From: Candidatus Woesearchaeota archaeon B3_Woes
GTDB taxonomy: Archaea > Nanobdellota > Nanobdellia > Woesearchaeales > B3-WOES
DNA length: 64,000 nucleotides
Assembly: GCA_005222965.1 (NCBI GenBank)
Contig: NJBG01000001.1
Location: 82,323 to 146,322 of the forward strand
Direction: 5' to 3'
Of this stretch, positions 1 to 64,000 are shown one piece after another. Below the pieces are notes generated by a model, which worked only from the letters and a program-made list of their open reading frames with translations, made no database searches and had not been told where the DNA came from. Each line of letters opens with the position of its first letter. Position 1 is the stretch's first letter. A program made the position numbers and the translations under genes.

Positions 1-350
1 CTTTTTATCTCTTCTAATCCTTTTTCAATATCACTAAAATTTTGTATAGCAGTAATAGAAATAACAATATCAAAAAAATTATCAGGGTAAGGGATATTCT
101 CAGCAGGTGCTTGTTTATATTCTATCTTATCTTTTTGTCGTGCTTTTTCTAATAATTTTTTAGAAGGATCAACACCATATCTTTTACACTGCCATGGTTC
201 TGTTGTCAAACCAGTGCCGCATCCAACATCTAATAATTTATCTTCAGAATTAATTTTTAAGTTTTTTTTAATCAATTCAATTTTCTTAAGCTGTTCTTCT
301 TTATGAAGCTCTTCATACCCTTGTGCTATTTCATCATAATAATTTGGCAT
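1..350 (-). CDS. Class I SAM-dependent methyltransferase; N-terminal part only, the C-terminus runs past the window edge
   Basis: Minus-strand translation from ATG at 350 gives MPNYYDEIAQGYEELHKEE...LLDVGCGTGLTTEP (motif I) ...DIVISITAIQNF. The gene leaves the window at position 1. Confidence 0.6.
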   Translation of the reverse strand, partial: MPNYYDEIAQGYEELHKEEQLKKIELIKKNLKINSEDKLLDVGCGTGLTTEPWQCKRYGVDPSKKLLEKARQKDKIEYKQAPAENIPYPDNFFDIVISITAIQNFSDIEKGLEEIK

Positions 351-360
351 TTTAATAATA

Positions 361-432
361 TGCGGCAGCCGAGATTTGAACTCGGGTCACAACGTTGGCA
401 ACGTCATATACTAACCACTATACTACTGCCGC
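361..432 (-). tRNA. tRNA-Gly (anticodon GCC)
   Basis: Reverse complement is GCGGCAG-TA-GTAT-AGTGGTTA-GTAT-A-TGACG-TTGCCAA-CGTTG-TGAC-CCGAG-TTCAAAT-CTCGG-CTGCCGC-A. It folds as a cloverleaf with a 7-bp acceptor, TTCAAAT T-loop, U33 and GCC anticodon. No CCA is encoded. Confidence 0.85.
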
Positions 433-445
433 AATAAAATAGTAA

Positions 446-548
446 TGGGCCCGGCCAGACTTTCTGAGATGAAGAAAAACTTCAATCTTTTCGAACTGGC
501 GACCTACGCCTTGTAAGGGCGTCGTTATAGCCACTAAACCACGAGCCC
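446..548 (-). tRNA. tRNA-Val (anticodon TAC) with a ~30-nt insert in the T-loop, likely a non-canonical intron
   Basis: Reverse complement is GGGCTCG-TG-GTTT-AGTGGCTA-TAAC-G-ACGCC-CTTACAA-GGCGT-AGGTC-GCCAG-TTCGAAA-[AGATTGAAGTTTTTCTTCATCTCAGAAAGT]-CTGGC-CGGGCCC-A. All arms pair, and the acceptor has one G-U. About 30 nt containing a TGAAG/CTTCA hairpin sit between the T-loop and the 3' T-stem strand. Confidence 0.6.
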
Positions 549-595
549 GTTTTAAAGAACGGATAACAAACCTCTTTAAAAATGTTTTGGAAAGT

Positions 596-940
596 TTATT
601 TTATTGTTTTTATCTTAAAATAATATTCAAGATTATCTTCATCATGATGTCTGCTTATTTCTAAATCAGCTGTTGATCTTACACTTGTTTTTTTTGCTAA
701 GTCTTTTTTTAGCTGTTTTACATTATCGTAATTTTTAATGACTAATAATTTATCTGCATCTTTCCCATCTAATTTAATAACATCTGTTCTGAAAACAGTT
801 TTATTGTAACCATCAACATCCGCTTCATAAAAAACCCAATTTTTGATTGTAATTTTGAAGTCCTTGTCTAAAGGAAGAATTAAATATTCATCAAAATTAA
901 ACTTTTTTTGCGGTTTAGCGTATTTCCATTTCTTTTGCAT
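596..940 (-). CDS. Hypothetical protein (114 aa)
   Basis: ORF with charged, helical-looking sequence. No recognisable motif. Confidence 0.4.
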   Translation of the reverse strand: MQKKWKYAKPQKKFNFDEYLILPLDKDFKITIKNWVFYEADVDGYNKTVFRTDVIKLDGKDADKLLVIKNYDNVKQLKKDLAKKTSVRSTADLEISRHHDEDNLEYYFKIKTIK

Positions 941-1106
941 TGTAAAAAATATAATTGTTAGTTATTTTTAAGTTTTCCGTATTTCTATTTCAATTTTATC
1001 TAAACTATTAAATTATGAGTTTTGCATTTGCCATTTGACATGGACACCTAAAACATATAAATATAAAATCATTTACATAGTTTAAATTGATTACACTTGT
1101 AATATA

Positions 1107-1787
1107 ATGATTTCAACAAAAAACACAGTAAAAAAACAAAGTATTAGTATTCCTTATAAAAAATGCGATAAGTTGGCTTTACTTTACGGAATTATATTAG
1201 GGGATGGGTGTTTATCAAGAATAAAAAGAAGTTATTTTATTTCAATTGCAGGGAGTATTAAGGATGATTTAATATTTTTTGAAAAAGTAATTGTTCCTAT
1301 ATTAAAAGATTTGATAAATAAAGAGATACCAATTAGAATAAGAATAAAACAAAGAGAATTGCATATTCTATTTTCACATAAAGTCCTTTTCAATAAATTA
1401 AAAGATAAAGGATTTCCCATTGGAAAGAAAGGAACTAAATTAAAAATTTCAGAGAAATTTAATAAAAATGACATTAAATATATTATTCAAGGTTATTTTG
1501 CAACAGATGGTTGCTTGGTTTTAACAAAAAACCCCAATAAGTTATACCCCAGGATAGAATTTTCAAGTATTTCAAAAGGATTATTATCTCAAGTATTAGT
1601 ATATCTCAAAAATTTAGAAATGAATGGTAATATCTATATAAGCCATAAATATTCAAATAAAAATTGGAATACTTTGTACAGATTACAATTTAATGGTAAG
1701 AATAATCTTAAGATATTTGAGCATAAAATAGGTTTTATTAATCCAAAACACAAAACAAAATATGAATCTTTCTTAAGAATAAAATAA
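1107..1787 (+). CDS. LAGLIDADG homing endonuclease, double-motif, free-standing
   Basis: Two LAGLIDADG-type motifs: LALLYGIILGDGCL near the N-terminus and YIIQGYFATDGCLVL about 110 aa later. The size (226 aa) is typical for a monomeric two-domain enzyme. Confidence 0.75.
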   Translation: MISTKNTVKKQSISIPYKKCDKLALLYGIILGDGCLSRIKRSYFISIAGSIKDDLIFFEKVIVPILKDLINKEIPIRIRIKQRELHILFSHKVLFNKLKDKGFPIGKKGTKLKISEKFNKNDIKYIIQGYFATDGCLVLTKNPNKLYPRIEFSSISKGLLSQVLVYLKNLEMNGNIYISHKYSNKNWNTLYRLQFNGKNNLKIFEHKIGFINPKHKTKYESFLRIK

Positions 1788-1789
1788 AG

Positions 1790-1934
1790 TGGCGGGAGCG
1801 AGATTTGAACTCGCGACTTCTACGTAACTCAGTTTGGATGCGATTAATCATTTCCAAAAGGATCATCGCTCAAACACATGAGCATTGCCAAGCAAATGCT
1901 TTGTAGCACTCTAGCCAGACTGAGCTACCCCGCC
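1790..1934 (-). tRNA. Intron-containing tRNA (145 nt, ~71-nt intron); anticodon unresolved, GCA/Cys if spliced at canonical 37/38
   Basis: Reverse complement has a perfect 5' half (GGCGGGG-TA-GCTC-AGTCTGGCTA-GAGT-G-CTACA...) and 3' half (...ACGTAG-AAGTC-GCGAG-TTCAAAT-CTCGC-TCCCGCC-A). A ~71-nt insert lies between them with hairpins AGCATT/AATGCT and TTTGGA/TCCAAA. It contains C-box-like AUGAUUA and GAUGAUC and a terminal CUGA. Confidence 0.7.
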
Positions 1935-1955
1935 AAACAATAATTCTAGAAGAAA

Positions 1956-2369
1956 TTATTCATTTAAAAAAGCTTCTATTTTTTTCCTGTACTCGTCCAT
2001 TTCGTTTTCTTCATACTTTCCCTGAGGCCAAAGTTCTAATCCATCACCTTTAAACCTTGGGATGATGTGGGTATGAAGATGCATAACCAATTGACCAGCA
2101 GATTCTCCATTATTAGAAGTTATAGTTAATCCGTCTGCATTTGTTGCTTTTTTTACAGCAAATGATAATTTCTTAACAGCCTTAGCAACTTCACTAAAAT
2201 TATTTTCATCAACATCAAAGACATTCACATAATGTTTTTTAGGTACAACCAACGCATGGCCTTTATGCACTGGCGCAATATCTAAAAAAGCCAAAACATT
2301 TTCGTTTTCATATAGTTTTGAACAAGGAATCTCTCCTTTAATTATTTTGCAGAACAAACAATCATACAT
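1956..2369 (-). CDS. HIT-family (histidine triad) nucleotide hydrolase
   Basis: Histidine triad HLHTHII and typical HIT N-terminus CLFCKII. Confidence 0.8.
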   Translation of the reverse strand: MYDCLFCKIIKGEIPCSKLYENENVLAFLDIAPVHKGHALVVPKKHYVNVFDVDENNFSEVAKAVKKLSFAVKKATNADGLTITSNNGESAGQLVMHLHTHIIPRFKGDGLELWPQGKYEENEMDEYRKKIEAFLNE

Positions 2370-3006
2370 TTAAATCACCCAAAATCTTTTTTATTTGCTT
2401 TAAACTATTAATATAATAATCTGCTCCTTTAAATTTGTTTTTATACATAATAACATCAACTCTTGCTTTTTTACCAGCTTCAATATCTACTTTATCATCT
2501 CCTACATATAATACTTCTGATTTTCTTAAACCTAATTTCTTAACAGCTAAATTTATTGGATATGGATCTGGTTTATGTTTTTTCATATGCTCTGAAGTTA
2601 AAATAACATCAAAATATCCTTTTATTTTAAAATAATCTAATATTTGATATGTTGTATCACTTCTATTAGTTACTATTGCTATCTTATAACCATTGTTTTT
2701 AAGAAATCTAAACAGTGTTTTCGTATTTTTTGAAATTTTTATAAATTTCAAATATTTCCTAAAATCAATGCTGTGTTTGTATTCTAAAAATTCTTTTTTG
2801 TTTATACTCGAAAAAAAGACAGGATACTGGTCTTCTTCACATAAAGTATACAACAATCTTTGTTTTTTTCCTTTTGGAAATTTTATATTGAAATGTTTAA
2901 AGATTAGTTTATCATAAGCCAATACTTGTTTTATAGAACTAATTACAACGTTATCAAAATCAAATATTATTGCTTTTATCATTTTAAACTTTTTTAAACC
3001 ATTCAA
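2362..3006 (-). CDS. HAD-superfamily hydrolase
   Basis: Motif I IIFDFDNVV (DxDxV), later VTNRSD, and C-terminal GDD. Confidence 0.65.
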   Translation of the reverse strand: MNGLKKFKMIKAIIFDFDNVVISSIKQVLAYDKLIFKHFNIKFPKGKKQRLLYTLCEEDQYPVFFSSINKKEFLEYKHSIDFRKYLKFIKISKNTKTLFRFLKNNGYKIAIVTNRSDTTYQILDYFKIKGYFDVILTSEHMKKHKPDPYPINLAVKKLGLRKSEVLYVGDDKVDIEAGKKARVDVIMYKNKFKGADYYINSLKQIKKILGDLNV

Positions 3007-3898
3007 TTGTTTCTTTTAAACCGCTTTTCAGATCGTGTTCTGGTTTCCAATTAAGCTCTTTTTCTGCTAAAGTTGTGTCTAAAAAAATATCTTTAACTTC
3101 CCCTTTTATTTCTTCAATATAATTTGGTTTTTCTTTAAAATTTGTTAATTCCTTTAATATATTAAATACTTCATTAACACTAACTTGCTTTCCATTAGCT
3201 AAATTGAATAATTTGTGTTTTGGATTTTTATTTATACTTTCAACTATAAACTTTACCAAATCAATAACATAAATAAAATCTCTTGTTTGTGTCCCATCCC
3301 AAAAAATGGTAGGTATTTTTCCTTTAATCATTTTTTCTATAAAAACTGAGATTAATCTTTTATTACTTGGGTCATCTCTCATACCATAAACATTTCCAAA
3401 ACAAAAGATAATATAATCTAAATTGTATAATTGATTATAAATCCGTATATAGTGTTCTGCTGTATGTTTAGAAATTCCATAAGGAGAACAGGGATTTAAA
3501 GGATGTTTTTCATCTACAGGAAGATATTCTGGTTCACTAACTCTTGCCCCTCCTGTTGACGTATATATGATTTTTTTTACATTATTTTTCCTACACGCTT
3601 CTAGTATATTTATTGTTCCAATAACATTTATTTGAGCATCCTTCATAGGATCTTTTAATGATTCTCTTAACATAACATGAGCAGCAGTATGAATCACAAT
3701 TTCTGGCTTCTCTTTTTCAAAAATAGGATTTATATCTTCTGTAATATCTGCTTTATAAAATTTTGATTGTTTATTTATGTACTCTTTTTTTCCAGTACTT
3801 AAATCATCAACTATAATAACTTTCTCTCCTCTTTTTATAAGAATATCTACTATGTGACTTCCAATAAAACCTGCTCCACCTGTAACTAATATTTTCAT
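2984..3898 (-). CDS. NAD-dependent sugar epimerase/dehydratase (UDP-glucose 4-epimerase-like SDR)
   Basis: N-terminal Rossmann motif VTGGAGFIGSHIV and catalytic YGISK (YxxxK). Confidence 0.8.
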   Translation of the reverse strand: MKILVTGGAGFIGSHIVDILIKRGEKVIIVDDLSTGKKEYINKQSKFYKADITEDINPIFEKEKPEIVIHTAAHVMLRESLKDPMKDAQINVIGTINILEACRKNNVKKIIYTSTGGARVSEPEYLPVDEKHPLNPCSPYGISKHTAEHYIRIYNQLYNLDYIIFCFGNVYGMRDDPSNKRLISVFIEKMIKGKIPTIFWDGTQTRDFIYVIDLVKFIVESINKNPKHKLFNLANGKQVSVNEVFNILKELTNFKEKPNYIEEIKGEVKDIFLDTTLAEKELNWKPEHDLKSGLKETIEWFKKV

Positions 3899-4536
3899 TT
3901 TAAGTTTTCTTTTAACTCACTCAAACTAGAAATCTTATTTTCAAACTCTCTGCTTCCGCGTCTGTCAACTAATATTGCTTTTATTCCTGCGTTTTCTGCA
4001 CTTTTAATATCTGAATCTATAGAATCTCCAACCATTACTGCTTCGCTTTTCTTAACCTTTAATTTCTTAAGAACATCTCCAAATGATTTTTTATTAGACT
4101 TTAAATTTCCAGTGTCACAACTTAAAACAATCTCATCAAAATATTCCTTTAATTTGTGCTTTTCCAAAACAGATTCTACTGAAAAAGGATCTGTATTTGC
4201 TATTAATACTAATTTGTAATCTTTTTTCAATTCTGTTAATACATCAATTGTATCATCATAAATAGTTGATAAAATTGTATTCTTATTCCACATCCCTATT
4301 AACTTCTCAACAACAAAATCCGGAACATTTAATTCAAATGCTTTTATAACCTCTTCAAATCCCTCTTTAAGGTCTTTAAATTTCTTTGTCATAAATACTT
4401 CTTCAAATTTAACAATATATTCAGAAAAATCCATATCCTCTAATCTTAAAATCCATTTGACTTGTTTAACAGGACTCCTAACTCCATTTTCTAATAAAGT
4501 TCCCCACAAATCAAAGAATATTAATTTAGTTGCCAT
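3895..4536 (-). CDS. HAD-like hydrolase
   Basis: N-terminal FFDLWGTLL (motif I variant), ANTD, and C-terminal VGDSIDSD. Confidence 0.55.
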   Translation of the reverse strand: MATKLIFFDLWGTLLENGVRSPVKQVKWILRLEDMDFSEYIVKFEEVFMTKKFKDLKEGFEEVIKAFELNVPDFVVEKLIGMWNKNTILSTIYDDTIDVLTELKKDYKLVLIANTDPFSVESVLEKHKLKEYFDEIVLSCDTGNLKSNKKSFGDVLKKLKVKKSEAVMVGDSIDSDIKSAENAGIKAILVDRRGSREFENKISSLSELKENLK

Positions 4537-4585
4537 TTAATTCCCCATCAATAACCAGTATATCATAATATAAAAATGTTTCTGA

Positions 4586-4969
4586 TTACTTAAGTCTTTT
4601 AGTTATACCAATTTTCTCATGACATTTTCCACATTCAAAAACATAAGAAGGTATTTTGTTAAGATTTTTTCTTTTAAATTCTGTTGTTGCTTCTCCTTCA
4701 AACCCACAATGAGGACATTTGTATATAATTTCTAATTGACTTTTTTCTTCGTGTTCCTGTTTTTCCTCAGAATAACCACATTCAGGACAAACATATTCCT
4801 TTGCCCTCATTTTTACTTTGCCTTTTTCAACAGGTTTGCCCATCTTTGCTTTTCCACACTCAGGACAATCCCTTTTATAAACCCATGCAACTGCATTTCC
4901 ATCATTGTCTAAACTTCTTCTTGTAAAATACAAACATTCTGCTGTTGATTCAGGCATTGTTAAACTCAT
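4586..4969 (-). CDS. Multi-zinc-ribbon protein (four CxxC pairs)
   Basis: CPECG...CPECG...CPHCG...CGKC. Confidence 0.5.
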   Translation of the reverse strand: MSLTMPESTAECLYFTRRSLDNDGNAVAWVYKRDCPECGKAKMGKPVEKGKVKMRAKEYVCPECGYSEEKQEHEEKSQLEIIYKCPHCGFEGEATTEFKRKNLNKIPSYVFECGKCHEKIGITKRLK

Positions 4970-5091
4970 TATATCACCAAAATAATATTAAATGAATTGT
5001 TTTAAATACTTTTCGATTTGTAAAAAGTAGTGACAACACCGTCTAGAAATATACCAAAACCTTTATATATTAGTTTATAATAACCTTTTTT

Positions 5092-5649
5092 ATGGTGGTG
5101 GATACAGTATATAATCAATTAGGTTTAGTAGATAAATTAACTCTTGATGATGGAGACCATGTAGAAATTATTAGACCTTCTCAAGATGGTGTTTCTTTTA
5201 AATCTCTTATGGATGGGTCAGGAAATAATATATGGTCTTATCGAAACGAAGATACAAGAGAACTTGATAGAAGATTTGGGTTAACAGGGGAATCAATGTT
5301 AGTAGAAGAAGCTATAAAAAGACTAACAGGGGACGAAAGTTTTATTTCATATGATTATTTACAAAAATGTGATTTAGGTAATCCAAAAGTTGCAACTACT
5401 TTAGGTTTTTTTGTAAAAATGGCATTACTTAATGGAAATTTCTTAGGTTACAATGCAAGAGATATTATATTAGAAGGAGTACCTTATTTTCATCCAGAAC
5501 TTGCATTAGAACATACTAATGGGAGTCAACAACCTTATCTTGTACAAAAAAGGGTATATGATGAGTTTCCTCTTTTTCCTAGAGGGTTACCAGACGAATT
5601 TGTAAATCTACATATGCAATCTATTAATCAATTTTCTAGAGCTATTTAA
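5092..5649 (+). CDS. Hypothetical protein (185 aa) with locally elevated GC
   Basis: Long ORF with no recognised motif. Composition differs from its neighbours. Confidence 0.45.
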   Translation: MVVDTVYNQLGLVDKLTLDDGDHVEIIRPSQDGVSFKSLMDGSGNNIWSYRNEDTRELDRRFGLTGESMLVEEAIKRLTGDESFISYDYLQKCDLGNPKVATTLGFFVKMALLNGNFLGYNARDIILEGVPYFHPELALEHTNGSQQPYLVQKRVYDEFPLFPRGLPDEFVNLHMQSINQFSRAI

Positions 5650-5650
5650 T

Positions 5651-6250
5651 CTATCTACTAGAATCAGCTTGTCTTTCAATTTCTAATTTCTTTGTAATAG
5701 CATTAGAATTATTGCTTAAATTAAAAGCATTAATAATCTCTTCTGATAAATATTCTTCAATAGATTTCTTAGAATTAAATGATTTATGATAAGCACCTTG
5801 TGTCATATATCTTAAAGCCAAGTCAATTCTCCTTTGTGGAGCACACTCAACTGCTTTTGGATATCTTGCTCCACCATATTCAATTGTTATGATTTCTTCA
5901 CGCTGAGCAGCATTTTCCAAAGCTTTAACAAAAACTTTTATTGGATTATCATTAGTTCTTTTTTCAATAAGTCCTAATGTTCTTTCAACAATATCATATG
6001 CTTTATGGCCTTTTCCAGTGGTTCTTCCGCTTGATTTAAAGTGTTTTCTGCTTTTATGTCCAGGAACCATAAGCTTGTTCATTAATCTCTCAACAATAAA
6101 TACTTTAGACTTATGAAACCTATTTCCAGCGTATTTTGCACCTGTTCTAGGAACAATTTTAGGACTTAAGGTTATATAATTTCTTAAACCAATATCTTCT
6201 ACTTTAATTCCTTCAGTAGACCATCTGTTAAAGGCTTTTATCTCATTCAT
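5651..6250 (-). CDS. rps7: 30S ribosomal protein S7 (uS7)
   Basis: S7 signature region and conserved S12-S7 gene pair with a 4-nt overlap. Confidence 0.85.
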
Positions 6251-6684
6251 TTTCTAGCTTTCTCTATAATTCCTTTTCTTAAAGCAACTAAACTTTGATC
6301 ATTAACTTTAATAACCTGCCATCTAATACCTGACAAATCACCTTTTGATTTTCCTTTTGCTCCACCAATACACTCTACTACAACTTCATCGTGTTCGTCT
6401 ATTAACTTTGTAGCACCATCTCTTGGGGCAAAAGCAGTTATTTGTTTGCCGTTCTTTATTAACTGAACCCTAACGCACTTTCTCATAGCAGAATTAGGCT
6501 GTTTTGCTTCTAATTGTACTTTTTCTAATACAATACCTTTTGCTTGTGAAGCTCCGCCTAAAGGATCAGATTTTATCTTTAAACCAAGAGTTCTGCTTGC
6601 ATAATTTGAATTCATCCACCTGCCTTTAACCCTTCTCTTTCTAAGCTTGCTTCCCGCTCCCAATCCATTTGATTTTTTCCCCAT
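6247..6684 (-). CDS. rps12: 30S ribosomal protein S12 (uS12)
   Basis: Conserved [16 protein letters not shown] motifs typical of S12/S23e. Confidence 0.85.
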
Positions 6685-6762
6685 ATTAAGAGTGAAAATT
6701 TGAGGTATTTAAAAAGCTTTGTATTTAGAATTAATATAAAAAAATAAAGAAAAAGAAAAGAA

Positions 6763-7731
6763 TTATCTTTTCTTTAGTCTAATTACTAACACTACGCCTA
6801 CAATAATCACTACAAGATAAGCTAATCCTAGTAATAATGCAGCGCCATATTGGTCCATAAAGGTTTCTTCTTCAACTACTGCTGGAGTTGTAATAACTGG
6901 TGTTGTTGGTTCTTCTACTATTGTAACTTCTTCTTCCTCAGGTTCTTCTGTTGGACAATCTTCAACCTTTAATGTAAAGGGTTCTGTTTCTCGTTCATCT
7001 CCGTCATCATATTCAGCTTTAACATAGAATGTATATGTTTTTGCTGCTGCATCTGCTAAATCTAAGACAAATGATCTCCTTGTTTTTATGTCGTCTTCAT
7101 CATCACCAGCATCCAAATCAAATGATGATTTTTCGCTGATATCTAATTCTGTGTTATAAACAGTCATTTCAACGTCTTCATCGCTTGTACCAATATTCCA
7201 TAAAGTTACTGATACTTCTGTTGTTCTTGAGCATTTAAGTGTCTCATAATTAACAACAGGTTCTTTCATCATTAACTTATGTCTCTTTTTTTCAACATTT
7301 ACAGTAAAATTAAAAGTTTCTGTATATCTAGTGCCATTGTTTTCGTCATCACCTTCTACAGTTACATAAATGTCATAACTTTGGTCATCAACAGCCAATG
7401 GTATTTCAAACTCAAAATCTATACTGTCATCCACATTATATTCTAAATCATCAATATCATCGTCATCATCAAGGTCATCAGATCCTGAGTCATCAATATC
7501 TTTTATGACAACTTCAACATTAATGTCCTCAATATCAACATAAGTACCATTTTGATTATAAATATTAGTTACTTCCACTTCAACATCAAAAGAATCTCCT
7601 GGTTCAACATCATCATCAAAGCTTACATCTACTTCATAGTATATGCCTGTCTCAATTCCATCTGCAGAAACAATCCCTGCAAAACATACAACAAGCAATC
7701 CTATTAGTATACTTAATATTGTTTTTTTCAT
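6763..7731 (-). CDS. Secreted highly acidic surface protein with C-terminal transmembrane anchor
   Basis: N-terminal signal/TM, long D/E-rich body, then PTTPVITTPAVVEEETF, a hydrophobic helix and RLKKR. Confidence 0.6.
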   Translation of the reverse strand: MKKTILSILIGLLVVCFAGIVSADGIETGIYYEVDVSFDDDVEPGDSFDVEVEVTNIYNQNGTYVDIEDINVEVVIKDIDDSGSDDLDDDDDIDDLEYNVDDSIDFEFEIPLAVDDQSYDIYVTVEGDDENNGTRYTETFNFTVNVEKKRHKLMMKEPVVNYETLKCSRTTEVSVTLWNIGTSDEDVEMTVYNTELDISEKSSFDLDAGDDEDDIKTRRSFVLDLADAAAKTYTFYVKAEYDDGDERETEPFTLKVEDCPTEEPEEEEVTIVEEPTTPVITTPAVVEEETFMDQYGAALLLGLAYLVVIIVGVVLVIRLKKR

Positions 7732-8112
7732 TATATACTACCCCCATTAGGTTAATTTAAATTATAATAAAAGAGTAAAATAACTTCTCATATATAAATG
7801 TTTTGTTATTTCAGAGTAGTTAAAAATCATACTTTTCAAAAAGGCCAAATTATGAATTTTTCCATATGTATATATACTACAATATCTACCCTTTCCTAGA
7901 TGAACTCTGAAACAACACAAGAGGGATTTAATTCTTATATTGCTGATTTACCAGATAAAGAGCTATGTAAATATATGGAAAATATCCACGGAATTGTTAA
8001 TTTGTGTAATGCTCATTTTAAGTGTAAATACCAGACAAAAATAAGCTTTCAGTTCAGGTTAAAAGCAAAACATGAATGTAAACGTCCACATTATATGAAA
8101 CTAAAGAAATTA

Positions 8113-8640
8113 TTATGACTTGTTCTCTGTGGTTTCTATTAAACATCCACAAGGAAGCTTTTTCTGAACTCTCTTAAGAGCTTCTCGTGCGGTTTTTAGG
8201 TCATTTTTATTTACTTTTAATCTGAATAATGTTTGGCCTTTCCTAACTTGTGCTGCAACACTATGTGGTTTTCCAAAACTATGGCTCATACCAGTACTAA
8301 ACCTATCAGCTCCAGCTCCAGCCGCCACTGGATTTTCTCTTGTAACGTGATGAGGATAAACCACTATACTTAATGCATATTCTTTTGTGCCAAGCTCTTT
8401 TTCTAATAATCTGTTAGAAGATTGTCTTGCTGATTCTATTGCATTATGTCTTATTTGTAAATCTGATTTAGATTTAAGATCTAGAATATAATTAAATTTT
8501 CTTGTTTTATTGCCCATGTTAAATCTAATAATAGTATGTCTCGGCTGAGCTTTAATAAAAGACTTTTTCTTATATTTTGATATTCTTGTATAAGGTCTTT
8601 CTATTCTCCTATATGATGTAAATTTTCTTAATCTTGCCAT
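8113..8640 (-). CDS. rpl10e: 50S ribosomal protein L10e (uL16)
   Basis: MARLRKFTSYRRIERPYTRISKYKKKSFIKAQP matches the L10e N-terminus. The track ORF begins 25 codons upstream at a hydrophobic, non-homologous Met. The true start is taken as ATG at 8640. Confidence 0.8.
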   Translation of the reverse strand: MARLRKFTSYRRIERPYTRISKYKKKSFIKAQPRHTIIRFNMGNKTRKFNYILDLKSKSDLQIRHNAIESARQSSNRLLEKELGTKEYALSIVVYPHHVTRENPVAAGAGADRFSTGMSHSFGKPHSVAAQVRKGQTLFRLKVNKNDLKTAREALKRVQKKLPCGCLIETTENKS

Positions 8641-8726
8641 AGAAGAGAGGGATTTTAAGCTATTTATAAAGTTTTCTATGTCTTTAAAACAAAAACATAT
8701 AAAAACCAATAGCATATTTTCTTATT

Positions 8727-9008
8727 ATGGATAAAATAACAGACGAAAAGCTTGAAAAATATTTTGAAGTTACATCTAAAGCTTTGGAAAAAGTAGAAGC
8801 TTCTTCAAATAAAACTTCTTTAGTTAAAGAAAGAGAAGATTTTCTTGATATGATTAAAAGGTATATTTCAGATGCTCAACATTTTAGAGAAAAAGAGGAT
8901 AAAATAAACGCTTTTGCAGCATTAAATTATGCTCATGGTTGGTTAGACGCAGGAGCAAGAATTGGTATATTTGATGTTCATGATTCTGAATTATTCACAG
9001 CAGATTAA
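8727..9008 (+). CDS. Small conserved archaeal protein (DUF357-like)
   Basis: 93-aa helical protein ending AALNYAHGWLDAGARIG. Confidence 0.45.
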   Translation: MDKITDEKLEKYFEVTSKALEKVEASSNKTSLVKEREDFLDMIKRYISDAQHFREKEDKINAFAALNYAHGWLDAGARIGIFDVHDSELFTAD

Positions 9009-10000
9009 ATCTTTGGATAAATTCCTTCCTGCATAAAAACCTTGTTGATCTTAACACCAACACCTTTTAACTCATTCATCATCTGGCTAGAAGTCATATT
9101 TGCAGTTCCAACAGCAACTAATTCATCCTTCAAAGTCATAACAGCAACAATATCCTCTCTTTTAATACCTGACTCAAGCTTAGAAATCCCAGGCATTTTA
9201 AGATTAGAACCATGAGTTAGGCTATGAACAGTTGTATCTAAAACCCAAAGTTTAGGCAAATGTCTAACAGCAGTTTCAATTGGTTTTATACAATGCCTAA
9301 TAAATTTCTCATTGCCTTCATTTTTATAATACCAATAAGCATCTGTTAGATCATGCAAAGTAACTAATCCTTTTTCACCAAAAGGTCCTGCTTTTGTTCT
9401 TCTTAATTCAGCCATATGTGCTCCCATGTTTAACTTCCTTCCAATATCGTGGCACAATTTTCTTATATAGGTTCCAGCCTCTACTCCTGTTCTAAACAAA
9501 ACATCTTGATCAATAACTTCAATAATATCAAAATAATAGATTTCTCTTTCTCTTAATTGTCTTTTAACAGCAGATTTTATAGGTGGTTTTTGTTGTATCT
9601 TTCCTATAAAATGTTTTTTAATAACTCTTTCTACCTCTTCTTTTGAAATTTCTTTATGTAAATGCATTATTCCAACATACTCTTTTCCTGCTTTTAGCAA
9701 TGATTGTACAATTCTTGTTGCTCTTCCTACAGCTACTAATAAAACTCCAGTTACAATAGGATCTAGAGTTCCTGAATGTCCTGATTTTTTTATACCTAAA
9801 ATTTTTTGAACATAAGCACTTGTCTGATGAGAAGTAGGGCCTCTTGGTTTGTCTATATTAACAACACCATAATTAATTAGTTCTTTTACAGATCTCTCTT
9901 CTGGATTACAACCAAATTTATCAGAAGTCTTAGATTCCTTTTTAACAAGGGTTTCTCTCTTATTCTTTTCAAAAGGTAATAAATTATTCATTTTATACAC
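9005..10000 (-). CDS. cbf5: tRNA/rRNA pseudouridine synthase Cbf5 (TruB catalytic domain plus PUA)
   Basis: Catalytic HSGTLDP motif. C-terminal PUA-like segment LKMPGISKLESGIKREDIVAVMTLKDELVAVG. Confidence 0.85.
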   Translation of the reverse strand: MYKMNNLLPFEKNKRETLVKKESKTSDKFGCNPEERSVKELINYGVVNIDKPRGPTSHQTSAYVQKILGIKKSGHSGTLDPIVTGVLLVAVGRATRIVQSLLKAGKEYVGIMHLHKEISKEEVERVIKKHFIGKIQQKPPIKSAVKRQLREREIYYFDIIEVIDQDVLFRTGVEAGTYIRKLCHDIGRKLNMGAHMAELRRTKAGPFGEKGLVTLHDLTDAYWYYKNEGNEKFIRHCIKPIETAVRHLPKLWVLDTTVHSLTHGSNLKMPGISKLESGIKREDIVAVMTLKDELVAVGTANMTSSQMMNELKGVGVKINKVFMQEGIYPKI

Positions 10001-10075
10001 TCAAATATCGGTTAATAAGAAAGAATTAATTTGCGTTAATAAGATTTGCGGTTTTAACATCATCATAGAATGATT

Positions 10076-10381
10076 CTATTGAAGAATTATATGACGGATA
10101 TGATAAGGTGTCCATTTGGGTTCAAAACCAATACAATGAGGATAACAAGGTTCAATTTTAGCAAGGATTGAAGATTTTCCTAATAAATGTTTAGCAACAG
10201 TTCTATGAGTTCCGTCATTTAAATAATATTTCCCAGTATGTACACAATAACTAACAGACACAGGATCTACTTCTTCTCCTTGATGATATCTCACCATATA
10301 TTTTCTGACCTTTTTTTGAGTTACTTCTGGATAATCTAATAATAAATCTTCAATCTTTAATTCCAATAAGTTATCTGTCAT
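10076..10381 (-). CDS. Hypothetical protein (101 aa)
   Basis: ORF only. Confidence 0.35.
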   Translation of the reverse strand: MTDNLLELKIEDLLLDYPEVTQKKVRKYMVRYHQGEEVDPVSVSYCVHTGKYYLNDGTHRTVAKHLLGKSSILAKIEPCYPHCIGFEPKWTPYHIRHIILQ

Positions 10382-10514
10382 AATAATTAAGAAATAATGT
10401 CAATAATTTAAAGCCTTTGTTGTCAACTTTTTAGATGAAATTTTCTTAATGCAAATCATCGCTTAATCATCTGAGCAGAAACCTTTATATAAAACTAAAA
10501 ACCATATAAATTAA

Positions 10515-11147
10515 ATGAAGAAACAAAATACATTAATGAACCTCATAGGCCAAATAAGATTTTATTCTCTTGTAGATTTAATGATTCTTCTTATAGCAAT
10601 AGGAACGAACAAACTACAATTTATCGGAGTGATCTTTTTACATTTAGGATTTATTTTGTATCTAGAATATATTCATTCTCATTCTTATAGGATGTCTTTC
10701 CCTAAATTTTTGTGGAGTATTCTATTGATCATAGGACTCATTTTTTATAATCATATTGCAGTTATTGGATTTTTGATTTGTAGCTTTTTGTATACAAGAA
10801 AGAATTTACCAACACTTGGTTTGTATAGTCCACTTTTTAGGGGTTTACAATACTATTTCCTTACTGCAGGAATTGTAGGATTTCTCAATCCCCTCTCCTT
10901 CCTAGCTGGAGTTTTGCTAACCCTTCGTAATTTTGCTGGCGATTTAAGAGATACTGTAAAAGATAGAAAAGAAGGATTAAAAACAATTCCAATCATATTT
11001 GGATTGAAGAAAAGTATTAAACATATCCATCTAATAGTCTTATTGATAACCTCCCTTGTCTGGTGGTACATCTCAGGATTATCTATCTTATGGCTTGCCA
11101 TTTTGTATGTTATTCAAATAGGAACTTATAATTTAACACCCAGATAA
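10515..11147 (+). CDS. Polytopic membrane protein, possibly UbiA-type prenyltransferase-like
   Basis: About 6 TM helices. NFAGDLRDTVKDRKEGLKTIPI resembles a UbiA-family Asp-rich loop. It is short for the family. Confidence 0.35.
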   Translation: MKKQNTLMNLIGQIRFYSLVDLMILLIAIGTNKLQFIGVIFLHLGFILYLEYIHSHSYRMSFPKFLWSILLIIGLIFYNHIAVIGFLICSFLYTRKNLPTLGLYSPLFRGLQYYFLTAGIVGFLNPLSFLAGVLLTLRNFAGDLRDTVKDRKEGLKTIPIIFGLKKSIKHIHLIVLLITSLVWWYISGLSILWLAILYVIQIGTYNLTPR

Positions 11148-11267
11148 AGCACGTGCTTTCTCACCAACCTCAAAACTGAACATCTCTTAATCGCGATGTT
11201 ATTTTCAATCGGCAAATGGTAAAACTGTGGAAAGGATAAAATGATTTAATTTAATAAGATTATGGTT

Positions 11268-12041
11268 TTAAGATAATAATAATTTAACACAATTTTTAAT
11301 GCTTGGATAAAACTTTGAGACTAAACCAGGATATTTAACAATAGTTTTAGCCCCCATATATATTGTATCCATATACATCCTCATATGATCCTTTAATCTT
11401 GGGTTAAATTTTAATATTCCTTGTTCCTTATCCATGTTCAAATCCACTGCTGCATCTGCCATATTGCCTAGCTCCCCTAGTTCAATGAATAATGTCTTAA
11501 ATCTTGATAAACCCCCTTGCAAACCCGGTTCAATAATTTCATAAAAGAGTTTAGCTGTTAGTCTACCAACTCTTTTTCTATTTTTAATATAAGTTTTTAT
11601 ATCAGGGGAATTTGACTCAGTATTCACTGCATGATATAATTCAGTAAAGCTTTTTAGAATATTATCATACCTATCAGGTTCTATCTGTTTTTTTAGAAGT
11701 TCAGTTAAATATAACACTTCATCTGTTTCAGTCTCAGAATCAAATTTTTCAGATTTATCTCTTAACCTTTCAAGAACCTGGATCCCAACGTTACAATCAA
11801 AATCGTCAATTCTATCATCAACTGTCTTAATCCATATTGAGAGTATTCCAATTTTTTTTCTAACATCCTCTGGCACATATGAAATATTAAAGTAATCTAA
11901 ATATGATACAACCCTGTCACTGATATTTCTATATGGGACATACCTCTCTTCCATTATCAAAGATTTAATATCTGGCCCTTTGCTAGATGTTTCTTCTTCA
12001 ATTAACTGGATTAGGCTTTTACAATTTTCGTCTCTTCTCAT
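11268..12041 (-). CDS. Hypothetical protein with Asp-rich VDDRIDDFD motif (isoprenoid-synthase-like?)
   Basis: DDxxD-like motif. Sits beside the putative prenyltransferase. Confidence 0.35.
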   Translation of the reverse strand: MRRDENCKSLIQLIEEETSSKGPDIKSLIMEERYVPYRNISDRVVSYLDYFNISYVPEDVRKKIGILSIWIKTVDDRIDDFDCNVGIQVLERLRDKSEKFDSETETDEVLYLTELLKKQIEPDRYDNILKSFTELYHAVNTESNSPDIKTYIKNRKRVGRLTAKLFYEIIEPGLQGGLSRFKTLFIELGELGNMADAAVDLNMDKEQGILKFNPRLKDHMRMYMDTIYMGAKTIVKYPGLVSKFYPSIKNCVKLLLS

Positions 12042-12134
12042 CTTAAAAACCTAAAGAAATTCTTTAGGCACCTTATTAGTACCTCTTTATGTTTAGAAAT
12101 ATTCAATCATTTAAAAATTTTCCTTTAATTAATT

Positions 12135-12755
12135 TCACAAATTAAGATAATCTAATTTTTGAATAACTCCTTTTACTCTTTCTTCCTTTTGCTGTAACAC
12201 TGTCATAGCATCCCAAGTTCCATTCAAGAAAGCTTGTCTTCTTCCTTCAGATATATCTAAATCAATAGATTTACCATCATATCTGATAACCTTATCAGCA
12301 AGACTAAGTAAGATTTTAGTAGAAGGTTCTTGTTTTACAAAATCTGCTAATTCTGTAGCATCTTGTGGAGAAACAGTAACTCCTACAACACCTAAACTTG
12401 CACAATTCCCAGCAAAAATCTCTGCAAAACTTGGAGCTATTATTGCATTAAGTCCGTATCTATGTAAAGCTTGGGGTGCGTGTTCTCTTGAAGATCCACA
12501 TCCATAATTAGCACCACCTATAAGAATTGTAGCGCCTTGATATTTTGGATCATTAAATGGGTGATCTTCTATTGGTTTCCCATCTTTGAATCTTTCATCA
12601 AAATATGCGTAATCTCCCATATTTGCAAAAGTAATCTCTTTCAAATATCTTGCAGGAACAATATCATCAGTATTTTGATCATTTGCAGGTTTTGGAATAC
12701 CTCTTCCTTTTAGTTCGATTATTTGGTTTTCAGGAATTATAAATTTATCACTCAT
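12135..12755 (-). CDS. leuD: 3-isopropylmalate/homoaconitate dehydratase small subunit (LeuD family)
   Basis: Aconitase swivel-domain signature GANYGCGSSREHAP. Adjacent to the large subunit. Confidence 0.75.
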   Translation of the reverse strand: MSDKFIIPENQIIELKGRGIPKPANDQNTDDIVPARYLKEITFANMGDYAYFDERFKDGKPIEDHPFNDPKYQGATILIGGANYGCGSSREHAPQALHRYGLNAIIAPSFAEIFAGNCASLGVVGVTVSPQDATELADFVKQEPSTKILLSLADKVIRYDGKSIDLDISEGRRQAFLNGTWDAMTVLQQKEERVKGVIQKLDYLNL

Positions 12756-12756
12756 T

Positions 12757-14157
12757 TTATTTACCTCTTAAGTAAGGTGTTGGATCAGCGATTTTTCCTG
12801 CTATTGCTGAAGCTGCAGCCATGTATGGGCTCATTAAATGAGTTCTCCCAGTAGGACTTCCTTGTCTTCCTTTAAAATTCCGATTTGATGTAGAAGCGCT
12901 TCTTTGATAACCTTCTAGTTTATCTGGATTCATTGCAAGACACATTGAACAACCCGCATATCTCCACTCTGCTCCAGCTTCTTTAAAGATTCTATCTAAT
13001 CCTTCTTCTTCAGCTAAATATTTAATTTCCTCTGACCCTGGAACAACCAATGTTTTTACAGAAACTTTATTTCCTGCTAATACTTCAGCTGCTGCTTCTA
13101 AATCACTTAATCTTCCATTTGTACACGAACCAATGAAAGCTACATCTATTGGTGTTCCAGCAATTTGATCTCCTGCTTTCAATCCCATATAATTAAGAGC
13201 ATCTTCTGCTTCACTTCTTTGTTTATCAGTAAGATTATCTAAGTAAGGAATTTTTTGATCAATTTCTACTGCTTGTCCAGGATTAATGCCCCAAGATACC
13301 ATTGGTTTAACTTCAGAAACATCAAATACTACCTTATCATCATATTCTGCGTCTGGTTCAGAAGCAATTGATTTCCAGTATGCTACTGCTTTTTCAAAAT
13401 CTTTTGGAGCAAAAGCTTTTCCTTTCAAGAAATCGAAAGTTGTTTGATCAGGATTTACATAACCAGATCTGGCGCCCCCTTCAACAGCCATATTACATAA
13501 AGTCATTCTTCCTTCCATAGACATACTGTCAATTACTTCTCCGCCAAATTCATATGCAAAACCAACACCTCCTTCTACACCAAGTTGGTTTATCATATAG
13601 AGTGCTAAATCTTTAGCAGTAACTCCTTTTTGTAATTCGCCATTAAATTCAACTTTTCTAACTTTCAAAGGGTCCATGGCAAGTGTTTGTGTTGCAAGAA
13701 CATGACTAACTTGAGTAGTTCCAATACCAAATGAAAGTGCACCAAAAGCACCATATGTGCAGGTATGACTATCTCCACAAACTGCAAGAACACCTGGCAA
13801 GATTAAACCTTGTTCAGGGAATGATACGTGACATACGCCTTGTTTGCCTGAGCCTGGTGCAAAGTATTCAATACCAAATTCCTTGATTTTGGTTTCTAAA
13901 GTTTTTGTCATTAACTCTGCTTGTGAATCTTGAAAAGGTCTTGATAAATCATGTGTAGGGATTACGTGATCAACAACAGCAGTAGTAAGTTCTGGATGTT
14001 TAACGTTTAATCCTCTTTCTCTAAGCATCTCAAATGCCTGCGGACTTGTAACTTCGTGCACTAGATGTCTTCCAACAAAAAGTTGTGTTTGTCCAGTTGG
14101 TAATTTCCCTACTTCGTGATTTTTCCAAACCTTATCATAAAGTGTTCCTTTTGACAT
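12757..14157 (-). CDS. leuC: 3-isopropylmalate/homoaconitate dehydratase large subunit (LeuC family)
   Basis: Aconitase-family motifs: [14 protein letters not shown], and the Cys ligands IGSCTNGR and CSMCLAMN. Confidence 0.8.
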
Positions 14158-14159
14158 TT

Positions 14160-15731
14160 TTATGCTGCCTCTCTAACATATTGAACAATTAGATCCCCCA
14201 TCTCTTTGGTTGAAACTTGTTTATATCCTGGTTCCATTATATCCTGTGTTCTCGCTGTTTTTAATGCTTTATCTATTGCAGTATAAACCATTTGAGCCCC
14301 TTCTTTGTCTCCTAAGTCTTCAAGCATCATTGCAGCACTTCTAATTTCTGCAATAGGGTTTGCAATTCCTTTTCCTGCAATATCGGGGGCACTTCCAGCT
14401 ATTTGCTCATAAATTCCAAAACCTTCTGCATTAACAGCAGATGAAGGCATTATACCTAATGATTTACCTACAACAGCAGCTGCCAAATCTGTATAAATAT
14501 CCCCCATCATATTACTTGCGATTACTGTGCCTAATGATGCAGGATCCGTTAATAATGTTTCAACACTTTCTTTAACATTCATGTGTCTCAATCGATACCC
14601 TTCTTTAGAAGCATTTTGATCCAATACTTTTGCCCAATAACCAAAAGTAGGCACACCATCAATTTCTAAAGAGTCAATTGTTTCTAAACCTAATTGCGAA
14701 TTAACTCTATTTGCTACAGAACCTAAATCATTGACTGTTTTTGAATCATAATGCAAAGTGTCAAATGATACTTCATCTCCAGAACTTCTTTTTCCAAAAT
14801 ATAATCCACCGCAAAGTTCTCTAATGAATGTCCTATAAACTCCATTCTCTTTTATCTCTTGAATAGCTTCTCTATTCACAGATTTACTTCCGCTGACAAC
14901 ATCAACAATTGCTTGTAAGAAATCCCCAAACATTGCATCAGCAATAACAATTGTATTTGCATATCTTTGAGGATTAGCTGCAATCTGCATTCCAGCGTTG
15001 TCGATAATTAGTTGTCCGTTTTGAGACCATTCATTTAGTTGAACTTGCCCTTGATATTCCTGAGCAACTCTTTCAAAAGTATCACTTAACATTTTTTCAG
15101 AAACAAGAACATTGTATTTTGAAGCACATAAAACTTGTTTGCTTGTTTCTTTAGCTTTTTCAAAAGCACTTCTTACTGTTTTTTCTAAACCTGATTTGCT
15201 AAATTGTTTTCTTGTAGAATGATAATCATCTCCTTGTTCAGTAGCTCCGTTGAATAAAGATTCTTCAGGACTTATTATTTCAAAACCTTCAACTTCAATA
15301 GGATCTCTAAATAAAATTGAGTTATGAGCTAATATTGGATCAATAATAAATGGTCTGTTATTAACAACACCATATCTTTTTCTCATCCCAAGAAGAGCAA
15401 GTTCAGCAGTTCTCTTTGGTAAATCATATCTTCCAACAGCTCCAAACAAAACTGCTCCTCCAGTATCACGAGCATGATCCATAGCATCTAATGTTGCTTG
15501 TGGTAAAGTTAAGCTTCTTTTAGCATCATCATCCCATTTATCTATCTCTTCTTTCTCTTCTTCTGACATATTAGCAGTTGCTTTATCATATGCAACTCCC
15601 CCCATATCAGCGAACTTATAATCAAATTTATGACCTCTTACTTCAGAAATAGCATCTAAGACTTTAATAGCTTCATTTGTTATTTCAGGACCGATTCCAT
15701 CACCTTGTATGACTGTAATATTCTTGTTCAT
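14160..15731 (-). CDS. Isocitrate/isopropylmalate dehydrogenase-family protein, unusually long (523 aa) with internal insertions
   Basis: N-terminal [13 protein letters not shown] and C-terminal [14 protein letters not shown] are the family's hallmark motifs. About 150 extra residues lie between them. Confidence 0.6.
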
Positions 15732-15825
15732 TTTAGCACCACCAAATGCGTTTACTTTATAAAAAGAATAATCAAATGCTTTATAAACTTTACTTTTATA
15801 ACTACTATAAAATAGAAACTATAAT

Positions 15826-15867
15826 TGTTGCTCAACTGGTTTTTCTTTTACAACAGGTTTAGGAGCA
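15826..15867. repeat. 42-nt exact duplicate of the 3' coding end of rpl31e (24036..24077)
   Basis: tgttgctcaactggtttttcttttacaacaggtttaggagca is identical at both loci. Here it is intergenic. Confidence 0.9.
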
Positions 15868-15984
15868 TGGCAAATGACAAGTGTATACTCTATAATGCCT
15901 AAAACAAGAGAAATAAAGAATCACGGCCCTTCCACTATTTGCCAACACCTGCTTAATACTTCGTTTAATAGGTGTTAAATCCAA
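15867..15984. repeat. Copy A of a ~120-bp repeated intergenic element (5' module atggcaaatgRcaagtgtat; 3' module ctatttgccaacacct-N17-aggtgtta)
   Basis: Aligns over its whole length with 21715..21832. The 3' module recurs at 25370..25412 and 42586..42605. The 5' module recurs inverted at 31383..31399. Confidence 0.85.
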
Positions 15985-16081
15985 TCGCCAGCATTATAAA
16001 TAAAATGATGCAAATAAATAGAGTATAGTTCAAACCAAAGAATTCGAAAAGTATTTATACTGGTATTAATCATATTTACAT

Positions 16082-16351
16082 ATGTTTGCTGTAAGGAAAT
16101 TTTATAAGAAAGTAATGGGAGCAAAAATTGGTCTTTCTGCTCAGCAGTTAAAATTAGTGTTGAGCCTGATAAAACTTAACAAAATTCATACTAAAGAAAA
16201 ACTAATTGCAATGCTTGAGTGGTTTAGAGATGAGTATTCAGAGAAAACATTAGCTAAAAAGAATGATCCATACCACGAATCTTATGATAAGGCGAGAAAA
16301 GAAGAAGTACAACCCATTATTGATCTTATAATGGTGAAACTTGAAGATTAA
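16082..16351 (+). CDS. Hypothetical protein (89 aa)
   Basis: ORF downstream of repeat copy A. Confidence 0.4.
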   Translation: MFAVRKFYKKVMGAKIGLSAQQLKLVLSLIKLNKIHTKEKLIAMLEWFRDEYSEKTLAKKNDPYHESYDKARKEEVQPIIDLIMVKLED

Positions 16352-16359
16352 TAGTTTTT

Positions 16360-17091
16360 CTAAAGCAACAAAGCAGATTTCTTATCCAAATAAACAAAAG
16401 CCTTTTTATGATTCTTCAAAATTGATGATGGACACATTGGAGAAATTCTTTTAGTAAAACACTCTTTAACTATTTCTGATTTTCTTTTTCCAAAAACTAA
16501 ACAAATAATATTCTCGGATTTCATTATCTGTTTAATAGACATTGAAATTGCCTGCTTAGGAACATCAGAAAGTTTTGAAAACCACCCTTCTTTGAGTTGT
16601 TGCTTTCTATTAACCTCATCAAGCTTTACAATAATAAAAGGCTTAGCTGTTTTAAAATCTGCAGGAGGATCATTAAATGCCAAATGCCCATTTTCTCCAA
16701 CACCCAAAAAAGCTATATCAATTTCTTTTTTAGATATCTCCTTATTTAATAATTTAATTTCTTCTTTTGGATCTTTAGAAGTGCTTTTAATTAAATGAAC
16801 TTCACCAAGATGTATCTTATTAATTAATCTTTTCCTTAAATATCTGCGAAAGCTGGCTTTGTGTTTCTCAGGCAAACCAATATACTCATCAAGATGGAAT
16901 AATGTTACCTTGGACCAATCAATTGATTTATCTTTAATAACATTCTTAAGAAATTCAAACTGCGATGTTCCAGTTGCAGCAACAATATTAGCATGTCCTT
17001 TAGATTTAATAGCACTATTTAATATCTCAACAGCCTTTTTAGCAGCTACATAAGATGCCTCTTTTTTTGTATTATAAATTTCAAGTTTCAT
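16360..17091 (-). CDS. nagB: Glucosamine-6-phosphate deaminase / 6-phosphogluconolactonase family (NagB-like)
   Basis: ATGTSQFEF, FHLDEYIGLP and GENGHLAFNDP motifs. Confidence 0.7.
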   Translation of the reverse strand: MKLEIYNTKKEASYVAAKKAVEILNSAIKSKGHANIVAATGTSQFEFLKNVIKDKSIDWSKVTLFHLDEYIGLPEKHKASFRRYLRKRLINKIHLGEVHLIKSTSKDPKEEIKLLNKEISKKEIDIAFLGVGENGHLAFNDPPADFKTAKPFIIVKLDEVNRKQQLKEGWFSKLSDVPKQAISMSIKQIMKSENIICLVFGKRKSEIVKECFTKRISPMCPSSILKNHKKAFVYLDKKSALLL

Positions 17092-17179
17092 CTAACAATA
17101 AACTTCTAATTTAGAAGTATAAAAAATTATCTTTTTATCAAACAACAAATTTATATATTCATAATATTTTAATCAGGTT

Positions 17180-17971
17180 ATGGCCGTTATAGGGTTGGAT
17201 ATTGGTGGAACAAAAATAAAAGCAGGTGTTGTTTCTAATAATCGTATTTTGAAAAAGCTTGTTGTTAAAACAGGAAAAACAAAAAAAGAAGTTATCAATA
17301 ATATTCTAAGTTCTGTTGACTCTTTGTTTGATAAAAAAATCACAGCAATAGGAATTGGGTGTCCTGGCCCTGCAGATTATAATAAAGGCCTTATAAAAAA
17401 TACAACTAATCTGCCATTAGAAGGGGTTAATATTAAGAATATTATCTCAAAAAGATTTAGAAAAAAAACACTAATGGAAAATGATGCAAACTGTTTTGTT
17501 CTTGGAGAATCTATAAGATTGAAAAAGAAAAATATTATTGGATTAACATTAGGAACAGGAATTGGAGGGGGAATTGTTATCAACAACAAATTGTACAAAG
17601 GAAAAGGTAATGCAGGTGAATTAGGACATTGCACAATCAAGTTTGATGGATTAAAAGATAAATTTGGAAAAGGAAATCTAGAAGCCTATCTTTCATCAAA
17701 AGCTATTAAAAAAAGATATAATAAAGAACCGTCTAAATTATCAAAAAAAGACTGGAATGATTATGGAAAGCTATTAGGAACAGGAATTGTAAATCTTGCA
17801 CACACTTTTGATCCAGACATTATTGTAATTGGTGGAGGAATCTCAAAAGCGTTTAACTCTTTCAAAAGTAGTATGAACAATGCGATTAAAAAAAGAACTA
17901 AGTATCAATTCAAAGTCATTAAAGGTTATGAAGACAGCGGGATACTTGGAGCTGCAGCTATAGTCAAATGA
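17180..17971 (+). CDS. ROK-family sugar kinase (glucokinase-like)
   Basis: N-terminal GLDIGGTKIK and GELGH motif. Confidence 0.7.
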   Translation: MAVIGLDIGGTKIKAGVVSNNRILKKLVVKTGKTKKEVINNILSSVDSLFDKKITAIGIGCPGPADYNKGLIKNTTNLPLEGVNIKNIISKRFRKKTLMENDANCFVLGESIRLKKKNIIGLTLGTGIGGGIVINNKLYKGKGNAGELGHCTIKFDGLKDKFGKGNLEAYLSSKAIKKRYNKEPSKLSKKDWNDYGKLLGTGIVNLAHTFDPDIIVIGGGISKAFNSFKSSMNNAIKKRTKYQFKVIKGYEDSGILGAAAIVK

Positions 17972-18540
17972 AAAAGAAAGTTTTAGTGATAGTTGCACAT
18001 CCTGATGATGAAACAATTTGGATGGGTGGGCTTCTTCTAAAGAGTAAAGATAGTTGGAATACAACAATCATAAGTCTTTGTAGGAAAGATGATAAAGACC
18101 GAGCTCCAAAATTCAAAAAAGTTTGCAGAATCTTTAAAGCAAAATGTTTTATGTCTGATTTAGAAGATGAGAAACTAAATAAAATTCCAATAGATGAAGT
18201 TACAAAAAGGATTAAAAGATTTGCAAATAAAAATTACGATTATATTTTTACCCACGGAAAAAATGGAGAATACGGCCACAAAAGACACATCAATGTTAAC
18301 AAAGCAGTAGTTCAAATGCTAAAAGACAAATCTCTATCAGCTAAAAAAGTTTTTTTCTTTTCTTATTCAATGAAAGGGAAGATTTGTTATGCAAAGCAAA
18401 ACTCAGATAGATTTATAAAGTTAAATAAACCACAGTTAGAATCAAAGAAAAAAATCATCAAAGAGGTTTATGGTTTTGACAAAGGCTCTTTTGAAGACCT
18501 TTGTTGCAGAAATGAAGAAGCATTAAAAGAGGTAACATGA
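17968..18540 (+). CDS. PIG-L/LmbE-family N-acetylglucosaminyl deacetylase
   Basis: VIVAHPDDETIWMGG motif. 4-nt overlap with the upstream ROK kinase gene. Confidence 0.75.
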   Translation: MKKKVLVIVAHPDDETIWMGGLLLKSKDSWNTTIISLCRKDDKDRAPKFKKVCRIFKAKCFMSDLEDEKLNKIPIDEVTKRIKRFANKNYDYIFTHGKNGEYGHKRHINVNKAVVQMLKDKSLSAKKVFFFSYSMKGKICYAKQNSDRFIKLNKPQLESKKKIIKEVYGFDKGSFEDLCCRNEEALKEVT

Positions 18541-19676
18541 GAAGCATAGTATTTTACGCTTATCCACCTGAAAACGATGGAACAAGCTTACAAGGACACC
18601 TGCTTTACAAAGGAATCTTGAAGACAGGCAATGATGCAGTGCCATGTCACTTTAAAGATAATCTTCAAAAAAAGTTTTTTCTAAAATATTACAAACCAGA
18701 TGTTGCTTTCGGTGTTGGGTTTTGGGGAAACGTTCCAGAGATTGTTAAAACACCAGCCAGATATGGAATTAAATCTGTTCCGTGGTTTAATGCAGATGGA
18801 TGGGTTGCTAATTATAAAGAGGAATTCGATAATCTTGATCTGATGTTTACAACAAGCGAATGGGTAAGACAAACCTATAAAAGAGATGGAATAGACATAA
18901 GCAAAATAATTCCGATGCATATTGGAATAGACACCAACTTGTTTAAGCCAACAAATAATCTAAACTTTAATAGAAGTATAAAAAATATGCTTGGAATTCA
19001 GGATAATGAAAAGATGATTCTTACGGTTGGAGGAGATACAACCTCAAAAGGCTCACAAGAAATGATGAAAGCATTAGCAGAGGTCAACAAAGAATTTAAA
19101 GATTGGAAATACGTTTGTAAATCCTGGCCTAGTGATTGTGCATCTGACTGGAGAGATAAAGAAGTTGAATTAGCTGAAGAGTTAGGTATAAGTGATAAAA
19201 TTATTTTTTTAACTGATGAATTTGGTCCTGAATTCATGGTTCATCTTTTAAACGCTGCAGATATTTATGCTGCTCCTTCAAGATTAGAAGGTTTTGGAAT
19301 GATCCAGGTAGAAGCAATGTCCTGTGGAAAACCAGTAATATCAATTAATAAGATGGGTCCATCTGAAACAATAATTCATAATAAAACAGGATTTTTAGCC
19401 AAAGTTGGTGAAGAAATAAAATTAGGTCAAGAGTGGGTTTATCCTTCAATGGGTTTTAAAACAAAACAAATAATTGAATTTGATTCACCAAAAACATTTG
19501 GATATAGAGCAGATATAAATGATCTGAGAGATTTTACTCTAAAACTTTTAACAGATTCTGATTTACGAGAACAAATGGGAAAACAAGCAAGAGAACACGT
19601 AGTTCAAAACCTTGATTACAAATATATTTCCCAGAAGATGGTAGATATAACCAAAGAAAAATTAAATTTAGATTAA
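18537..19676 (+). CDS. Glycosyltransferase, GT-B fold (GT4-like)
   Basis: C-terminal EGFGMIQVEAMSCGKPVI matches the E-x7-E GT4 motif region. Confidence 0.7.
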   Translation: MRSIVFYAYPPENDGTSLQGHLLYKGILKTGNDAVPCHFKDNLQKKFFLKYYKPDVAFGVGFWGNVPEIVKTPARYGIKSVPWFNADGWVANYKEEFDNLDLMFTTSEWVRQTYKRDGIDISKIIPMHIGIDTNLFKPTNNLNFNRSIKNMLGIQDNEKMILTVGGDTTSKGSQEMMKALAEVNKEFKDWKYVCKSWPSDCASDWRDKEVELAEELGISDKIIFLTDEFGPEFMVHLLNAADIYAAPSRLEGFGMIQVEAMSCGKPVISINKMGPSETIIHNKTGFLAKVGEEIKLGQEWVYPSMGFKTKQIIEFDSPKTFGYRADINDLRDFTLKLLTDSDLREQMGKQAREHVVQNLDYKYISQKMVDITKEKLNLD

Positions 19677-20759
19677 AATCTTTTTCTTTTTTAATGATTC
19701 GTATGCAAGAATATATAATCCTGCATCCCATGCCTGAAGATTTCCAAAAGATTCTTTTGTTAATGGATTTATCCATTCGGGAAAGTTTCCTTTTAGATTT
19801 GCTTCTGCTAATTTCTTAAGTTCTTCTTCAGCTTTCTTAAATTTCTTAAGCTTGATCAAACTTAAAACATAAAATCCGCCAATATAAGTCCATATTCCCC
19901 CATTCAGATAGTGATGAGGTTCTTTAGCATCACAATCTTCAAAATAATCATGCCACTCTTTTGTTCCTCTTCTTATTGGAGGATAGATTGCCTTAACAGG
20001 ATATGGTCTGTTTATTTTGTTTTTTTCTATGTAATTAATAATCTTTTTTGCCTGTTGCTCATCAGCCAGATCAAAAACAATTGCAAGAAGATTTCCTAAT
20101 GAATCAAACCAATCTCCTATCTCTTTGTATTTATTATGATTTTTCCATCTGTAAGGAACATAAAAATCTTTATCCCATAATTTTGTTTCTTCATATTTAT
20201 TAACCATAAATTTTAATTTTTTTGCGTCTTTTTGATTATTGGTTAAATTCAAAACTTTATAATACATGGCTTGTGTATTTATAGCAACTCCATACTTGTG
20301 TGGAAAAGCATCCTGCCAGTCTGTTGTAGGAAGCTGTTCTAAAACTCCATTTTCACCTATATCCTGAAAACTCAACCAAAACAAAGCTTTTTTTATTGTG
20401 TTTTGATATTTCTTAAATAATGAATTATCTTTGTATCTTTTCTTGTAAACATAATGTCCAATTATATACCACAAAGTTGAATCAATAGAAGCATAATCTA
20501 CATGTGGTTTTCTTTTGCTGTATTTATCTACAGCGTTTGGTATTTGCCCTTTAGGACTTTGATTCGTTGCCAAAACAACTAAGCTTTTCTTAAAAGTCTG
20601 TTTAAATTTAGGATCTAAACTAGCTCCTAAAAAACTTATCATGCTGTCTCTGGACCAAACAGCATTATAACCTTCTTTTCCGCCAGAAGCAAATAAACCA
20701 TGAGGTGTAGAACAAGCTTTTATTACCTCTTTTGCTTTTTTATGACATTCCCCTATCAT
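19668..20759 (-). CDS. Glycoside hydrolase, (alpha/alpha)6-barrel type (glycogen-debranching / GH63-like)
   Basis: WSRDS motif, Trp-rich sequence. Next to sugar-handling genes. Confidence 0.5.
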   Translation of the reverse strand: MIGECHKKAKEVIKACSTPHGLFASGGKEGYNAVWSRDSMISFLGASLDPKFKQTFKKSLVVLATNQSPKGQIPNAVDKYSKRKPHVDYASIDSTLWYIIGHYVYKKRYKDNSLFKKYQNTIKKALFWLSFQDIGENGVLEQLPTTDWQDAFPHKYGVAINTQAMYYKVLNLTNNQKDAKKLKFMVNKYEETKLWDKDFYVPYRWKNHNKYKEIGDWFDSLGNLLAIVFDLADEQQAKKIINYIEKNKINRPYPVKAIYPPIRRGTKEWHDYFEDCDAKEPHHYLNGGIWTYIGGFYVLSLIKLKKFKKAEEELKKLAEANLKGNFPEWINPLTKESFGNLQAWDAGLYILAYESLKKKKILI

Positions 20760-20840
20760 GAATATAATTAAGATTATCTATTATTTAAGAGTTTTGGAGT
20801 TTAATAGCTTTTAATAAGATTTGCTGTTTTAAGAATTAAG

Positions 20841-21671
20841 TTAATCCAATGGGCTTGTTATTGAGTTAAGCATATTAAAATCTGTTTTTATGTATCTTTG
20901 TGTTGTTGAAAGTCTTGCATGCCCTAATAATTTTTGAATATGAAAAGAATCAACACCTTTTTGATTAAGGTGTGTTGCAAAGCTGGATCTTAAAGCGTGG
21001 CAAAATACATTTCTCTTTATTCCGGCTTTTTTAGCTGCGTTTTTAACTATTTTTTCTGCTGTTCTTTTGGAAATGTGAGTTTCTGGATTAGAACTGCTGA
21101 TAAAAATAAAAGAATTTGTATCTTTTCTTTTTTGCAGAAATTCAATTAAATCCTTTATGAATTTTTCAGAAGCTATAACATATCTGTCTTTTTTGCCTTT
21201 ACCTTGTTTTACAATCAAAAATTTATCTTCAAAATAAATATTTTCAATTTTTAGTTTTACTGCCTCATTTACCCTTAATCCAGATGAATATAATAATTCA
21301 ATCAGTAATTTATGTTTAATATTTGTTGTTTTATCTATCATTGCTAAAATATCATTTTTAGTTAGTATAACTGGCTCTTTTATCTCTGGTTTTGCTCTTT
21401 TTAGCCCATTAATAAACCTCCTTTTCATAAAATCAACATAATATGATTTAAATGCGGATATTGCTAAATTTATTGTAGCTGGTTTTGCACCATATTGTTC
21501 AATCATATATAAAATATAATTTTTTACATCATTTTCAGTAATTGTTTTTGAGCCTTTTTTTGTAAATTCTAAAAGTTTTTTGTTAAAAAATAAATAAGAT
21601 TTAATTGTTTCTTTGCTGTAACATCTTATTTTTAATTCATTTTCAAAATTTTTAAGTTCTGTTGTTTTCAT
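20841..21671 (-). CDS. xerA: Tyrosine recombinase, XerA/XerCD-like
   Basis: C-terminal catalytic motifs HALRSSFATHL...GHARLSTTQRYIKTD (R..H..R..Y). Confidence 0.8.
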   Translation of the reverse strand: MKTTELKNFENELKIRCYSKETIKSYLFFNKKLLEFTKKGSKTITENDVKNYILYMIEQYGAKPATINLAISAFKSYYVDFMKRRFINGLKRAKPEIKEPVILTKNDILAMIDKTTNIKHKLLIELLYSSGLRVNEAVKLKIENIYFEDKFLIVKQGKGKKDRYVIASEKFIKDLIEFLQKRKDTNSFIFISSSNPETHISKRTAEKIVKNAAKKAGIKRNVFCHALRSSFATHLNQKGVDSFHIQKLLGHARLSTTQRYIKTDFNMLNSITSPLD

Positions 21672-21714
21672 AACTATGTTATGAATAGAAGTTATTTATA
21701 TACCTGACGCGAGC

Positions 21715-21832
21715 ATGGCAAATGGCAAGTGTATTTACCATAGAGCTTAAAACAGGCGAAGTAAAGCAATACAACCATTTACTATTTGCCAACACCTATT
21801 AATACTTCGTTTAATAGGTGTTAAGTTCAATT
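21715..21832. repeat. Copy B of the ~120-bp repeated element
   Basis: Aligns with 15867..15984: identical 5' 11-mer atggcaaatgR and identical 3' ctatttgccaacacct...ttaatacttcgtttaataggtgtta. Confidence 0.85.
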
Positions 21833-21915
21833 GTGTTTAAGTTCTAAAAAAGAAAAAAGGGGGAGTTTGTCCTTTGGACAGATTGGCAAAACCTTTGGTT
21901 TTGAATTGCGATAAT

Positions 21916-22722
21916 TTATTTTGCATATTCCTTTATGAATTGATCTTTGTTATAATGTTTCATTTCCGCTGTTGGCTTCTCATTGAACGCCCCTTCAAAA
22001 TCCTCGAAGTCCAATTGCTTACATTTAGTTTTAATCTCTTCATTATCAAAAACCAAATTATAGAGTGGTTCTAACAATATTGGATTTAATATCTTCAAAT
22101 GGTGCAATATTCGCATTATCTTAAATAAATCTCTTGTATCTAAGGGTGGTTCATTCTTTTTACCCTTATACTCTATTAGTTTTATATCTTCATCCTTGAA
22201 TGTCAACATATTATCGTGAAAGGATTTCAGTATTAATTTGTGTAGAACTTTTTGTTTGTCCTTTAACTCTAGTAATTTATTTGGATAAAAAAAGTAATCT
22301 ACTAGGCCTACTTTTTGCCCATATATATTCTCAATTACCCCTAGTATTTCCTTTAATGAATAAGTGAATCCCTCACAGCATTCCTCTAACTCTTCCTTTG
22401 AACAAACTTGCAAGATTATTCTTAATGTGCCCTTGCCCAAGGTTTCTTCATCAGACGCAAAATTATTAATCTGCAAATGTGGCACGCAGTGTCCTTTTCC
22501 CTCTTCGTGCTTCTCAATTGCAACCCTCGTTTCAATCCTGATTAATTTCTCATTCTTTTTATTCTTTGCATTTAGTGATATCTCAAACCATTCTGCAGTA
22601 TTACCAATCTTAATATTTAAGAAAATCTCGAAAAGCGCATTGTCGAATTTTGTATTGCCCGTTTGACATCCTATTACCCTTACCAGGTCGGGAAGTTCTA
22701 CCTGTCTAGATTTAGACGCCAT
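21916..22722 (-). CDS. Hypothetical protein (268 aa)
   Basis: ORF overlapping the upstream gene by 25 nt (operon). No motif recognised. Confidence 0.5.
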   Translation of the reverse strand: MASKSRQVELPDLVRVIGCQTGNTKFDNALFEIFLNIKIGNTAEWFEISLNAKNKKNEKLIRIETRVAIEKHEEGKGHCVPHLQINNFASDEETLGKGTLRIILQVCSKEELEECCEGFTYSLKEILGVIENIYGQKVGLVDYFFYPNKLLELKDKQKVLHKLILKSFHDNMLTFKDEDIKLIEYKGKKNEPPLDTRDLFKIMRILHHLKILNPILLEPLYNLVFDNEEIKTKCKQLDFEDFEGAFNEKPTAEMKHYNKDQFIKEYAK

Positions 22723-23576
22723 GTTTTCCTCTCTAAATCTGTTTGTATTTGGGATATTTCGCTATCAAATTGCGAAAGTTTGTTCCTTACATCTTCCTGA
22801 AATGTTTCTTGATTCCAATCCTTTCGATAGTATATATCTTTCCAGAAGTTTATGTCAAGTAAATTTTCATCTCTTGGTATTCGTCCGACTTTTCCACCTA
22901 CTAATCCATAAAGTATCTTAAAGTATATCAAATATTTGGTTTTAATGTAATCAAAGTCGCTGTCCAGCAGGGCTTCCTTTTCTCGTATCGTTTCGCGTAC
23001 ACTATTTGATATTTTTACATTACTCAAGGATTTTATTATCGAAATTGTTTGGGCTGACTTTATGCCCTCCTTCTCAGTTATTGTCTCTCCTTGGAGGATA
23101 TATTTTTCAATTTGTAAATTATAGGGTGTTCCATCGCAACCTCTTGTTCTGGAAAAATTATATGAGTATTCAATCTTTAAATCAGGATGGTAAATATATA
23201 TGCCTCTGGCTCTACTATATCTTTCTTCAGAATAGTTCACTGCATAATTGTCTTGGCGATCCATCATTTCTTTGATAAATTTCCTCTTTTCTTTTAACTC
23301 CTTATCTCGTTCGATTAGTCTTAAAACTAGGTCTTCATACGTTTCTCCTGAATTAAGCATTTTTTTTAACTTATTTTTTGTTGCGATTGTTAGTCTAATA
23401 GTTGTTCCAGCTTTATTTGATCCGTTAACTAACGTATTATATTCTCCGAGATTGTTCTGCCTTATTTTTTCGTGAATAAGCCGCTCCATATTCTCCTTGA
23501 GTAACTTCTCAAATTCCTTGTTAGATGCATATGGTTGCCTAATGGTTATATCGCTCATACAACGTATAAGTTGCAT
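22698..23576 (-). CDS. Hypothetical protein with ribbon-helix-helix-like N-terminal segment
   Basis: GTTIRLTIATKNKLKKMLNSGETYEDLVLRLIERD has an RHH/CopG-like pattern. About 200 aa beyond it are unknown. Confidence 0.5.
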   Translation of the reverse strand: MQLIRCMSDITIRQPYASNKEFEKLLKENMERLIHEKIRQNNLGEYNTLVNGSNKAGTTIRLTIATKNKLKKMLNSGETYEDLVLRLIERDKELKEKRKFIKEMMDRQDNYAVNYSEERYSRARGIYIYHPDLKIEYSYNFSRTRGCDGTPYNLQIEKYILQGETITEKEGIKSAQTISIIKSLSNVKISNSVRETIREKEALLDSDFDYIKTKYLIYFKILYGLVGGKVGRIPRDENLLDINFWKDIYYRKDWNQETFQEDVRNKLSQFDSEISQIQTDLERKTWRLNLDR

Positions 23577-24010
23577 ACATATATATAAATCTTTCGATTA
23601 TTACTAATGGCTAAGCAGAATGTATGCATTGTATACAATATATACTGGTTTTGTAAATAGCACTAGTGATGTGTCAGAAAATTTATAGAATTAGTACTAA
23701 ATTCATTTATTGAATCTCACTGATATTGAAAGTTAATTTAATTGGATGAAAATTATATGATTTTTCACTTGGGCGATTTGAAAGAAATTTGTTGGAATAT
23801 TTTCCATTGCTCACCATTTGGTAAGCTATTCTGATTAAACAAAAAAACTCCCCCCAGTGCTTCGCACATATAGACTCGCTTCGCTCGAATTGATTGGAAC
23901 TTAAACACAACTCTACGGACGCGGTTTGACCCCACGTTGTATGGAAAAAGAAACTAACAGGAATTTTCCTATGTTAAACTCAATAATTTTTTAATCTTAA
24001 TTAAGAAAAA

Positions 24011-24550
24011 CTATTTATTAGAAGGAGCACTTGGATGTTGCTCAACTGGTTTTTCTTTTACAACAGGTTTAGGAGCAGGAGTTGCTGGTTTTTCTTTCTG
24101 AATTGTCTTTATTTCTTCTTTTTCAATTTCTTTTTTCTCTTCAGAAGGTCCTTTTTCTTCAATAGGCTTTTCTTCTGGTTTTTCTTTCTTAGGCTTTTTC
24201 TCAAGCTTTGCTCTTGCTTTCTTAAGAACAGCAGGAACCCTTTCTTTAAGTTTAACACCTTCTAACTCAACTTTAACTAAACCATTTTTATCCTTAACAG
24301 CTCTAATCTTTATATGATGGGGTGGATTCTTAATTCCATGTTTCCATATCTCTAAATTTGCGTGTTTTCCTATTTTAACATCTTCACTCTTCATATTTTT
24401 TATAATAAATTGTTTCAGAGCATTAACAGCCTTTTTAGCTCTTTTATATTTAGGAACTTTAAGCCATTCTTTACGTAAAGGAACATTATAAACTCTTTCT
24501 AAGACTATTTCTGTTGATTCGTCTTTTTTCTTAGATTTTTTCTCAGCCAT
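24011..24550 (-). CDS. rpl31e: 50S ribosomal protein L31e with ~90-aa Lys/Glu/Pro-rich C-terminal extension
   Basis: ERVYNVPLRKEWLKVPKYKRAKKAVNALKQFI matches the L31e core. The tail is KPKKEKPEEKP... Confidence 0.8.
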   Translation of the reverse strand: MAEKKSKKKDESTEIVLERVYNVPLRKEWLKVPKYKRAKKAVNALKQFIIKNMKSEDVKIGKHANLEIWKHGIKNPPHHIKIRAVKDKNGLVKVELEGVKLKERVPAVLKKARAKLEKKPKKEKPEEKPIEEKGPSEEKKEIEKEEIKTIQKEKPATPAPKPVVKEKPVEQHPSAPSNK

Positions 24551-24551
24551 T

Positions 24552-24725
24552 TTATACCTTTAGCTTAGTTCTTCTCCAGTTTCTCTTTACAGCTGTATGT
24601 CTACCAGGATGAACTCTACGTCCCTTTCCATATATCTTTACAACTGTCCAAAAAGGCGCCCATCTGGTTTGTTTATGCCTTTTGGCTAGTCTTTGCTTCC
24701 GATTTGGATGTTTGTACCTTGCCAT
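24552..24725 (-). CDS. rpl39e: 50S ribosomal protein L39e (57 aa); not in the ORF track because it is under 60 aa
   Basis: Minus-strand translation is MARYKHPNRKQRLAKRHKQTRWAPFWTVVKIYGKGRRVHPGRHTAVKRNWRRTKLKV. It matches the L39e pattern (MAR.K...K.RLAK...QNR..P.W......RR...RR.WRRTKL). It sits immediately upstream of rpl31e, as in many archaea. Confidence 0.8.
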   Translation of the reverse strand: MARYKHPNRKQRLAKRHKQTRWAPFWTVVKIYGKGRRVHPGRHTAVKRNWRRTKLKV

Positions 24726-25251
24726 CTTCTTCTTTTTTTACAGGTTCTTTCTTTACTTCTTTTGGTTTTTCAACCTTTTTTGGTTGTTCAACTGGTTTTT
24801 CAATCTTTTTAGGTTGAACATTTGAACCTTTATAAATTTGAGTTGAGATTTTATCTAAAAATGATTTTCCTTCTGATGTTAGAATTCTTCCTTTATATTT
24901 TGATTTACTGTCTGTTTTAAGAAAGCCCGCTTTTTCAAGCTGTTGTAATGCTTTTCTTATTATATTTCCAGAACCAGGATAGAACCTTGAAGGTTTATGG
25001 CCTCTTCTTTTTTTACCACCATACTTAACTCTTAATTTTGAAACACCAATAGGACCATATTTATAGACTGTTCTTAAAACAGCTGCTGTTCTTGTATACC
25101 ACCAATCGTTTTTTATAGGAACTCTCTCTTTATGTCTTCCTGTTTTTGCATACATAGCCCAGTCAGGTGCTTTTATATTTTCATTTTTCTTTAATTCTTC
25201 TGAAACTTTTTCTATAAGTTCACTTGCATCAACATCATATATATTTGCCAT
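24673..25251 (-). CDS. rps19e: 30S ribosomal protein S19e with Lys-rich C-terminal extension
   Basis: MANIYDVDASELIEKVSEELKK...PDWAMYAKTGRHKERVPIKNDWWYTRTAAVLRTVY matches S19e. A GGAG motif precedes the ATG at 25251. The track ORF extends 24 codons upstream, which is likely not translated. The 3' tail overlaps the rpl39e start by 53 nt. Confidence 0.8.
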   Translation of the reverse strand: MANIYDVDASELIEKVSEELKKNENIKAPDWAMYAKTGRHKERVPIKNDWWYTRTAAVLRTVYKYGPIGVSKLRVKYGGKKRRGHKPSRFYPGSGNIIRKALQQLEKAGFLKTDSKSKYKGRILTSEGKSFLDKISTQIYKGSNVQPKKIEKPVEQPKKVEKPKEVKKEPVKKEEDGKVQTSKSEAKTSQKA

Positions 25252-25479
25252 TTTTTCTCCTAAACAGTCATGCCTTGCGGCATTAGATTTGCTATATAAT
25301 AGCCTAAAAACAAGAATTTTCAATGGTTTATAAATTTAATTGTTTCTATACAAAAAAAAGACTCTTTCATTATTTGCCAACACCTATTTAATACTTCATT
25401 TAATATGTGTTATAATCTAATTCAGAAAAAACTTTTAATTATAAGGGGTTTGGGGCTTATTGACTGATATTGGGTCCAT

Positions 25480-25677
25480 CTATTTTTCAGGTTCTGCCTC
25501 AGGAAATAATTCATAGAACTTTTTTAGAGTATTTTGATATTCAGATGCAATATGTTCTTCCTGAAAAGAACCAGCTATACTTTCAATGGGAGCAGTTGCT
25601 TTATGATCTTCAGCCTGTAAAAGAAGGTACTCTGCAAAATTTTTCAATCTTCCCACTAAATCAGGTTCATTTTCCAT
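25480..25677 (-). CDS. Hypothetical small protein (65 aa)
   Basis: ORF. A plus-strand ORF at 25470..25709 overlaps it; which strand is real is uncertain. Confidence 0.3.
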   Translation of the reverse strand: MENEPDLVGRLKNFAEYLLLQAEDHKATAPIESIAGSFQEEHIASEYQNTLKKFYELFPEAEPEK

Positions 25678-25784
25678 TTTATAGTATATTAAAACTAATT
25701 TATTTATAAATCTTACTATTTGTTACTACTATTTAGACATTACAATCGATAAATTTATAAATATAATCAGATTTTCTTATTTTT

Positions 25785-26171
25785 ATGAAACATATAAGAG
25801 ATATGATAAAAGGAGATTTAACAGTATTAATAAAAGGTGATGTAAAAGATGAAGAATCAGCTATTGCTGAAGCTTTTTCTAATCTTTTTTGGCCTACAAT
25901 AGGCAGAAACTCTAGATGGCCTAAATTTACAAAAACATTAAGATATTTTCAAAAAGATACAAATAGGGGTGGACCCGTTTCTGATGTACTAACACCAGAA
26001 GAAATTGCAGATATACTAGTTTTAGCAGGAGTTTACAAAAATCAAGGGGGAGCTATGCTTGATATGGAAAATATTCTTGATTTAAGATTAAGTGTAATGA
26101 GTGGAGCAGATTATATATGGGTAGAGAAAAAAGGTGGATACTATTTACGAACAAAATATAGTATGGATTAA
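25785..26171 (+). CDS. Hypothetical protein (128 aa)
   Basis: ORF, no motif. Confidence 0.45.
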   Translation: MKHIRDMIKGDLTVLIKGDVKDEESAIAEAFSNLFWPTIGRNSRWPKFTKTLRYFQKDTNRGGPVSDVLTPEEIADILVLAGVYKNQGGAMLDMENILDLRLSVMSGADYIWVEKKGGYYLRTKYSMD

Positions 26172-26212
26172 ACTTCTTTCTTAATTTTTAAAAATATATA
26201 AAAAAGAAAAAA

Positions 26213-26446
26213 TTAGACCTTTGGTTTTGGCAAAGGCCTACGAATAGTTATTGGCAATAAATCTTCTTCAAATTCTCTTTTAGCTATACTTATAGGATTA
26301 TACTTCATTTTCTTCAAATCTCCATCACTTAGTTTAACTAAAAAAGGAGCACCCATTGCTATTTGCAAAGCCCTTGAACCAATCATACGTGCTTTCTCAT
26401 ATTTTGTATGATCTGTAATTTCTTTTGTTTTAACATCTACGACCAT
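26213..26446 (-). CDS. rpoK: DNA-directed RNA polymerase subunit K (Rpo6/Rpb6 homolog)
   Basis: [23 protein letters not shown] is the Rpb6/omega-family core. Confidence 0.8.
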
Positions 26447-26456
26447 TTTAAGTACC

Positions 26457-27242
26457 TCACTTAATATGCTTCCTCATTTCATCGCATTTTTTAGAAGCTA
26501 ATTCTACCATTTTGTCAATATCATTTATACTCAAAGGCTCAACTTCTCCTTTTTGCATAGCGCATATCTTGCCTTCTTTTGTTGTAGCAACTGTCAAACG
26601 AGCATCTACAACCTTTTCTTCTTCTGTTGTAGGATCAATTAGATATGTATCTCCTATTTTACAAACAGTAACAGAAACAGGATCTTTTTTGCTTAAAGGC
26701 AAAGATTCCTTTGTTAACTCTTTGTAATTAACCTTATCATCCTCTATCTTTGGAAATTTGGCATTCTTAAGAGCAACCATTGCTGCTAAAGCAGAAGCAT
26801 CAAACAAATTTCCATCAACATTAATAGTTATGATATCAATAGCAACTATCCATATTTTCTCGCCTTTTTCAATACATAACTTCTTAAAATCAAGTACTTT
26901 GCTTTCCCTAATACCCCTATCAACAACTCTTGCCAATTCAACTGCTCCTATTGAAGGCGGTCCTGATTCAAATTCAGGATTTGACATTGGCAATAGTTCT
27001 GCACCAACCATAATTGTTCCTTCATCAGGAGAATCTGGATAGGGTTTTCCTAATTCTAATTTAACCCCAACTATAACCTCTGTATCACCAATCTTTACTC
27101 TTGCAGAACCCTCTGCACTTTTGCTTATGTTGGTTTCTACACTTATGTCTCTGTATTCGTCAAATTTACGTCCATCAAATCTGATATTTTTCTTAAAAAA
27201 GCCATCCATATGTAATTTTAGATCTTCAATCATTTTATTCAC
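26457..27242 (-). CDS. rrp42: Exosome complex component Rrp42 (inactive RNase PH-like)
   Basis: RNase PH-fold sequence in the conserved position downstream of rrp41. Confidence 0.75.
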
Positions 27243-27924
27243 CTTTATACCTGTCTTTCAGGATTTTTTTTTGAACTTCATTAATCTTTTTACAGGCCCC
27301 TATACCCATTTCAACAGCCTTCTTGAGTTCTTCTTTTTTAATCTCTCCATCTAACTGCATTAGTGATACTTTTCCACTGTTAGGTAAAACAGCAATAGGA
27401 ACATCAACAGTTCCTTCAATGTCTTCTTCTTCCTTGCTTAAATCAACAACTGGTTTTCCATTAACCAGACCAACAGCAATTGATGATACCATTTCTTTCA
27501 TAGGAATTCCAGCATCTGCTAGGGCCATTGAAGCTGCACATATTCCAGCACATCTTGTTCCAGCATCTGTCTGTGGAAATTCAATATAAAGATCTACAAC
27601 AGCATTTGGAAACTCATTCAAACCAATAATTGGTGTTAATGCATTCTTAGTAACTAATGCTATCTCTTTTGAACGTCTGCTTCCGCCAGGTCTTATTCTA
27701 TCTCCACTTCCTGAAAAAGGCATCATATTATAATTACATCTTAAAATACCTTTCTCTGGATTTTGTAAAAATCTAGGATGTAATGATCTAGGACCATAAA
27801 CAGCAGCATAAGCCACAGTATTTCCTATCTTGAACATTGCAGAACCATCAGCTCTCTTAATAACCCCTACTTTAGCCTCTATTGGTCTTGTCTCGTCAAC
27901 TTTTCTTTTATCTGGTCTGCTCAT
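27235..27924 (-). CDS. rrp41: Exosome complex exonuclease Rrp41 (RNase PH-like)
   Basis: MSRPDKRKVDETRPIEAKVGVIKRADGSA...; 8-nt overlap with rrp42. Confidence 0.8.
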   Translation of the reverse strand: MSRPDKRKVDETRPIEAKVGVIKRADGSAMFKIGNTVAYAAVYGPRSLHPRFLQNPEKGILRCNYNMMPFSGSGDRIRPGGSRRSKEIALVTKNALTPIIGLNEFPNAVVDLYIEFPQTDAGTRCAGICAASMALADAGIPMKEMVSSIAVGLVNGKPVVDLSKEEEDIEGTVDVPIAVLPNSGKVSLMQLDGEIKKEELKKAVEMGIGACKKINEVQKKILKDRYKGE

Positions 27925-28616
27925 TTTTTCACCTTTGCTTCTTTTTCTAAGAATGCTTTAATATTATCTGTCAAACCTGCTTTATGAGATTCTTTCTCTA
28001 TCATTCTAATTGCTTTTATAGTTAGAATCTCTTTTTCAGGTTCTCCTTGTAACCACAATAAACCATTTTGACCAACAGTTATTCTGCATCCAGTAGCATC
28101 TTTTATCATACTGACCATACTTCCCTGCTTGCCGATAATTCTTGGTACTTTGTTTGAATTAACATTGATTACTCTTCCACCCTTAAGCTTATGCAATCCA
28201 GGGCCCTTTGCAGTTACATCAATTAATTTTTGTGAAGTAACATTTGTTATGTTACAAACAACATATTCCCCAAAATCAAAATATTTTCTTAAGTTAGCTC
28301 CCTTAGGAATAAAATCAGATGTTCCTTCTTTCATGCTAAGCATAGCATGATAGGCTGTGTTTGTATCTAAGAGCCATCCGCTCATTATAACATCTGTAAT
28401 TTTGGCAATTATTGTGTCTCCTCTCTTAGGAATATATTTTCCTGTTAAAGGAATAATCTTTATTGCCCTATTATCTATTGACAATAATCCAATTCTTGAA
28501 GAGAATATCTTTTCTCCTTCTCTGTAGGTTCCCTGCCCAGGTAAAGTATCCATTCCTTCTGCTAGGCATTCACCAGGAACTACAACTTCTTTTTCTTTTA
28601 ATAGTATTTTTCCCAT
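27921..28616 (-). CDS. rrp4: Exosome RNA-binding component Rrp4 (S1 + KH)
   Basis: S1-like N-terminal half and KH-like C-terminal half (IIGKQGSMVSMIK). 4-nt overlap with rrp41. Confidence 0.75.
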   Translation of the reverse strand: MGKILLKEKEVVVPGECLAEGMDTLPGQGTYREGEKIFSSRIGLLSIDNRAIKIIPLTGKYIPKRGDTIIAKITDVIMSGWLLDTNTAYHAMLSMKEGTSDFIPKGANLRKYFDFGEYVVCNITNVTSQKLIDVTAKGPGLHKLKGGRVINVNSNKVPRIIGKQGSMVSMIKDATGCRITVGQNGLLWLQGEPEKEILTIKAIRMIEKESHKAGLTDNIKAFLEKEAKVKK

Positions 28617-28627
28617 TATTTTTCACC

Positions 28628-29329
28628 TTATTTAGTACTTAGTACTTTGCTTTCTACATTACCATGACATATTGCATTTAACTTTTCATAAAAGTCTTCT
28701 TCTAATCCGCCAGGCATTTCTATGACAACTGCTAAACTTCCATCACTTAACCAGTCTTCTCTTGTCTTTTTTCCAAAACTGTTTATAACGCTGTATGATT
28801 TTGAAGCATATTCAGCTGGAATCTTAACAGTTATTTCTTTTATCTCAAATTTAATTGGAAGTATAGGTCTTAACTTGGTTACTATCTCTTCCATTTGTTT
28901 TTGAGTACTCTCGAACTCGTCAATATGAACCTTAACTTGTTCCATTGCCAATTCAATTCTTTGTGGTGGATGTGGATTGTGTGTTTTAGGATCCACAGCA
29001 TTTCTATGAATTAAATCGATTATTTGTTTTTTCTTTGTTTCTCTTAACTTCTGTTTGTATTCTGCAGTTAGAGCAAAATCTCCTTTTCTTATGATTTCTT
29101 CTGCAACCTTTTCAACGTCTTCTGTTTCAAAGCACTGTTTTAATGCTGTTGGACTCGCTTCCATGCCTTTTTTAGAGTCTGTAAAGATTTTTTCAACAGC
29201 CAAAACCTCTTTTACATCAGTTATACTTCCTGATTTAAAAGCAACCGCTTTGTCAGAATCTATTAGAATTTCAAAATTCTGTCCGTGAGTTTTTAATTTT
29301 GCAGTATTTGCTTCGTCTACATTAACCAT
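28628..29329 (-). CDS. SBDS (Shwachman-Bodian-Diamond / Sdo1) family ribosome-maturation protein
   Basis: N-terminal FYSH-domain pattern KLKTHGQNFEILIDSDKAVAFKSG. Conserved position in the exosome superoperon. Confidence 0.75.
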   Translation of the reverse strand: MVNVDEANTAKLKTHGQNFEILIDSDKAVAFKSGSITDVKEVLAVEKIFTDSKKGMEASPTALKQCFETEDVEKVAEEIIRKGDFALTAEYKQKLRETKKKQIIDLIHRNAVDPKTHNPHPPQRIELAMEQVKVHIDEFESTQKQMEEIVTKLRPILPIKFEIKEITVKIPAEYASKSYSVINSFGKKTREDWLSDGSLAVVIEMPGGLEEDFYEKLNAICHGNVESKVLSTK

Positions 29330-29337
29330 TGTGGAAG

Positions 29338-30075
29338 TTAATTATTATTTTTTTTGGCTTCCTTAAGAGTTCTTTCTATGTCTTTGTTGTTGAAGTGCTT
29401 GTATTTCCATCCGCTTGTTTTTATGTATACTGCATCAATTCTCTCGGGTGTTAAACTTTTGCCCAGAACTTTTGATAATGCTTTTATGCATAATTTAAAT
29501 CCTTCTTCAACTGTTATAGAATCTTTATATTGTTTCTTAAGAATAGCTTCTATTTCTGTTTCTGATTCACCTATTGCGCAGGCTTTATAGCCAAAATATA
29601 TTCCAGTTGGATCTGTTTGATATAATACAGGTCCTGTACTGTCAATTCCGCCTACTAACATGCTAACGCCAAAAGGTCTTAATCCTGCTGATTGTGTGCA
29701 AATTTGTTTTAATTCACACATATCTTTTACAACGCTTAAAACATCAATTGTTGTATCATATGTTACTCTGTGTTGTTGTGCTTTTATCTGTGCTCTTTCA
29801 ATTAAAACTCTTGCATCAGATAAAATTCCTGAAGCTGTTACACCAACATGTTCATCAACCTGCCATATTTTTTCTACACTTTCAGGTAAAATTAAACTGT
29901 CTATAATTCTTTTGTCTGTTACTAATATAACACCATCTTGGCAAACTAGTCCAATCGCTGTTGAACCTTGTTTAACTGTTTTTTTAGCATACTCTACTTG
30001 TAATAATCTTCCGTCAGGGCTGAACATTGTGATTGCCCTGTCATATCCCATCATTTGATGTGAAACTGGTTCCAT
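29338..30075 (-). CDS. psmA: Proteasome alpha subunit
   Basis: MMGYDRAITMFSPDGRLLQVEYA is the alpha-subunit N-terminal signature. Confidence 0.85.
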   Translation of the reverse strand: MEPVSHQMMGYDRAITMFSPDGRLLQVEYAKKTVKQGSTAIGLVCQDGVILVTDKRIIDSLILPESVEKIWQVDEHVGVTASGILSDARVLIERAQIKAQQHRVTYDTTIDVLSVVKDMCELKQICTQSAGLRPFGVSMLVGGIDSTGPVLYQTDPTGIYFGYKACAIGESETEIEAILKKQYKDSITVEEGFKLCIKALSKVLGKSLTPERIDAVYIKTSGWKYKHFNNKDIERTLKEAKKNNN

Positions 30076-30091
30076 TTTTCTTTTCCTCCTT

Positions 30092-30457
30092 TTAGGCTGC
30101 TATAAATTTGTCTTGTGCTTTTTTAAGGATACCACTTACCCCTACACTTTTAACAATAACTTCTTTATTATCTATCTCTTTTACAAAACATAATGATCCT
30201 TTCAAGTGATTTACCATTTTGTTATTTACTCTTATTATTCCTCTTTGTTTTTCTTTATTAAATTTATCATTTAATATTAATATTCCTGCTTTTGCTAAAC
30301 CCATTTCGCCTAAAAAATTATGGCAGCTTTGAAAAATGGCCTTTGAAATGCTGTTTAAGTTGTTTATTTTGGTTTTTGATATGATTTCAAACACCAAATA
30401 TCTTTTTTTTTCCCTTAAACTTGGCAAAAGCGGTTTAATTTTCGTCATGGCTATCAT
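30092..30457 (-). CDS. RNase P protein component Pop5 (Rpp14-like)
   Basis: LREKKRYLVFEII pattern and superoperon position upstream of psmA. Confidence 0.6.
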   Translation of the reverse strand: MIAMTKIKPLLPSLREKKRYLVFEIISKTKINNLNSISKAIFQSCHNFLGEMGLAKAGILILNDKFNKEKQRGIIRVNNKMVNHLKGSLCFVKEIDNKEVIVKSVGVSGILKKAQDKFIAA

Positions 30458-30573
30458 TTCCTTATATTTAACGAGAAAACAGTTTGGTTAAAAAACCCAT
30501 ATAAGCCATCTATTTTTCTTCTCTCGTATTACCCAGAAATCATTTCCAATTTAAAAAGTTTGTGGTTTATGCA

Positions 30574-31341
30574 TTAATCGCTTCCACTTTTAACATTTAC
30601 AAAATTATATGTTTTTGATAGAACGTCTTGACAGTTTAAACAACTAACATTAACATCAACAGAAAAGATTCCTTGATCATTAATTTTAAATTGTATTATT
30701 TTATCAATACAAGAATAAGATTTTGCTGGTATCTCATCATAATACGTTGTTTCTTCTATAAGGTTATTTGTACTTATAAGTATACTAATTTCTCCACTAT
30801 CAATCTCTCCTTTATTAACAATGCAAAATTCGGCTAAAGTAGAATTTCTAATAAGTTCTCTTTCAATATCTTCATCTTCTAAATTTGAATGGGTTATATC
30901 TAAAAAAGCTGTGGTTTTTAATTCTTCAAATTCTAATATTTTTTGATTAAATTCGTTTTGTTTATTATTTATTTTAATATAAATTATTATGTTAAAAGCA
31001 GAGAAAACAAACAAATAGAGGGTTATCAACACTGTTATTACTTTTAATTGAAGGTCTGTATCTCTGTGTCTTGCGCTATGTCTTGTTGTGATTAGTTTTT
31101 GTAACTCTTCTTTTAATTGATAATTATTTAATACATTGTAATAATCTTTATTTTTAAGAATTTTTTTTTGAAGAAAAGGATAATCATTGATGATTTTTTC
31201 TACCCTACAAAAATCCTTATGAAATTTTTTTTTAAGTTCAGAAAGATCTACTTGATTCTTTTCTAAGTCTAAAATATAATTAAGGATTTTTATTAAGATT
31301 TGCGTTCTTGGTTTTTTAAATAATTTGTCTAAAATAATCAT
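30574..31341 (-). CDS. Membrane protein with N-terminal winged-helix-like region, one TM and an extracytoplasmic domain
   Basis: Hydrophobic stretch LITLYLFVFSAFNIIIYI in mid-protein. Confidence 0.45.
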   Translation of the reverse strand: MIILDKLFKKPRTQILIKILNYILDLEKNQVDLSELKKKFHKDFCRVEKIINDYPFLQKKILKNKDYYNVLNNYQLKEELQKLITTRHSARHRDTDLQLKVITVLITLYLFVFSAFNIIIYIKINNKQNEFNQKILEFEELKTTAFLDITHSNLEDEDIERELIRNSTLAEFCIVNKGEIDSGEISILISTNNLIEETTYYDEIPAKSYSCIDKIIQFKINDQGIFSVDVNVSCLNCQDVLSKTYNFVNVKSGSD

Positions 31342-31607
31342 ATAATTAGTAAAATCTTTTTAATACTTAAATGTATCATTTTCACTTGTCATTTGCCATA
31401 CAGCCTCAAAGTATATAAATAAGGTATACCTTACTATATTTAATATTGAGTAGGGGTGATAAACAATGCCAGACAACCTTAAGAAAAAAGGACCAAAAGA
31501 TAGAAAAAGGCAAAGTAAACAACCTTGGGAAAGGGCACATGCGCCAAAACGTAAGTCTCCTGGAACAAGAAATAAAAGCAGAAATTGAAAAAGTTTGAGG
31601 TTATAAA

Positions 31608-31892
31608 ATGAGTGATTTACCATTATATTTAGATATCAGGGCATCGAAAAACTTCACAGAAAAGGAAGGATATTGGTATGATACAATTTCTACATGGATG
31701 GGTAGATTCAAGGAAGAAGGAAAAAAGAAAATTACTTTTTTAATTAATGATGAAGCAAAAGAAAATTTTATACAATTTTTAGATAATCATAATATTAAAT
31801 TTGAATATAGTGGGTTTGTATCTGAATTTTATAAAGATATGCCAACAGTTCCTATGCCTATTTCAGGTCAGATGTATACAATTTTTATTTAA
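31608..31892 (+). CDS. Hypothetical protein (94 aa)
   Basis: ORF. Confidence 0.35.
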   Translation: MSDLPLYLDIRASKNFTEKEGYWYDTISTWMGRFKEEGKKKITFLINDEAKENFIQFLDNHNIKFEYSGFVSEFYKDMPTVPMPISGQMYTIFI

Positions 31893-32244
31893 TAAGAACT
31901 ATAAAAGTAATTATCCATACTATAATTTGAATTGTAAAAGAAAAGAACACTAACCATCTTACTATTTTATAATAACCATGTTTTCCATCCATTGAACTTG
32001 GATAGTTTTTACGAATACAGTGCTCATAAATTGATCTGTTGATGTTAGATATAGCACTTTCAAATATCCATGTACCTAATGCAACAATTATAATCCAAAA
32101 ACAAACATATCTAACATAATTAACATCGATATTTTTAATATCTAAGAAGAGCGATAAAATAAAAACAATTCCACTCAAATAAAGGAGGTATTTATAATAA
32201 TTATTGATTTTAAGATTTTTAAAAAGTTCAGGAAATTCCCCCAT
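31885..32244 (-). CDS. Small integral membrane protein
   Basis: Three predicted TM helices. Confidence 0.45.
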   Translation of the reverse strand: MGEFPELFKNLKINNYYKYLLYLSGIVFILSLFLDIKNIDVNYVRYVCFWIIIVALGTWIFESAISNINRSIYEHCIRKNYPSSMDGKHGYYKIVRWLVFFSFTIQIIVWIITFIVLIK

Positions 32245-32257
32245 TTTAACTTATCTC

Positions 32258-32986
32258 TTAATTTAAATGTTTGATGTCTGGTTCAACTGGTTTTCCAAAT
32301 CCATCTTTGAAACATTTACAATTACATAAATAATTTTTACACTCAAATTCTTTTCCTTCATCTGTTCTTAGAGGATAGTTTGTTTTTTCTTTACAAGTTT
32401 CTTCACACATAATTTTTAAGCCTTGTGGATTTCTATAACAATCGGATGTTGTTTTACAACCAGCAAAAATAATTATTCCAAAAGAATCAAGTTTCCATTC
32501 TCCATTTTCCTTATTAAAATAAATTGAACCAGATGTTTCTTGATAACCATTATAGAATGTCACATCATAATATGCAATAGCTATTTCATCACTTTCCATA
32601 TCAATCTGTTTTAAAATTACTGACCTATAAGTATCTCTTCCTTTGAATTTAGGATATAAATATATAAATTCATCTCTTGTTTTATATTTTTGATGTCTAG
32701 AATGTAACATATCATATATATCACCAAATTTGTCTTGTTCTACAAATCTGCCAAAATCTTCTGCTGTTTCTCTAAATTTCTTTTCTTCGTTTTCATCTAA
32801 GGTTGTTTTTTCAGTTAGAATTTCTTCATTAACTTCATCTTCATCACAAATAGAATTATCATTATTATCTAAACAACAAGAAGCACCAACTAAGATATAT
32901 GGTTTGTTACAAGTAACTTTAACAACTTGTCTTTGTTCACAAGCTATTAAAAATAAAAATAAAATTATAAATATTATTTTTTTCAT
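32258..32986 (-). CDS. Secreted Cys-rich lipoprotein-like protein
   Basis: Signal peptide ending LIAC, then many Cys (about 14). Confidence 0.5.
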   Translation of the reverse strand: MKKIIFIILFLFLIACEQRQVVKVTCNKPYILVGASCCLDNNDNSICDEDEVNEEILTEKTTLDENEEKKFRETAEDFGRFVEQDKFGDIYDMLHSRHQKYKTRDEFIYLYPKFKGRDTYRSVILKQIDMESDEIAIAYYDVTFYNGYQETSGSIYFNKENGEWKLDSFGIIIFAGCKTTSDCYRNPQGLKIMCEETCKEKTNYPLRTDEGKEFECKNYLCNCKCFKDGFGKPVEPDIKHLN

Positions 32987-33128
32987 AATATCGCCCCAAT
33001 TATTAAAACAAGTCTAATAATATATAAATATTTACATTTTATATCTAAAGGAGGTATATCCTTATATAAAGGAATTCTACTTACAGTTATTATGTTGTAA
33101 AATGTTGATAAATTGAAGAGGAATTAAA

Positions 33129-34079
33129 ATGATTAGTAAAAAAGAAAGATTAAATATCTTAAAATTTATTCAAAAAGAGGATACTCCTTCTATAGAAGAT
33201 ATTGTAAATAGTCTTAAATATAATTTAGAAGATGTTAAAGGTGCTTTAAAATATTTAGATGAAAAAAGACTAATCACATGTAAACTAAAATCAGTAGATG
33301 GTTTATGGAAAATGATTGATATCACGGCTGATGGAATAGATATGATAGAAGAGGAGCCCCCTGAACAAAAGAAAGAAACTTTCATAGGAAGAAACCTCCG
33401 GGTTTTTATTAGTTATTCTGAAGAAGATAAACTTATTGCTAAAGGTATTAAGGACGCTTTAAATCATTATGGTGTTCAAGGGTTTCTTGCTCATGAAGAT
33501 ATTCCAACTGGAGAAGACTGGGTTGAATCTATCAAAAGAGGTATAAAACAAAATGATATTTTTATTGCCATGTTATCAAAGAAGTATAAAGAATCAGACT
33601 GGACTGATCAAGAAGTAGGAATTGCAGTAGCAAACGAAAAGCTGATAATTCCTGTTTCAATTGATGGTTGTATGCCTTATGGATTTATGATGAAATATCA
33701 AGCTTTTAAAAAATTTAAATATGAAAAAGGCAAACACCATAATGGAAAAGAATTTATCTATTGTTATGGTGATGTTTTTAAAATTATAAAGATGATTGGA
33801 CAGAAAGAAGAATTCAAAGAAAATTTAAAAGATTGTTTTATATCGAGTTTAAAGAATGCTGGTAGTTTTAGGGGTGCTGAAGAGATAATGGAAACCTTGG
33901 TTGGATTGGGTTCTTTTAATAGTGTCCAAATCAATCAAATAATAATTAATTGTTCACTTAATAATCAAGTTTATCAAGCTAATGGTTGTCAACCAATTAT
34001 TAGAAATCTTATTAAAGAATATGATAAAAAGATTGATGAAGAAAACAAGGAAAAGATTAAAGAAGTAATGGCGTTATGA
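33129..34079 (+). CDS. Winged-helix plus TIR-domain protein
   Basis: N-terminal wHTH-like segment (SIEDIVNSLKYNLEDVKGALKYLDEKRLIT). Then a TIR pattern: VFISYSEEDKLIAKGIKDALNHYGVQGFLAHEDIPTGEDWVESIKRGIKQNDIFIAMLSKKYKESDWTDQEVG...IIPV. About 120 aa at the C-terminus are unassigned. Confidence 0.65.
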   Translation: MISKKERLNILKFIQKEDTPSIEDIVNSLKYNLEDVKGALKYLDEKRLITCKLKSVDGLWKMIDITADGIDMIEEEPPEQKKETFIGRNLRVFISYSEEDKLIAKGIKDALNHYGVQGFLAHEDIPTGEDWVESIKRGIKQNDIFIAMLSKKYKESDWTDQEVGIAVANEKLIIPVSIDGCMPYGFMMKYQAFKKFKYEKGKHHNGKEFIYCYGDVFKIIKMIGQKEEFKENLKDCFISSLKNAGSFRGAEEIMETLVGLGSFNSVQINQIIINCSLNNQVYQANGCQPIIRNLIKEYDKKIDEENKEKIKEVMAL

Positions 34080-34163
34080 AGATTTATAGAAAAAAATTTT
34101 AATTTTTCAAACACCAGCTTCCAAAGACCTCCAAAGAAACATGGCCCAAAAATACATCAGAAT

Positions 34164-34946
34164 TTAAACAACTACTTCCTGAACAGGCCCATCATAACCA
34201 ACAGCCTTTTGTAAATTCTTTAATAGCTTTCCTGTCTTTCTTGTTCCTTCAGGCATGTTATCAATAAAATGAGATGCATAATCTCTAACTACTTGAGCTA
34301 TTTCAGGATCAGGATTTTGCTGATCAATATACAACAATGCTCTAACTCCTTGGAATATATTATCCCTACTATGATTTTTTTGTATATGTTCAAAAATCTC
34401 TTGTGATAATTCCAATGGAGTCGAAGCCACAATCTCAGCAGAATCCATCTCAACAACCTTTTCCCAAAATTGGAAAAGATAATCTGAACTATCATAACAT
34501 CGTTGTGCAATATTTCTCATACTATCATATTCTGTAGTTGAAGTAAATGCTCTATCTATTTGACTATATATAGAATTACCAATAGTTCTCAGTTCATGTA
34601 ATACATTTTCATGATCAAAATGTTCAGTTGCCCATTTATAATTTGTATAACTTATATATTTTGTATCAGTTCCCATACTCATTAAAGATGTAATATCTGT
34701 TCCATTTAGTATATCCTCTAAAATCTGTTTAGTGGTTAGATTATGATGTGCTGTTCTTTGATTATTTCTTATAAATTCCTCAGATAAAGGTTGTGAATGT
34801 GTAGTTGGAAATAAGGCATCATAAGCTCCTAAAATACTAGCTGTTGTTTCAATCTCTTCAGCAGAATCAGCTTTTCTTTTTCTAATCTGAGATACAATCT
34901 GTGTTACAGCATCTTTATTAATTCCATGCATTATTTCATGAACCAT
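34164..34946 (-). CDS. Hypothetical protein (260 aa)
   Basis: ORF adjacent to the TIR gene, no family recognised. Confidence 0.45.
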   Translation of the reverse strand: MVHEIMHGINKDAVTQIVSQIRKRKADSAEEIETTASILGAYDALFPTTHSQPLSEEFIRNNQRTAHHNLTTKQILEDILNGTDITSLMSMGTDTKYISYTNYKWATEHFDHENVLHELRTIGNSIYSQIDRAFTSTTEYDSMRNIAQRCYDSSDYLFQFWEKVVEMDSAEIVASTPLELSQEIFEHIQKNHSRDNIFQGVRALLYIDQQNPDPEIAQVVRDYASHFIDNMPEGTRKTGKLLKNLQKAVGYDGPVQEVVV

Positions 34947-34953
34947 TTTAATT

Positions 34954-35667
34954 TCAAAAACTATAACTCACACTAAATCCTAAACTATTATTGCTTTTAA
35001 AACTTTTTCCAATTGCTTCAAAATGATGAATATCTGAAACAAGAGACAAATTTTCAGTTAGTTTAATTGAATAATCTGCCCTGATTCTAATCCCTGCTAT
35101 TTCAGTCCCTTCTATAAAGTATTGATTATTACCTAATAAAACCATAGAAACGTGAAAATCACTAATTGAAGTGTTAAATCCTCCTTCTACAACAACACCA
35201 TCCCCGTCCTCAGTATAATCAACAGTGCATTCAAGTCTAGCATTAAGTGAATTATCTCCTTCTTTATGAATAGAATAGTCTAAAATTAATGAAACTTCTT
35301 CTAAGTTTAAATCATCTCTTTTAATATCATATCTTACCCAGGCAAAAGTTCCTTTAAAATCATCAGTTAAGTTTTTAGAAACACTCACTCCAAAATCTGT
35401 TTCTTTTTTAAACCCAGGATCTATCTCATAGCTTCCCCAAAACCAACTATTTAATTTATAACCATCTTTCCCAAATTGTATGTAAGCAATTGGTTGTACA
35501 GAAGGAGTTGGGCTTGGTACAAAACCACGAAGATTGGCATACTGGTCAGTAACTCTTGTTTCAATACCGCCATTTACTGCTAATTTGTCCTGAGCACTAA
35601 CTTCTCTTGCTAAACCAAGAGCTAATAATAACGCAGATAAACTTAAGATTGATTTAGTTAGAGTCAT
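34954..35667 (-). CDS. Secreted beta-rich protein with C-terminal aromatic residue (outer-membrane-barrel-like)
   Basis: Signal peptide LLLALGLAREVSAQ, alternating hydrophobic pattern, terminal GFSVSYSF. Confidence 0.45.
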   Translation of the reverse strand: MTLTKSILSLSALLLALGLAREVSAQDKLAVNGGIETRVTDQYANLRGFVPSPTPSVQPIAYIQFGKDGYKLNSWFWGSYEIDPGFKKETDFGVSVSKNLTDDFKGTFAWVRYDIKRDDLNLEEVSLILDYSIHKEGDNSLNARLECTVDYTEDGDGVVVEGGFNTSISDFHVSMVLLGNNQYFIEGTEIAGIRIRADYSIKLTENLSLVSDIHHFEAIGKSFKSNNSLGFSVSYSF

Positions 35668-35782
35668 TTTTATTAATATTTATCTAAGTAAAGAATTATT
35701 TATAAACTTTGCTATTATAACCACTTCAAAATAGTAATATAACCTTTTTCAGTTAAATTTATATACGAATGGTTTATTATAT

Positions 35783-36058
35783 TTGATTATGAAATACGCA
35801 ACTAAATCTGTGCTTGTGGCCAGACTACCAAGAAAAGGAAATAACGAGTTCAAAACAGCATCAATTAAATTATTTGAAATTAATAATCCGCATAAAACAG
35901 ATCAATTGCCAACAGAAAACTTAGAATTTGAAAACATAGAAAAAATCAAAATCAAAAACCAGGAATCAGACTATTTCTTAGAAGGAAATGACATTATAAT
36001 TAACAACCTGGAGTTCATACACATTGACAAAAAAGGCAGCACAATAGAGTTATCCTAA
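35783..36058 (+). CDS. Hypothetical protein (91 aa)
   Basis: ORF immediately upstream of proS. Confidence 0.35.
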   Translation: MIMKYATKSVLVARLPRKGNNEFKTASIKLFEINNPHKTDQLPTENLEFENIEKIKIKNQESDYFLEGNDIIINNLEFIHIDKKGSTIELS

Positions 36059-36060
36059 AG

Positions 36061-37494
36061 ATGAAAGAGGAAAAAGGATTAACAGCCAAAAAAGAGGAAG
36101 ATATAGCTGAGTGGTATGAACAGGTTTGCCTAAAAGCAGAGCTTGCTGAATTCTCAAAAGTTAAAGGTTGTATGATTATAAGGCCAAATGGATACTCAAT
36201 CTGGGAAGAAATTCAAAACTATTTCAACAAAAACATCGTAGATAAAACAGGAACAAAAAATGCTTATTTTCCTTTATTTGTTCCAGAATCTTTTTTTAAA
36301 AAAGAAGCAAAACATGCAAAAGGATTCAGCCCAGAAGTTGCATGGCTGGACAAAGATATAACAAAAGATGGTGAAAGATTAGCAATAAGACCAACTTCTG
36401 AAACAATTATGTATGATAGCTATTCAAGATGGGTAAGATCATACAGAGATTTGCCATTAAAAATAAACCAATGGTGCAATGTTGTTAGATGGGAGACAGA
36501 AGCAACAAAACTATTCCTAAGATCAAGAGAATTTCTTTGGCAAGAAGGCCATTGCGTCTATGAAACAAAAGAAGAGTGTGACAAAGAAACAAAATTAATT
36601 ATCAATTTATACAAAAAACTATGTGAAGATCTTCTAGCTCTACCAGTGTTAGTAGGAAACAAAACAGAAAAAGAAAAATTCGCAGGAGCAGAATACACAC
36701 TATCAATTGAAGCTTTTATGCCCGATGGCAAAGCCTTACAATGTGGAACATCACATCAGTTAGGACAGGGATTTGCAAAATCATTTGGAATTAATTTCCT
36801 AGGAAGAGATGAAAAAAAGCATACTCCTTGGCAAAACTCATGGGGATTGTCAACAAGATTGATTGGAGGACTAGTAATGGCCCACTCAGATGACAATGGT
36901 TTAGTACTGCCACCAAAAGTTGCAAAAAACAAACTAGTTATCGTACCTATAATTTTCGAAAAAACAAAAGATAAAGTAAATAAAAAAGCAGAAGAAATAA
37001 AAAAATCACTAGCTAAATTCAACCCAATTCTAGATGACAGAGAAGATTATAGTCCAGGATGGAAATATAATGAGTGGGAACTAAAAGGGATCCCATTAAG
37101 GATTGAAATAGGACCAAAAGATTTAGAAAAAAACCAGGCAGTTGTAGTTAGAAGAGATACTCACGAAAAAGAAAACATAAAAATAACTAACCTAGCTAAA
37201 AAAATACCAGAATTATTAGATGATATTCAAGATAATCTATTCAAAAAAGCAAAAAAATTCTTAAATGATAATATTATAGAAATAAAAAACTGGGATGAAT
37301 TTAAACAAGGAATAAAAAGCAAAAAAATAGTAAAAACAGTCTGGTGCAACAACATAGAATGTGAGGAAGATATTAAAGATAAAACAGGCGCTTCTACAAG
37401 ATGCATTCCATTTGATGAAAAACAAGTAAAAGGAACCTGCCCGCACTGTAAAAAACAGGCAAAAGTATTGATTTACTTTAGTAAATCATATTAA
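36061..37494 (+). CDS. proS: Prolyl-tRNA synthetase, archaeal/eukaryotic type
   Basis: Class II core (RPTSETIMY, FLWQEGH, QCGTSHQLGQ). Archaeal-type C-terminal zinc domain CNNIECE...CPHCKK. 477 aa. Confidence 0.85.
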   Translation: MKEEKGLTAKKEEDIAEWYEQVCLKAELAEFSKVKGCMIIRPNGYSIWEEIQNYFNKNIVDKTGTKNAYFPLFVPESFFKKEAKHAKGFSPEVAWLDKDITKDGERLAIRPTSETIMYDSYSRWVRSYRDLPLKINQWCNVVRWETEATKLFLRSREFLWQEGHCVYETKEECDKETKLIINLYKKLCEDLLALPVLVGNKTEKEKFAGAEYTLSIEAFMPDGKALQCGTSHQLGQGFAKSFGINFLGRDEKKHTPWQNSWGLSTRLIGGLVMAHSDDNGLVLPPKVAKNKLVIVPIIFEKTKDKVNKKAEEIKKSLAKFNPILDDREDYSPGWKYNEWELKGIPLRIEIGPKDLEKNQAVVVRRDTHEKENIKITNLAKKIPELLDDIQDNLFKKAKKFLNDNIIEIKNWDEFKQGIKSKKIVKTVWCNNIECEEDIKDKTGASTRCIPFDEKQVKGTCPHCKKQAKVLIYFSKSY

Positions 37495-37507
37495 AAAAAG
37501 AAGAAAA

Positions 37508-38209
37508 TTAAATTATAGACACAAATGTTGGTGGTCTATTAACGTCTTCTACTGTTACTTTAACATCTTGATGTTTGTCATTAACACCATCAGAAACAGT
37601 AACTCTGACAATATAGTCACCAGCTGAGTTATAATCTAATTCTTTTGTATCTGAAGTCATCCATCCAGAATATGTTATTGTTATTGGTTTACCTTCTGGA
37701 TCAAGTGCTTTTGGTGATAATGCTACTGTTTCACCTTCCTTAACCACTATATCCTTTATCTTTTCTAAAACTGGATCTTTGTTTACTTCTTCTACAATAA
37801 TCATTACATCTTGTTTAATTTGTGAAGCTCCATCTGATACAGTTATTGTAACTGTATATTCTCCAGCATCTCCTTCTTCAGTCTGCCATTCTCCTTTAGG
37901 ATTTAGTGGCTGAGAAAATGTATAAGTTATCTTGTCTCCATCTGGATCAGTTGCTTCAAGATTTGGGAAGCTAACAAGAACCCCTTCATCAACCTTTAAA
38001 GTAAGAACTTCTTTTACTTCTTCTACAACTCCTTCTTCAGATGGTTCTTCTTCAACAACATCTTCTGATGTATCTTCTACTAAATCTACTAAATCAATGT
38101 AAGTAACCCCTTCTTCTTCAAAAGATTCAGGTGGTACAGGTGAGATATAACTACACCCAACTACAAAAATCATTAATAACACTGCTCCTAAAGAAATTAT
38201 CTTTTTCAT
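37508..38209 (-). CDS. Secreted acidic protein with cadherin-like repeats
   Basis: Signal/lipobox-like VVGC. Repeats DPDGDKITYTF, VNKDPV, VNRPPTF. Confidence 0.55.
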   Translation of the reverse strand: MKKIISLGAVLLMIFVVGCSYISPVPPESFEEEGVTYIDLVDLVEDTSEDVVEEEPSEEGVVEEVKEVLTLKVDEGVLVSFPNLEATDPDGDKITYTFSQPLNPKGEWQTEEGDAGEYTVTITVSDGASQIKQDVMIIVEEVNKDPVLEKIKDIVVKEGETVALSPKALDPEGKPITITYSGWMTSDTKELDYNSAGDYIVRVTVSDGVNDKHQDVKVTVEDVNRPPTFVSII

Positions 38210-38289
38210 TTATTAAACACCTCATTTAATTGTTATTACTTAGGAATATAAAACCAGTTTATAAACTTTTATGTAGTAAAGAATATAAT

Positions 38290-38880
38290 TTAGTCACCAC
38301 TCCTCCTCGACAAAAAAACACCAATCAATAAAAAAATAACTCCAAACATCATTGAATTAAGAATTATATTCAAAGTAGCATCATAAAAAAACTGCCTTGG
38401 AAACAAACTGATTATTGTTGAATCAATAGGAAATCTCCAATTGCCTTGAGGAAAAAATATTAGATGAAACTTAATAAACAAATTGTAAAAATTAAACATT
38501 ATAAAAGGCACAGGCAAAACTAAACTAAGAACTCCTGAAGAAATTAATAATTTAGAAAGTTTTTCCTTAGAATAAAAAAGCAACAGCGATAACAAAGTTA
38601 TATTAAACAACGACAAAAACACAAAAAATCTTTTAAAATTTCTAATAACTTCTTTGACATCTTCTAAATGTGATTTTTCCTTGGAGTTAAAAACACCAGG
38701 AACTTCATTTTCATCTCTAAAAAATCCTAATAAAGATTTATGGATATCATCTGCACCATCTACATTACTATAATTCTTATAAAATTCTAAATCAAAAATT
38801 AAATTATCAGTAGAAGCAAGATACAAACTTAAGACTAAACTAATAGTTAAGAAGAAAATCAAAAAATTACCTAATTTCAT
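38290..38880 (-). CDS. Polytopic membrane protein
   Basis: At least 4 hydrophobic helices. Confidence 0.5.
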   Translation of the reverse strand: MKLGNFLIFFLTISLVLSLYLASTDNLIFDLEFYKNYSNVDGADDIHKSLLGFFRDENEVPGVFNSKEKSHLEDVKEVIRNFKRFFVFLSLFNITLLSLLLFYSKEKLSKLLISSGVLSLVLPVPFIMFNFYNLFIKFHLIFFPQGNWRFPIDSTIISLFPRQFFYDATLNIILNSMMFGVIFLLIGVFLSRRSGD

Positions 38881-38963
38881 ATAATTAAAATATAATCTTA
38901 TTATATAAATTCTGTGAAATTTTTCCGAAAATTTTAAATACTCCCTAAAAACCCAAATTTAGA

Positions 38964-39116
38964 ATGTCAGAAGAAGAAATATATGATGAAGAAGGAAGAG
39001 AAGAGATGGCAGATGACTCTGAAATAAGCCCTGAAGAAGAAGGATTTATGAAGGGTTATGAAGACGCTGATGAAGAAGAACCAAAAGAAGACGAAGAAGA
39101 TAAAGAAGAATTATAG
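38964..39116 (+). CDS. Small highly acidic protein (50 aa); absent from ORF track
   Basis: MSEEEIYDEEGREEMADDSEISPEEEGFMKGYEDADEEEPKEDEEDKEEL in an 800-nt stretch with no ORF in the track. Confidence 0.4.
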   Translation: MSEEEIYDEEGREEMADDSEISPEEEGFMKGYEDADEEEPKEDEEDKEEL

Positions 39117-39184
39117 ATCTTTAAGAATTTGGTTTAATAATAGCTTATTCTACTACGATATTTAAGAAAAAATAAAAAAAGTAG

Positions 39185-39334
39185 TTATCTTCTCTCTACT
39201 TTTTTTTCAATAAAATTCAACAATCTATTTGTTCTATCGCTCATATGTAGCACAAGACATTTTGAGTCTTTGCTATCATCATAAGCAACGCATTCTTTTA
39301 TACAGTCTCTATCCACAAAAGGGCATCTTGCCAT
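39185..39334 (-). CDS. Small Cys-containing protein (49 aa); absent from ORF track
   Basis: MARCPFVDRDCIKECVAYDDSKDSKCLVLHMSDRTNRLLNFIEKKVERR. Confidence 0.35.
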   Translation of the reverse strand: MARCPFVDRDCIKECVAYDDSKDSKCLVLHMSDRTNRLLNFIEKKVERR

Positions 39335-39366
39335 ATTATTACAAAACTAAATACTGAAAAGGAAAA

Positions 39367-39513
39367 TTAAGCCTTTCCCAGTATTCTACACACAGTTATT
39401 GCACAATTTGGGCATTTCCCTTTAGCCATCTTCATGCCTCTTTTATTAACAACTTCTTTTGGATCATTCATCTCTACTTTTTTCTTACACTTTACACAAT
39501 ATCCTTCTACCAT
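39367..39513 (-). CDS. Small zinc-ribbon protein (48 aa); absent from ORF track
   Basis: MVEGYCVKCKKKVEMNDPKEVVNKRGMKMAKGKCPNCAITVCRILGKA, two CxxC pairs. Confidence 0.45.
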   Translation of the reverse strand: MVEGYCVKCKKKVEMNDPKEVVNKRGMKMAKGKCPNCAITVCRILGKA

Positions 39514-39675
39514 TTCAATGCACCTCACGCGTTTAACTATAAATTGCCAATTTTGGTCAATTTATAACATAAAAGAAGCTATTTATATATAAATCTATTG
39601 AAAATACAATGCATAACTAAGCATAAAACAAAAGGTTTAAATAATGTATTTATTTAGTATTTTATAGTAGTAAAA

Positions 39676-40578
39676 ATGTCAAAAAAAAGCTTAATTGATA
39701 TACATACACACGTACTTCCAATTGATAATGAAAGAGTATTGCTTGACTTTCTTAGAATATGCTTTAAAGAAAGGTATGATAATATTAACCAATTTCACAC
39801 ACAAAACACATCTTTTACAGAGCAAGACTTAATAAATCAGCTTAGAAATGGGGAAATAGATAAAGCAGTTGTAATGTCAACTGATCATGAAGGTATGCGC
39901 CTAAATGATTTTGTGTTTGAACTAGCACAAAAGTATGATGGCTTGATAATTCCTTCAGTATCTGTAGATCCAACATCAGATAATGCAGTCAAAAAGTTAG
40001 AATACCAATTTAATAGATTATGTATGAATTTTGATGAATACAAACCAATCCTAAAATTTTATCCTCATCGTTGGACTACTTCTCCTTCAGATGTTAATCT
40101 TGATTATTATAGGGTTGTAAGAGATTTTGAAGGTATTATAATTGCTCATACAGGAGCACATCATACATTATCTACTAAAGACAACAGCAAAACAAATCCT
40201 TTGTTCTGGGAGACAGCACTAAATCAAGTGCAAGGTCTTGTGGTTGTAGCATCTCATTGTGGAACACCAAGCCAAGAATATACCAGTTACGAAGAAGAAG
40301 CAATAAGGATGGCTGAAGATCATGAAAATTTCTTTATTGATTTTAGCGGTCTTCAAAGTATATTGCCTAGTGGAAATTATTATGAATTAAGCAGAAGGGC
40401 TTTTGATCTAGCAATTCAATCTATACAAAGAGGAACAGGACTAGAAAAAAAGATAGTTGGTGGAAGTGATTACCCTATTTGTCCAGACATCAATAGGACA
40501 AGATATGAACAGATAGCACTATTAAACAGGATTTTTGATCCTTATGAAAATACAGAAAAACTTATTGCAAGGTCTTAA
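39676..40578 (+). CDS. Metal-dependent amidohydrolase-like TIM-barrel protein
   Basis: N-terminal IDIHTHVLP metal-binding pattern, later HTGAHH, and GGSDYP. Confidence 0.5.
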   Translation: MSKKSLIDIHTHVLPIDNERVLLDFLRICFKERYDNINQFHTQNTSFTEQDLINQLRNGEIDKAVVMSTDHEGMRLNDFVFELAQKYDGLIIPSVSVDPTSDNAVKKLEYQFNRLCMNFDEYKPILKFYPHRWTTSPSDVNLDYYRVVRDFEGIIIAHTGAHHTLSTKDNSKTNPLFWETALNQVQGLVVVASHCGTPSQEYTSYEEEAIRMAEDHENFFIDFSGLQSILPSGNYYELSRRAFDLAIQSIQRGTGLEKKIVGGSDYPICPDINRTRYEQIALLNRIFDPYENTEKLIARS

Positions 40579-40772
40579 ACAAAAGATTTATAAATCAAAA
40601 ACTAATTTTTTACGGATTTTTAATGCTCGGACAAAGCCAATTAACCGAAAGATTTATATATAGGTTATATGCTTTGTTTATAAAGTTAATGTCACTATAA
40701 CACATTATCAAGGGGGTTACAAATAACTAAATATCTATTTATATCCCTACTAAACTTAAGGTGGTTTAAAAA

Positions 40773-41693
40773 ATGACCGATAAAATGATTAAAAAATGCC
40801 CTGAATGTGAGAGCATAAACTTATTCTGGAACAGAGAAAAGGGCGAGATTATATGTAAAGATTGTGGATTAGTTATAGAGGATAAAATGGTTGATTTTGG
40901 CCAGGAATGGCGTGAAGGAGAAGACTCTACTGAAAGAAAAGGTAGAACAGGAGCTCCTATGACTTATACTCAATATGATCAAGGGTTAGGTACTGAAATA
41001 GGTACAAGTTCTGATTTATATGGATTAGGTGGAAAAGACAGAAATAAATTCTTTAGATTAAGAAAATGGCAGTATAGAATATCAACTGCTATTGAAAGAA
41101 ACCTTAAACTAGCTCTTGCAGAGCTAAAAAGGGTTGCTTCTTTTTTGAAATTACCAAAATCAGTTGAAGAAGAATCAGCTAGGATATATACATTAGCTGT
41201 TCAAAGAGGATTAGTAAGAGGAAGAAGCATGGAAAGCGTTGTAGCAGGAGCACTATATGCTGCTTGCAGACGTCATGAAGTTCCTAGAACACTGGATGAG
41301 TTATCAGAAGCATCTGGCATTGAGAAGAAGGAAATAGGTAGAACATATAGGTTTGTAACAAGAGAGCTTGGAATTAGTGTTATGCCTTCAAATCCTGCTG
41401 ATTACATTGCTAGATTTGCTTCAAGCCTAAAATTAAGTCCTGAATCACAAAGCCATGCAGTAGAAATATTGCAAAAAGCTCAAAAAATGGAATTAACTTC
41501 TGGAAGAGGACCAACAGGAATAGCTGCAGCAGCTCTATATGTATCTGCATTAATACATGGAGAAAAAAGAACACAGAGAGAAGTAGCAGATGTTGCTGGT
41601 GTTACAGAAGTTACAATTAGAAACAGATACAAAGAGCTTTTAGAAGAGCTTGACTTGGAAAAGGACATAAAGAAAGTTAAGAAAAAGAAATAA
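40773..41693 (+). CDS. tfb: Transcription initiation factor IIB (TFB)
   Basis: N-terminal zinc ribbon CPECES...CKDCG. B-finger and two cyclin-fold repeats. 306 aa. Confidence 0.85.
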   Translation: MTDKMIKKCPECESINLFWNREKGEIICKDCGLVIEDKMVDFGQEWREGEDSTERKGRTGAPMTYTQYDQGLGTEIGTSSDLYGLGGKDRNKFFRLRKWQYRISTAIERNLKLALAELKRVASFLKLPKSVEEESARIYTLAVQRGLVRGRSMESVVAGALYAACRRHEVPRTLDELSEASGIEKKEIGRTYRFVTRELGISVMPSNPADYIARFASSLKLSPESQSHAVEILQKAQKMELTSGRGPTGIAAAALYVSALIHGEKRTQREVADVAGVTEVTIRNRYKELLEELDLEKDIKKVKKKK

Positions 41694-41702
41694 TTTTTAT
41701 TT

Positions 41703-42221
41703 CTATTTCTTCTTTTTTAAGAAGTAAAATCTAATTATTGCATCTGATATTACTATAATATAAAAAAATCCTAAACCTAACATTAAACCATTAGGAACAA
41801 CATTTATCTTTTTGAATAATGGAAACAACCAAATAATTGAAACAATACAAAGTATAATCCAAATTACTACAACTCCTAAAGATATTAATCCTTTATAATT
41901 AAATTTTTTTGTAGAATAATTCCAAAGTTCAATATTGAATTTTAATAAAATTAATCCTGTTGTAAATTCTAAAAGTGTTAATATTAGTGTTGAGATGAGA
42001 ATCATAAGTATTAAATTTATATTTATTAAAAAAATTAAATAAACCAATACTGCTCCAAATCCAAAAATTGGTAGGTAAGGTCCTTTTAGAAATCCTGGAT
42101 TGAGATTTTTATTTTTACTTATAAAGTTTCTATAAAATAATTCTCCAACCCAACCAGCAATTGAGAAAATTGCGAATAACAATAATAATTTACTTATTAA
42201 AAGCTCGCCAAACATAAGCAT
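41703..42221 (-). CDS. Integral membrane protein (172 aa)
   Basis: Four or five hydrophobic helices. Confidence 0.5.
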   Translation of the reverse strand: MLMFGELLISKLLLLFAIFSIAGWVGELFYRNFISKNKNLNPGFLKGPYLPIFGFGAVLVYLIFLININLILMILISTLILTLLEFTTGLILLKFNIELWNYSTKKFNYKGLISLGVVVIWIILCIVSIIWLFPLFKKINVVPNGLMLGLGFFYIIVISDAIIRFYFLKKKK

Positions 42222-42532
42222 TTAAATAAGTTGAATCCTATAAAAAGTTTTTGATTAAATTTTTTTATTTTATTATTTTTTATTTCTATTCCTTCTTTCT
42301 TAAGCATTTGAACTTTTTTCTTAGTTCCAGAAGCAAAACCACCAACTTCACCATTTGATTTAACAACTCTGTGGCATGGAACTTTAGGAGAGTAAGGATT
42401 TTTATTCATTGCATTTCCAACAGCCCTATAAGCTTTTGTGCCTAATTTCTCAGCAACAGCTTTGTAAGTAGTAACTCTACCTCTAGGAACTTTTGATACT
42501 ATTTTCCAAACCCTTTCATTAAATCCTCCCAT
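42197..42532 (-). CDS. ogt: Methylated-DNA--protein-cysteine methyltransferase (Ogt/MGMT, DNA-binding domain)
   Basis: Active-site PCHRVV motif and TYKAVAEKLG. Confidence 0.8.
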   Translation of the reverse strand: MGGFNERVWKIVSKVPRGRVTTYKAVAEKLGTKAYRAVGNAMNKNPYSPKVPCHRVVKSNGEVGGFASGTKKKVQMLKKEGIEIKNNKIKKFNQKLFIGFNLFKCLCLASF

Positions 42533-42592
42533 ATTCTATAATTACAAATAGAACTTTATATATTTTATCTTCTCGTAATGATTTAACTTCGT

Positions 42593-43072
42593 TTAATAGG
42601 TGTTATGTGCAATATTACTCGGTGCTCCAGAAATTATTTTTTCTTCTAAAGATTTTTTTGAACTGAATGGATTTATTTTAGCAACGAGATTTTTTACTTT
42701 TTCTGAAGAGGATAATCTTCCTAATAAAAATGCTGTCGCTGAACCTGCCCAAAAAGCTAATATATCTTTTGTATCATAAGTGCCAGGCCATAAATGAGCT
42801 TTTTGAAGTAATTCAAATGCAGTCCAAGCGCTTGCATAATATACTGCTCCCAATAATTGTCCTTTAATATCGTTAGGATCTTTATTACTATTGCCCCACG
42901 CAGTCATAGCTAAGGTGGCACCATAATCGCCAAGATTTCCTCCAATAAAACCATTATCCATTATACCTTTTCCAACTAGATACTGCGCTGTATAATGGAC
43001 TGGAAAAGAAGCTACACCTATCACTGCTGTAATATTGTTTACTGTTCTATAAAGTGAGTTTTCTTGATCCAT
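42593..43072 (-). CDS. Hypothetical protein (159 aa)
   Basis: ORF. Its stop overlaps a partial copy of the repeat 3' module. Confidence 0.4.
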   Translation of the reverse strand: MDQENSLYRTVNNITAVIGVASFPVHYTAQYLVGKGIMDNGFIGGNLGDYGATLAMTAWGNSNKDPNDIKGQLLGAVYYASAWTAFELLQKAHLWPGTYDTKDILAFWAGSATAFLLGRLSSSEKVKNLVAKINPFSSKKSLEEKIISGAPSNIAHNTY

Positions 43073-43158
43073 ATATCTTAAGTAAAAAATCTCTTTTTAT
43101 AAATATTTCGTTTTTGTTACCACTTATTAATTAATATAAAAATAATCCACAATTAAAC

Positions 43159-43845
43159 TTATTTTTTATTAATTTCATCTAGTATTTTTTCAAAATGTTC
43201 TTTTGTTTGCTCTCTTTTATACAACTTTGCCAAAGCAATAAGCTTGTCCTGATCAATCTTTATATCATATTCTGCTAAAAATTCTCTCAAGCGCATTAAA
43301 AAAACAACAAACTGTGTTACATTCTTACCATAATCAACAATATGACATCTTTCAAAATCAAGCAAAGTTACTTTTTGCTTTTTATCAACAATAATGTGTT
43401 TTAATGGATGATGCATTTCCTCTTTATCAACATTCATCCCATCCATAACATAACACTGATCTAAAACATTTTGAATAATTTTAAGAATTATTTTTTTACT
43501 TTCTTTATTTTTCTTTAAACCCCTATAAAAATTATTTGAATTTTTCTGGGCACCAAAAAACCTTTTAGGTTTTTTTAGTGCTTTAGCATAATCAATAAAA
43601 AATTCTCCGTCAACAAAATAATAAAAAAAATAATCTTTTGTTGCTTTGATTAATTTAGGACCAACACCTTTTTTATTTAATCTTTTTATCCACTTTCCTT
43701 CATTCTCAATTCTTCCTTCTGCTTTGCTTTCAGGCAATTTTGCTTTAATTACAACCTTTTTACCTTTGTATTCACCAGTATAAAGAATTCCTCTATGACC
43801 TTTTGTAAAATACTTAATATTTTTTACATCTTTTACATCTAACAT
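43159..43845 (-). CDS. Small atypical protein kinase-like (Bud32/RIO-like?)
   Basis: Gly-rich N-terminus, KGKKVVIK lysine, later HHPLKHIIV...LLDFERC. Weak resemblance only. Confidence 0.35.
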   Translation of the reverse strand: MLDVKDVKNIKYFTKGHRGILYTGEYKGKKVVIKAKLPESKAEGRIENEGKWIKRLNKKGVGPKLIKATKDYFFYYFVDGEFFIDYAKALKKPKRFFGAQKNSNNFYRGLKKNKESKKIILKIIQNVLDQCYVMDGMNVDKEEMHHPLKHIIVDKKQKVTLLDFERCHIVDYGKNVTQFVVFLMRLREFLAEYDIKIDQDKLIALAKLYKREQTKEHFEKILDEINKK

Positions 43846-44462
43846 TTTGTAATATAGTAAACATATAAATCTTCAAAAAATATATGTTTTTTCTCTAATT
43901 CAATAAATCTTAATTTATTTTTATCAATTAAATCATTTATTTTCTTTTTGTTTGTAAAAGAGCTGAACAAAAGCAATACTCGACCCTCTTTTTTAAGATA
44001 ATTTGAAACTTCATTAAGAAACCTTTCAATTATTTCATAACCTTTTTTTCCACCCTCTGTTCTAATATCTCTTTTTTTCAATTCTTGAGGTAAATAAGGT
44101 GGATTAAAAACAATCAAATCAAATTTTATTTGTTTTTTAACTAATGTTTGAAGTTTTTCTCTGTCCTTAACCTTTTTCTTATCATAAATTTCTAATTTTT
44201 TATCAACTTTATCATAAAAAAAGAAATTATCTTCAAATATCTGAAATAAATTGCTCTTAAAAAAATAAATTCCATTAATATTTTTTTTACAATACTTAAC
44301 AACATTTTTGTTAATATCCAAGCCAATAACCAAATTAGCTTTTAAAGATGCTTCTTTTGCTAAAATTCCAGAACCAGTTCCAACATCTAATACTAATCCT
44401 TTAGAATATTTCTTAACAAACTTTTGCAGTAAAAAAGAATCCTCGCTAGGTTCATATATCAT
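43839..44462 (-). CDS. HemK/Mtq2-family methyltransferase (NPPY)
   Basis: VLDVGTGSGILA (motif I) and VFNPPYLP (motif IV). Confidence 0.7.
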   Translation of the reverse strand: MIYEPSEDSFLLQKFVKKYSKGLVLDVGTGSGILAKEASLKANLVIGLDINKNVVKYCKKNINGIYFFKSNLFQIFEDNFFFYDKVDKKLEIYDKKKVKDREKLQTLVKKQIKFDLIVFNPPYLPQELKKRDIRTEGGKKGYEIIERFLNEVSNYLKKEGRVLLLFSSFTNKKKINDLIDKNKLRFIELEKKHIFFEDLYVYYITKC

Positions 44463-44494
44463 AAAGTATAAGAAATAATTTTAATTATATAAAT

Positions 44495-44740
44495 TTAGTG
44501 CTTTAACTTCTTTTCTTTTAAAGCTACTAAGTGCATTAACTTTAACAATTTTATTTCCTGTTTTAGATCTTCTATTTCAGATCTTAAATCTGTTACTAAC
44601 TCATAATTGTGCTGTATATTTCCTGTATTCTCAACAACAGTATCAGGAACATTAGTTAGTTGTTCTACTTTAGAATTCATCTCTCTTACCCAATCATCTG
44701 TGTTTTGTCTTAACTCTTCTAATGTAAGTCCTGTCATCAA
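44495..44740 (-). CDS. Small coiled-coil protein (81 aa)
   Basis: Heptad-like charged sequence. Confidence 0.35.
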   Translation of the reverse strand: MMTGLTLEELRQNTDDWVREMNSKVEQLTNVPDTVVENTGNIQHNYELVTDLRSEIEDLKQEIKLLKLMHLVALKEKKLKH

Positions 44741-44948
44741 TACACCTCTTTTTATAGACTAGTATACATATATGTATACACTTATATATAAATGTTTTGT
44801 TTTAGAGAACCATTAAATTCCTGTTATGCTCTTTGACCACACAAAATATGGTCAAACTTCATCCGAAGAGCTTTTGAGAACGCTGTCTTCAAGGGCGAAG
44901 TAAAATCAAACATATGCATTAAGGGGCAAAACCAATAACTTTATATAA

Positions 44949-45596
44949 TTGTTATTACTATTTAGTTACAATATGCCAGAAGTAATAGGAGTTTTGCACT
45001 TGGATAGAAATTTAGATAGATTAATTGAAACAATTGATTTAGATTTTGGTGTCCCTAAATCACTTATGCTTGAATTACCGACAGATTGGAGAGATTATAG
45101 GGATGGATTAATAACAGATGGATATTTTCATAGATTGGCATCTGAATATGAAAAGAGAGGGACAAGAATAATTGCTGGAGATAATAATCGATATATCATT
45201 GAACCCCACCTTTCGGAATGGTTTTTAGATTTTGAAGAAAGAGTGAGAAATGGAGAATGGAATCCAGACACTTTAAAAGATTGGTCAAAGGGAGTGATTG
45301 GGTTTATTGGTGAGATGTCAAGATATAACTCTTTATTAAATTGGAACCAATTGTTTCCTTCAAAACATAGAATCAGAAATCATGGATTTCTAGAAGTCTA
45401 TGATGAATGCAAACCTGAATTGACTGTAGTTGGGTGTGTTCATGGAAAGCATTTGAAGAATCAGAGACCAGATGTTAATTATACCTTTTTTATGACTGAT
45501 AGTTTAATTGAGCGTATGGCTTTTCCAGTTCACTATTATCTATTGGGTTCAGCAAAAGCAGATTCTTATAAGGTTTTGCCTAGTTCTAGTTCTTAG
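44949..45596 (+). CDS. Hypothetical protein (215 aa)
   Basis: ORF. Confidence 0.45.
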   Translation: MLLLFSYNMPEVIGVLHLDRNLDRLIETIDLDFGVPKSLMLELPTDWRDYRDGLITDGYFHRLASEYEKRGTRIIAGDNNRYIIEPHLSEWFLDFEERVRNGEWNPDTLKDWSKGVIGFIGEMSRYNSLLNWNQLFPSKHRIRNHGFLEVYDECKPELTVVGCVHGKHLKNQRPDVNYTFFMTDSLIERMAFPVHYYLLGSAKADSYKVLPSSSS

Positions 45597-45668
45597 CATT
45601 CTCAAAAATTGAGCATAACATCTATTAAGCGAGATAGATATTTGTTTTTAACACTTTTTGGCTTTGTT

Positions 45669-46238
45669 TTAGAATCGGTCTGTAATTTTATCTAATCTAT
45701 ATGTTTCACTAAACTTGGCTTGTTTTAACTGCGCACTTTTATTAATTAATTTCTGTAAATAAGAAGCTATTTCATTTGGTTTATCAACGTAATTTAATTT
45801 AATTTCTTTTTCTTTTAAACCACTTAACTCAAATACAACACTGCCAAAATTTAGAATACTTTTAAATATTCCATTCTTATTTGGAGTAATTCTTTGAATA
45901 TTCTGAAAAGGAATAACCATTGGACTAGATACAAAACCCTTCATAATTGTAATATTATCATTATAAACATTATATCTCACACCTCTAAATGAAAGATAAT
46001 TTGATCCGCCCAATAAAAGAGCTAAGCCTAAAGTACCACCAAAAAAGTAATATACTAAACCAGAAGGTATAGAAACTTCAACATCAAAAGCTTCAAAAGG
46101 AATAAGAAACATTTCAAAACCAATAGTATATTTCAAAATAAGAAATAACCCTCCTAAAACAATAGCTATGGAAATAACTTTTAAGAAATTAAGGAAAAAA
46201 ACCTTTGTAGCGTTTGGCTTTAGAACATTTTCAGACAT
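45669..46238 (-). CDS. Membrane protein with bacterial-PH-like (YdbT/DUF304-like) organisation
   Basis: Two N-terminal TM helices followed by a soluble domain. Confidence 0.4.
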   Translation of the reverse strand: MSENVLKPNATKVFFLNFLKVISIAIVLGGLFLILKYTIGFEMFLIPFEAFDVEVSIPSGLVYYFFGGTLGLALLLGGSNYLSFRGVRYNVYNDNITIMKGFVSSPMVIPFQNIQRITPNKNGIFKSILNFGSVVFELSGLKEKEIKLNYVDKPNEIASYLQKLINKSAQLKQAKFSETYRLDKITDRF

Positions 46239-46317
46239 ATTAATTATGAAATTTTGTTATTTAAATACTTATTGAATTTAAGATAAATATAAAAACTAGT
46301 TATATTTCTATGATAAT

Positions 46318-46656
46318 ATGAAACAAGTTATACTAGTGCGTAAAGATTTAAAATTACCAAAAGGAAAATTAGCAGCTCAAGTTAGCCATGCCTCTGTTGG
46401 TGCTTTACTAAAAAGCCATAAAGATGACATCTCTAAATGGAGGAACCAAGGCATGAAAAAAGTTATTCTAAAAGTTGCTGATGAAAAAGAGTTATTTAAG
46501 TTTAAACAACTAGCAGAAGACAATGGATTAACAGCAGAATTAATAACTGATGCTGGAAAAACAGTTGTTGAACCAGGAACAATAACCTGTTTAGGAATCG
46601 GACCTGATAAAGAAGAAAAAATCGACAAAATAACAGGAAGCCTGAAAATGGTTTAA
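46318..46656 (+). CDS. pth2: Peptidyl-tRNA hydrolase, archaeal type (Pth2)
   Basis: MKQVILVRKDLKLPKGKLAAQVSHASV is the Pth2 N-terminal signature. 112 aa. Confidence 0.85.
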   Translation: MKQVILVRKDLKLPKGKLAAQVSHASVGALLKSHKDDISKWRNQGMKKVILKVADEKELFKFKQLAEDNGLTAELITDAGKTVVEPGTITCLGIGPDKEEKIDKITGSLKMV

Positions 46657-46743
46657 ACATGTTAATTTTAGTAAAGTTTATATATAAAACTTGATATTAT
46701 TAAAATAATAAGCTTATTGACTAGTTAATGAGGTGAAAAAAGT

Positions 46744-47052
46744 ATGAAAATAGGATATGTAATAATGGCTTTAATAACCCTTCTTTTAATTGTTGGGTGT
46801 AAAACCAAAGTTGAAGAGGCACCAGTAGCACCAGTTGTTGAAGAAGTTGTTGAAGAGGCACCTGTAGAACCTGAAAAACCTTCAGACCAATATAATATAG
46901 ACACAAGCGGTATGAGTGAAGAAAATTTAGCAGAACTTCAAAGATTAAAAGATGCTTGTGATAGGGGAAGTGCAAAACTCTGTACTGTATTAGCAAGAAG
47001 GGAAGCAGAACTTGGTGTTCAAGCTGCAGATGTTCTACCAGCTACAGAATAA
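46744..47052 (+). CDS. Small secreted lipoprotein-like protein
   Basis: Signal peptide with LIVGC lipobox. The antisense ORF at 46721..46996 is judged spurious. Confidence 0.45.
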   Translation: MKIGYVIMALITLLLIVGCKTKVEEAPVAPVVEEVVEEAPVEPEKPSDQYNIDTSGMSEENLAELQRLKDACDRGSAKLCTVLARREAELGVQAADVLPATE

Positions 47053-47053
47053 A

Positions 47054-48082
47054 TTATTTTTTAATTAATTTTATTATTTCTTTTTTATTTATATTTAATC
47101 TTAAAGAATTCTCCCTAAAGTGTGTTTCACTAACCTTAAATTTTTTCTTCTTAATCTTATTCATTAAATCATTTTTCTTTGGTAAAACCTTAATTTTATT
47201 TCTTTTAGCTAATTTAGTTATATCATAAAAACCAACTTCATCAATCTTTGATTCTTCTTTAATAATCTTTAAAATTTTCTTATTTTCCTCTATTTTATTA
47301 TTTTTTCCCATCAAAACAACTAACTTTTTATCCCATAATGATCCTAGCCATATAGGTCCAGAATTCTCATAATAACCGTGCAGTTTAATAATCTCATCAA
47401 CCTTTTTCTTTCCTTTTTCACATCTGAAAAAAATTCTAAAATAATGGTCTTTTGAATAAGAAAAAATTGGTGTTAAAGCCTTATCAAACTGTGTTCCAAT
47501 CAATTGTATCTTTCTTATCAGAATTCTTAAACCAAACTCATGCATTAACTCATTTTTCAAAGGTTTTGCCCAATACTTTCTTTTACAGGCATTTGTATAA
47601 GTCCCAGTCAAAGCAGCAGTATCAGTAGCAGTCACAGCTAATATACCCTCCCTAGATAAGCGCATTATAGAATTATTCAAAAAATGATTAGGACTTCCAA
47701 AAGGATCTATATCAATATAATCGAAACCAGAAGAATTCAATAAAAATAAGTTAGCATCTTGATTAAAAACATTCGCTTTAGAAATTTTATTTAGTTTTAG
47801 ATTTTTTTTAATCAATTTAAATGCATTTTCGCTGTTATCATTAAAGCTTATTGACTTTATTTTTCCCTTTTTTAACTCTTTAATCAATCTTATTCCTCTT
47901 ATTCCTGTTCCAGATAATGGCAAAGCCATCTGCATATCTTTTTTATTAATACAATTTAACAATAAAACAGAAATATCCCTGTTAAATTTCATAATAGGAT
48001 TATAAAATACAGGAAGTTTTTTAGAAATTTTTCCTTTTGAAACAATTGCTTTGGCTTTTCCTTCTGTTATTGTTGTATACAT
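47054..48082 (-). CDS. trm1: tRNA (guanine26-N2)-dimethyltransferase Trm1
   Basis: N-terminal MYTTITEGKAKAIV...FYNPIMKFNRDISV is characteristic of Trm1. Confidence 0.75.
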   Translation of the reverse strand: MYTTITEGKAKAIVSKGKISKKLPVFYNPIMKFNRDISVLLLNCINKKDMQMALPLSGTGIRGIRLIKELKKGKIKSISFNDNSENAFKLIKKNLKLNKISKANVFNQDANLFLLNSSGFDYIDIDPFGSPNHFLNNSIMRLSREGILAVTATDTAALTGTYTNACKRKYWAKPLKNELMHEFGLRILIRKIQLIGTQFDKALTPIFSYSKDHYFRIFFRCEKGKKKVDEIIKLHGYYENSGPIWLGSLWDKKLVVLMGKNNKIEENKKILKIIKEESKIDEVGFYDITKLAKRNKIKVLPKKNDLMNKIKKKKFKVSETHFRENSLRLNINKKEIIKLIKK

Positions 48083-48121
48083 CTCTAAAATAAATAAGAT
48101 TATAAGATATAAATGTTTGGG

Positions 48122-48865
48122 TCACAATTTAGAATCTTTCCATAAAACATCAAAAAACTGTTTATAGGAATTTGCAACTTCTTTACTTCTTATTAATGTG
48201 GCTATTGGTTGATCAGACCACACAATTATAGCAACTTTATCTCCATAAACCCAGGTTGTAGCGGGTGTTTCATACATATTAGAACTAAATTTTATTTTTG
48301 TTATTAGAAATTTGGCTTTAGATTTCTTAGATCTAATCTTTTCATTATAGATTATTTTCATAAGGATTTTTGATTTTCCTCTTCTCATATGCCATTGTTC
48401 AGCATAATGGGTAAATAATTCAACAAATTTTCCTTCAGCACCAAACACTAAAAGTTCCTTTTTTGTCTTTAGTACATCTTCTGCAACTGATTTCAATCCT
48501 TTTTTTCCTTTGTATATTGTTGCTTCTTGAGGTTCTTTACTTAATTGTCTTTTAAGTTCCAACTCAGGGAGTATAGAGTGTATCAATTTCTTTTTTCTTT
48601 TCAACTCATTCTCTTTTTCATCAAGATATTTGATTATTCTATCTGGAGTATCTGCTTCAAAATATTTTCTATTAGATTGTATTACATAACTCACTATACC
48701 TTTTTCAATTAATCTTTCCAAAGCATCATAAACATTAGTTCTGTTTACGCCTGACTTTTTTGTAATCTCTCCAGCCATTGCAGAACCCAATTCTAACAAT
48801 GACAAATATACTTTTGCTTCATTTCCAGAAAGCCCTACTTGTTCAAGTGCTATTTTTTCATTCAT
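48122..48865 (-). CDS. TrmB-family transcriptional regulator
   Basis: N-terminal wHTH GLSGNEAKVYLSLLELGSAMAGEITKKSGVNRTNVYDALERLIEKGIV. Confidence 0.75.
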   Translation of the reverse strand: MNEKIALEQVGLSGNEAKVYLSLLELGSAMAGEITKKSGVNRTNVYDALERLIEKGIVSYVIQSNRKYFEADTPDRIIKYLDEKENELKRKKKLIHSILPELELKRQLSKEPQEATIYKGKKGLKSVAEDVLKTKKELLVFGAEGKFVELFTHYAEQWHMRRGKSKILMKIIYNEKIRSKKSKAKFLITKIKFSSNMYETPATTWVYGDKVAIIVWSDQPIATLIRSKEVANSYKQFFDVLWKDSKL

Positions 48866-48910
48866 AACGCATTAAAGAGTTATTAGTATATAAACTTTAC
48901 TATTGTTGTA

Positions 48911-50068
48911 ATGATATATAACAACACAAATTTAAATAATAACTATTATTACTATCTAGTAATAAAACATTGGAGGTTTATTAAAATGATAGAACAAACA
49001 ATTAAACAAATTGAAACTGACAATATTTTTTTTGTAGCAGATATGCATGAATTAACTAAACCAAATGCAGATGCAAAAAGAATTTGGGAAAATATGCAAA
49101 AAAGAAGTCCCACAAATAGGGATCTAAAAGCCCTTTATGAAAATTCAGTTGACCCTTTAGTTAGTATTATTGAAGATTATGCGAATAATCCTTTCGAAAA
49201 TTGGTCAATAGGAAACTCTGAAAGAATCTTTGCAGCTTCTGTTGTTTCTCTAGGGGATATGGTTGCAAATAGAATTAATTTTGGTGAAGGAACAGAAAAG
49301 TCAGTTATAGGAAAAATGGCAAAAAAAGCTAGAGAATTAGGTGTCCCACAACACGAATATATTGCTGACAATTTTCATGAACAATTGGCAGAAGTTGAGG
49401 ATTGGGCATATAGAAATAGTTTCTGGACTGAGATGAGATTTGAAGCATTAAAACATTTACTTGGAGATAAATTAAGTTTATCAAGTTTTATACATATTAA
49501 TGGTAATGCTGATGCCATTTCAAGTTTCGTTACAAGAGATTTGTTAAATGCAGATTTTAAAAGTCCAAATGAGATTTACATAGATCTGAAAAATCAAAAT
49601 AATTTTCAAGGAGAGATTTACATTGATGAACCAGGGATAATTAGATTTGAAAAAGTAAGATGGTGTCGTGATGCTCCAGATCCAGATTTTGATGAAGATT
49701 TTGATTTTAAATTAGTAAAAGATATGGATAGTTATGGTGTAGATATAGCTTTAGCAATCCCTTATACTCTAAATTGGAATAAGCAACTTGGACATTTAGA
49801 TAAAATTAAGTTAAGTTCTGAAGAAGATATAAGATCTTCAATGTTATTAATACATGAACCACTTGATTATTCTGTATTCAATAGAAAAGAAAATGTAGAA
49901 GGAATGGCTACTTATAAGAAAGCAATAAGTCTTATGCCAGAAGATACAAAGATAATTCATGGACATACACATGCACAAGACATAGTTGAATATGGTTTTA
50001 ATGGAAATAAGGTTTACCAAATACCACCTAATTTAGGGGTTAAACATGAAATCCTAATTGGTATTTAA
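48911..50068 (+). CDS. Metallophosphoesterase-like protein (probable true start at the Met near 48986)
   Basis: C-terminal IIHGHTHAQD calcineurin-like motif. Confidence 0.45.
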   Translation: MIYNNTNLNNNYYYYLVIKHWRFIKMIEQTIKQIETDNIFFVADMHELTKPNADAKRIWENMQKRSPTNRDLKALYENSVDPLVSIIEDYANNPFENWSIGNSERIFAASVVSLGDMVANRINFGEGTEKSVIGKMAKKARELGVPQHEYIADNFHEQLAEVEDWAYRNSFWTEMRFEALKHLLGDKLSLSSFIHINGNADAISSFVTRDLLNADFKSPNEIYIDLKNQNNFQGEIYIDEPGIIRFEKVRWCRDAPDPDFDEDFDFKLVKDMDSYGVDIALAIPYTLNWNKQLGHLDKIKLSSEEDIRSSMLLIHEPLDYSVFNRKENVEGMATYKKAISLMPEDTKIIHGHTHAQDIVEYGFNGNKVYQIPPNLGVKHEILIGI

Positions 50069-50087
50069 GACAGTTTAGGAGTACTCA

Positions 50088-51119
50088 ATGAAATGGGAAT
50101 TAATAGCTCAAAGAGAGAACGAATTACTTAAGAACTGCTTACATTATGAAAGCTTGATAGAAGATTTTGTTAAGGTTTTTAAGTTACCATACTCTGATTT
50201 TCTAACTGCAAGGCACGGGATGTCTTATTCAATTTATCATAATAAAGTTTCATCTACAAAAATTGCTTTATTTGTTTTGAAAAAAATAAGAAAAAATCCT
50301 GATTTTATGAAAAACATGCATAAAAAAGGTAAAAGATATTTTGATAATCTTATTAATTTTTGTAAAGATCTATCAAACTTAAAAGTTAAAACCAATAAAG
50401 AACTATTAAGATTAATAGAAACATATTTCAGACTCTATAAAAAACCCTACCCTTATTTTATGATCACTGTAGAGGCAAGAGCTCTTGAAAAAAACAAAGA
50501 AAAGAATGTTAAAGAAGCAGTAAACTTAATGGCCAAATTAAGATTATATGGAAGAACCAGCTTTAATAAAACTCATGAACTTGCACTTCCTTTATTTGAA
50601 GAAATTGCAAAGAGATTTAACACAACATCATATGAATTAAAATTTTTAACTCCTCATGAAATAAGAGGATTATTGTTAGGAAAAGAAATAGACATAAAAA
50701 ATATAATTAAAAATAGGCAGAAATGTTTTTTTATTCATTTCAATGGTGAATTCAGGTTTTTGGAAAATGCTTCTTTAACAATTGAGGAAGAAGTTGAAGA
50801 TGTTATTAAAGGACAAGGAGCCTTCCATGGAAATTACAAAGGAAAAGTAAAATTAATTAAAGATATTAGCGATGTGAACGCCCTTAAGAAAGGAGATGTT
50901 CTAGTTACACAGATGACTACAACAGACTTAATAACAGATAATATAAAAAAAGCAGGTGCTATAATAACAGATGAAGGAGGCATAACCTGTCACGCTGCCA
51001 TATTAAGCAGAGAATTCAAGATTCCTGCTTTAATTGGAACTAAAATAGCTACTAAAATTCTTAAAGATGGTGATATTGTTCAAATAGATACAAAAAAAGG
51101 AATAGCAAATAAAATTTAA
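50088..51119 (+). CDS. PEP-utilising-enzyme mobile-domain protein
   Basis: C-terminal GGITCHAAILSREFKIPALIG with the phospho-His signature region. Confidence 0.6.
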   Translation: MKWELIAQRENELLKNCLHYESLIEDFVKVFKLPYSDFLTARHGMSYSIYHNKVSSTKIALFVLKKIRKNPDFMKNMHKKGKRYFDNLINFCKDLSNLKVKTNKELLRLIETYFRLYKKPYPYFMITVEARALEKNKEKNVKEAVNLMAKLRLYGRTSFNKTHELALPLFEEIAKRFNTTSYELKFLTPHEIRGLLLGKEIDIKNIIKNRQKCFFIHFNGEFRFLENASLTIEEEVEDVIKGQGAFHGNYKGKVKLIKDISDVNALKKGDVLVTQMTTTDLITDNIKKAGAIITDEGGITCHAAILSREFKIPALIGTKIATKILKDGDIVQIDTKKGIANKI

Positions 51120-51589
51120 GTAAAGCTTCCTACAAACTTTCCTAAATAATTAGTTATTAAAATAACAACAATAGTAATAACTAAATGCTCCAAAACAACT
51201 CTAGATGGTTTTAAATTTTGTTCTTTAGCGATATAAATACTAAAAATAGTTATCAGAAAAAGACCCCAAATAACACTAATAATAACAGCAGTAGAAAGAC
51301 TAAACAACAAAACAGGTATAATAAATGTCAATGCAAAAACAAGTTTAGACAAAAAAGTTGAAATTGTAGATTCCCAAATCTCTTTTTTAGAATGTTTCAT
51401 TTCAAATTCTTCAGAAATATGTATTCCTAGGGCATCTGAAAGAGCATCTGCAACAGCTATCACAATAATACCACCAATAACTACAATAGCTGAATGAGTA
51501 CTGGAATTTAAACCAACCATTAAGCCTAGAGTAGTGATAATTCCTGATGTTAATCCAAAACCAAAACCCTTTCTTATAGAGGTTTTCAT
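51116..51589 (-). CDS. Small membrane protein (VIT1/CCC1-like?)
   Basis: Four TM helices. Confidence 0.4.
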   Translation of the reverse strand: MKTSIRKGFGFGLTSGIITTLGLMVGLNSSTHSAIVVIGGIIVIAVADALSDALGIHISEEFEMKHSKKEIWESTISTFLSKLVFALTFIIPVLLFSLSTAVIISVIWGLFLITIFSIYIAKEQNLKPSRVVLEHLVITIVVILITNYLGKFVGSFT

Positions 51590-51634
51590 AAATAATTAAA
51601 ATGATTAAATCATTTAAATAACTTTAGAAAAAAA

Positions 51635-54600
51635 TTATTTATTTCTTATAATTACTGCACCTACTGCAAATATTACTAATCCAAGGATTAAAACAATTAA
51701 AATACTAAGTAATATCATATATTCAAAAGTATCTGTGAATTTTGTTTTTGGGACTGTTGGTTCTGGTTCTGTAACAACTGGTTCTTCTGTTATTGTAACT
51801 TCTTCCTGTTCGGGTTCCACAACGCCAGGCATTTTACACTCGGCTTTTGTTAAGTATAATGTTTCAGTTATTTCTTCATCATCATACTCTGCTCTAACAT
51901 TTATTATATAAGTTCCTTCAGCTAAATTACTTGGAGCAGTAAAAGCTTCACCAATTGTTGCTTTATACTCGTCTCTATCATATGCTTTTAACTCAACAAC
52001 CTGAGTACTACTTATCTCTAATTCATTACTAGATATAGATAATTCAACATCTTCATCTTTTTTACCAATATCTTTTAAACCAACAACAATATCAAAACTA
52101 TCATAACATGAGATTGTTGAAGGACTTACTACTGCTGAAGATATAATCACTTCATGACTCTTTCTTTCTATCTCTATTGTTTCTGATTGATGTAATGTGC
52201 ACTGTTCTACTCCATCATCATCCTTTCCACAAGCCTCTACATAAACAGTATATTCATCTCCGTCTTTTGCATCTGTAGGCATCTTAAATGTGAATGTAAA
52301 TTCTTCTTCATCTCCTTCATCTAAATCAAAATCTTCGTCATCTTTTAGTTTATCATTATCTTCATCCTTAACAACATCGCCATCTTCATCTAATAGTTTT
52401 ATTTCAAGCTCAATATCTTCAATATCTAAATCACCATCATTTTCAACTTCAACTACAATTTCTACTATTTCATCTGGTTTTGGATTATCCTCATCTACAT
52501 CAACATCCTTTATTTGTAAAACTCCTGTTCCAGCAGGTGGTGGAGTTTCTGGTTCACTATCTGTCCTTACCTTGTAAGAGCTAAATCCTGTTACATTAAA
52601 TACAACTGTTCCTGAACCAGTTGGATAATCTGTAAAACTAATTAATGTGCATGATGTACACTCTGTTATAATCTCATCAGGGTTTGTTGTAAATTCATCA
52701 CTGAAATAGATTACTGGTTCCTGGTTATATGTCAAACTAGATAATGTTATTGTTGTATTAGGTATATCAAACATATCTAACACACCAGAATCAATTGAAA
52801 CAATAGTTTTTTCTATTTTAACAAAATCATCAATATTAACAATATCCTTAAGATTGATTACTGCATCTCCAAAATCAATTTTTCCATGACTGTTTTCTAT
52901 TGTTAAACCTGTGAAGTTTGCAACGTTTTCTTCAGTAACATCTTGGATTGTACCACCAAAAGTTGTTATTGGAACTGTACTAACTTCAATACTCCATGAA
53001 GCACTATCAAATATATCTGTTGAATTTTGAACCTCAACTAAAACTTCATAAGTTCCAGCTGTTGTTTCAACAAATGTAAATGAATCTCCAGAGCCTTTTT
53101 CAATTGCATTAACAAACCATTTTATAGTTGGGGATATGTTGTCTGGATCAATAACATTAACACTTAAATCTTGGTCAACTCCATCTCCAATTAATAAGCT
53201 TCCTTCTGCAGGATTTGTATCATTTATATAAGGTATATCATCAAGTTTTTGATTTACATTTACTGTTATATTTTGTTCAGCATCTGCTTGTCCATCACTA
53301 ACAACAAAAGTTATTTCTTCAGAACCAAACCAGTCTTGATCAAATGTTGAGATTGTAGCTACATTATCTCCTGAAATTTCTACTTTTATATTTTGGTTAT
53401 TAGCAACACTCCATGTTAATTCGTCGCCATCAACATCAAATCCATAATTATCTAAGTCAATTGAGTCATCATCTTCACCTTCATCAAATTCTACACCAGG
53501 TATTGTAGCATTGATAACAGGTGGATCATTCTTTTCTAAAACTTCAACATTAAATTGTTCAAAAACATCCCCTACACTCATGTTTATAACTGAAATTCCA
53601 AATAAATCATCTAATGGAGTTCCACAACTAAATATACCGTTGCTTGTAACATTACAGTTAATTAAACTATCATTCTCTCCAACAATTTCATAAACCACTC
53701 CTGTTGTATTTCCAAAAGTATAATTCTTTAAATCAATCGGTGACCATGATGGAGATTCACTCTCATTAACCTTAAGAACACTGTTCAATGTACTAACATC
53801 AAGGCAAGCTTCAACATTAACCTCAATAGAATCTTCTATTGTGTATCTTGGAAGGCCTCCCCTATACTTTATTACTATATCATATGTAATATCGGAATCA
53901 CCAAGAGCAAGTACATCAAAATCAAATTCTTTCTGTTCTGCCCTTATTAGCTCATAATCTGTTTCACCAATCAAAGTCTCTCCGTCATAGACTGAAATAG
54001 TTACTTCTTCATCCCAGTCACCAGTATTAGCTAATGTCAATAGTAAGGTTGTATCTCTATCACAAGTCAAATCATCTTTTGACCATTCCATACCAATTAA
54101 TTCTACTCTATGGAAATCCCTATCAACATTGAAGTTAATTGTTTTCTCACTCCAATAGTCGTTTTCAATAAGGTCTTCTCCTATTACCTCTAAATCAAGA
54201 GTAAATGAAGGCTCTAATGTATCGTAAGGTATATCAAAACTAAGAATAATTGTCTCTGTCTCCTGACCCTCAAGGTTAAATTCCTCACTGTCTGATCCAA
54301 ACCCAAAAGGACTTAATTCAGTAGAAGATATAATCTCAATAATCTCATTATCTACCTCTGCAGGAAATCTATTCAAAATAGTATACTCTACATCAAGAGT
54401 ATGGCCTGGTTTAATCCCATCAATAGTATCTCCATCTTCAACTGATTGTCCATCAATTGTAATATCAACAATATCAAGAACAGGAAGTACTGTTAAATTA
54501 AACTCCCGTGTTGTGAAATTTGATCCTTGGTCTGTTACTTTTATTTCAACTAATTTTAAGCCAAAATGAGTAGCGTTTGGTGTCCATCTAAATTCTCCTG

Positions 54601-56410
54601 TAGATCTATTAATTGTAGCACCACCAGGGTTAGTAGTAATAAAAAATTCTAAAGCACTTACATTACTATCAATATCATGTGCATCTGCATCATAAACATA
54701 TTCAATAGCTTCAATTGCTGTTAAGTTTGGTTTTGTGGTAAAATAAGGTGCGTCATTAACATTATTAACAATAACTGTAACATTTACAGTCGAAGAAGCA
54801 TCTCCTTCATCAGTAGCTGTTAATGTAATATTCCTTTCACCATACCAATCTTCATCAGCTGATATATTTAATACATGAGTTTCGTCATCAATATCAATAT
54901 TAAGATTTGCTGTATTTCCTCCAACACTCCATGAAATATTTTCATCTGCTGACTCTACATCACCAACAAAAAGGTCTAAATCATAATCATCAAAATATTC
55001 TTCTTCATCAAATTCAATATCCCCTATTGGATCAATAACAGGTATATCATTAACAGGATATACTATCAAAGTAAAATTCTGCATATCAAAATCTGTAGCA
55101 TCTTCTACTTTTACAGATATATTCCAGTAGCCAACTTCAGCATCATCTGGTGTAAAGTTTATAAGCCCTGTAATAGGATCAATAACCATTCCAGGTGCAT
55201 TTTCAAGTAAAGAATAAGTTAATGTATCATTCTCAACATCTGTTGCTTCAACATCATAAAGATATGTATCTTCTTCATCCACTTCAACAGGAGCAGGTGA
55301 AATAATAGTGGGTGCATCATTAACTGGAGTTACTTCAATACCAACCACTTCTTCAATTGACCCATAACCATCATCTATAAGTATAGTACAGTTTGTCATA
55401 CCATTCCAATTATCTGTAGCATTCATCAAAAGGAATGTCTCATTTACTATCTCACAATCTACTTCATTTTCTTCAAGCACACTATAAGTAATATCATCTC
55501 CATCAGGATCAAAAACCTCCTCGCTAAGGTTTCTCTCAACAGAAGAGTCTTCATTTACTAAATAAAAGAACAAACTAAAATCAGCCTCAGGCAACCTATT
55601 ATTAGTTGCATTGAATGTGCAAGGACCTTTATGGAAATCATCTGAATCTATATTTGTATCAATACCATCATGAATCCTAAATACACATTCATCACTAGGA
55701 TCAGTTGAATAGCCATCGGGTGCGTTATCTGTTGTATTACCATCATCATAATTTCCATAAGTAACTTGATCAATGATTTCTCCTAAATTATCATAAAGAA
55801 CTAGCATGCCGTTATTACTCTGTGAACCGCTTGGATTTAAAATAATAAGGTGGTCTCTTGAAGGGATTACTCCTTCTAATAACTCAGTTGCATTAGAGCC
55901 ATCAATTAAAGATAAATTCCAATTAGTAATATTTATATTATGCATAGTTGGATTGTACAGTTCAAACCATTCATCAGCAACACCAATAGCACTATTATTA
56001 TCCCAGTCTGTTCGAGGCTTAACAACAAATTCATTAATCACAACCGTAGTATAAGCAGTCAAGTTTAAATGAGTAATACTAGTATCATTATATATTGCTG
56101 TTTGATCCGCCTCAACTCCATTAATTTTAAATGTAACAGTATAACCCCCATAAGAAGAATTTCCATTAATAACCATGCCACTATTCCAACCTTCTTGAGT
56201 TAGGTTATGGGTGCCATCAGCTACGCTTGGATCATCATCATTTTGAATAAAAGCCTCAATTAATGTCCCAACAGAAGCATTTACACCATTATACATAACA
56301 GTCCCAGTTAAAATCATTGGTGGTAGCAGTTGTCCATAAACAACTGAAGCTAAAGAAATAGTGAATAATAATAAAATTAACACAATACTTTTTTTAAAGT
56401 TTTTAGTCAT
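51635..56410 (-). CDS. Giant (1591 aa) acidic cell-surface protein with cadherin-like/Ig-like repeats and C-terminal TM anchor
   Basis: Signal peptide. Repeated PVNDAP, PVNDIP and NVNDAPYF modules. D/E-rich. C-terminus is TEPEPTVPKTKF, a hydrophobic helix, then RNK. Confidence 0.8.
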   Translation of the reverse strand: MTKNFKKSIVLILLLFTISLASVVYGQLLPPMILTGTVMYNGVNASVGTLIEAFIQNDDDPSVADGTHNLTQEGWNSGMVINGNSSYGGYTVTFKINGVEADQTAIYNDTSITHLNLTAYTTVVINEFVVKPRTDWDNNSAIGVADEWFELYNPTMHNINITNWNLSLIDGSNATELLEGVIPSRDHLIILNPSGSQSNNGMLVLYDNLGEIIDQVTYGNYDDGNTTDNAPDGYSTDPSDECVFRIHDGIDTNIDSDDFHKGPCTFNATNNRLPEADFSLFFYLVNEDSSVERNLSEEVFDPDGDDITYSVLEENEVDCEIVNETFLLMNATDNWNGMTNCTILIDDGYGSIEEVVGIEVTPVNDAPTIISPAPVEVDEEDTYLYDVEATDVENDTLTYSLLENAPGMVIDPITGLINFTPDDAEVGYWNISVKVEDATDFDMQNFTLIVYPVNDIPVIDPIGDIEFDEEEYFDDYDLDLFVGDVESADENISWSVGGNTANLNIDIDDETHVLNISADEDWYGERNITLTATDEGDASSTVNVTVIVNNVNDAPYFTTKPNLTAIEAIEYVYDADAHDIDSNVSALEFFITTNPGGATINRSTGEFRWTPNATHFGLKLVEIKVTDQGSNFTTREFNLTVLPVLDIVDITIDGQSVEDGDTIDGIKPGHTLDVEYTILNRFPAEVDNEIIEIISSTELSPFGFGSDSEEFNLEGQETETIILSFDIPYDTLEPSFTLDLEVIGEDLIENDYWSEKTINFNVDRDFHRVELIGMEWSKDDLTCDRDTTLLLTLANTGDWDEEVTISVYDGETLIGETDYELIRAEQKEFDFDVLALGDSDITYDIVIKYRGGLPRYTIEDSIEVNVEACLDVSTLNSVLKVNESESPSWSPIDLKNYTFGNTTGVVYEIVGENDSLINCNVTSNGIFSCGTPLDDLFGISVINMSVGDVFEQFNVEVLEKNDPPVINATIPGVEFDEGEDDDSIDLDNYGFDVDGDELTWSVANNQNIKVEISGDNVATISTFDQDWFGSEEITFVVSDGQADAEQNITVNVNQKLDDIPYINDTNPAEGSLLIGDGVDQDLSVNVIDPDNISPTIKWFVNAIEKGSGDSFTFVETTAGTYEVLVEVQNSTDIFDSASWSIEVSTVPITTFGGTIQDVTEENVANFTGLTIENSHGKIDFGDAVINLKDIVNIDDFVKIEKTIVSIDSGVLDMFDIPNTTITLSSLTYNQEPVIYFSDEFTTNPDEIITECTSCTLISFTDYPTGSGTVVFNVTGFSSYKVRTDSEPETPPPAGTGVLQIKDVDVDEDNPKPDEIVEIVVEVENDGDLDIEDIELEIKLLDEDGDVVKDEDNDKLKDDEDFDLDEGDEEEFTFTFKMPTDAKDGDEYTVYVEACGKDDDGVEQCTLHQSETIEIERKSHEVIISSAVVSPSTISCYDSFDIVVGLKDIGKKDEDVELSISSNELEISSTQVVELKAYDRDEYKATIGEAFTAPSNLAEGTYIINVRAEYDDEEITETLYLTKAECKMPGVVEPEQEEVTITEEPVVTEPEPTVPKTKFTDTFEYMILLSILIVLILGLVIFAVGAVIIRNK

Positions 56411-56494
56411 CTAATTACCCCCAATTAAACCTTGTCCCATCACCCCTTTTTCTTTTGTAACTACTTGAAAATAGCAATTAGTATTTAAACCTTT

Positions 56495-56504
56495 TGGTTA
56501 TTTC
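56495..56504. repeat. Left target-site duplication tggttatttc
   Basis: Identical 10-mer at 62892..62901, both outside the terminal inverted repeats. Confidence 0.6.
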
Positions 56505-56634
56505 GGCTTTGCACATAAATGAAATTTTGCATATTTATTATAGTCTTTTGCACAAAAATCAATTTCCAAAACATTTATATATTTAGTCGTATAATAATAA
56601 TGCGTTGAAAAGATAGATAAAATAATGTTTAGTG

Positions 56635-56811
56635 ATGAAGATGGTCGTGATTCAGGTTTCCAAGGCGGATAGTGAGAAGGTATTTACAATCCTATCCAAT
56701 AATGGACGTTTTACAGAATTATCAGATAATAGATTCGGTATAATAGATAATGAAGAAGATGTTCTAAAGAAACTTGACGAGGCAAACGTAAAATATAAAA
56801 AAGTGGTATGA
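56635..56811 (+). CDS. Hypothetical small protein (58 aa) inside the element; absent from track
   Basis: MKMVVIQVSKADSEKVFTILSNNGRFTELSDNRFGIIDNEEDVLKKLDEANVKYKKVV. Confidence 0.3.
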   Translation: MKMVVIQVSKADSEKVFTILSNNGRFTELSDNRFGIIDNEEDVLKKLDEANVKYKKVV

Positions 56812-56817
56812 TTCTAT

Positions 56818-57141
56818 ATGAAACTTTACAGCATCTTTCTACCAAAAACCTATAATAATAAAAAACCAATTCCGACCAAAAAAATTAGAAGAATAACTAA
56901 GGAAATAAGAGAGAAATTTGGTTCATATTCTGCAGACCCTTATGCCAAATTGCCTATAATTGAAGGCACATGGACATCAAAAACAAAAAAACTATTCAAT
57001 GAAACTATGACGTGTGTCCAAGTTTTCACTGAAGACACTTATAAAACTCAAAGATGGTTTAAAGCAAAAAAAGAGACTTGGGCACAAGAGCTTGATCAAG
57101 AAGTATTATTTATAATCGAACAGCATGCAGAGATATTATAA
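56818..57141 (+). CDS. Hypothetical protein (107 aa)
   Basis: ORF 7 nt after the previous one. Confidence 0.4.
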   Translation: MKLYSIFLPKTYNNKKPIPTKKIRRITKEIREKFGSYSADPYAKLPIIEGTWTSKTKKLFNETMTCVQVFTEDTYKTQRWFKAKKETWAQELDQEVLFIIEQHAEIL

Positions 57142-57417
57142 TATATTTCTTCACCTTTAATGAATTTATCTAAAATGAAACTCTCCTATTATTCTTACAT
57201 AGGCTATGGCTTCCTTGTAGCCACTGTATTTGGTTTGGGTTGGTATGGAATAAAAGATTATAGAGTTCAAGGGTTGTTCATTCTAACTGTTTGTTTTTTA
57301 TTGGTTGATGTTATAAAGTATTATAGAAATAAGTAATTCTTTATTTATGTGCAATTCATTACATAGTTTTGCACAAAAAAGAGAATCTTTTTAAATATAT
57401 AAAGAATAAAGACTATT

Positions 57418-57999
57418 ATGTCCACAGATGAAAACATTAATAAAAAATTAACCCCTGTATTAGAAAAATATAGGGAATCTTTCTCTAATAAAGTTATAGA
57501 AGAAGGAAAGACTGATTCTGATATATTGATGGAAGTATTTAATATTACTCATGAGGAAAAGATTCAAAATAAGCAATATTGGGGAAGAGAACTTGGTAAG
57601 TGTTGGGAACGTTTAGTTCAATCTGTATTTTCTGAACGAAAAGATTATAGTTCAGGTATAAAAGAAGGATCTGATGAAATTTGTGATTGTGTTATTGGTA
57701 ACATGGCTATTGAAGCAAAATATAGGGTTGGTTCTGGAGATTCTGGTACTTTAAAAAAATTTAAACAATATGCACAAAGATTAAAAGATAAAGGGCTTGA
57801 TCCGATAATGATTTTTTTGAGAGAAGATAATCTTCCGGCAGCTATAACAGCATGTAGAAATGGAGGTTGGACAATCATAATGGGGGATGAGTGTTTTAAG
57901 TTTATTGAAAAAGAATCTAATTTTGATTTAAAGGTAGCATTAAAATCTCTTAAAGGAAAATATGATATAAAAAAGAAAAAACAAATTACTCTTTTTTGA
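57418..57999 (+). CDS. Putative type II restriction endonuclease, PD-(D/E)xK-like
   Basis: SDEICDCVIGNMAIEAKYR fits the D-x9-ExK pattern. Convergent with the methyltransferase, 3' ends overlapping by 14 nt. Confidence 0.5.
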   Translation: MSTDENINKKLTPVLEKYRESFSNKVIEEGKTDSDILMEVFNITHEEKIQNKQYWGRELGKCWERLVQSVFSERKDYSSGIKEGSDEICDCVIGNMAIEAKYRVGSGDSGTLKKFKQYAQRLKDKGLDPIMIFLREDNLPAAITACRNGGWTIIMGDECFKFIEKESNFDLKVALKSLKGKYDIKKKKQITLF

Positions 58000-59347
58000 G
58001 AACAATCATTCTATCATAATCAATTTTATCGGCAAAAGACACATTTCTGTCAATATTCATACTCCTCTGTTTTAGAATTATTTGAAATTGTTTCTCTTTT
58101 TTGAATCCAACAGATTCAGCTATCTTTGATAGAAATAGTGATGTTGGAACAAAAACTTTTCTGATATTATTATCACCAATAACTATACAATATCTTCCAC
58201 CATTTTTCAAAACTTTATACGCTTCTTCAAAATGTTTTTTCATATCTAAAAAATATTTATAAGTAACCCTCGACCTTAATTTACTTTGCGTATTAGAATC
58301 GTATGCATTATATATTTCTTCGATAATTTTATCTGTTTCATCGATTCCTATTTGACCTAGTATAGAATATTCTTTTTTTGGTATCCTCTCTGTACCAATC
58401 TCATAATTATATAAATTTAATCTATCTTGATCGCTTTTAACTAAATCTAACCAATGCACCCTTAACCTATTAGCCCAAATATAATCCATTGCATTAATGT
58501 ATGGTGGAGATGTCACTATTAGATCAACCTTATCAATATCTTCTGGTAAATTTATTTCTCTAGCGTCATTTCCAATTATTTTTGCAAAATTAGATATGTT
58601 TTGTTCTTTAGAGAACTCAGAAATATATTCTATATATTTTTCTGAGAAAGACGAAAACAAATCAATAGTATCATTCTCTGAAAGTTGTTTTATATTTCTC
58701 CAATCTTTCCTCCTAGCCGTTAACATTTGTCCGGGTGCAATATAAGATGATTTTCTAACAGCCATAGAAAAAGATACTAAGAAAAAGTCTCTAATATCTT
58801 TATCTTCTATTTTATTTACATATTTTTTTATCTTAGCTAATCCTCTAATAACATTTTCATTAAACCAAAAATCAACTCCTCTAAAATTAGGTATTGGTAA
58901 ATCAGAACTAGAATCGTTTTTGATATTATCCATCAATGAGTTATATTTAGATCGTAATTTGTTTTCTTCGATTGATGTTGATTTTACTTTGCTAACTAAT
59001 CTAGCGTAAGGATTATAATCAATACCTAAACAATTTCTTTTTAACTTCTTTGCTTCTATAAAAGTTGTTCCTCCGCCTATAAAAGGGTCTAAAATAATAT
59101 CGTTTTCTTTAGAAAAATTTTTAATTGCCCACCTTGGTAACTCAGGTATATATTTACAAGGATATAATGCTATATTATGTACGTCTCTTTTGCTTTCTCT
59201 AAAAATACTTAAATAAGCATCATCTTCAATATTCAAAGGAATATCTCCATATATTTTCTTGAGAGTTATTTCTCTTCCATTATCATTATGAACTTCTTGT
59301 TTTTGTTTTATATGTGAAGAAAATTCACCTAGATTTTTTTGTTGCAT
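57986..59347 (-). CDS. DNA methyltransferase, N4-cytosine/N6-adenine family (SPPY type, likely N4C)
   Basis: Motif I LDPFIGGGTT near residue 90 and motif IV IVTSPPY near residue 283. Confidence 0.75.
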   Translation of the reverse strand: MQQKNLGEFSSHIKQKQEVHNDNGREITLKKIYGDIPLNIEDDAYLSIFRESKRDVHNIALYPCKYIPELPRWAIKNFSKENDIILDPFIGGGTTFIEAKKLKRNCLGIDYNPYARLVSKVKSTSIEENKLRSKYNSLMDNIKNDSSSDLPIPNFRGVDFWFNENVIRGLAKIKKYVNKIEDKDIRDFFLVSFSMAVRKSSYIAPGQMLTARRKDWRNIKQLSENDTIDLFSSFSEKYIEYISEFSKEQNISNFAKIIGNDAREINLPEDIDKVDLIVTSPPYINAMDYIWANRLRVHWLDLVKSDQDRLNLYNYEIGTERIPKKEYSILGQIGIDETDKIIEEIYNAYDSNTQSKLRSRVTYKYFLDMKKHFEEAYKVLKNGGRYCIVIGDNNIRKVFVPTSLFLSKIAESVGFKKEKQFQIILKQRSMNIDRNVSFADKIDYDRMIVLKKE

Positions 59348-59350
59348 TTT

Positions 59351-59602
59351 TTAATTTTGTATTTTCATTCCTTTAAATCCTTCTTCAGGATTCTTTAACT
59401 TATATAACCTTTTTCTACTATCTTTATCATCAATATTAACTTCCAACCAACCAGCCTTTCTTAAATCTGAAAAGAAAACATTAATACCTGCATCGTCTTT
59501 CAAAGCTTTTTTAGCCTGTTCAAAAGTAAACTCTTTATCTTTAAATTTATTCCAGAGAATTGCGTATCGTATTTGGATCCATTTAGGGAGGGGTTTTGTC
59601 AT
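59351..59602 (-). CDS. Hypothetical small protein (83 aa) co-oriented with the methyltransferase
   Basis: Ends 4 nt before the methyltransferase start codon. Confidence 0.45.
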   Translation of the reverse strand: MTKPLPKWIQIRYAILWNKFKDKEFTFEQAKKALKDDAGINVFFSDLRKAGWLEVNIDDKDSRKRLYKLKNPEEGFKGMKIQN

Positions 59603-59644
59603 AAGTAAATAGCTTATATATTAAGTATTTAAAAGTTTCTGTTT

Positions 59645-60994
59645 TTAATGATTTGGAATAATTTCCAAATAATGTTTACAGGAACTTTCTGCTAACTTAT
59701 TAAACGCAGCCCTAACACTATCATTTTCTATTGCTTGTTGTGTTTCTAATACTAGATTATCCATTGTATTAAAATAGTGTGTTCTTGTTAATTTTGATTT
59801 TGTTTTCCCAATAAATGTTGAGAAGTCTCTCCCATTATATTCATTACAACAACCATAAGGACAAGGGAATTTTTTCCCATGAGAATCATATATTTTCTTC
59901 AATGCTCTCAGTGAAATCATAGAAAGAAAATAATAATAAAAATATTTTCCTTTCAAAAATGAGGGTAAGTCTGTATTTTTATAAGAAACAAACATGTTTT
60001 CTACAATCCCATTTGAAGGTGTAGAAAAACCATCAATTCCTGCTTGTAACATAAATAAACCCAAAGAATCAACATTTAATGCAAAAACTGGAATTTTAAA
60101 CTTCTTACTTACTACCTTTAAACCTTTCAAAAATCTTTTAAGGTTGTCTCTTTGAATTCCAGCATTTCTACTATCTAAACCATAAGAATCAACTATCTTA
60201 AAGAAAAAGAATTGAGGTTGCTCTTCATTTATATATTTCAATATTTTATCTAAATAATCATATTCTTCAAGTGTAGACGTCTTTAAAACAAAGTTTGCAG
60301 CAGGTATCCATCCTTCGTGAGTTTTACAAATTTTTTCTGTTTCTTTATTTATTTTTATAGCCATATCTAAACTCTCAGATACTTCGGGAATAATCAGATT
60401 AGATGGAGCTAATAATATTTTAGAACCCAACCTTTTGCTTCTTTGTAAAAATTTCAAAGTGTGGTTAAATTCTTTTCCATGAAGTTTATGAATATACTCT
60501 CTAAATAATTTAATTTTATCAATTCTTTTTTTGTTTCTACTTTCATCACCTTTCTTTTTACCAATACCTATTTTTTTAATTTGTTCAACATATTCTAATG
60601 GTAAATTTTCAATATCTATTTGGTCAGGATCAACCAAACTTAAATATGAAGATTCTCCTAAGGGATCGATTATTATAACTTTGTTTTCTATAATTTCTAA
60701 AAAACCATTTTCTTTCTTGGTTCCGTCAAGATTTAATTGTACAGACCTTGTTTTTTTTGGTAAGAGTAATTTCTTAACATTATTAAAAGGGATAATAACC
60801 CCTTGAAAACAATTTTTTTTAAACTTGTTATTTTCAACCCAATCTGATAAAAAATCAACATCCCAACTTGATTTAGGTTCAACAAAAAAGCAAGGAGTAC
60901 TGAATATTAAATCTTTTTTTGGTAAGTTTACATGAACTAATCTTCTTCTCACACCACTTGCTTCTTTAATTTCATTAATTTCGACGTTTTTCAT
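59645..60994 (-). CDS. Hypothetical protein (449 aa) with C-terminal Cys cluster CPYGCC...H
   Basis: No clear family. GIDGFSTPSNG followed about 60 aa later by a CxxxCC-N22-H cluster. Confidence 0.55.
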   Translation of the reverse strand: MKNVEINEIKEASGVRRRLVHVNLPKKDLIFSTPCFFVEPKSSWDVDFLSDWVENNKFKKNCFQGVIIPFNNVKKLLLPKKTRSVQLNLDGTKKENGFLEIIENKVIIIDPLGESSYLSLVDPDQIDIENLPLEYVEQIKKIGIGKKKGDESRNKKRIDKIKLFREYIHKLHGKEFNHTLKFLQRSKRLGSKILLAPSNLIIPEVSESLDMAIKINKETEKICKTHEGWIPAANFVLKTSTLEEYDYLDKILKYINEEQPQFFFFKIVDSYGLDSRNAGIQRDNLKRFLKGLKVVSKKFKIPVFALNVDSLGLFMLQAGIDGFSTPSNGIVENMFVSYKNTDLPSFLKGKYFYYYFLSMISLRALKKIYDSHGKKFPCPYGCCNEYNGRDFSTFIGKTKSKLTRTHYFNTMDNLVLETQQAIENDSVRAAFNKLAESSCKHYLEIIPNH

Positions 60995-60998
60995 TTTC

Positions 60999-61499
60999 TC
61001 ACCTTATAATTCTTTTAGTATGTAATATTTTCATTATATCATCAAATCTTTCTTTAAATGTATCTAATTCATCTAATGGAATAATTATACCACCTTTAGA
61101 TTCTATCTCATTATATATATCTTCTTTCTTTTCTTGGATATATAAAAATTTACCAAGACGATTTGAGATAACATAAATTTCAAAAAACTTATTTTGTAAT
61201 ATTATTTTATTTTTATATATAGGATCTAAAAGATTTCCATTAGAAAAAAGTAATCCATTTCTTGAATCTGGTGGATATTGGTAAATTTCCCCTTTTGTGA
61301 TTAAGTTTTTGATATGTTTAGATATTGTGTTTCTATGAAAAAAAGTGTTTTCTTCAATCTGTTTCATGTTTATTCCAATATTAGTATTTAATTGGATTAT
61401 CTCTTTGATTTTAGATTCGGCATACTTCTCTCTTTCTTGAGGAGGTTTTTTTGAATATAAATCATATTCTTCTAGTTCAGGTATCTTTATCGTGTGCAT
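60999..61499 (-). CDS. Winged-helix DNA-binding protein (166 aa)
   Basis: NTISKHIKNLITKGEIYQY is a wHTH recognition-helix pattern. First gene of the co-oriented 166-449-83-MTase string. Confidence 0.45.
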   Translation of the reverse strand: MHTIKIPELEEYDLYSKKPPQEREKYAESKIKEIIQLNTNIGINMKQIEENTFFHRNTISKHIKNLITKGEIYQYPPDSRNGLLFSNGNLLDPIYKNKIILQNKFFEIYVISNRLGKFLYIQEKKEDIYNEIESKGGIIIPLDELDTFKERFDDIMKILHTKRIIR

Positions 61500-61686
61500 A
61501 TATATTGTGAATAGAAAGGTATTTAAATACTTTATGGTTTTCTAATATACATATTGTGCATTTACGTTGTGCACACCAAAAAACGAAACATTTATATACT
61601 TAAGTGATATACTTATTTAATAAGTAAATAACTTATTAATATAAATAAGGCAAGAAGCCCGAAGGCTTCCTGTCGGAGGAACCAAA

Positions 61687-62871
61687 ATGCACGACGAAGC
61701 ACAAAATAGTTCTCCAATAGGAGAAAACAATTCAGAGGTTAAAAGCTTTTCTGAATTAAAAGAACAAAATGAAGAGTTGCATAACATTGCTAAAGAAATT
61801 ATGTCAAGAATGGGAGAAGTCGAACAAGGCACTCATAAGAAATTTATACATGAGGTCATGGAAAAGTACAAAGATGTACAAAAGAAAAAAGATGGTAAAT
61901 ATAGTCAGGATTGGGCTTCATACAATAAAGTTCAGTCAAAAGAAAAACTCCTTTTAATGAACATTCTAGATGAACTTCTTAATTATGTTGAATTTCCTGA
62001 AGATAAGAAATGTGTTGGTAGAAAGCCTGTTGATTTAAAAGAGAAAATATTCTACACAATATTACAAGCCTACAATCTTAAAAGCGGTCGTAGGTGTATT
62101 TCTGACTTAGAGATAGCACGAAAACTAGGCTATGTAAACAAGACACCACATTTCAATACAGTATTGAATTGTCTTAAAGATCAATCTCTAACTATATATT
62201 TAAAACATTTAATTGAAGTTTCTGGTATTCCATTAAAACAAATAGAATCTGACTTTGCAGTTGATGCTTCTGGATTTTCCACATCAGAGTTTGGTAGATG
62301 GTTTGATGTTAGAACAGGCTCTAATTCCGATAAAAGAAAGTATAGGAAATGTCATATAACTTGTGGCGTCAGAACTAATATAATTACTGCTGTGAATATA
62401 ACAAAAGGAACAAGGTCAGATAGTCCAGAGTTTCCTGATCTAATTAAAAAAACAAACAGAATTTATGATATAAAAGAAGTTTCCGCAGATAAAGGGTATA
62501 CTTCCCGAGAAAACCTCCAAGCTGTTTCTAATATTGGGGCTATACCTTTTATACCTTTCAAAAAGAACATTAAGCCAAATACAAGGAGTAAGAATGTAGA
62601 CATTTGGAGAAAGATGTATATGTTCTTTACTCATTATCCAGAAGAGTTTGATCATCATTATCATAAAAGAAGTAATGTTGAGACTTGCTTTCATATGATT
62701 AAGAGGAAGTTTAACAGCCATTTGAGAAGCAGAACAGAAACAGGACAAGATAATGAAGTATTAGCTAAATGTTTATGCCACAATCTTTGTGTCTTGGCTC
62801 AAGAAGCTATGGAACTAGGAATTGAACTTGATTTTAAAAAATGTGCAGACATAGAGGTTGCACATAATTAG
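61687..62871 (+). CDS. DDE transposase, IS4/IS5 superfamily (DDE_Tnp_1-like)
   Basis: FAVDASGFS, VSADKGYTS and YHKRSNVETCFHMIKRKF (D, D, E-containing blocks). A GGAGGA ribosome-binding site is 8 nt upstream of the ATG. Confidence 0.75.
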   Translation: MHDEAQNSSPIGENNSEVKSFSELKEQNEELHNIAKEIMSRMGEVEQGTHKKFIHEVMEKYKDVQKKKDGKYSQDWASYNKVQSKEKLLLMNILDELLNYVEFPEDKKCVGRKPVDLKEKIFYTILQAYNLKSGRRCISDLEIARKLGYVNKTPHFNTVLNCLKDQSLTIYLKHLIEVSGIPLKQIESDFAVDASGFSTSEFGRWFDVRTGSNSDKRKYRKCHITCGVRTNIITAVNITKGTRSDSPEFPDLIKKTNRIYDIKEVSADKGYTSRENLQAVSNIGAIPFIPFKKNIKPNTRSKNVDIWRKMYMFFTHYPEEFDHHYHKRSNVETCFHMIKRKFNSHLRSRTETGQDNEVLAKCLCHNLCVLAQEAMELGIELDFKKCADIEVAHN

Positions 62872-62888
62872 GGATAGTTTATGTGCAA
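62859..62888. repeat. Perfect 10-bp palindrome ttgcacataa-N10-ttatgtgcaa spanning the transposase stop codon and IR-R
   Basis: Direct reading. Confidence 0.8.
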
Positions 62889-62891
62889 AGC

Positions 62892-62901
62892 TGGTTATTT
62901 C
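62892..62901. repeat. Right target-site duplication tggttatttc
   Basis: Matches 56495..56504. Confidence 0.6.
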
Positions 62902-62904
62902 AAC

Positions 62905-63738
62905 TTATTTTTTAGTCTTAATTTTTTTATTGAGAAAATACCCTGCAATACCCAGAACTATAACTACTACAAGTACAGACAATCCAAGTCTAAAATTCTC
63001 TTTAGCTTTAAACAAACCTATTACTGCTCCAGTTATAGCACTAAGTCCTGTTTTTTCTGGTGTTGTTTCCTCTGTTGTCTCAGCAGGAGCTGTTTCCAGC
63101 CCTAAACCTTCATCTGTTTCTTCTTCGGGCTCTTCATTACTTTGAATTTGTACTTGTGGTGGAAGAACATAAGTACAGCTTACCGTTTGTCTGTAAGAAC
63201 CGTTATTACATTCTGTATCAGCACATAGTTCTGTTTGTTTACCATAAGAAGAACATGGAGAAATTGGCTCACACACATAATTAGGTTTACAGCTGGAGCC
63301 ACCACCGCCTCCTCCGCCTCCTCCTCCTCCGCCTCCTCCGCCACCTCCAGAGCCATCTTCTGGACTTGAAGGTTGTTCTGGTTGTTCTTGTATTATTACA
63401 TTTAAATCAAGATTATTTGTAGTGCCCCATCCTCTTGTTGCATTTCCTGCTTCTACATCTTCAATTTTAAAAATGATAATATCATCTATAAAACCAGACG
63501 TAACAAATAGTGTATATTTACCAGTTTCATTTAAATTATAAGTACTATCTAATGTTTCATTAACATAAACTTGTATTTCAGTTCCAATAGGAGCAGATTC
63601 ATTATTAATTTTTACATTCCCATAATATTTATCTGGTAATGGTGGTGTGGATGGAACTGCACTTACTAAACTTAAAGAAAATATTACAATAAATAAAATT
63701 AAAATTTTTTTAGTCATTTTTTCTTCTTCTTTCCCCAT
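62905..63738 (-). CDS. Secreted surface protein with uninterrupted poly-Gly(17) tract and C-terminal TM anchor
   Basis: Signal peptide. DGSGGGGGGGGGGGGGGGGGSS. Cys-rich segment. C-terminus TTPEKTGLSAITGAV, a hydrophobic helix, then NKKIKTKK. Confidence 0.65.
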   Translation of the reverse strand: MGKEEEKMTKKILILFIVIFSLSLVSAVPSTPPLPDKYYGNVKINNESAPIGTEIQVYVNETLDSTYNLNETGKYTLFVTSGFIDDIIIFKIEDVEAGNATRGWGTTNNLDLNVIIQEQPEQPSSPEDGSGGGGGGGGGGGGGGGGGSSCKPNYVCEPISPCSSYGKQTELCADTECNNGSYRQTVSCTYVLPPQVQIQSNEEPEEETDEGLGLETAPAETTEETTPEKTGLSAITGAVIGLFKAKENFRLGLSVLVVVIVLGIAGYFLNKKIKTKK

Positions 63739-63896
63739 AATAATATAAAAATTATTAATATTAACAATATAATTGGTATTATAAAAAATAACTTATTTTT
63801 ATTTGGTGTTTCTTGTGTTATTAATAAATCTATCTGTTCTATTTTTCCAACCCCATATTTAACAGTTTTATCTGTGTTAATTTCATTTACATACAA
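63714..63896 (-). CDS. Small membrane protein (60 aa), possibly part of a longer gene
   Basis: ORF with a hydrophobic helix and KKKKK tail. Confidence 0.25.
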   Translation of the reverse strand: MYVNEINTDKTVKYGVGKIEQIDLLITQETPNKNKLFFIIPIILLILIIFILLWGKKKKK

Positions 63897-64000
63897 ATTA
63901 ATAAGCTTTTCTGTTGGTTCTTGAATTAATAAAGTATAATGACCTTTCTTGGAAACTTCAACACTGGTTATTTTTTGTTCATCTATTTTTGCTGTTATTA

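Follow-up and report, generated by a model that had tools for sequence, protein, structure and literature searches.

What do three tightly packed genes of no assigned function contribute when they stand just ahead of a DNA methyltransferase gene in an archaeal genome? The question arises at one locus of the 64,000-nt stretch of woesearchaeotal DNA analysed here (the window), where an initial annotation had described genes for a 166-aa winged-helix protein, a 449-aa protein and an 83-aa protein in one orientation, followed by the methyltransferase. The open reading frames bear out this arrangement, all four lying on the minus strand (Table 1). The two inner gaps are 4 and 42 nt, as annotated; the last gap, before the methyltransferase, is 3 nt and not 4 nt. 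The first two genes share one operon with the 83-aa gene and a type II methyltransferase gene, opposite a candidate restriction endonuclease gene that is convergent to the methyltransferase gene, overlaps it by 14 nt and encodes a D-x11-ExK motif (read off the sequence). The group had also been placed inside a mobile element. An IS5-family transposase gene does lie divergently upstream, but the boundaries of an element were not found, nor were terminal inverted repeats around the IS5 gene or enclosing the first two genes.

Table 1. Genes and predicted DNA elements of the locus (window coordinates).
Feature	Position	Strand	Basis or remark
193-aa candidate restriction endonuclease	57418-57999	+	Weak ApaLI-like match (E 0.0057); PADLOC REase_II (E 0.0019)
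453-aa N6_N4 DNA methyltransferase	57986-59347	-	Pfam N6_N4_Mtase (1.4e-23); PADLOC MTase_II (1.5e-52)
83-aa gene, putative small winged helix	59351-59602	-	ORF; closest clade only
449-aa TGT-like gene	59645-60994	-	ORF; divergent TGT-superfamily Zn-binding TIM barrel with remodelled active site
166-aa winged-helix partner gene	60999-61499	-	ORF; first of the conserved pair
TTTAAATA, TATA-box-like	61520-61527	-	Predicted promoter element; ATG about 21-28 nt downstream
Putative operator: TGTGCACA palindrome (61568-61575) and TGCACA (61555-61560)	61555-61575	-	Upstream of the pair
24-nt block ATAAGTTATTTACTTATTAAATAA with ATAAGT/ACTTAT inverted repeat	61613-61636	-	Identical across the three closest loci
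Divergent IS5-family DDE transposase	61687-62871	+	Pfam DDE_Tnp_1 (5.4e-23); NCBIfam IS5 (4.3e-37)

Comparison across loci narrowed the unit from three genes to two. The 166-aa gene lies directly upstream of the 449-aa gene in all 15 of the loci examined early and in about 67 of 69 overall, and the two commonly overlap or stand 4 nt apart. They very probably form an obligate two-gene module. The 83-aa gene, by contrast, is limited to the closest clade (the three closest loci), where it immediately precedes a variable gene that encodes a methyltransferase, a type IIG enzyme or DarT-Macro. Its homologues stand before the type IIG enzyme in L001 and, on the opposite strand, before DarT-Macro in L002-L006; none was found in the other loci examined. 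It travels with the variable downstream gene and not with the pair. Similarity of its product to the MsvR N-terminal region (E 2.2e-4) and to HTH_34 (E 0.13) gives weak support for a winged helix. The methyltransferase is likewise a neighbour outside the conserved pair: the window protein shares only 24% identity with the methyltransferase adjoining the pair in L019, and a methyltransferase or type IIG enzyme accounts for only 5 of 109 nearest neighbours, so that co-occurrence does not make methyltransferase linkage a trait of the family.

A faint resemblance of the 449-aa protein to tRNA-guanine transglycosylase (TGT)/DpdA enzymes had been suggested as speculation. Single-sequence searches against Pfam, NCBIfam, PADLOC and the PDB gave no useful match; no model in Pfam, NCBIfam or PADLOC covers the family, and a literature search found no published description of it. 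Profile comparisons nonetheless revealed true homology at the superfamily level. With hhalign, the family aligned to a six-sequence TGT profile with a local E value of 3.8e-5 and, globally, with 85% probability and an E value of 6.5e-7 over 359 columns. The six-sequence profile was needed for this result, as against one E. coli Tgt sequence the Zn subdomain alone aligned. A structure predicted by AF2 from three sequences (pLDDT 47) was set aside, and a fold search of BFVD with the 449-aa model returned weak matches only.

The modeled protein has the architecture of the TGT fold, a (β/α)8 TIM barrel in which a large insertion follows β8 and is pinned by a structural Zn site. The model includes N-terminal lid strands (4-12, 15-22 and 29-33), which align with the TGT N-terminus, and the chain stops just past the terminal barrel helix. 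At the sequence level, the family carries predicted Zn ligands in a CxCxxC...H arrangement whose His belongs to the terminal helix; among 55 aligned members, C378 is conserved in 48, C380 in 40, C383 in 51 and H406 in 52. The window's clade has a Cx3CC variant (C378, C382, C383) that retains four ligands. The annotated CPYGCC...H cluster (C378, C382, C383 and H406) and GIDGFSTP segment (319-326) are both present, and they coincide with the best-conserved columns of the 55-member alignment. One 526-aa member, P0010, was considered as a fusion with the partner and ruled out, its extra length being an internal insertion. At the level of fold, the 449-aa protein almost certainly belongs to the TGT superfamily, and its family is a previously undescribed, archaea-only branch of that fold.

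Membership in the superfamily does not extend to its mechanism. We mapped catalytic residues from profile alignments, which have moderate confidence only in the middle of the barrel. The general acid/base Asp is retained: D110 aligns with D89 of E. coli Tgt (Zm D102, DpdA D95), is Asp in 51 of 55 members and ends strand 106-110, which is the end of β3 by DSSP strand order. The other two Asp residues are lost. Position 198, aligned with moderate confidence to E. coli D143 (Zm D156, DpdA D130, Cap10 D122), is V, S, T, C, A, G or Y and in no member Asp; the Asp found there in TGT, DpdA and Cap10 recognises guanine or 7-deazaguanine by its Watson-Crick edge. The segment G319-I-D321-G-F-S324 aligns with G259-I-D261-M-F-D264 of E. 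coli Tgt. In TGT, DpdA and Cap10, the nucleophilic Asp stands at the end of β8 in a G-x-D-x-F-D motif; in the 449-aa family the equivalent position, 324 (E. coli D264, Zm D280, DpdA D256, Cap10 D248), is acidic in none of the 55 members and is Ser in the window. Residues 324-326 do lie at the end of β8 by DSSP strand order. The adjacent position 325 is acidic in 29 members (Glu in 28) and Thr in the window's clade; in members bearing one, an acidic residue here could rescue exchange chemistry.

Because the guanine-recognition and nucleophilic Asp residues are gone from all 55 members, the enzyme is not of DpdA type in mechanism, and without the former its ligand need not resemble guanine. Other polar residues have been gained. 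K266 on strand β6 is newly near-invariant (51 of 55), as is E114 (48 of 55), and a polar residue has appeared at the end of β7. In our view, the combination of these losses and gains therefore speaks against classical double-displacement base exchange. We propose from the alignments that D110, E114 and K266 may form the active-site set. Since the nucleophile of characterised active members is absent yet different polar residues are conserved, the active site probably performs a different chemistry on a base or nucleotide.

The 166-aa partner is a winged-helix protein, as annotated. Of 87 aligned partners, 55 match MarR_2, 39 HTH_24 and 31 HTH_20, and the best PDB matches are the Zalpha and RPA32-C winged helices (E ~2e-4). 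The winged helix occupies the N-terminus; the C-terminal region carries the motif N..G.FLYIQEK...GGIIIP...F, which we take to resemble the PUR signature N-x-x-G-x-F-L-x-I-x-E. A PUR repeat has a ββββα topology and dimerises to form a single-strand-binding PUR domain. PurA (PF04845) matched this region in 10 of 87 members, all below the gathering score (best E 5.6e-4), and no PUR chain in the PDB matched the partner at E <=10. On this basis a PUR-like repeat is possible for the C-terminal domain. The N-termini of the partners vary and are not rich in Gly, and both proteins of the pair are basic (median pI ~8.6-8.7). Partner homologues form 88 clusters, and in one locus, L059, the partner is present without the TGT-like enzyme.

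A tgtgca...tgcaca palindrome upstream of the pair had been put forward as an operator for the winged-helix protein. The palindrome is real (Table 1), and its TGCACA boxes behave like a conserved operator in the nearest relatives: they recur at equal offsets (~-73 and ~-60) before the orthologous genes in L001, and one stands at -61 in L002. At the equivalent upstream place, distant loci have other repeats. A 17-mer box pattern was found twice against 0.11 expected, but this test is circular, the sites counted being those that had yielded the pattern; positional conservation of the boxes outweighs the chance count as evidence. The predicted promoter element TTTAAATA is shared with L001 and in part with L002, and its position suggests a leaderless or short-leader archaeal transcript. 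Farther upstream, ATAAGTTATTTACTTATTAAATAA lies within an AT-rich palindrome (61590-61646).

Loci with the pair are spread thinly across Woesearchaeota, Bathyarchaeia, Asgard and Micrarchaeota. At 50% identity, the TGT-like family amounts to 69 clusters in a set of 1.84 billion representatives. A motif scan placed it in 4 of 185,579 species genomes, and a word-indexed search that used the 55-sequence alignment found only 4 proteins. A back-translation scan (A1) of GTDB genomes found no relatives, and A2 was too diverse to serve. No member was found in phage GenBank records or IMG/VR viral contigs. The GC content of the loci ranges from 27% to 52%, which, together with the spread over four archaeal phyla, implies horizontal transfer.

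The restriction and defence surroundings seen in the window recur in independent loci, where the pair neighbours type II restriction-modification genes (twice), a type IIG enzyme, DarT-Macro, GmrSD, Mrr/Hjc, NYN and PD-(D/E)XK nucleases, together with numerous transposases. The majority of neighbouring genes lack annotation. Among those annotated in the nearest 109, transposases and integrases rank first (IS240, six; DDE_Tnp_1, four; IS1595, one; tyrosine integrase, two). In raw counts, about one-quarter of 36 non-redundant loci have a defence or restriction gene within two genes of the pair, and about one-third have a mobile-element gene there. A transposase directly adjoins the pair in the window, L002, L019, L021, L025 and L026. 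The window IS5 transposase is 43% identical to that in L002; those of the other loci are unrelated. A single mobile unit of transposase and pair was considered and rejected, as the transposases do not co-diverge with the pair. Any role in defence or DNA modification is inferred from this genomic context, and we judge a conflict- or defence-related role to be somewhat favoured. Pairing with a winged-helix gene in transposon- and restriction-rich regions suggests that the family may bring a new chemistry of nucleic-acid bases to genome conflict.

Taken as a whole, our best explanation is a tentative one. The 166-aa partner would probably act on the TGCACA boxes to repress its own promoter, and would probably form a complex with the 449-aa protein that brings the latter to nucleic acid. 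There the TGT-like protein, with DNA as its presumed substrate, would flip out a purine or modified purine and cleave the glycosidic bond, either hydrolytically or through a Lys, so that the pair would act as a base-excision, restriction-like module in genome conflict. That the pair is a partner-guided module for base excision or other non-canonical base targeting is possible but doubtful, and we hold a similarly guarded view of excision as opposed to exchange. We know of no precedent for a TGT-fold glycosylase. A new restriction system in which a TGT/DpdA-lineage enzyme runs 'in reverse' is a long shot: it would excise 7-deazaguanine-type or other modified purines from viral DNA, by hydrolysis or a Lys266 Schiff base, while the winged-helix/PUR-like partner melted the DNA. 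If true, the TIM-barrel TGT fold would gain its first DNA glycosylase, and archaea a counter to viral DpdA-type modification. Phages carrying 7-deazaguanine modifications are reportedly targeted by defensive glycosylases (bioRxiv 10.1101/2025.10.29.685425).

Base exchange in the manner of DpdA is a rival reading that we consider unlikely. A 7-deazaguanine or analogue would be inserted into DNA or RNA by way of a non-canonical nucleophile (for example Glu 325, found in half the family, or D321), the partner would have the DNA-targeting role that DpdB has for DpdA, and the mark would shield the host or mobile element from restriction. The three active-site Asp residues are reportedly invariant in TGTs and DpdA, and mutation of D95 or D256 abolishes DpdA activity (PMC10164549); two of the three are missing here in every aligned member. 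Genes for preQ0 synthesis and QueC-like or DpdB-like proteins are absent from the 25 commonest Pfam families among the 109 nearest neighbours, no PADLOC or NCBIfam DpdA model matched, and the viral collections in which stand-alone DpdA is common yielded no family member. The TGT-like protein could instead be a pseudoenzyme, a non-catalytic subunit that, like QTRT2, binds a base or nucleic acid and with the winged helix controls the adjoining restriction or defence genes. Regulators of the wHTH-WYL type, to which such a pair might be compared, sit upstream of diverse defence systems. In most loci, however, the neighbours are on the other strand or have no link to defence, and this reading seems improbable.

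A toxin-antitoxin or abortive-infection system, in which the TGT-like protein damages tRNA (e.g., by base removal) and the partner neutralises it and represses the operon, receives little credence from us. The partner differs from typical labile antitoxins in matching the enzyme in conservation and in having an additional domain that may bind nucleic acid, and the 449-aa protein has no PUA or other tRNA-binding domain. The abundance of transposases and integrases among the neighbours, the transposase directly beside the pair in the window and five other loci, and the horizontal transfer implied by GC spread and phylum range would all suit a mobile-element accessory, with an anti-restriction function or a part in DNA processing during transposition or integration; the gene surroundings would then be explained by transport on IS-rich elements and not by host defence. 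Against this, the transposase families are unrelated, differ in position and do not co-diverge with the pair, no terminal repeats enclose it, and the viral contig collections held no member. We regard such an accessory function as quite improbable. A housekeeping enzyme of tRNA modification or nucleobase salvage with a dedicated transcription factor would match the best-known role of the superfamily, tRNA modification, but is extremely improbable for a family so rare and patchy, located in variable regions, short of two catalytic Asp residues and devoid of a PUA domain.

Base excision remains our preferred, if tentative, reading, and the question it raises is directly testable: the family is small and well defined, the structural model is confident, and D110, E114, K266 and the Cys/His Zn site offer clear point mutants. 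Proteins of the TGT fold act on tRNA (TGT and ArcTGT), DNA (DpdA) and protein (Cap10). The 449-aa family would be a fourth, archaea-specific branch, carried by genomes of DPANN, Bathyarchaeia and Asgard archaea, whose defence biology has been little explored.

Each of the known systems differs from the pair in its own way. Identity of the 449-aa family to the bacterial and eukaryotic TGT (bTGT/QTRT1) and its non-catalytic paralogue QTRT2 is only ~10-11%, and the base-binding GGLAVGE motif of bTGT is replaced by a strand with the near-invariant Lys; unlike bTGT/QTRT1, the family is obligately paired with a winged helix, patchy, archaeal and not syntenic with queuosine genes. The best sequence-level match is ArcTGT/TgtA, which shares archaeal hosts, the Zn subdomain, the N-terminal hairpin and the TP motif (E 3.4e-12). 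Seventeen of 55 members matched TIGR00432 and six matched ArcS, all weakly; the best member E value for TIGR00432 was 2.5e-6, the window's 449-aa protein was unmatched, and scores were far under curated cut-offs. ArcTGT has 582 aa and C-terminal C1-C3/PUA domains, whereas the 449-aa protein has neither these domains nor a complete catalytic Asp pair, which places it outside ArcTGT. DpdA, the DNA preQ0 insertase of phages and of the Dpd system, has no N-terminal lid, bears the family-specific insertions Ins1 and Ins2, and retains each of the three Asp residues (PMC10164549); the family here has the lid and is missing two. These features set DpdA apart. The surroundings are not those of a Dpd system either, with neither DpdB/DpdC nor preQ0 genes close by, no ParB-like, DUF328 or QueC/D/E family among the 25 commonest neighbour Pfam families and no PADLOC Dpd match.

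Cap10 of type IV CBASS retains the nucleobase-reading D73 and D122 and the nucleophile D248, and its partners are a CD-NTase whose N-terminus bears a conserved M(G/S)G(G/S)GG motif, together with the QueC-like Cap9. The neighbour census found no CD-NTase or QueC-like gene beside the pair, which is thus distinct from type IV CBASS, and Cap10-like conjugation to the partner N-terminus was rejected because there is neither a conserved Gly motif nor a QueC-like gene. With Brig1 and Dag1/Dag2, whose folds are unrelated (UDG-like or another glycosylase), the likeness would be one of proposed logic only, a functional speculation and not homology: excision of modified bases from invader DNA, as a means of restriction, by proteins encoded in variable islands.

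The 449-aa protein (TKJ17063.1) and the 166-aa protein encoded directly upstream of it (TKJ17064.1, hereafter the partner) are both annotated as hypothetical. The 449-aa sequence alone returned zero matches in Pfam, NCBIfam, PADLOC, and the PDB, and only two close relatives were present among 5.8 billion proteins. An exhaustive HMMER search with the window protein and these two relatives as the query yielded 69 representative proteins, mostly of 400-460 aa, of which 55 were aligned (A2; fractions of 55 refer to this alignment). The family consensus comprises K-x-I-x-TP near the N-terminus, IDPxTE, a near-invariant lysine in a β-strand, GxDGFxEP, and LPCxCxxC...WNxxRRxH, with the zinc motif variant Cx3CC in the window's clade. 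The A2 profile matched the Pyrococcus archaeosine tRNA-guanine transglycosylase (TGT) at E 3.4e-12, over the zinc subdomain and, weakly, an N-terminal hairpin/TP stretch. Among the A2 members, matches to TIGR00432 (TgtA) were weak (17/55), ArcS was matched by 6/55 and the general TGT model by 5/55; the PADLOC Dpd models matched 0/55, and no Pfam family was matched by more than one.

Comparison of the 449-aa protein with known folds gave values of 25.1 for bacterial TGT, 23.8 for QTRT2 (a non-catalytic TGT paralogue), 20.3 for ArcTGT, 18.5 for DpdA (the DNA preQ0 insertase), and 18.4 for Cap10 (the TGT-like protein of type IV CBASS), versus 13.6 for the next generic TIM barrel. The faint TGT/DpdA resemblance proposed in the initial annotation therefore reflects real homology. 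The protein is a zinc-containing TIM barrel of the TGT superfamily that keeps the N-terminal three-stranded lid. One 526-aa member of the family (P0010) carries an insertion of ~90 aa at residues ~140-230, in the β3/α3 loop region of the barrel, which contributes to substrate recognition in TGTs and DpdA.

Every locus retrieved via the TGT-like protein has, directly upstream of its gene, a co-oriented and often overlapping gene for a 159-181-aa protein. These upstream proteins are homologous and share the motif F[LI]YIQEK..D.Y...GG[IL]I; a search with their alignment gave a partner family of 88 clusters. Conversely, when the partner was used to find loci, the TGT-like gene was downstream in L019, L021, and L023 (numbered loci of homologues), in four GTDB genomes, and in metagenome loci, amounting to ~67 of the 69 partner loci whose downstream sequence was long enough (48 partner loci are non-redundant at 85% partner identity). 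The pairing of the two proteins is near-obligate. The only clear exception is L059, an 81-kb metagenome contig in which TGT-like sequence is absent in six frames; its partner gene adjoins a radical-SAM-like gene. In L050 and L084, the TGT-like ORFs are N-terminally truncated and separated from the partner gene by a gap, which could reflect gene decay or frameshifts. Both proteins of the pair are basic, and no fusion between them was found.

The N-terminal half of the partner is a winged helix, as had been called for the 166-aa protein: MarR_2 matches 55/87 and HTH_24 39/87 family members, and the best PDB matches are Zalpha and RPA32-C. PurA is the sole recurrent non-HTH family (10/87, C-terminal region), with a best E of 5.6e-4, below threshold. 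The partner signature N-x-x-G-x-F-L-x-I-x-E is similar to that of PUR repeats, and the C-terminal domain may tentatively be a PUR repeat.

The active site was mapped by profile-profile alignment to a six-sequence bacterial TGT profile (local E 3.8e-5; global probability 85%, E 6.5e-7, 359 columns), with moderate confidence mid-barrel. The N-terminal landmark T33-P34 (T26-P27 of E. coli Tgt) is conserved in the family, and D110, equivalent to the general acid/base D89, is Asp in 51/55. At position 198, equivalent to the guanine-recognizing D143, Asp occurs in 0/55, and at S324, equivalent to the nucleophile D264, 0/55 are acidic. The adjacent position 325 is Glu in 28/55 (acidic in 29/55) and Thr in the window's clade. 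D321 (Asp in 51/55) corresponds to D261, which is not a known catalytic residue. Strand order in the DSSP assignment of the model agrees with this map, with D110 ending β3 and 324-326 ending β8, before the long zinc-bearing insertion. Other conserved residues are E114 (48/55), K266 on β6 (51/55), D/N/E at 307 (50/55), R404, and G349; judging from barrel topology, the conserved residues probably line one pocket. On this alignment, the family lacks two catalytic features that define the TGT/DpdA/Cap10 group.

In the window, the three closely packed co-oriented ORFs of the initial annotation are present on the minus strand, with gaps of 4 and 42 nt as proposed; the last gap, before the methyltransferase, is 3 nt rather than 4. 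The methyltransferase and the candidate endonuclease are convergent, with a 14-nt overlap.

Features of the pair and its surroundings in the window and in loci of homologues (L)
Locus	Feature	Position	Strand	Remark
Window	1591-aa surface protein, many repeated modules, C-terminal membrane anchor	51635-56410	-	flanks locus
Window	193-aa ORF, candidate restriction endonuclease	57418-57999	+	weak restriction-endonuclease matches (ApaLI-like), D-x11-ExK motif
Window	453-aa N6/N4 DNA methyltransferase	57986-59347	-	Pfam 1.4e-23, PADLOC MTase_II 1.5e-52
Window	83-aa ORF	59351-59602	-	ORF call
Window	449-aa ORF (TGT-like)	59645-60994	-	ORF call
Window	166-aa ORF (partner)	60999-61499	-	ORF call
Window	third TGCACA			overlaps start codon; shared by three close loci
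Window	TTTAAATA TATA-like box	61520-61527		shared by three close loci
Window	TGCACA box, ~-60	61555-61560		shared by three close loci
Window	TGCACA box, ~-73	61568-61575		shared by three close loci
Window	24-nt block ATAAGTTATTTACTTATTAAATAA	61613-61636		inside AT-rich palindrome 61590-61646; invariant in window, L001, L002
Window	IS5-family DDE transposase	61687-62871	+	divergent upstream neighbour, directly beside pair
Window	277-aa secreted protein, run of 17 glycines	62905-63738	-	flanks locus
L001	small PolB-exonuclease/RNase-H-like (DEDD) gene	1047-1538	-	divergently upstream of pair; with a second neighbour of identical Pfam domains in the census, present in 2/36 loci
L002	89-aa winged-helix gene, 6 nt, 392-aa DarT-Macro fusion	503-1957	-	equivalents in L003-L006
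L024	dCTP-deaminase-like gene (Bathyarchaeota UBA185)	5745-6188	+	Pfam DCD 4.4e-27; ~1.7 kb upstream of pair
L050	truncated TGT-like ORF, 259 aa	8010-8789		
L059	partner gene	6989-7531		
L084	truncated TGT-like ORF, 307 aa	7882-8805		

Homologues of the 83-aa winged-helix protein are confined to the two closest relatives. In L001, an 800-aa type IIG restriction-modification enzyme follows the homologue; the homologues in L002-L006 are on the opposite strand and come before a DarT-Macro fusion, which in L002 (a metagenomic, archaeal-type contig) carries its toxin and antitoxin domains on a single polypeptide. The 83-aa gene therefore travels with the variable gene and not with the pair. Four promoter-region elements are common to the three close loci. 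Among them, the 24-nt block contains the inverted repeat ATAAGT/ACTTAT and is invariant despite differing flanking genes; possible roles are as a second operator, as a boundary of the module, or as a terminator serving the divergent gene. More distant loci have other inverted or direct repeats at the equivalent place, as co-evolving operator-regulator pairs would, and the partner may autoregulate the operon.

Identified hosts are Candidatus Woesearchaeota archaeon B3_Woes, from which the window derives, along with two Bathyarchaeia, Candidatus Sifarchaeum (Asgard), and one Micrarchaeaceae; archaeal marker genes are present in L019 and L021, and GC content across loci ranges from 27% to 52%. 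Searches of phage GenBank records and IMG/VR contigs recovered no member of the TGT-like family, and the matches in BFVD were all weak. The pair resides in IS- and restriction-rich variable regions. It adjoins two unrelated type II restriction-modification systems (window and L019; methyltransferases 24% identical) and, elsewhere, a type IIG enzyme, DarT-Macro, GmrSD, an Mrr/Hjc-like nuclease, an NYN nuclease with an AAA_15/21 ATPase, or a PD-(D/E)XK nuclease with a dCTP-deaminase-like gene. dCTP deaminases can be either defence or housekeeping genes. In 36 non-redundant loci, a census of the two genes closest to the pair on either side (109 in total, most carrying no annotation) gave, as raw counts, transposases of the IS240 (6), DDE_Tnp_1 (4), and IS1595 (1) types, tyrosine integrases (2), N6_Mtase/Eco57I type IIG enzymes (3), N6_N4_Mtases (2), Hjc/Mrr-like nucleases (2), HD proteins (2), PolB-exo-like DEDD nucleases (2), DarT (1), and DarG models (3). 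AT content in the window's pair region is slightly above that of its surroundings, and the window's sole tRNA gene is far from the pair.

We infer that the two proteins form a complex that the partner directs to nucleic acid, where the TGT-like enzyme would act on a DNA or RNA base by a mechanism distinct from Asp-mediated double displacement. The role we tentatively favour, as a possibility, is restriction-like base excision, because the exchange nucleophile is gone while the acid/base Asp is kept, one Lys and one Glu are newly conserved, and the neighbours include modification-dependent nucleases (GmrSD, Mrr-like). Moreover, glycosylases that target 7-deazaguanine-modified phage DNA are now known as defence enzymes (bioRxiv 10.1101/2025.10.29.685425). 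Non-canonical base exchange of the DpdA kind seems unlikely; DpdA loses its activity when D95 or D256 is mutated (PMC10164549).

A pseudoenzyme sensor resembling QTRT2, coupled to the winged-helix regulator, we regard as quite unlikely, and a tRNA-directed toxin-antitoxin pair as about equally so. An accessory function of mobile elements is improbable: neighbouring transposases belong to unrelated families that show no co-divergence with the pair, and the window transposase has no detected terminal inverted repeats. The latter transposase shares 43% identity with the one that comes after this module in L002. A housekeeping function, for a family this rare, is very improbable.

This family has no model in any profile library, and we found no paper describing it; within the TGT superfamily it forms a new and rare archaeal branch, and would be categorically new only if its chemistry proves new. 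The homologous TGT/DpdA/Cap10 group is also nearest in working. DpdA lacks the N-terminal lid (PMC10164549), whereas the family keeps it. The operon partners of DpdA (DpdB/C) and of Cap10 (a CD-NTase and Cap9) are absent beside the family, as are the PUA domains of ArcTGT from its proteins. Of the three Asp of canonical TGT, the family has lost two, whereas other polar residues are newly conserved.
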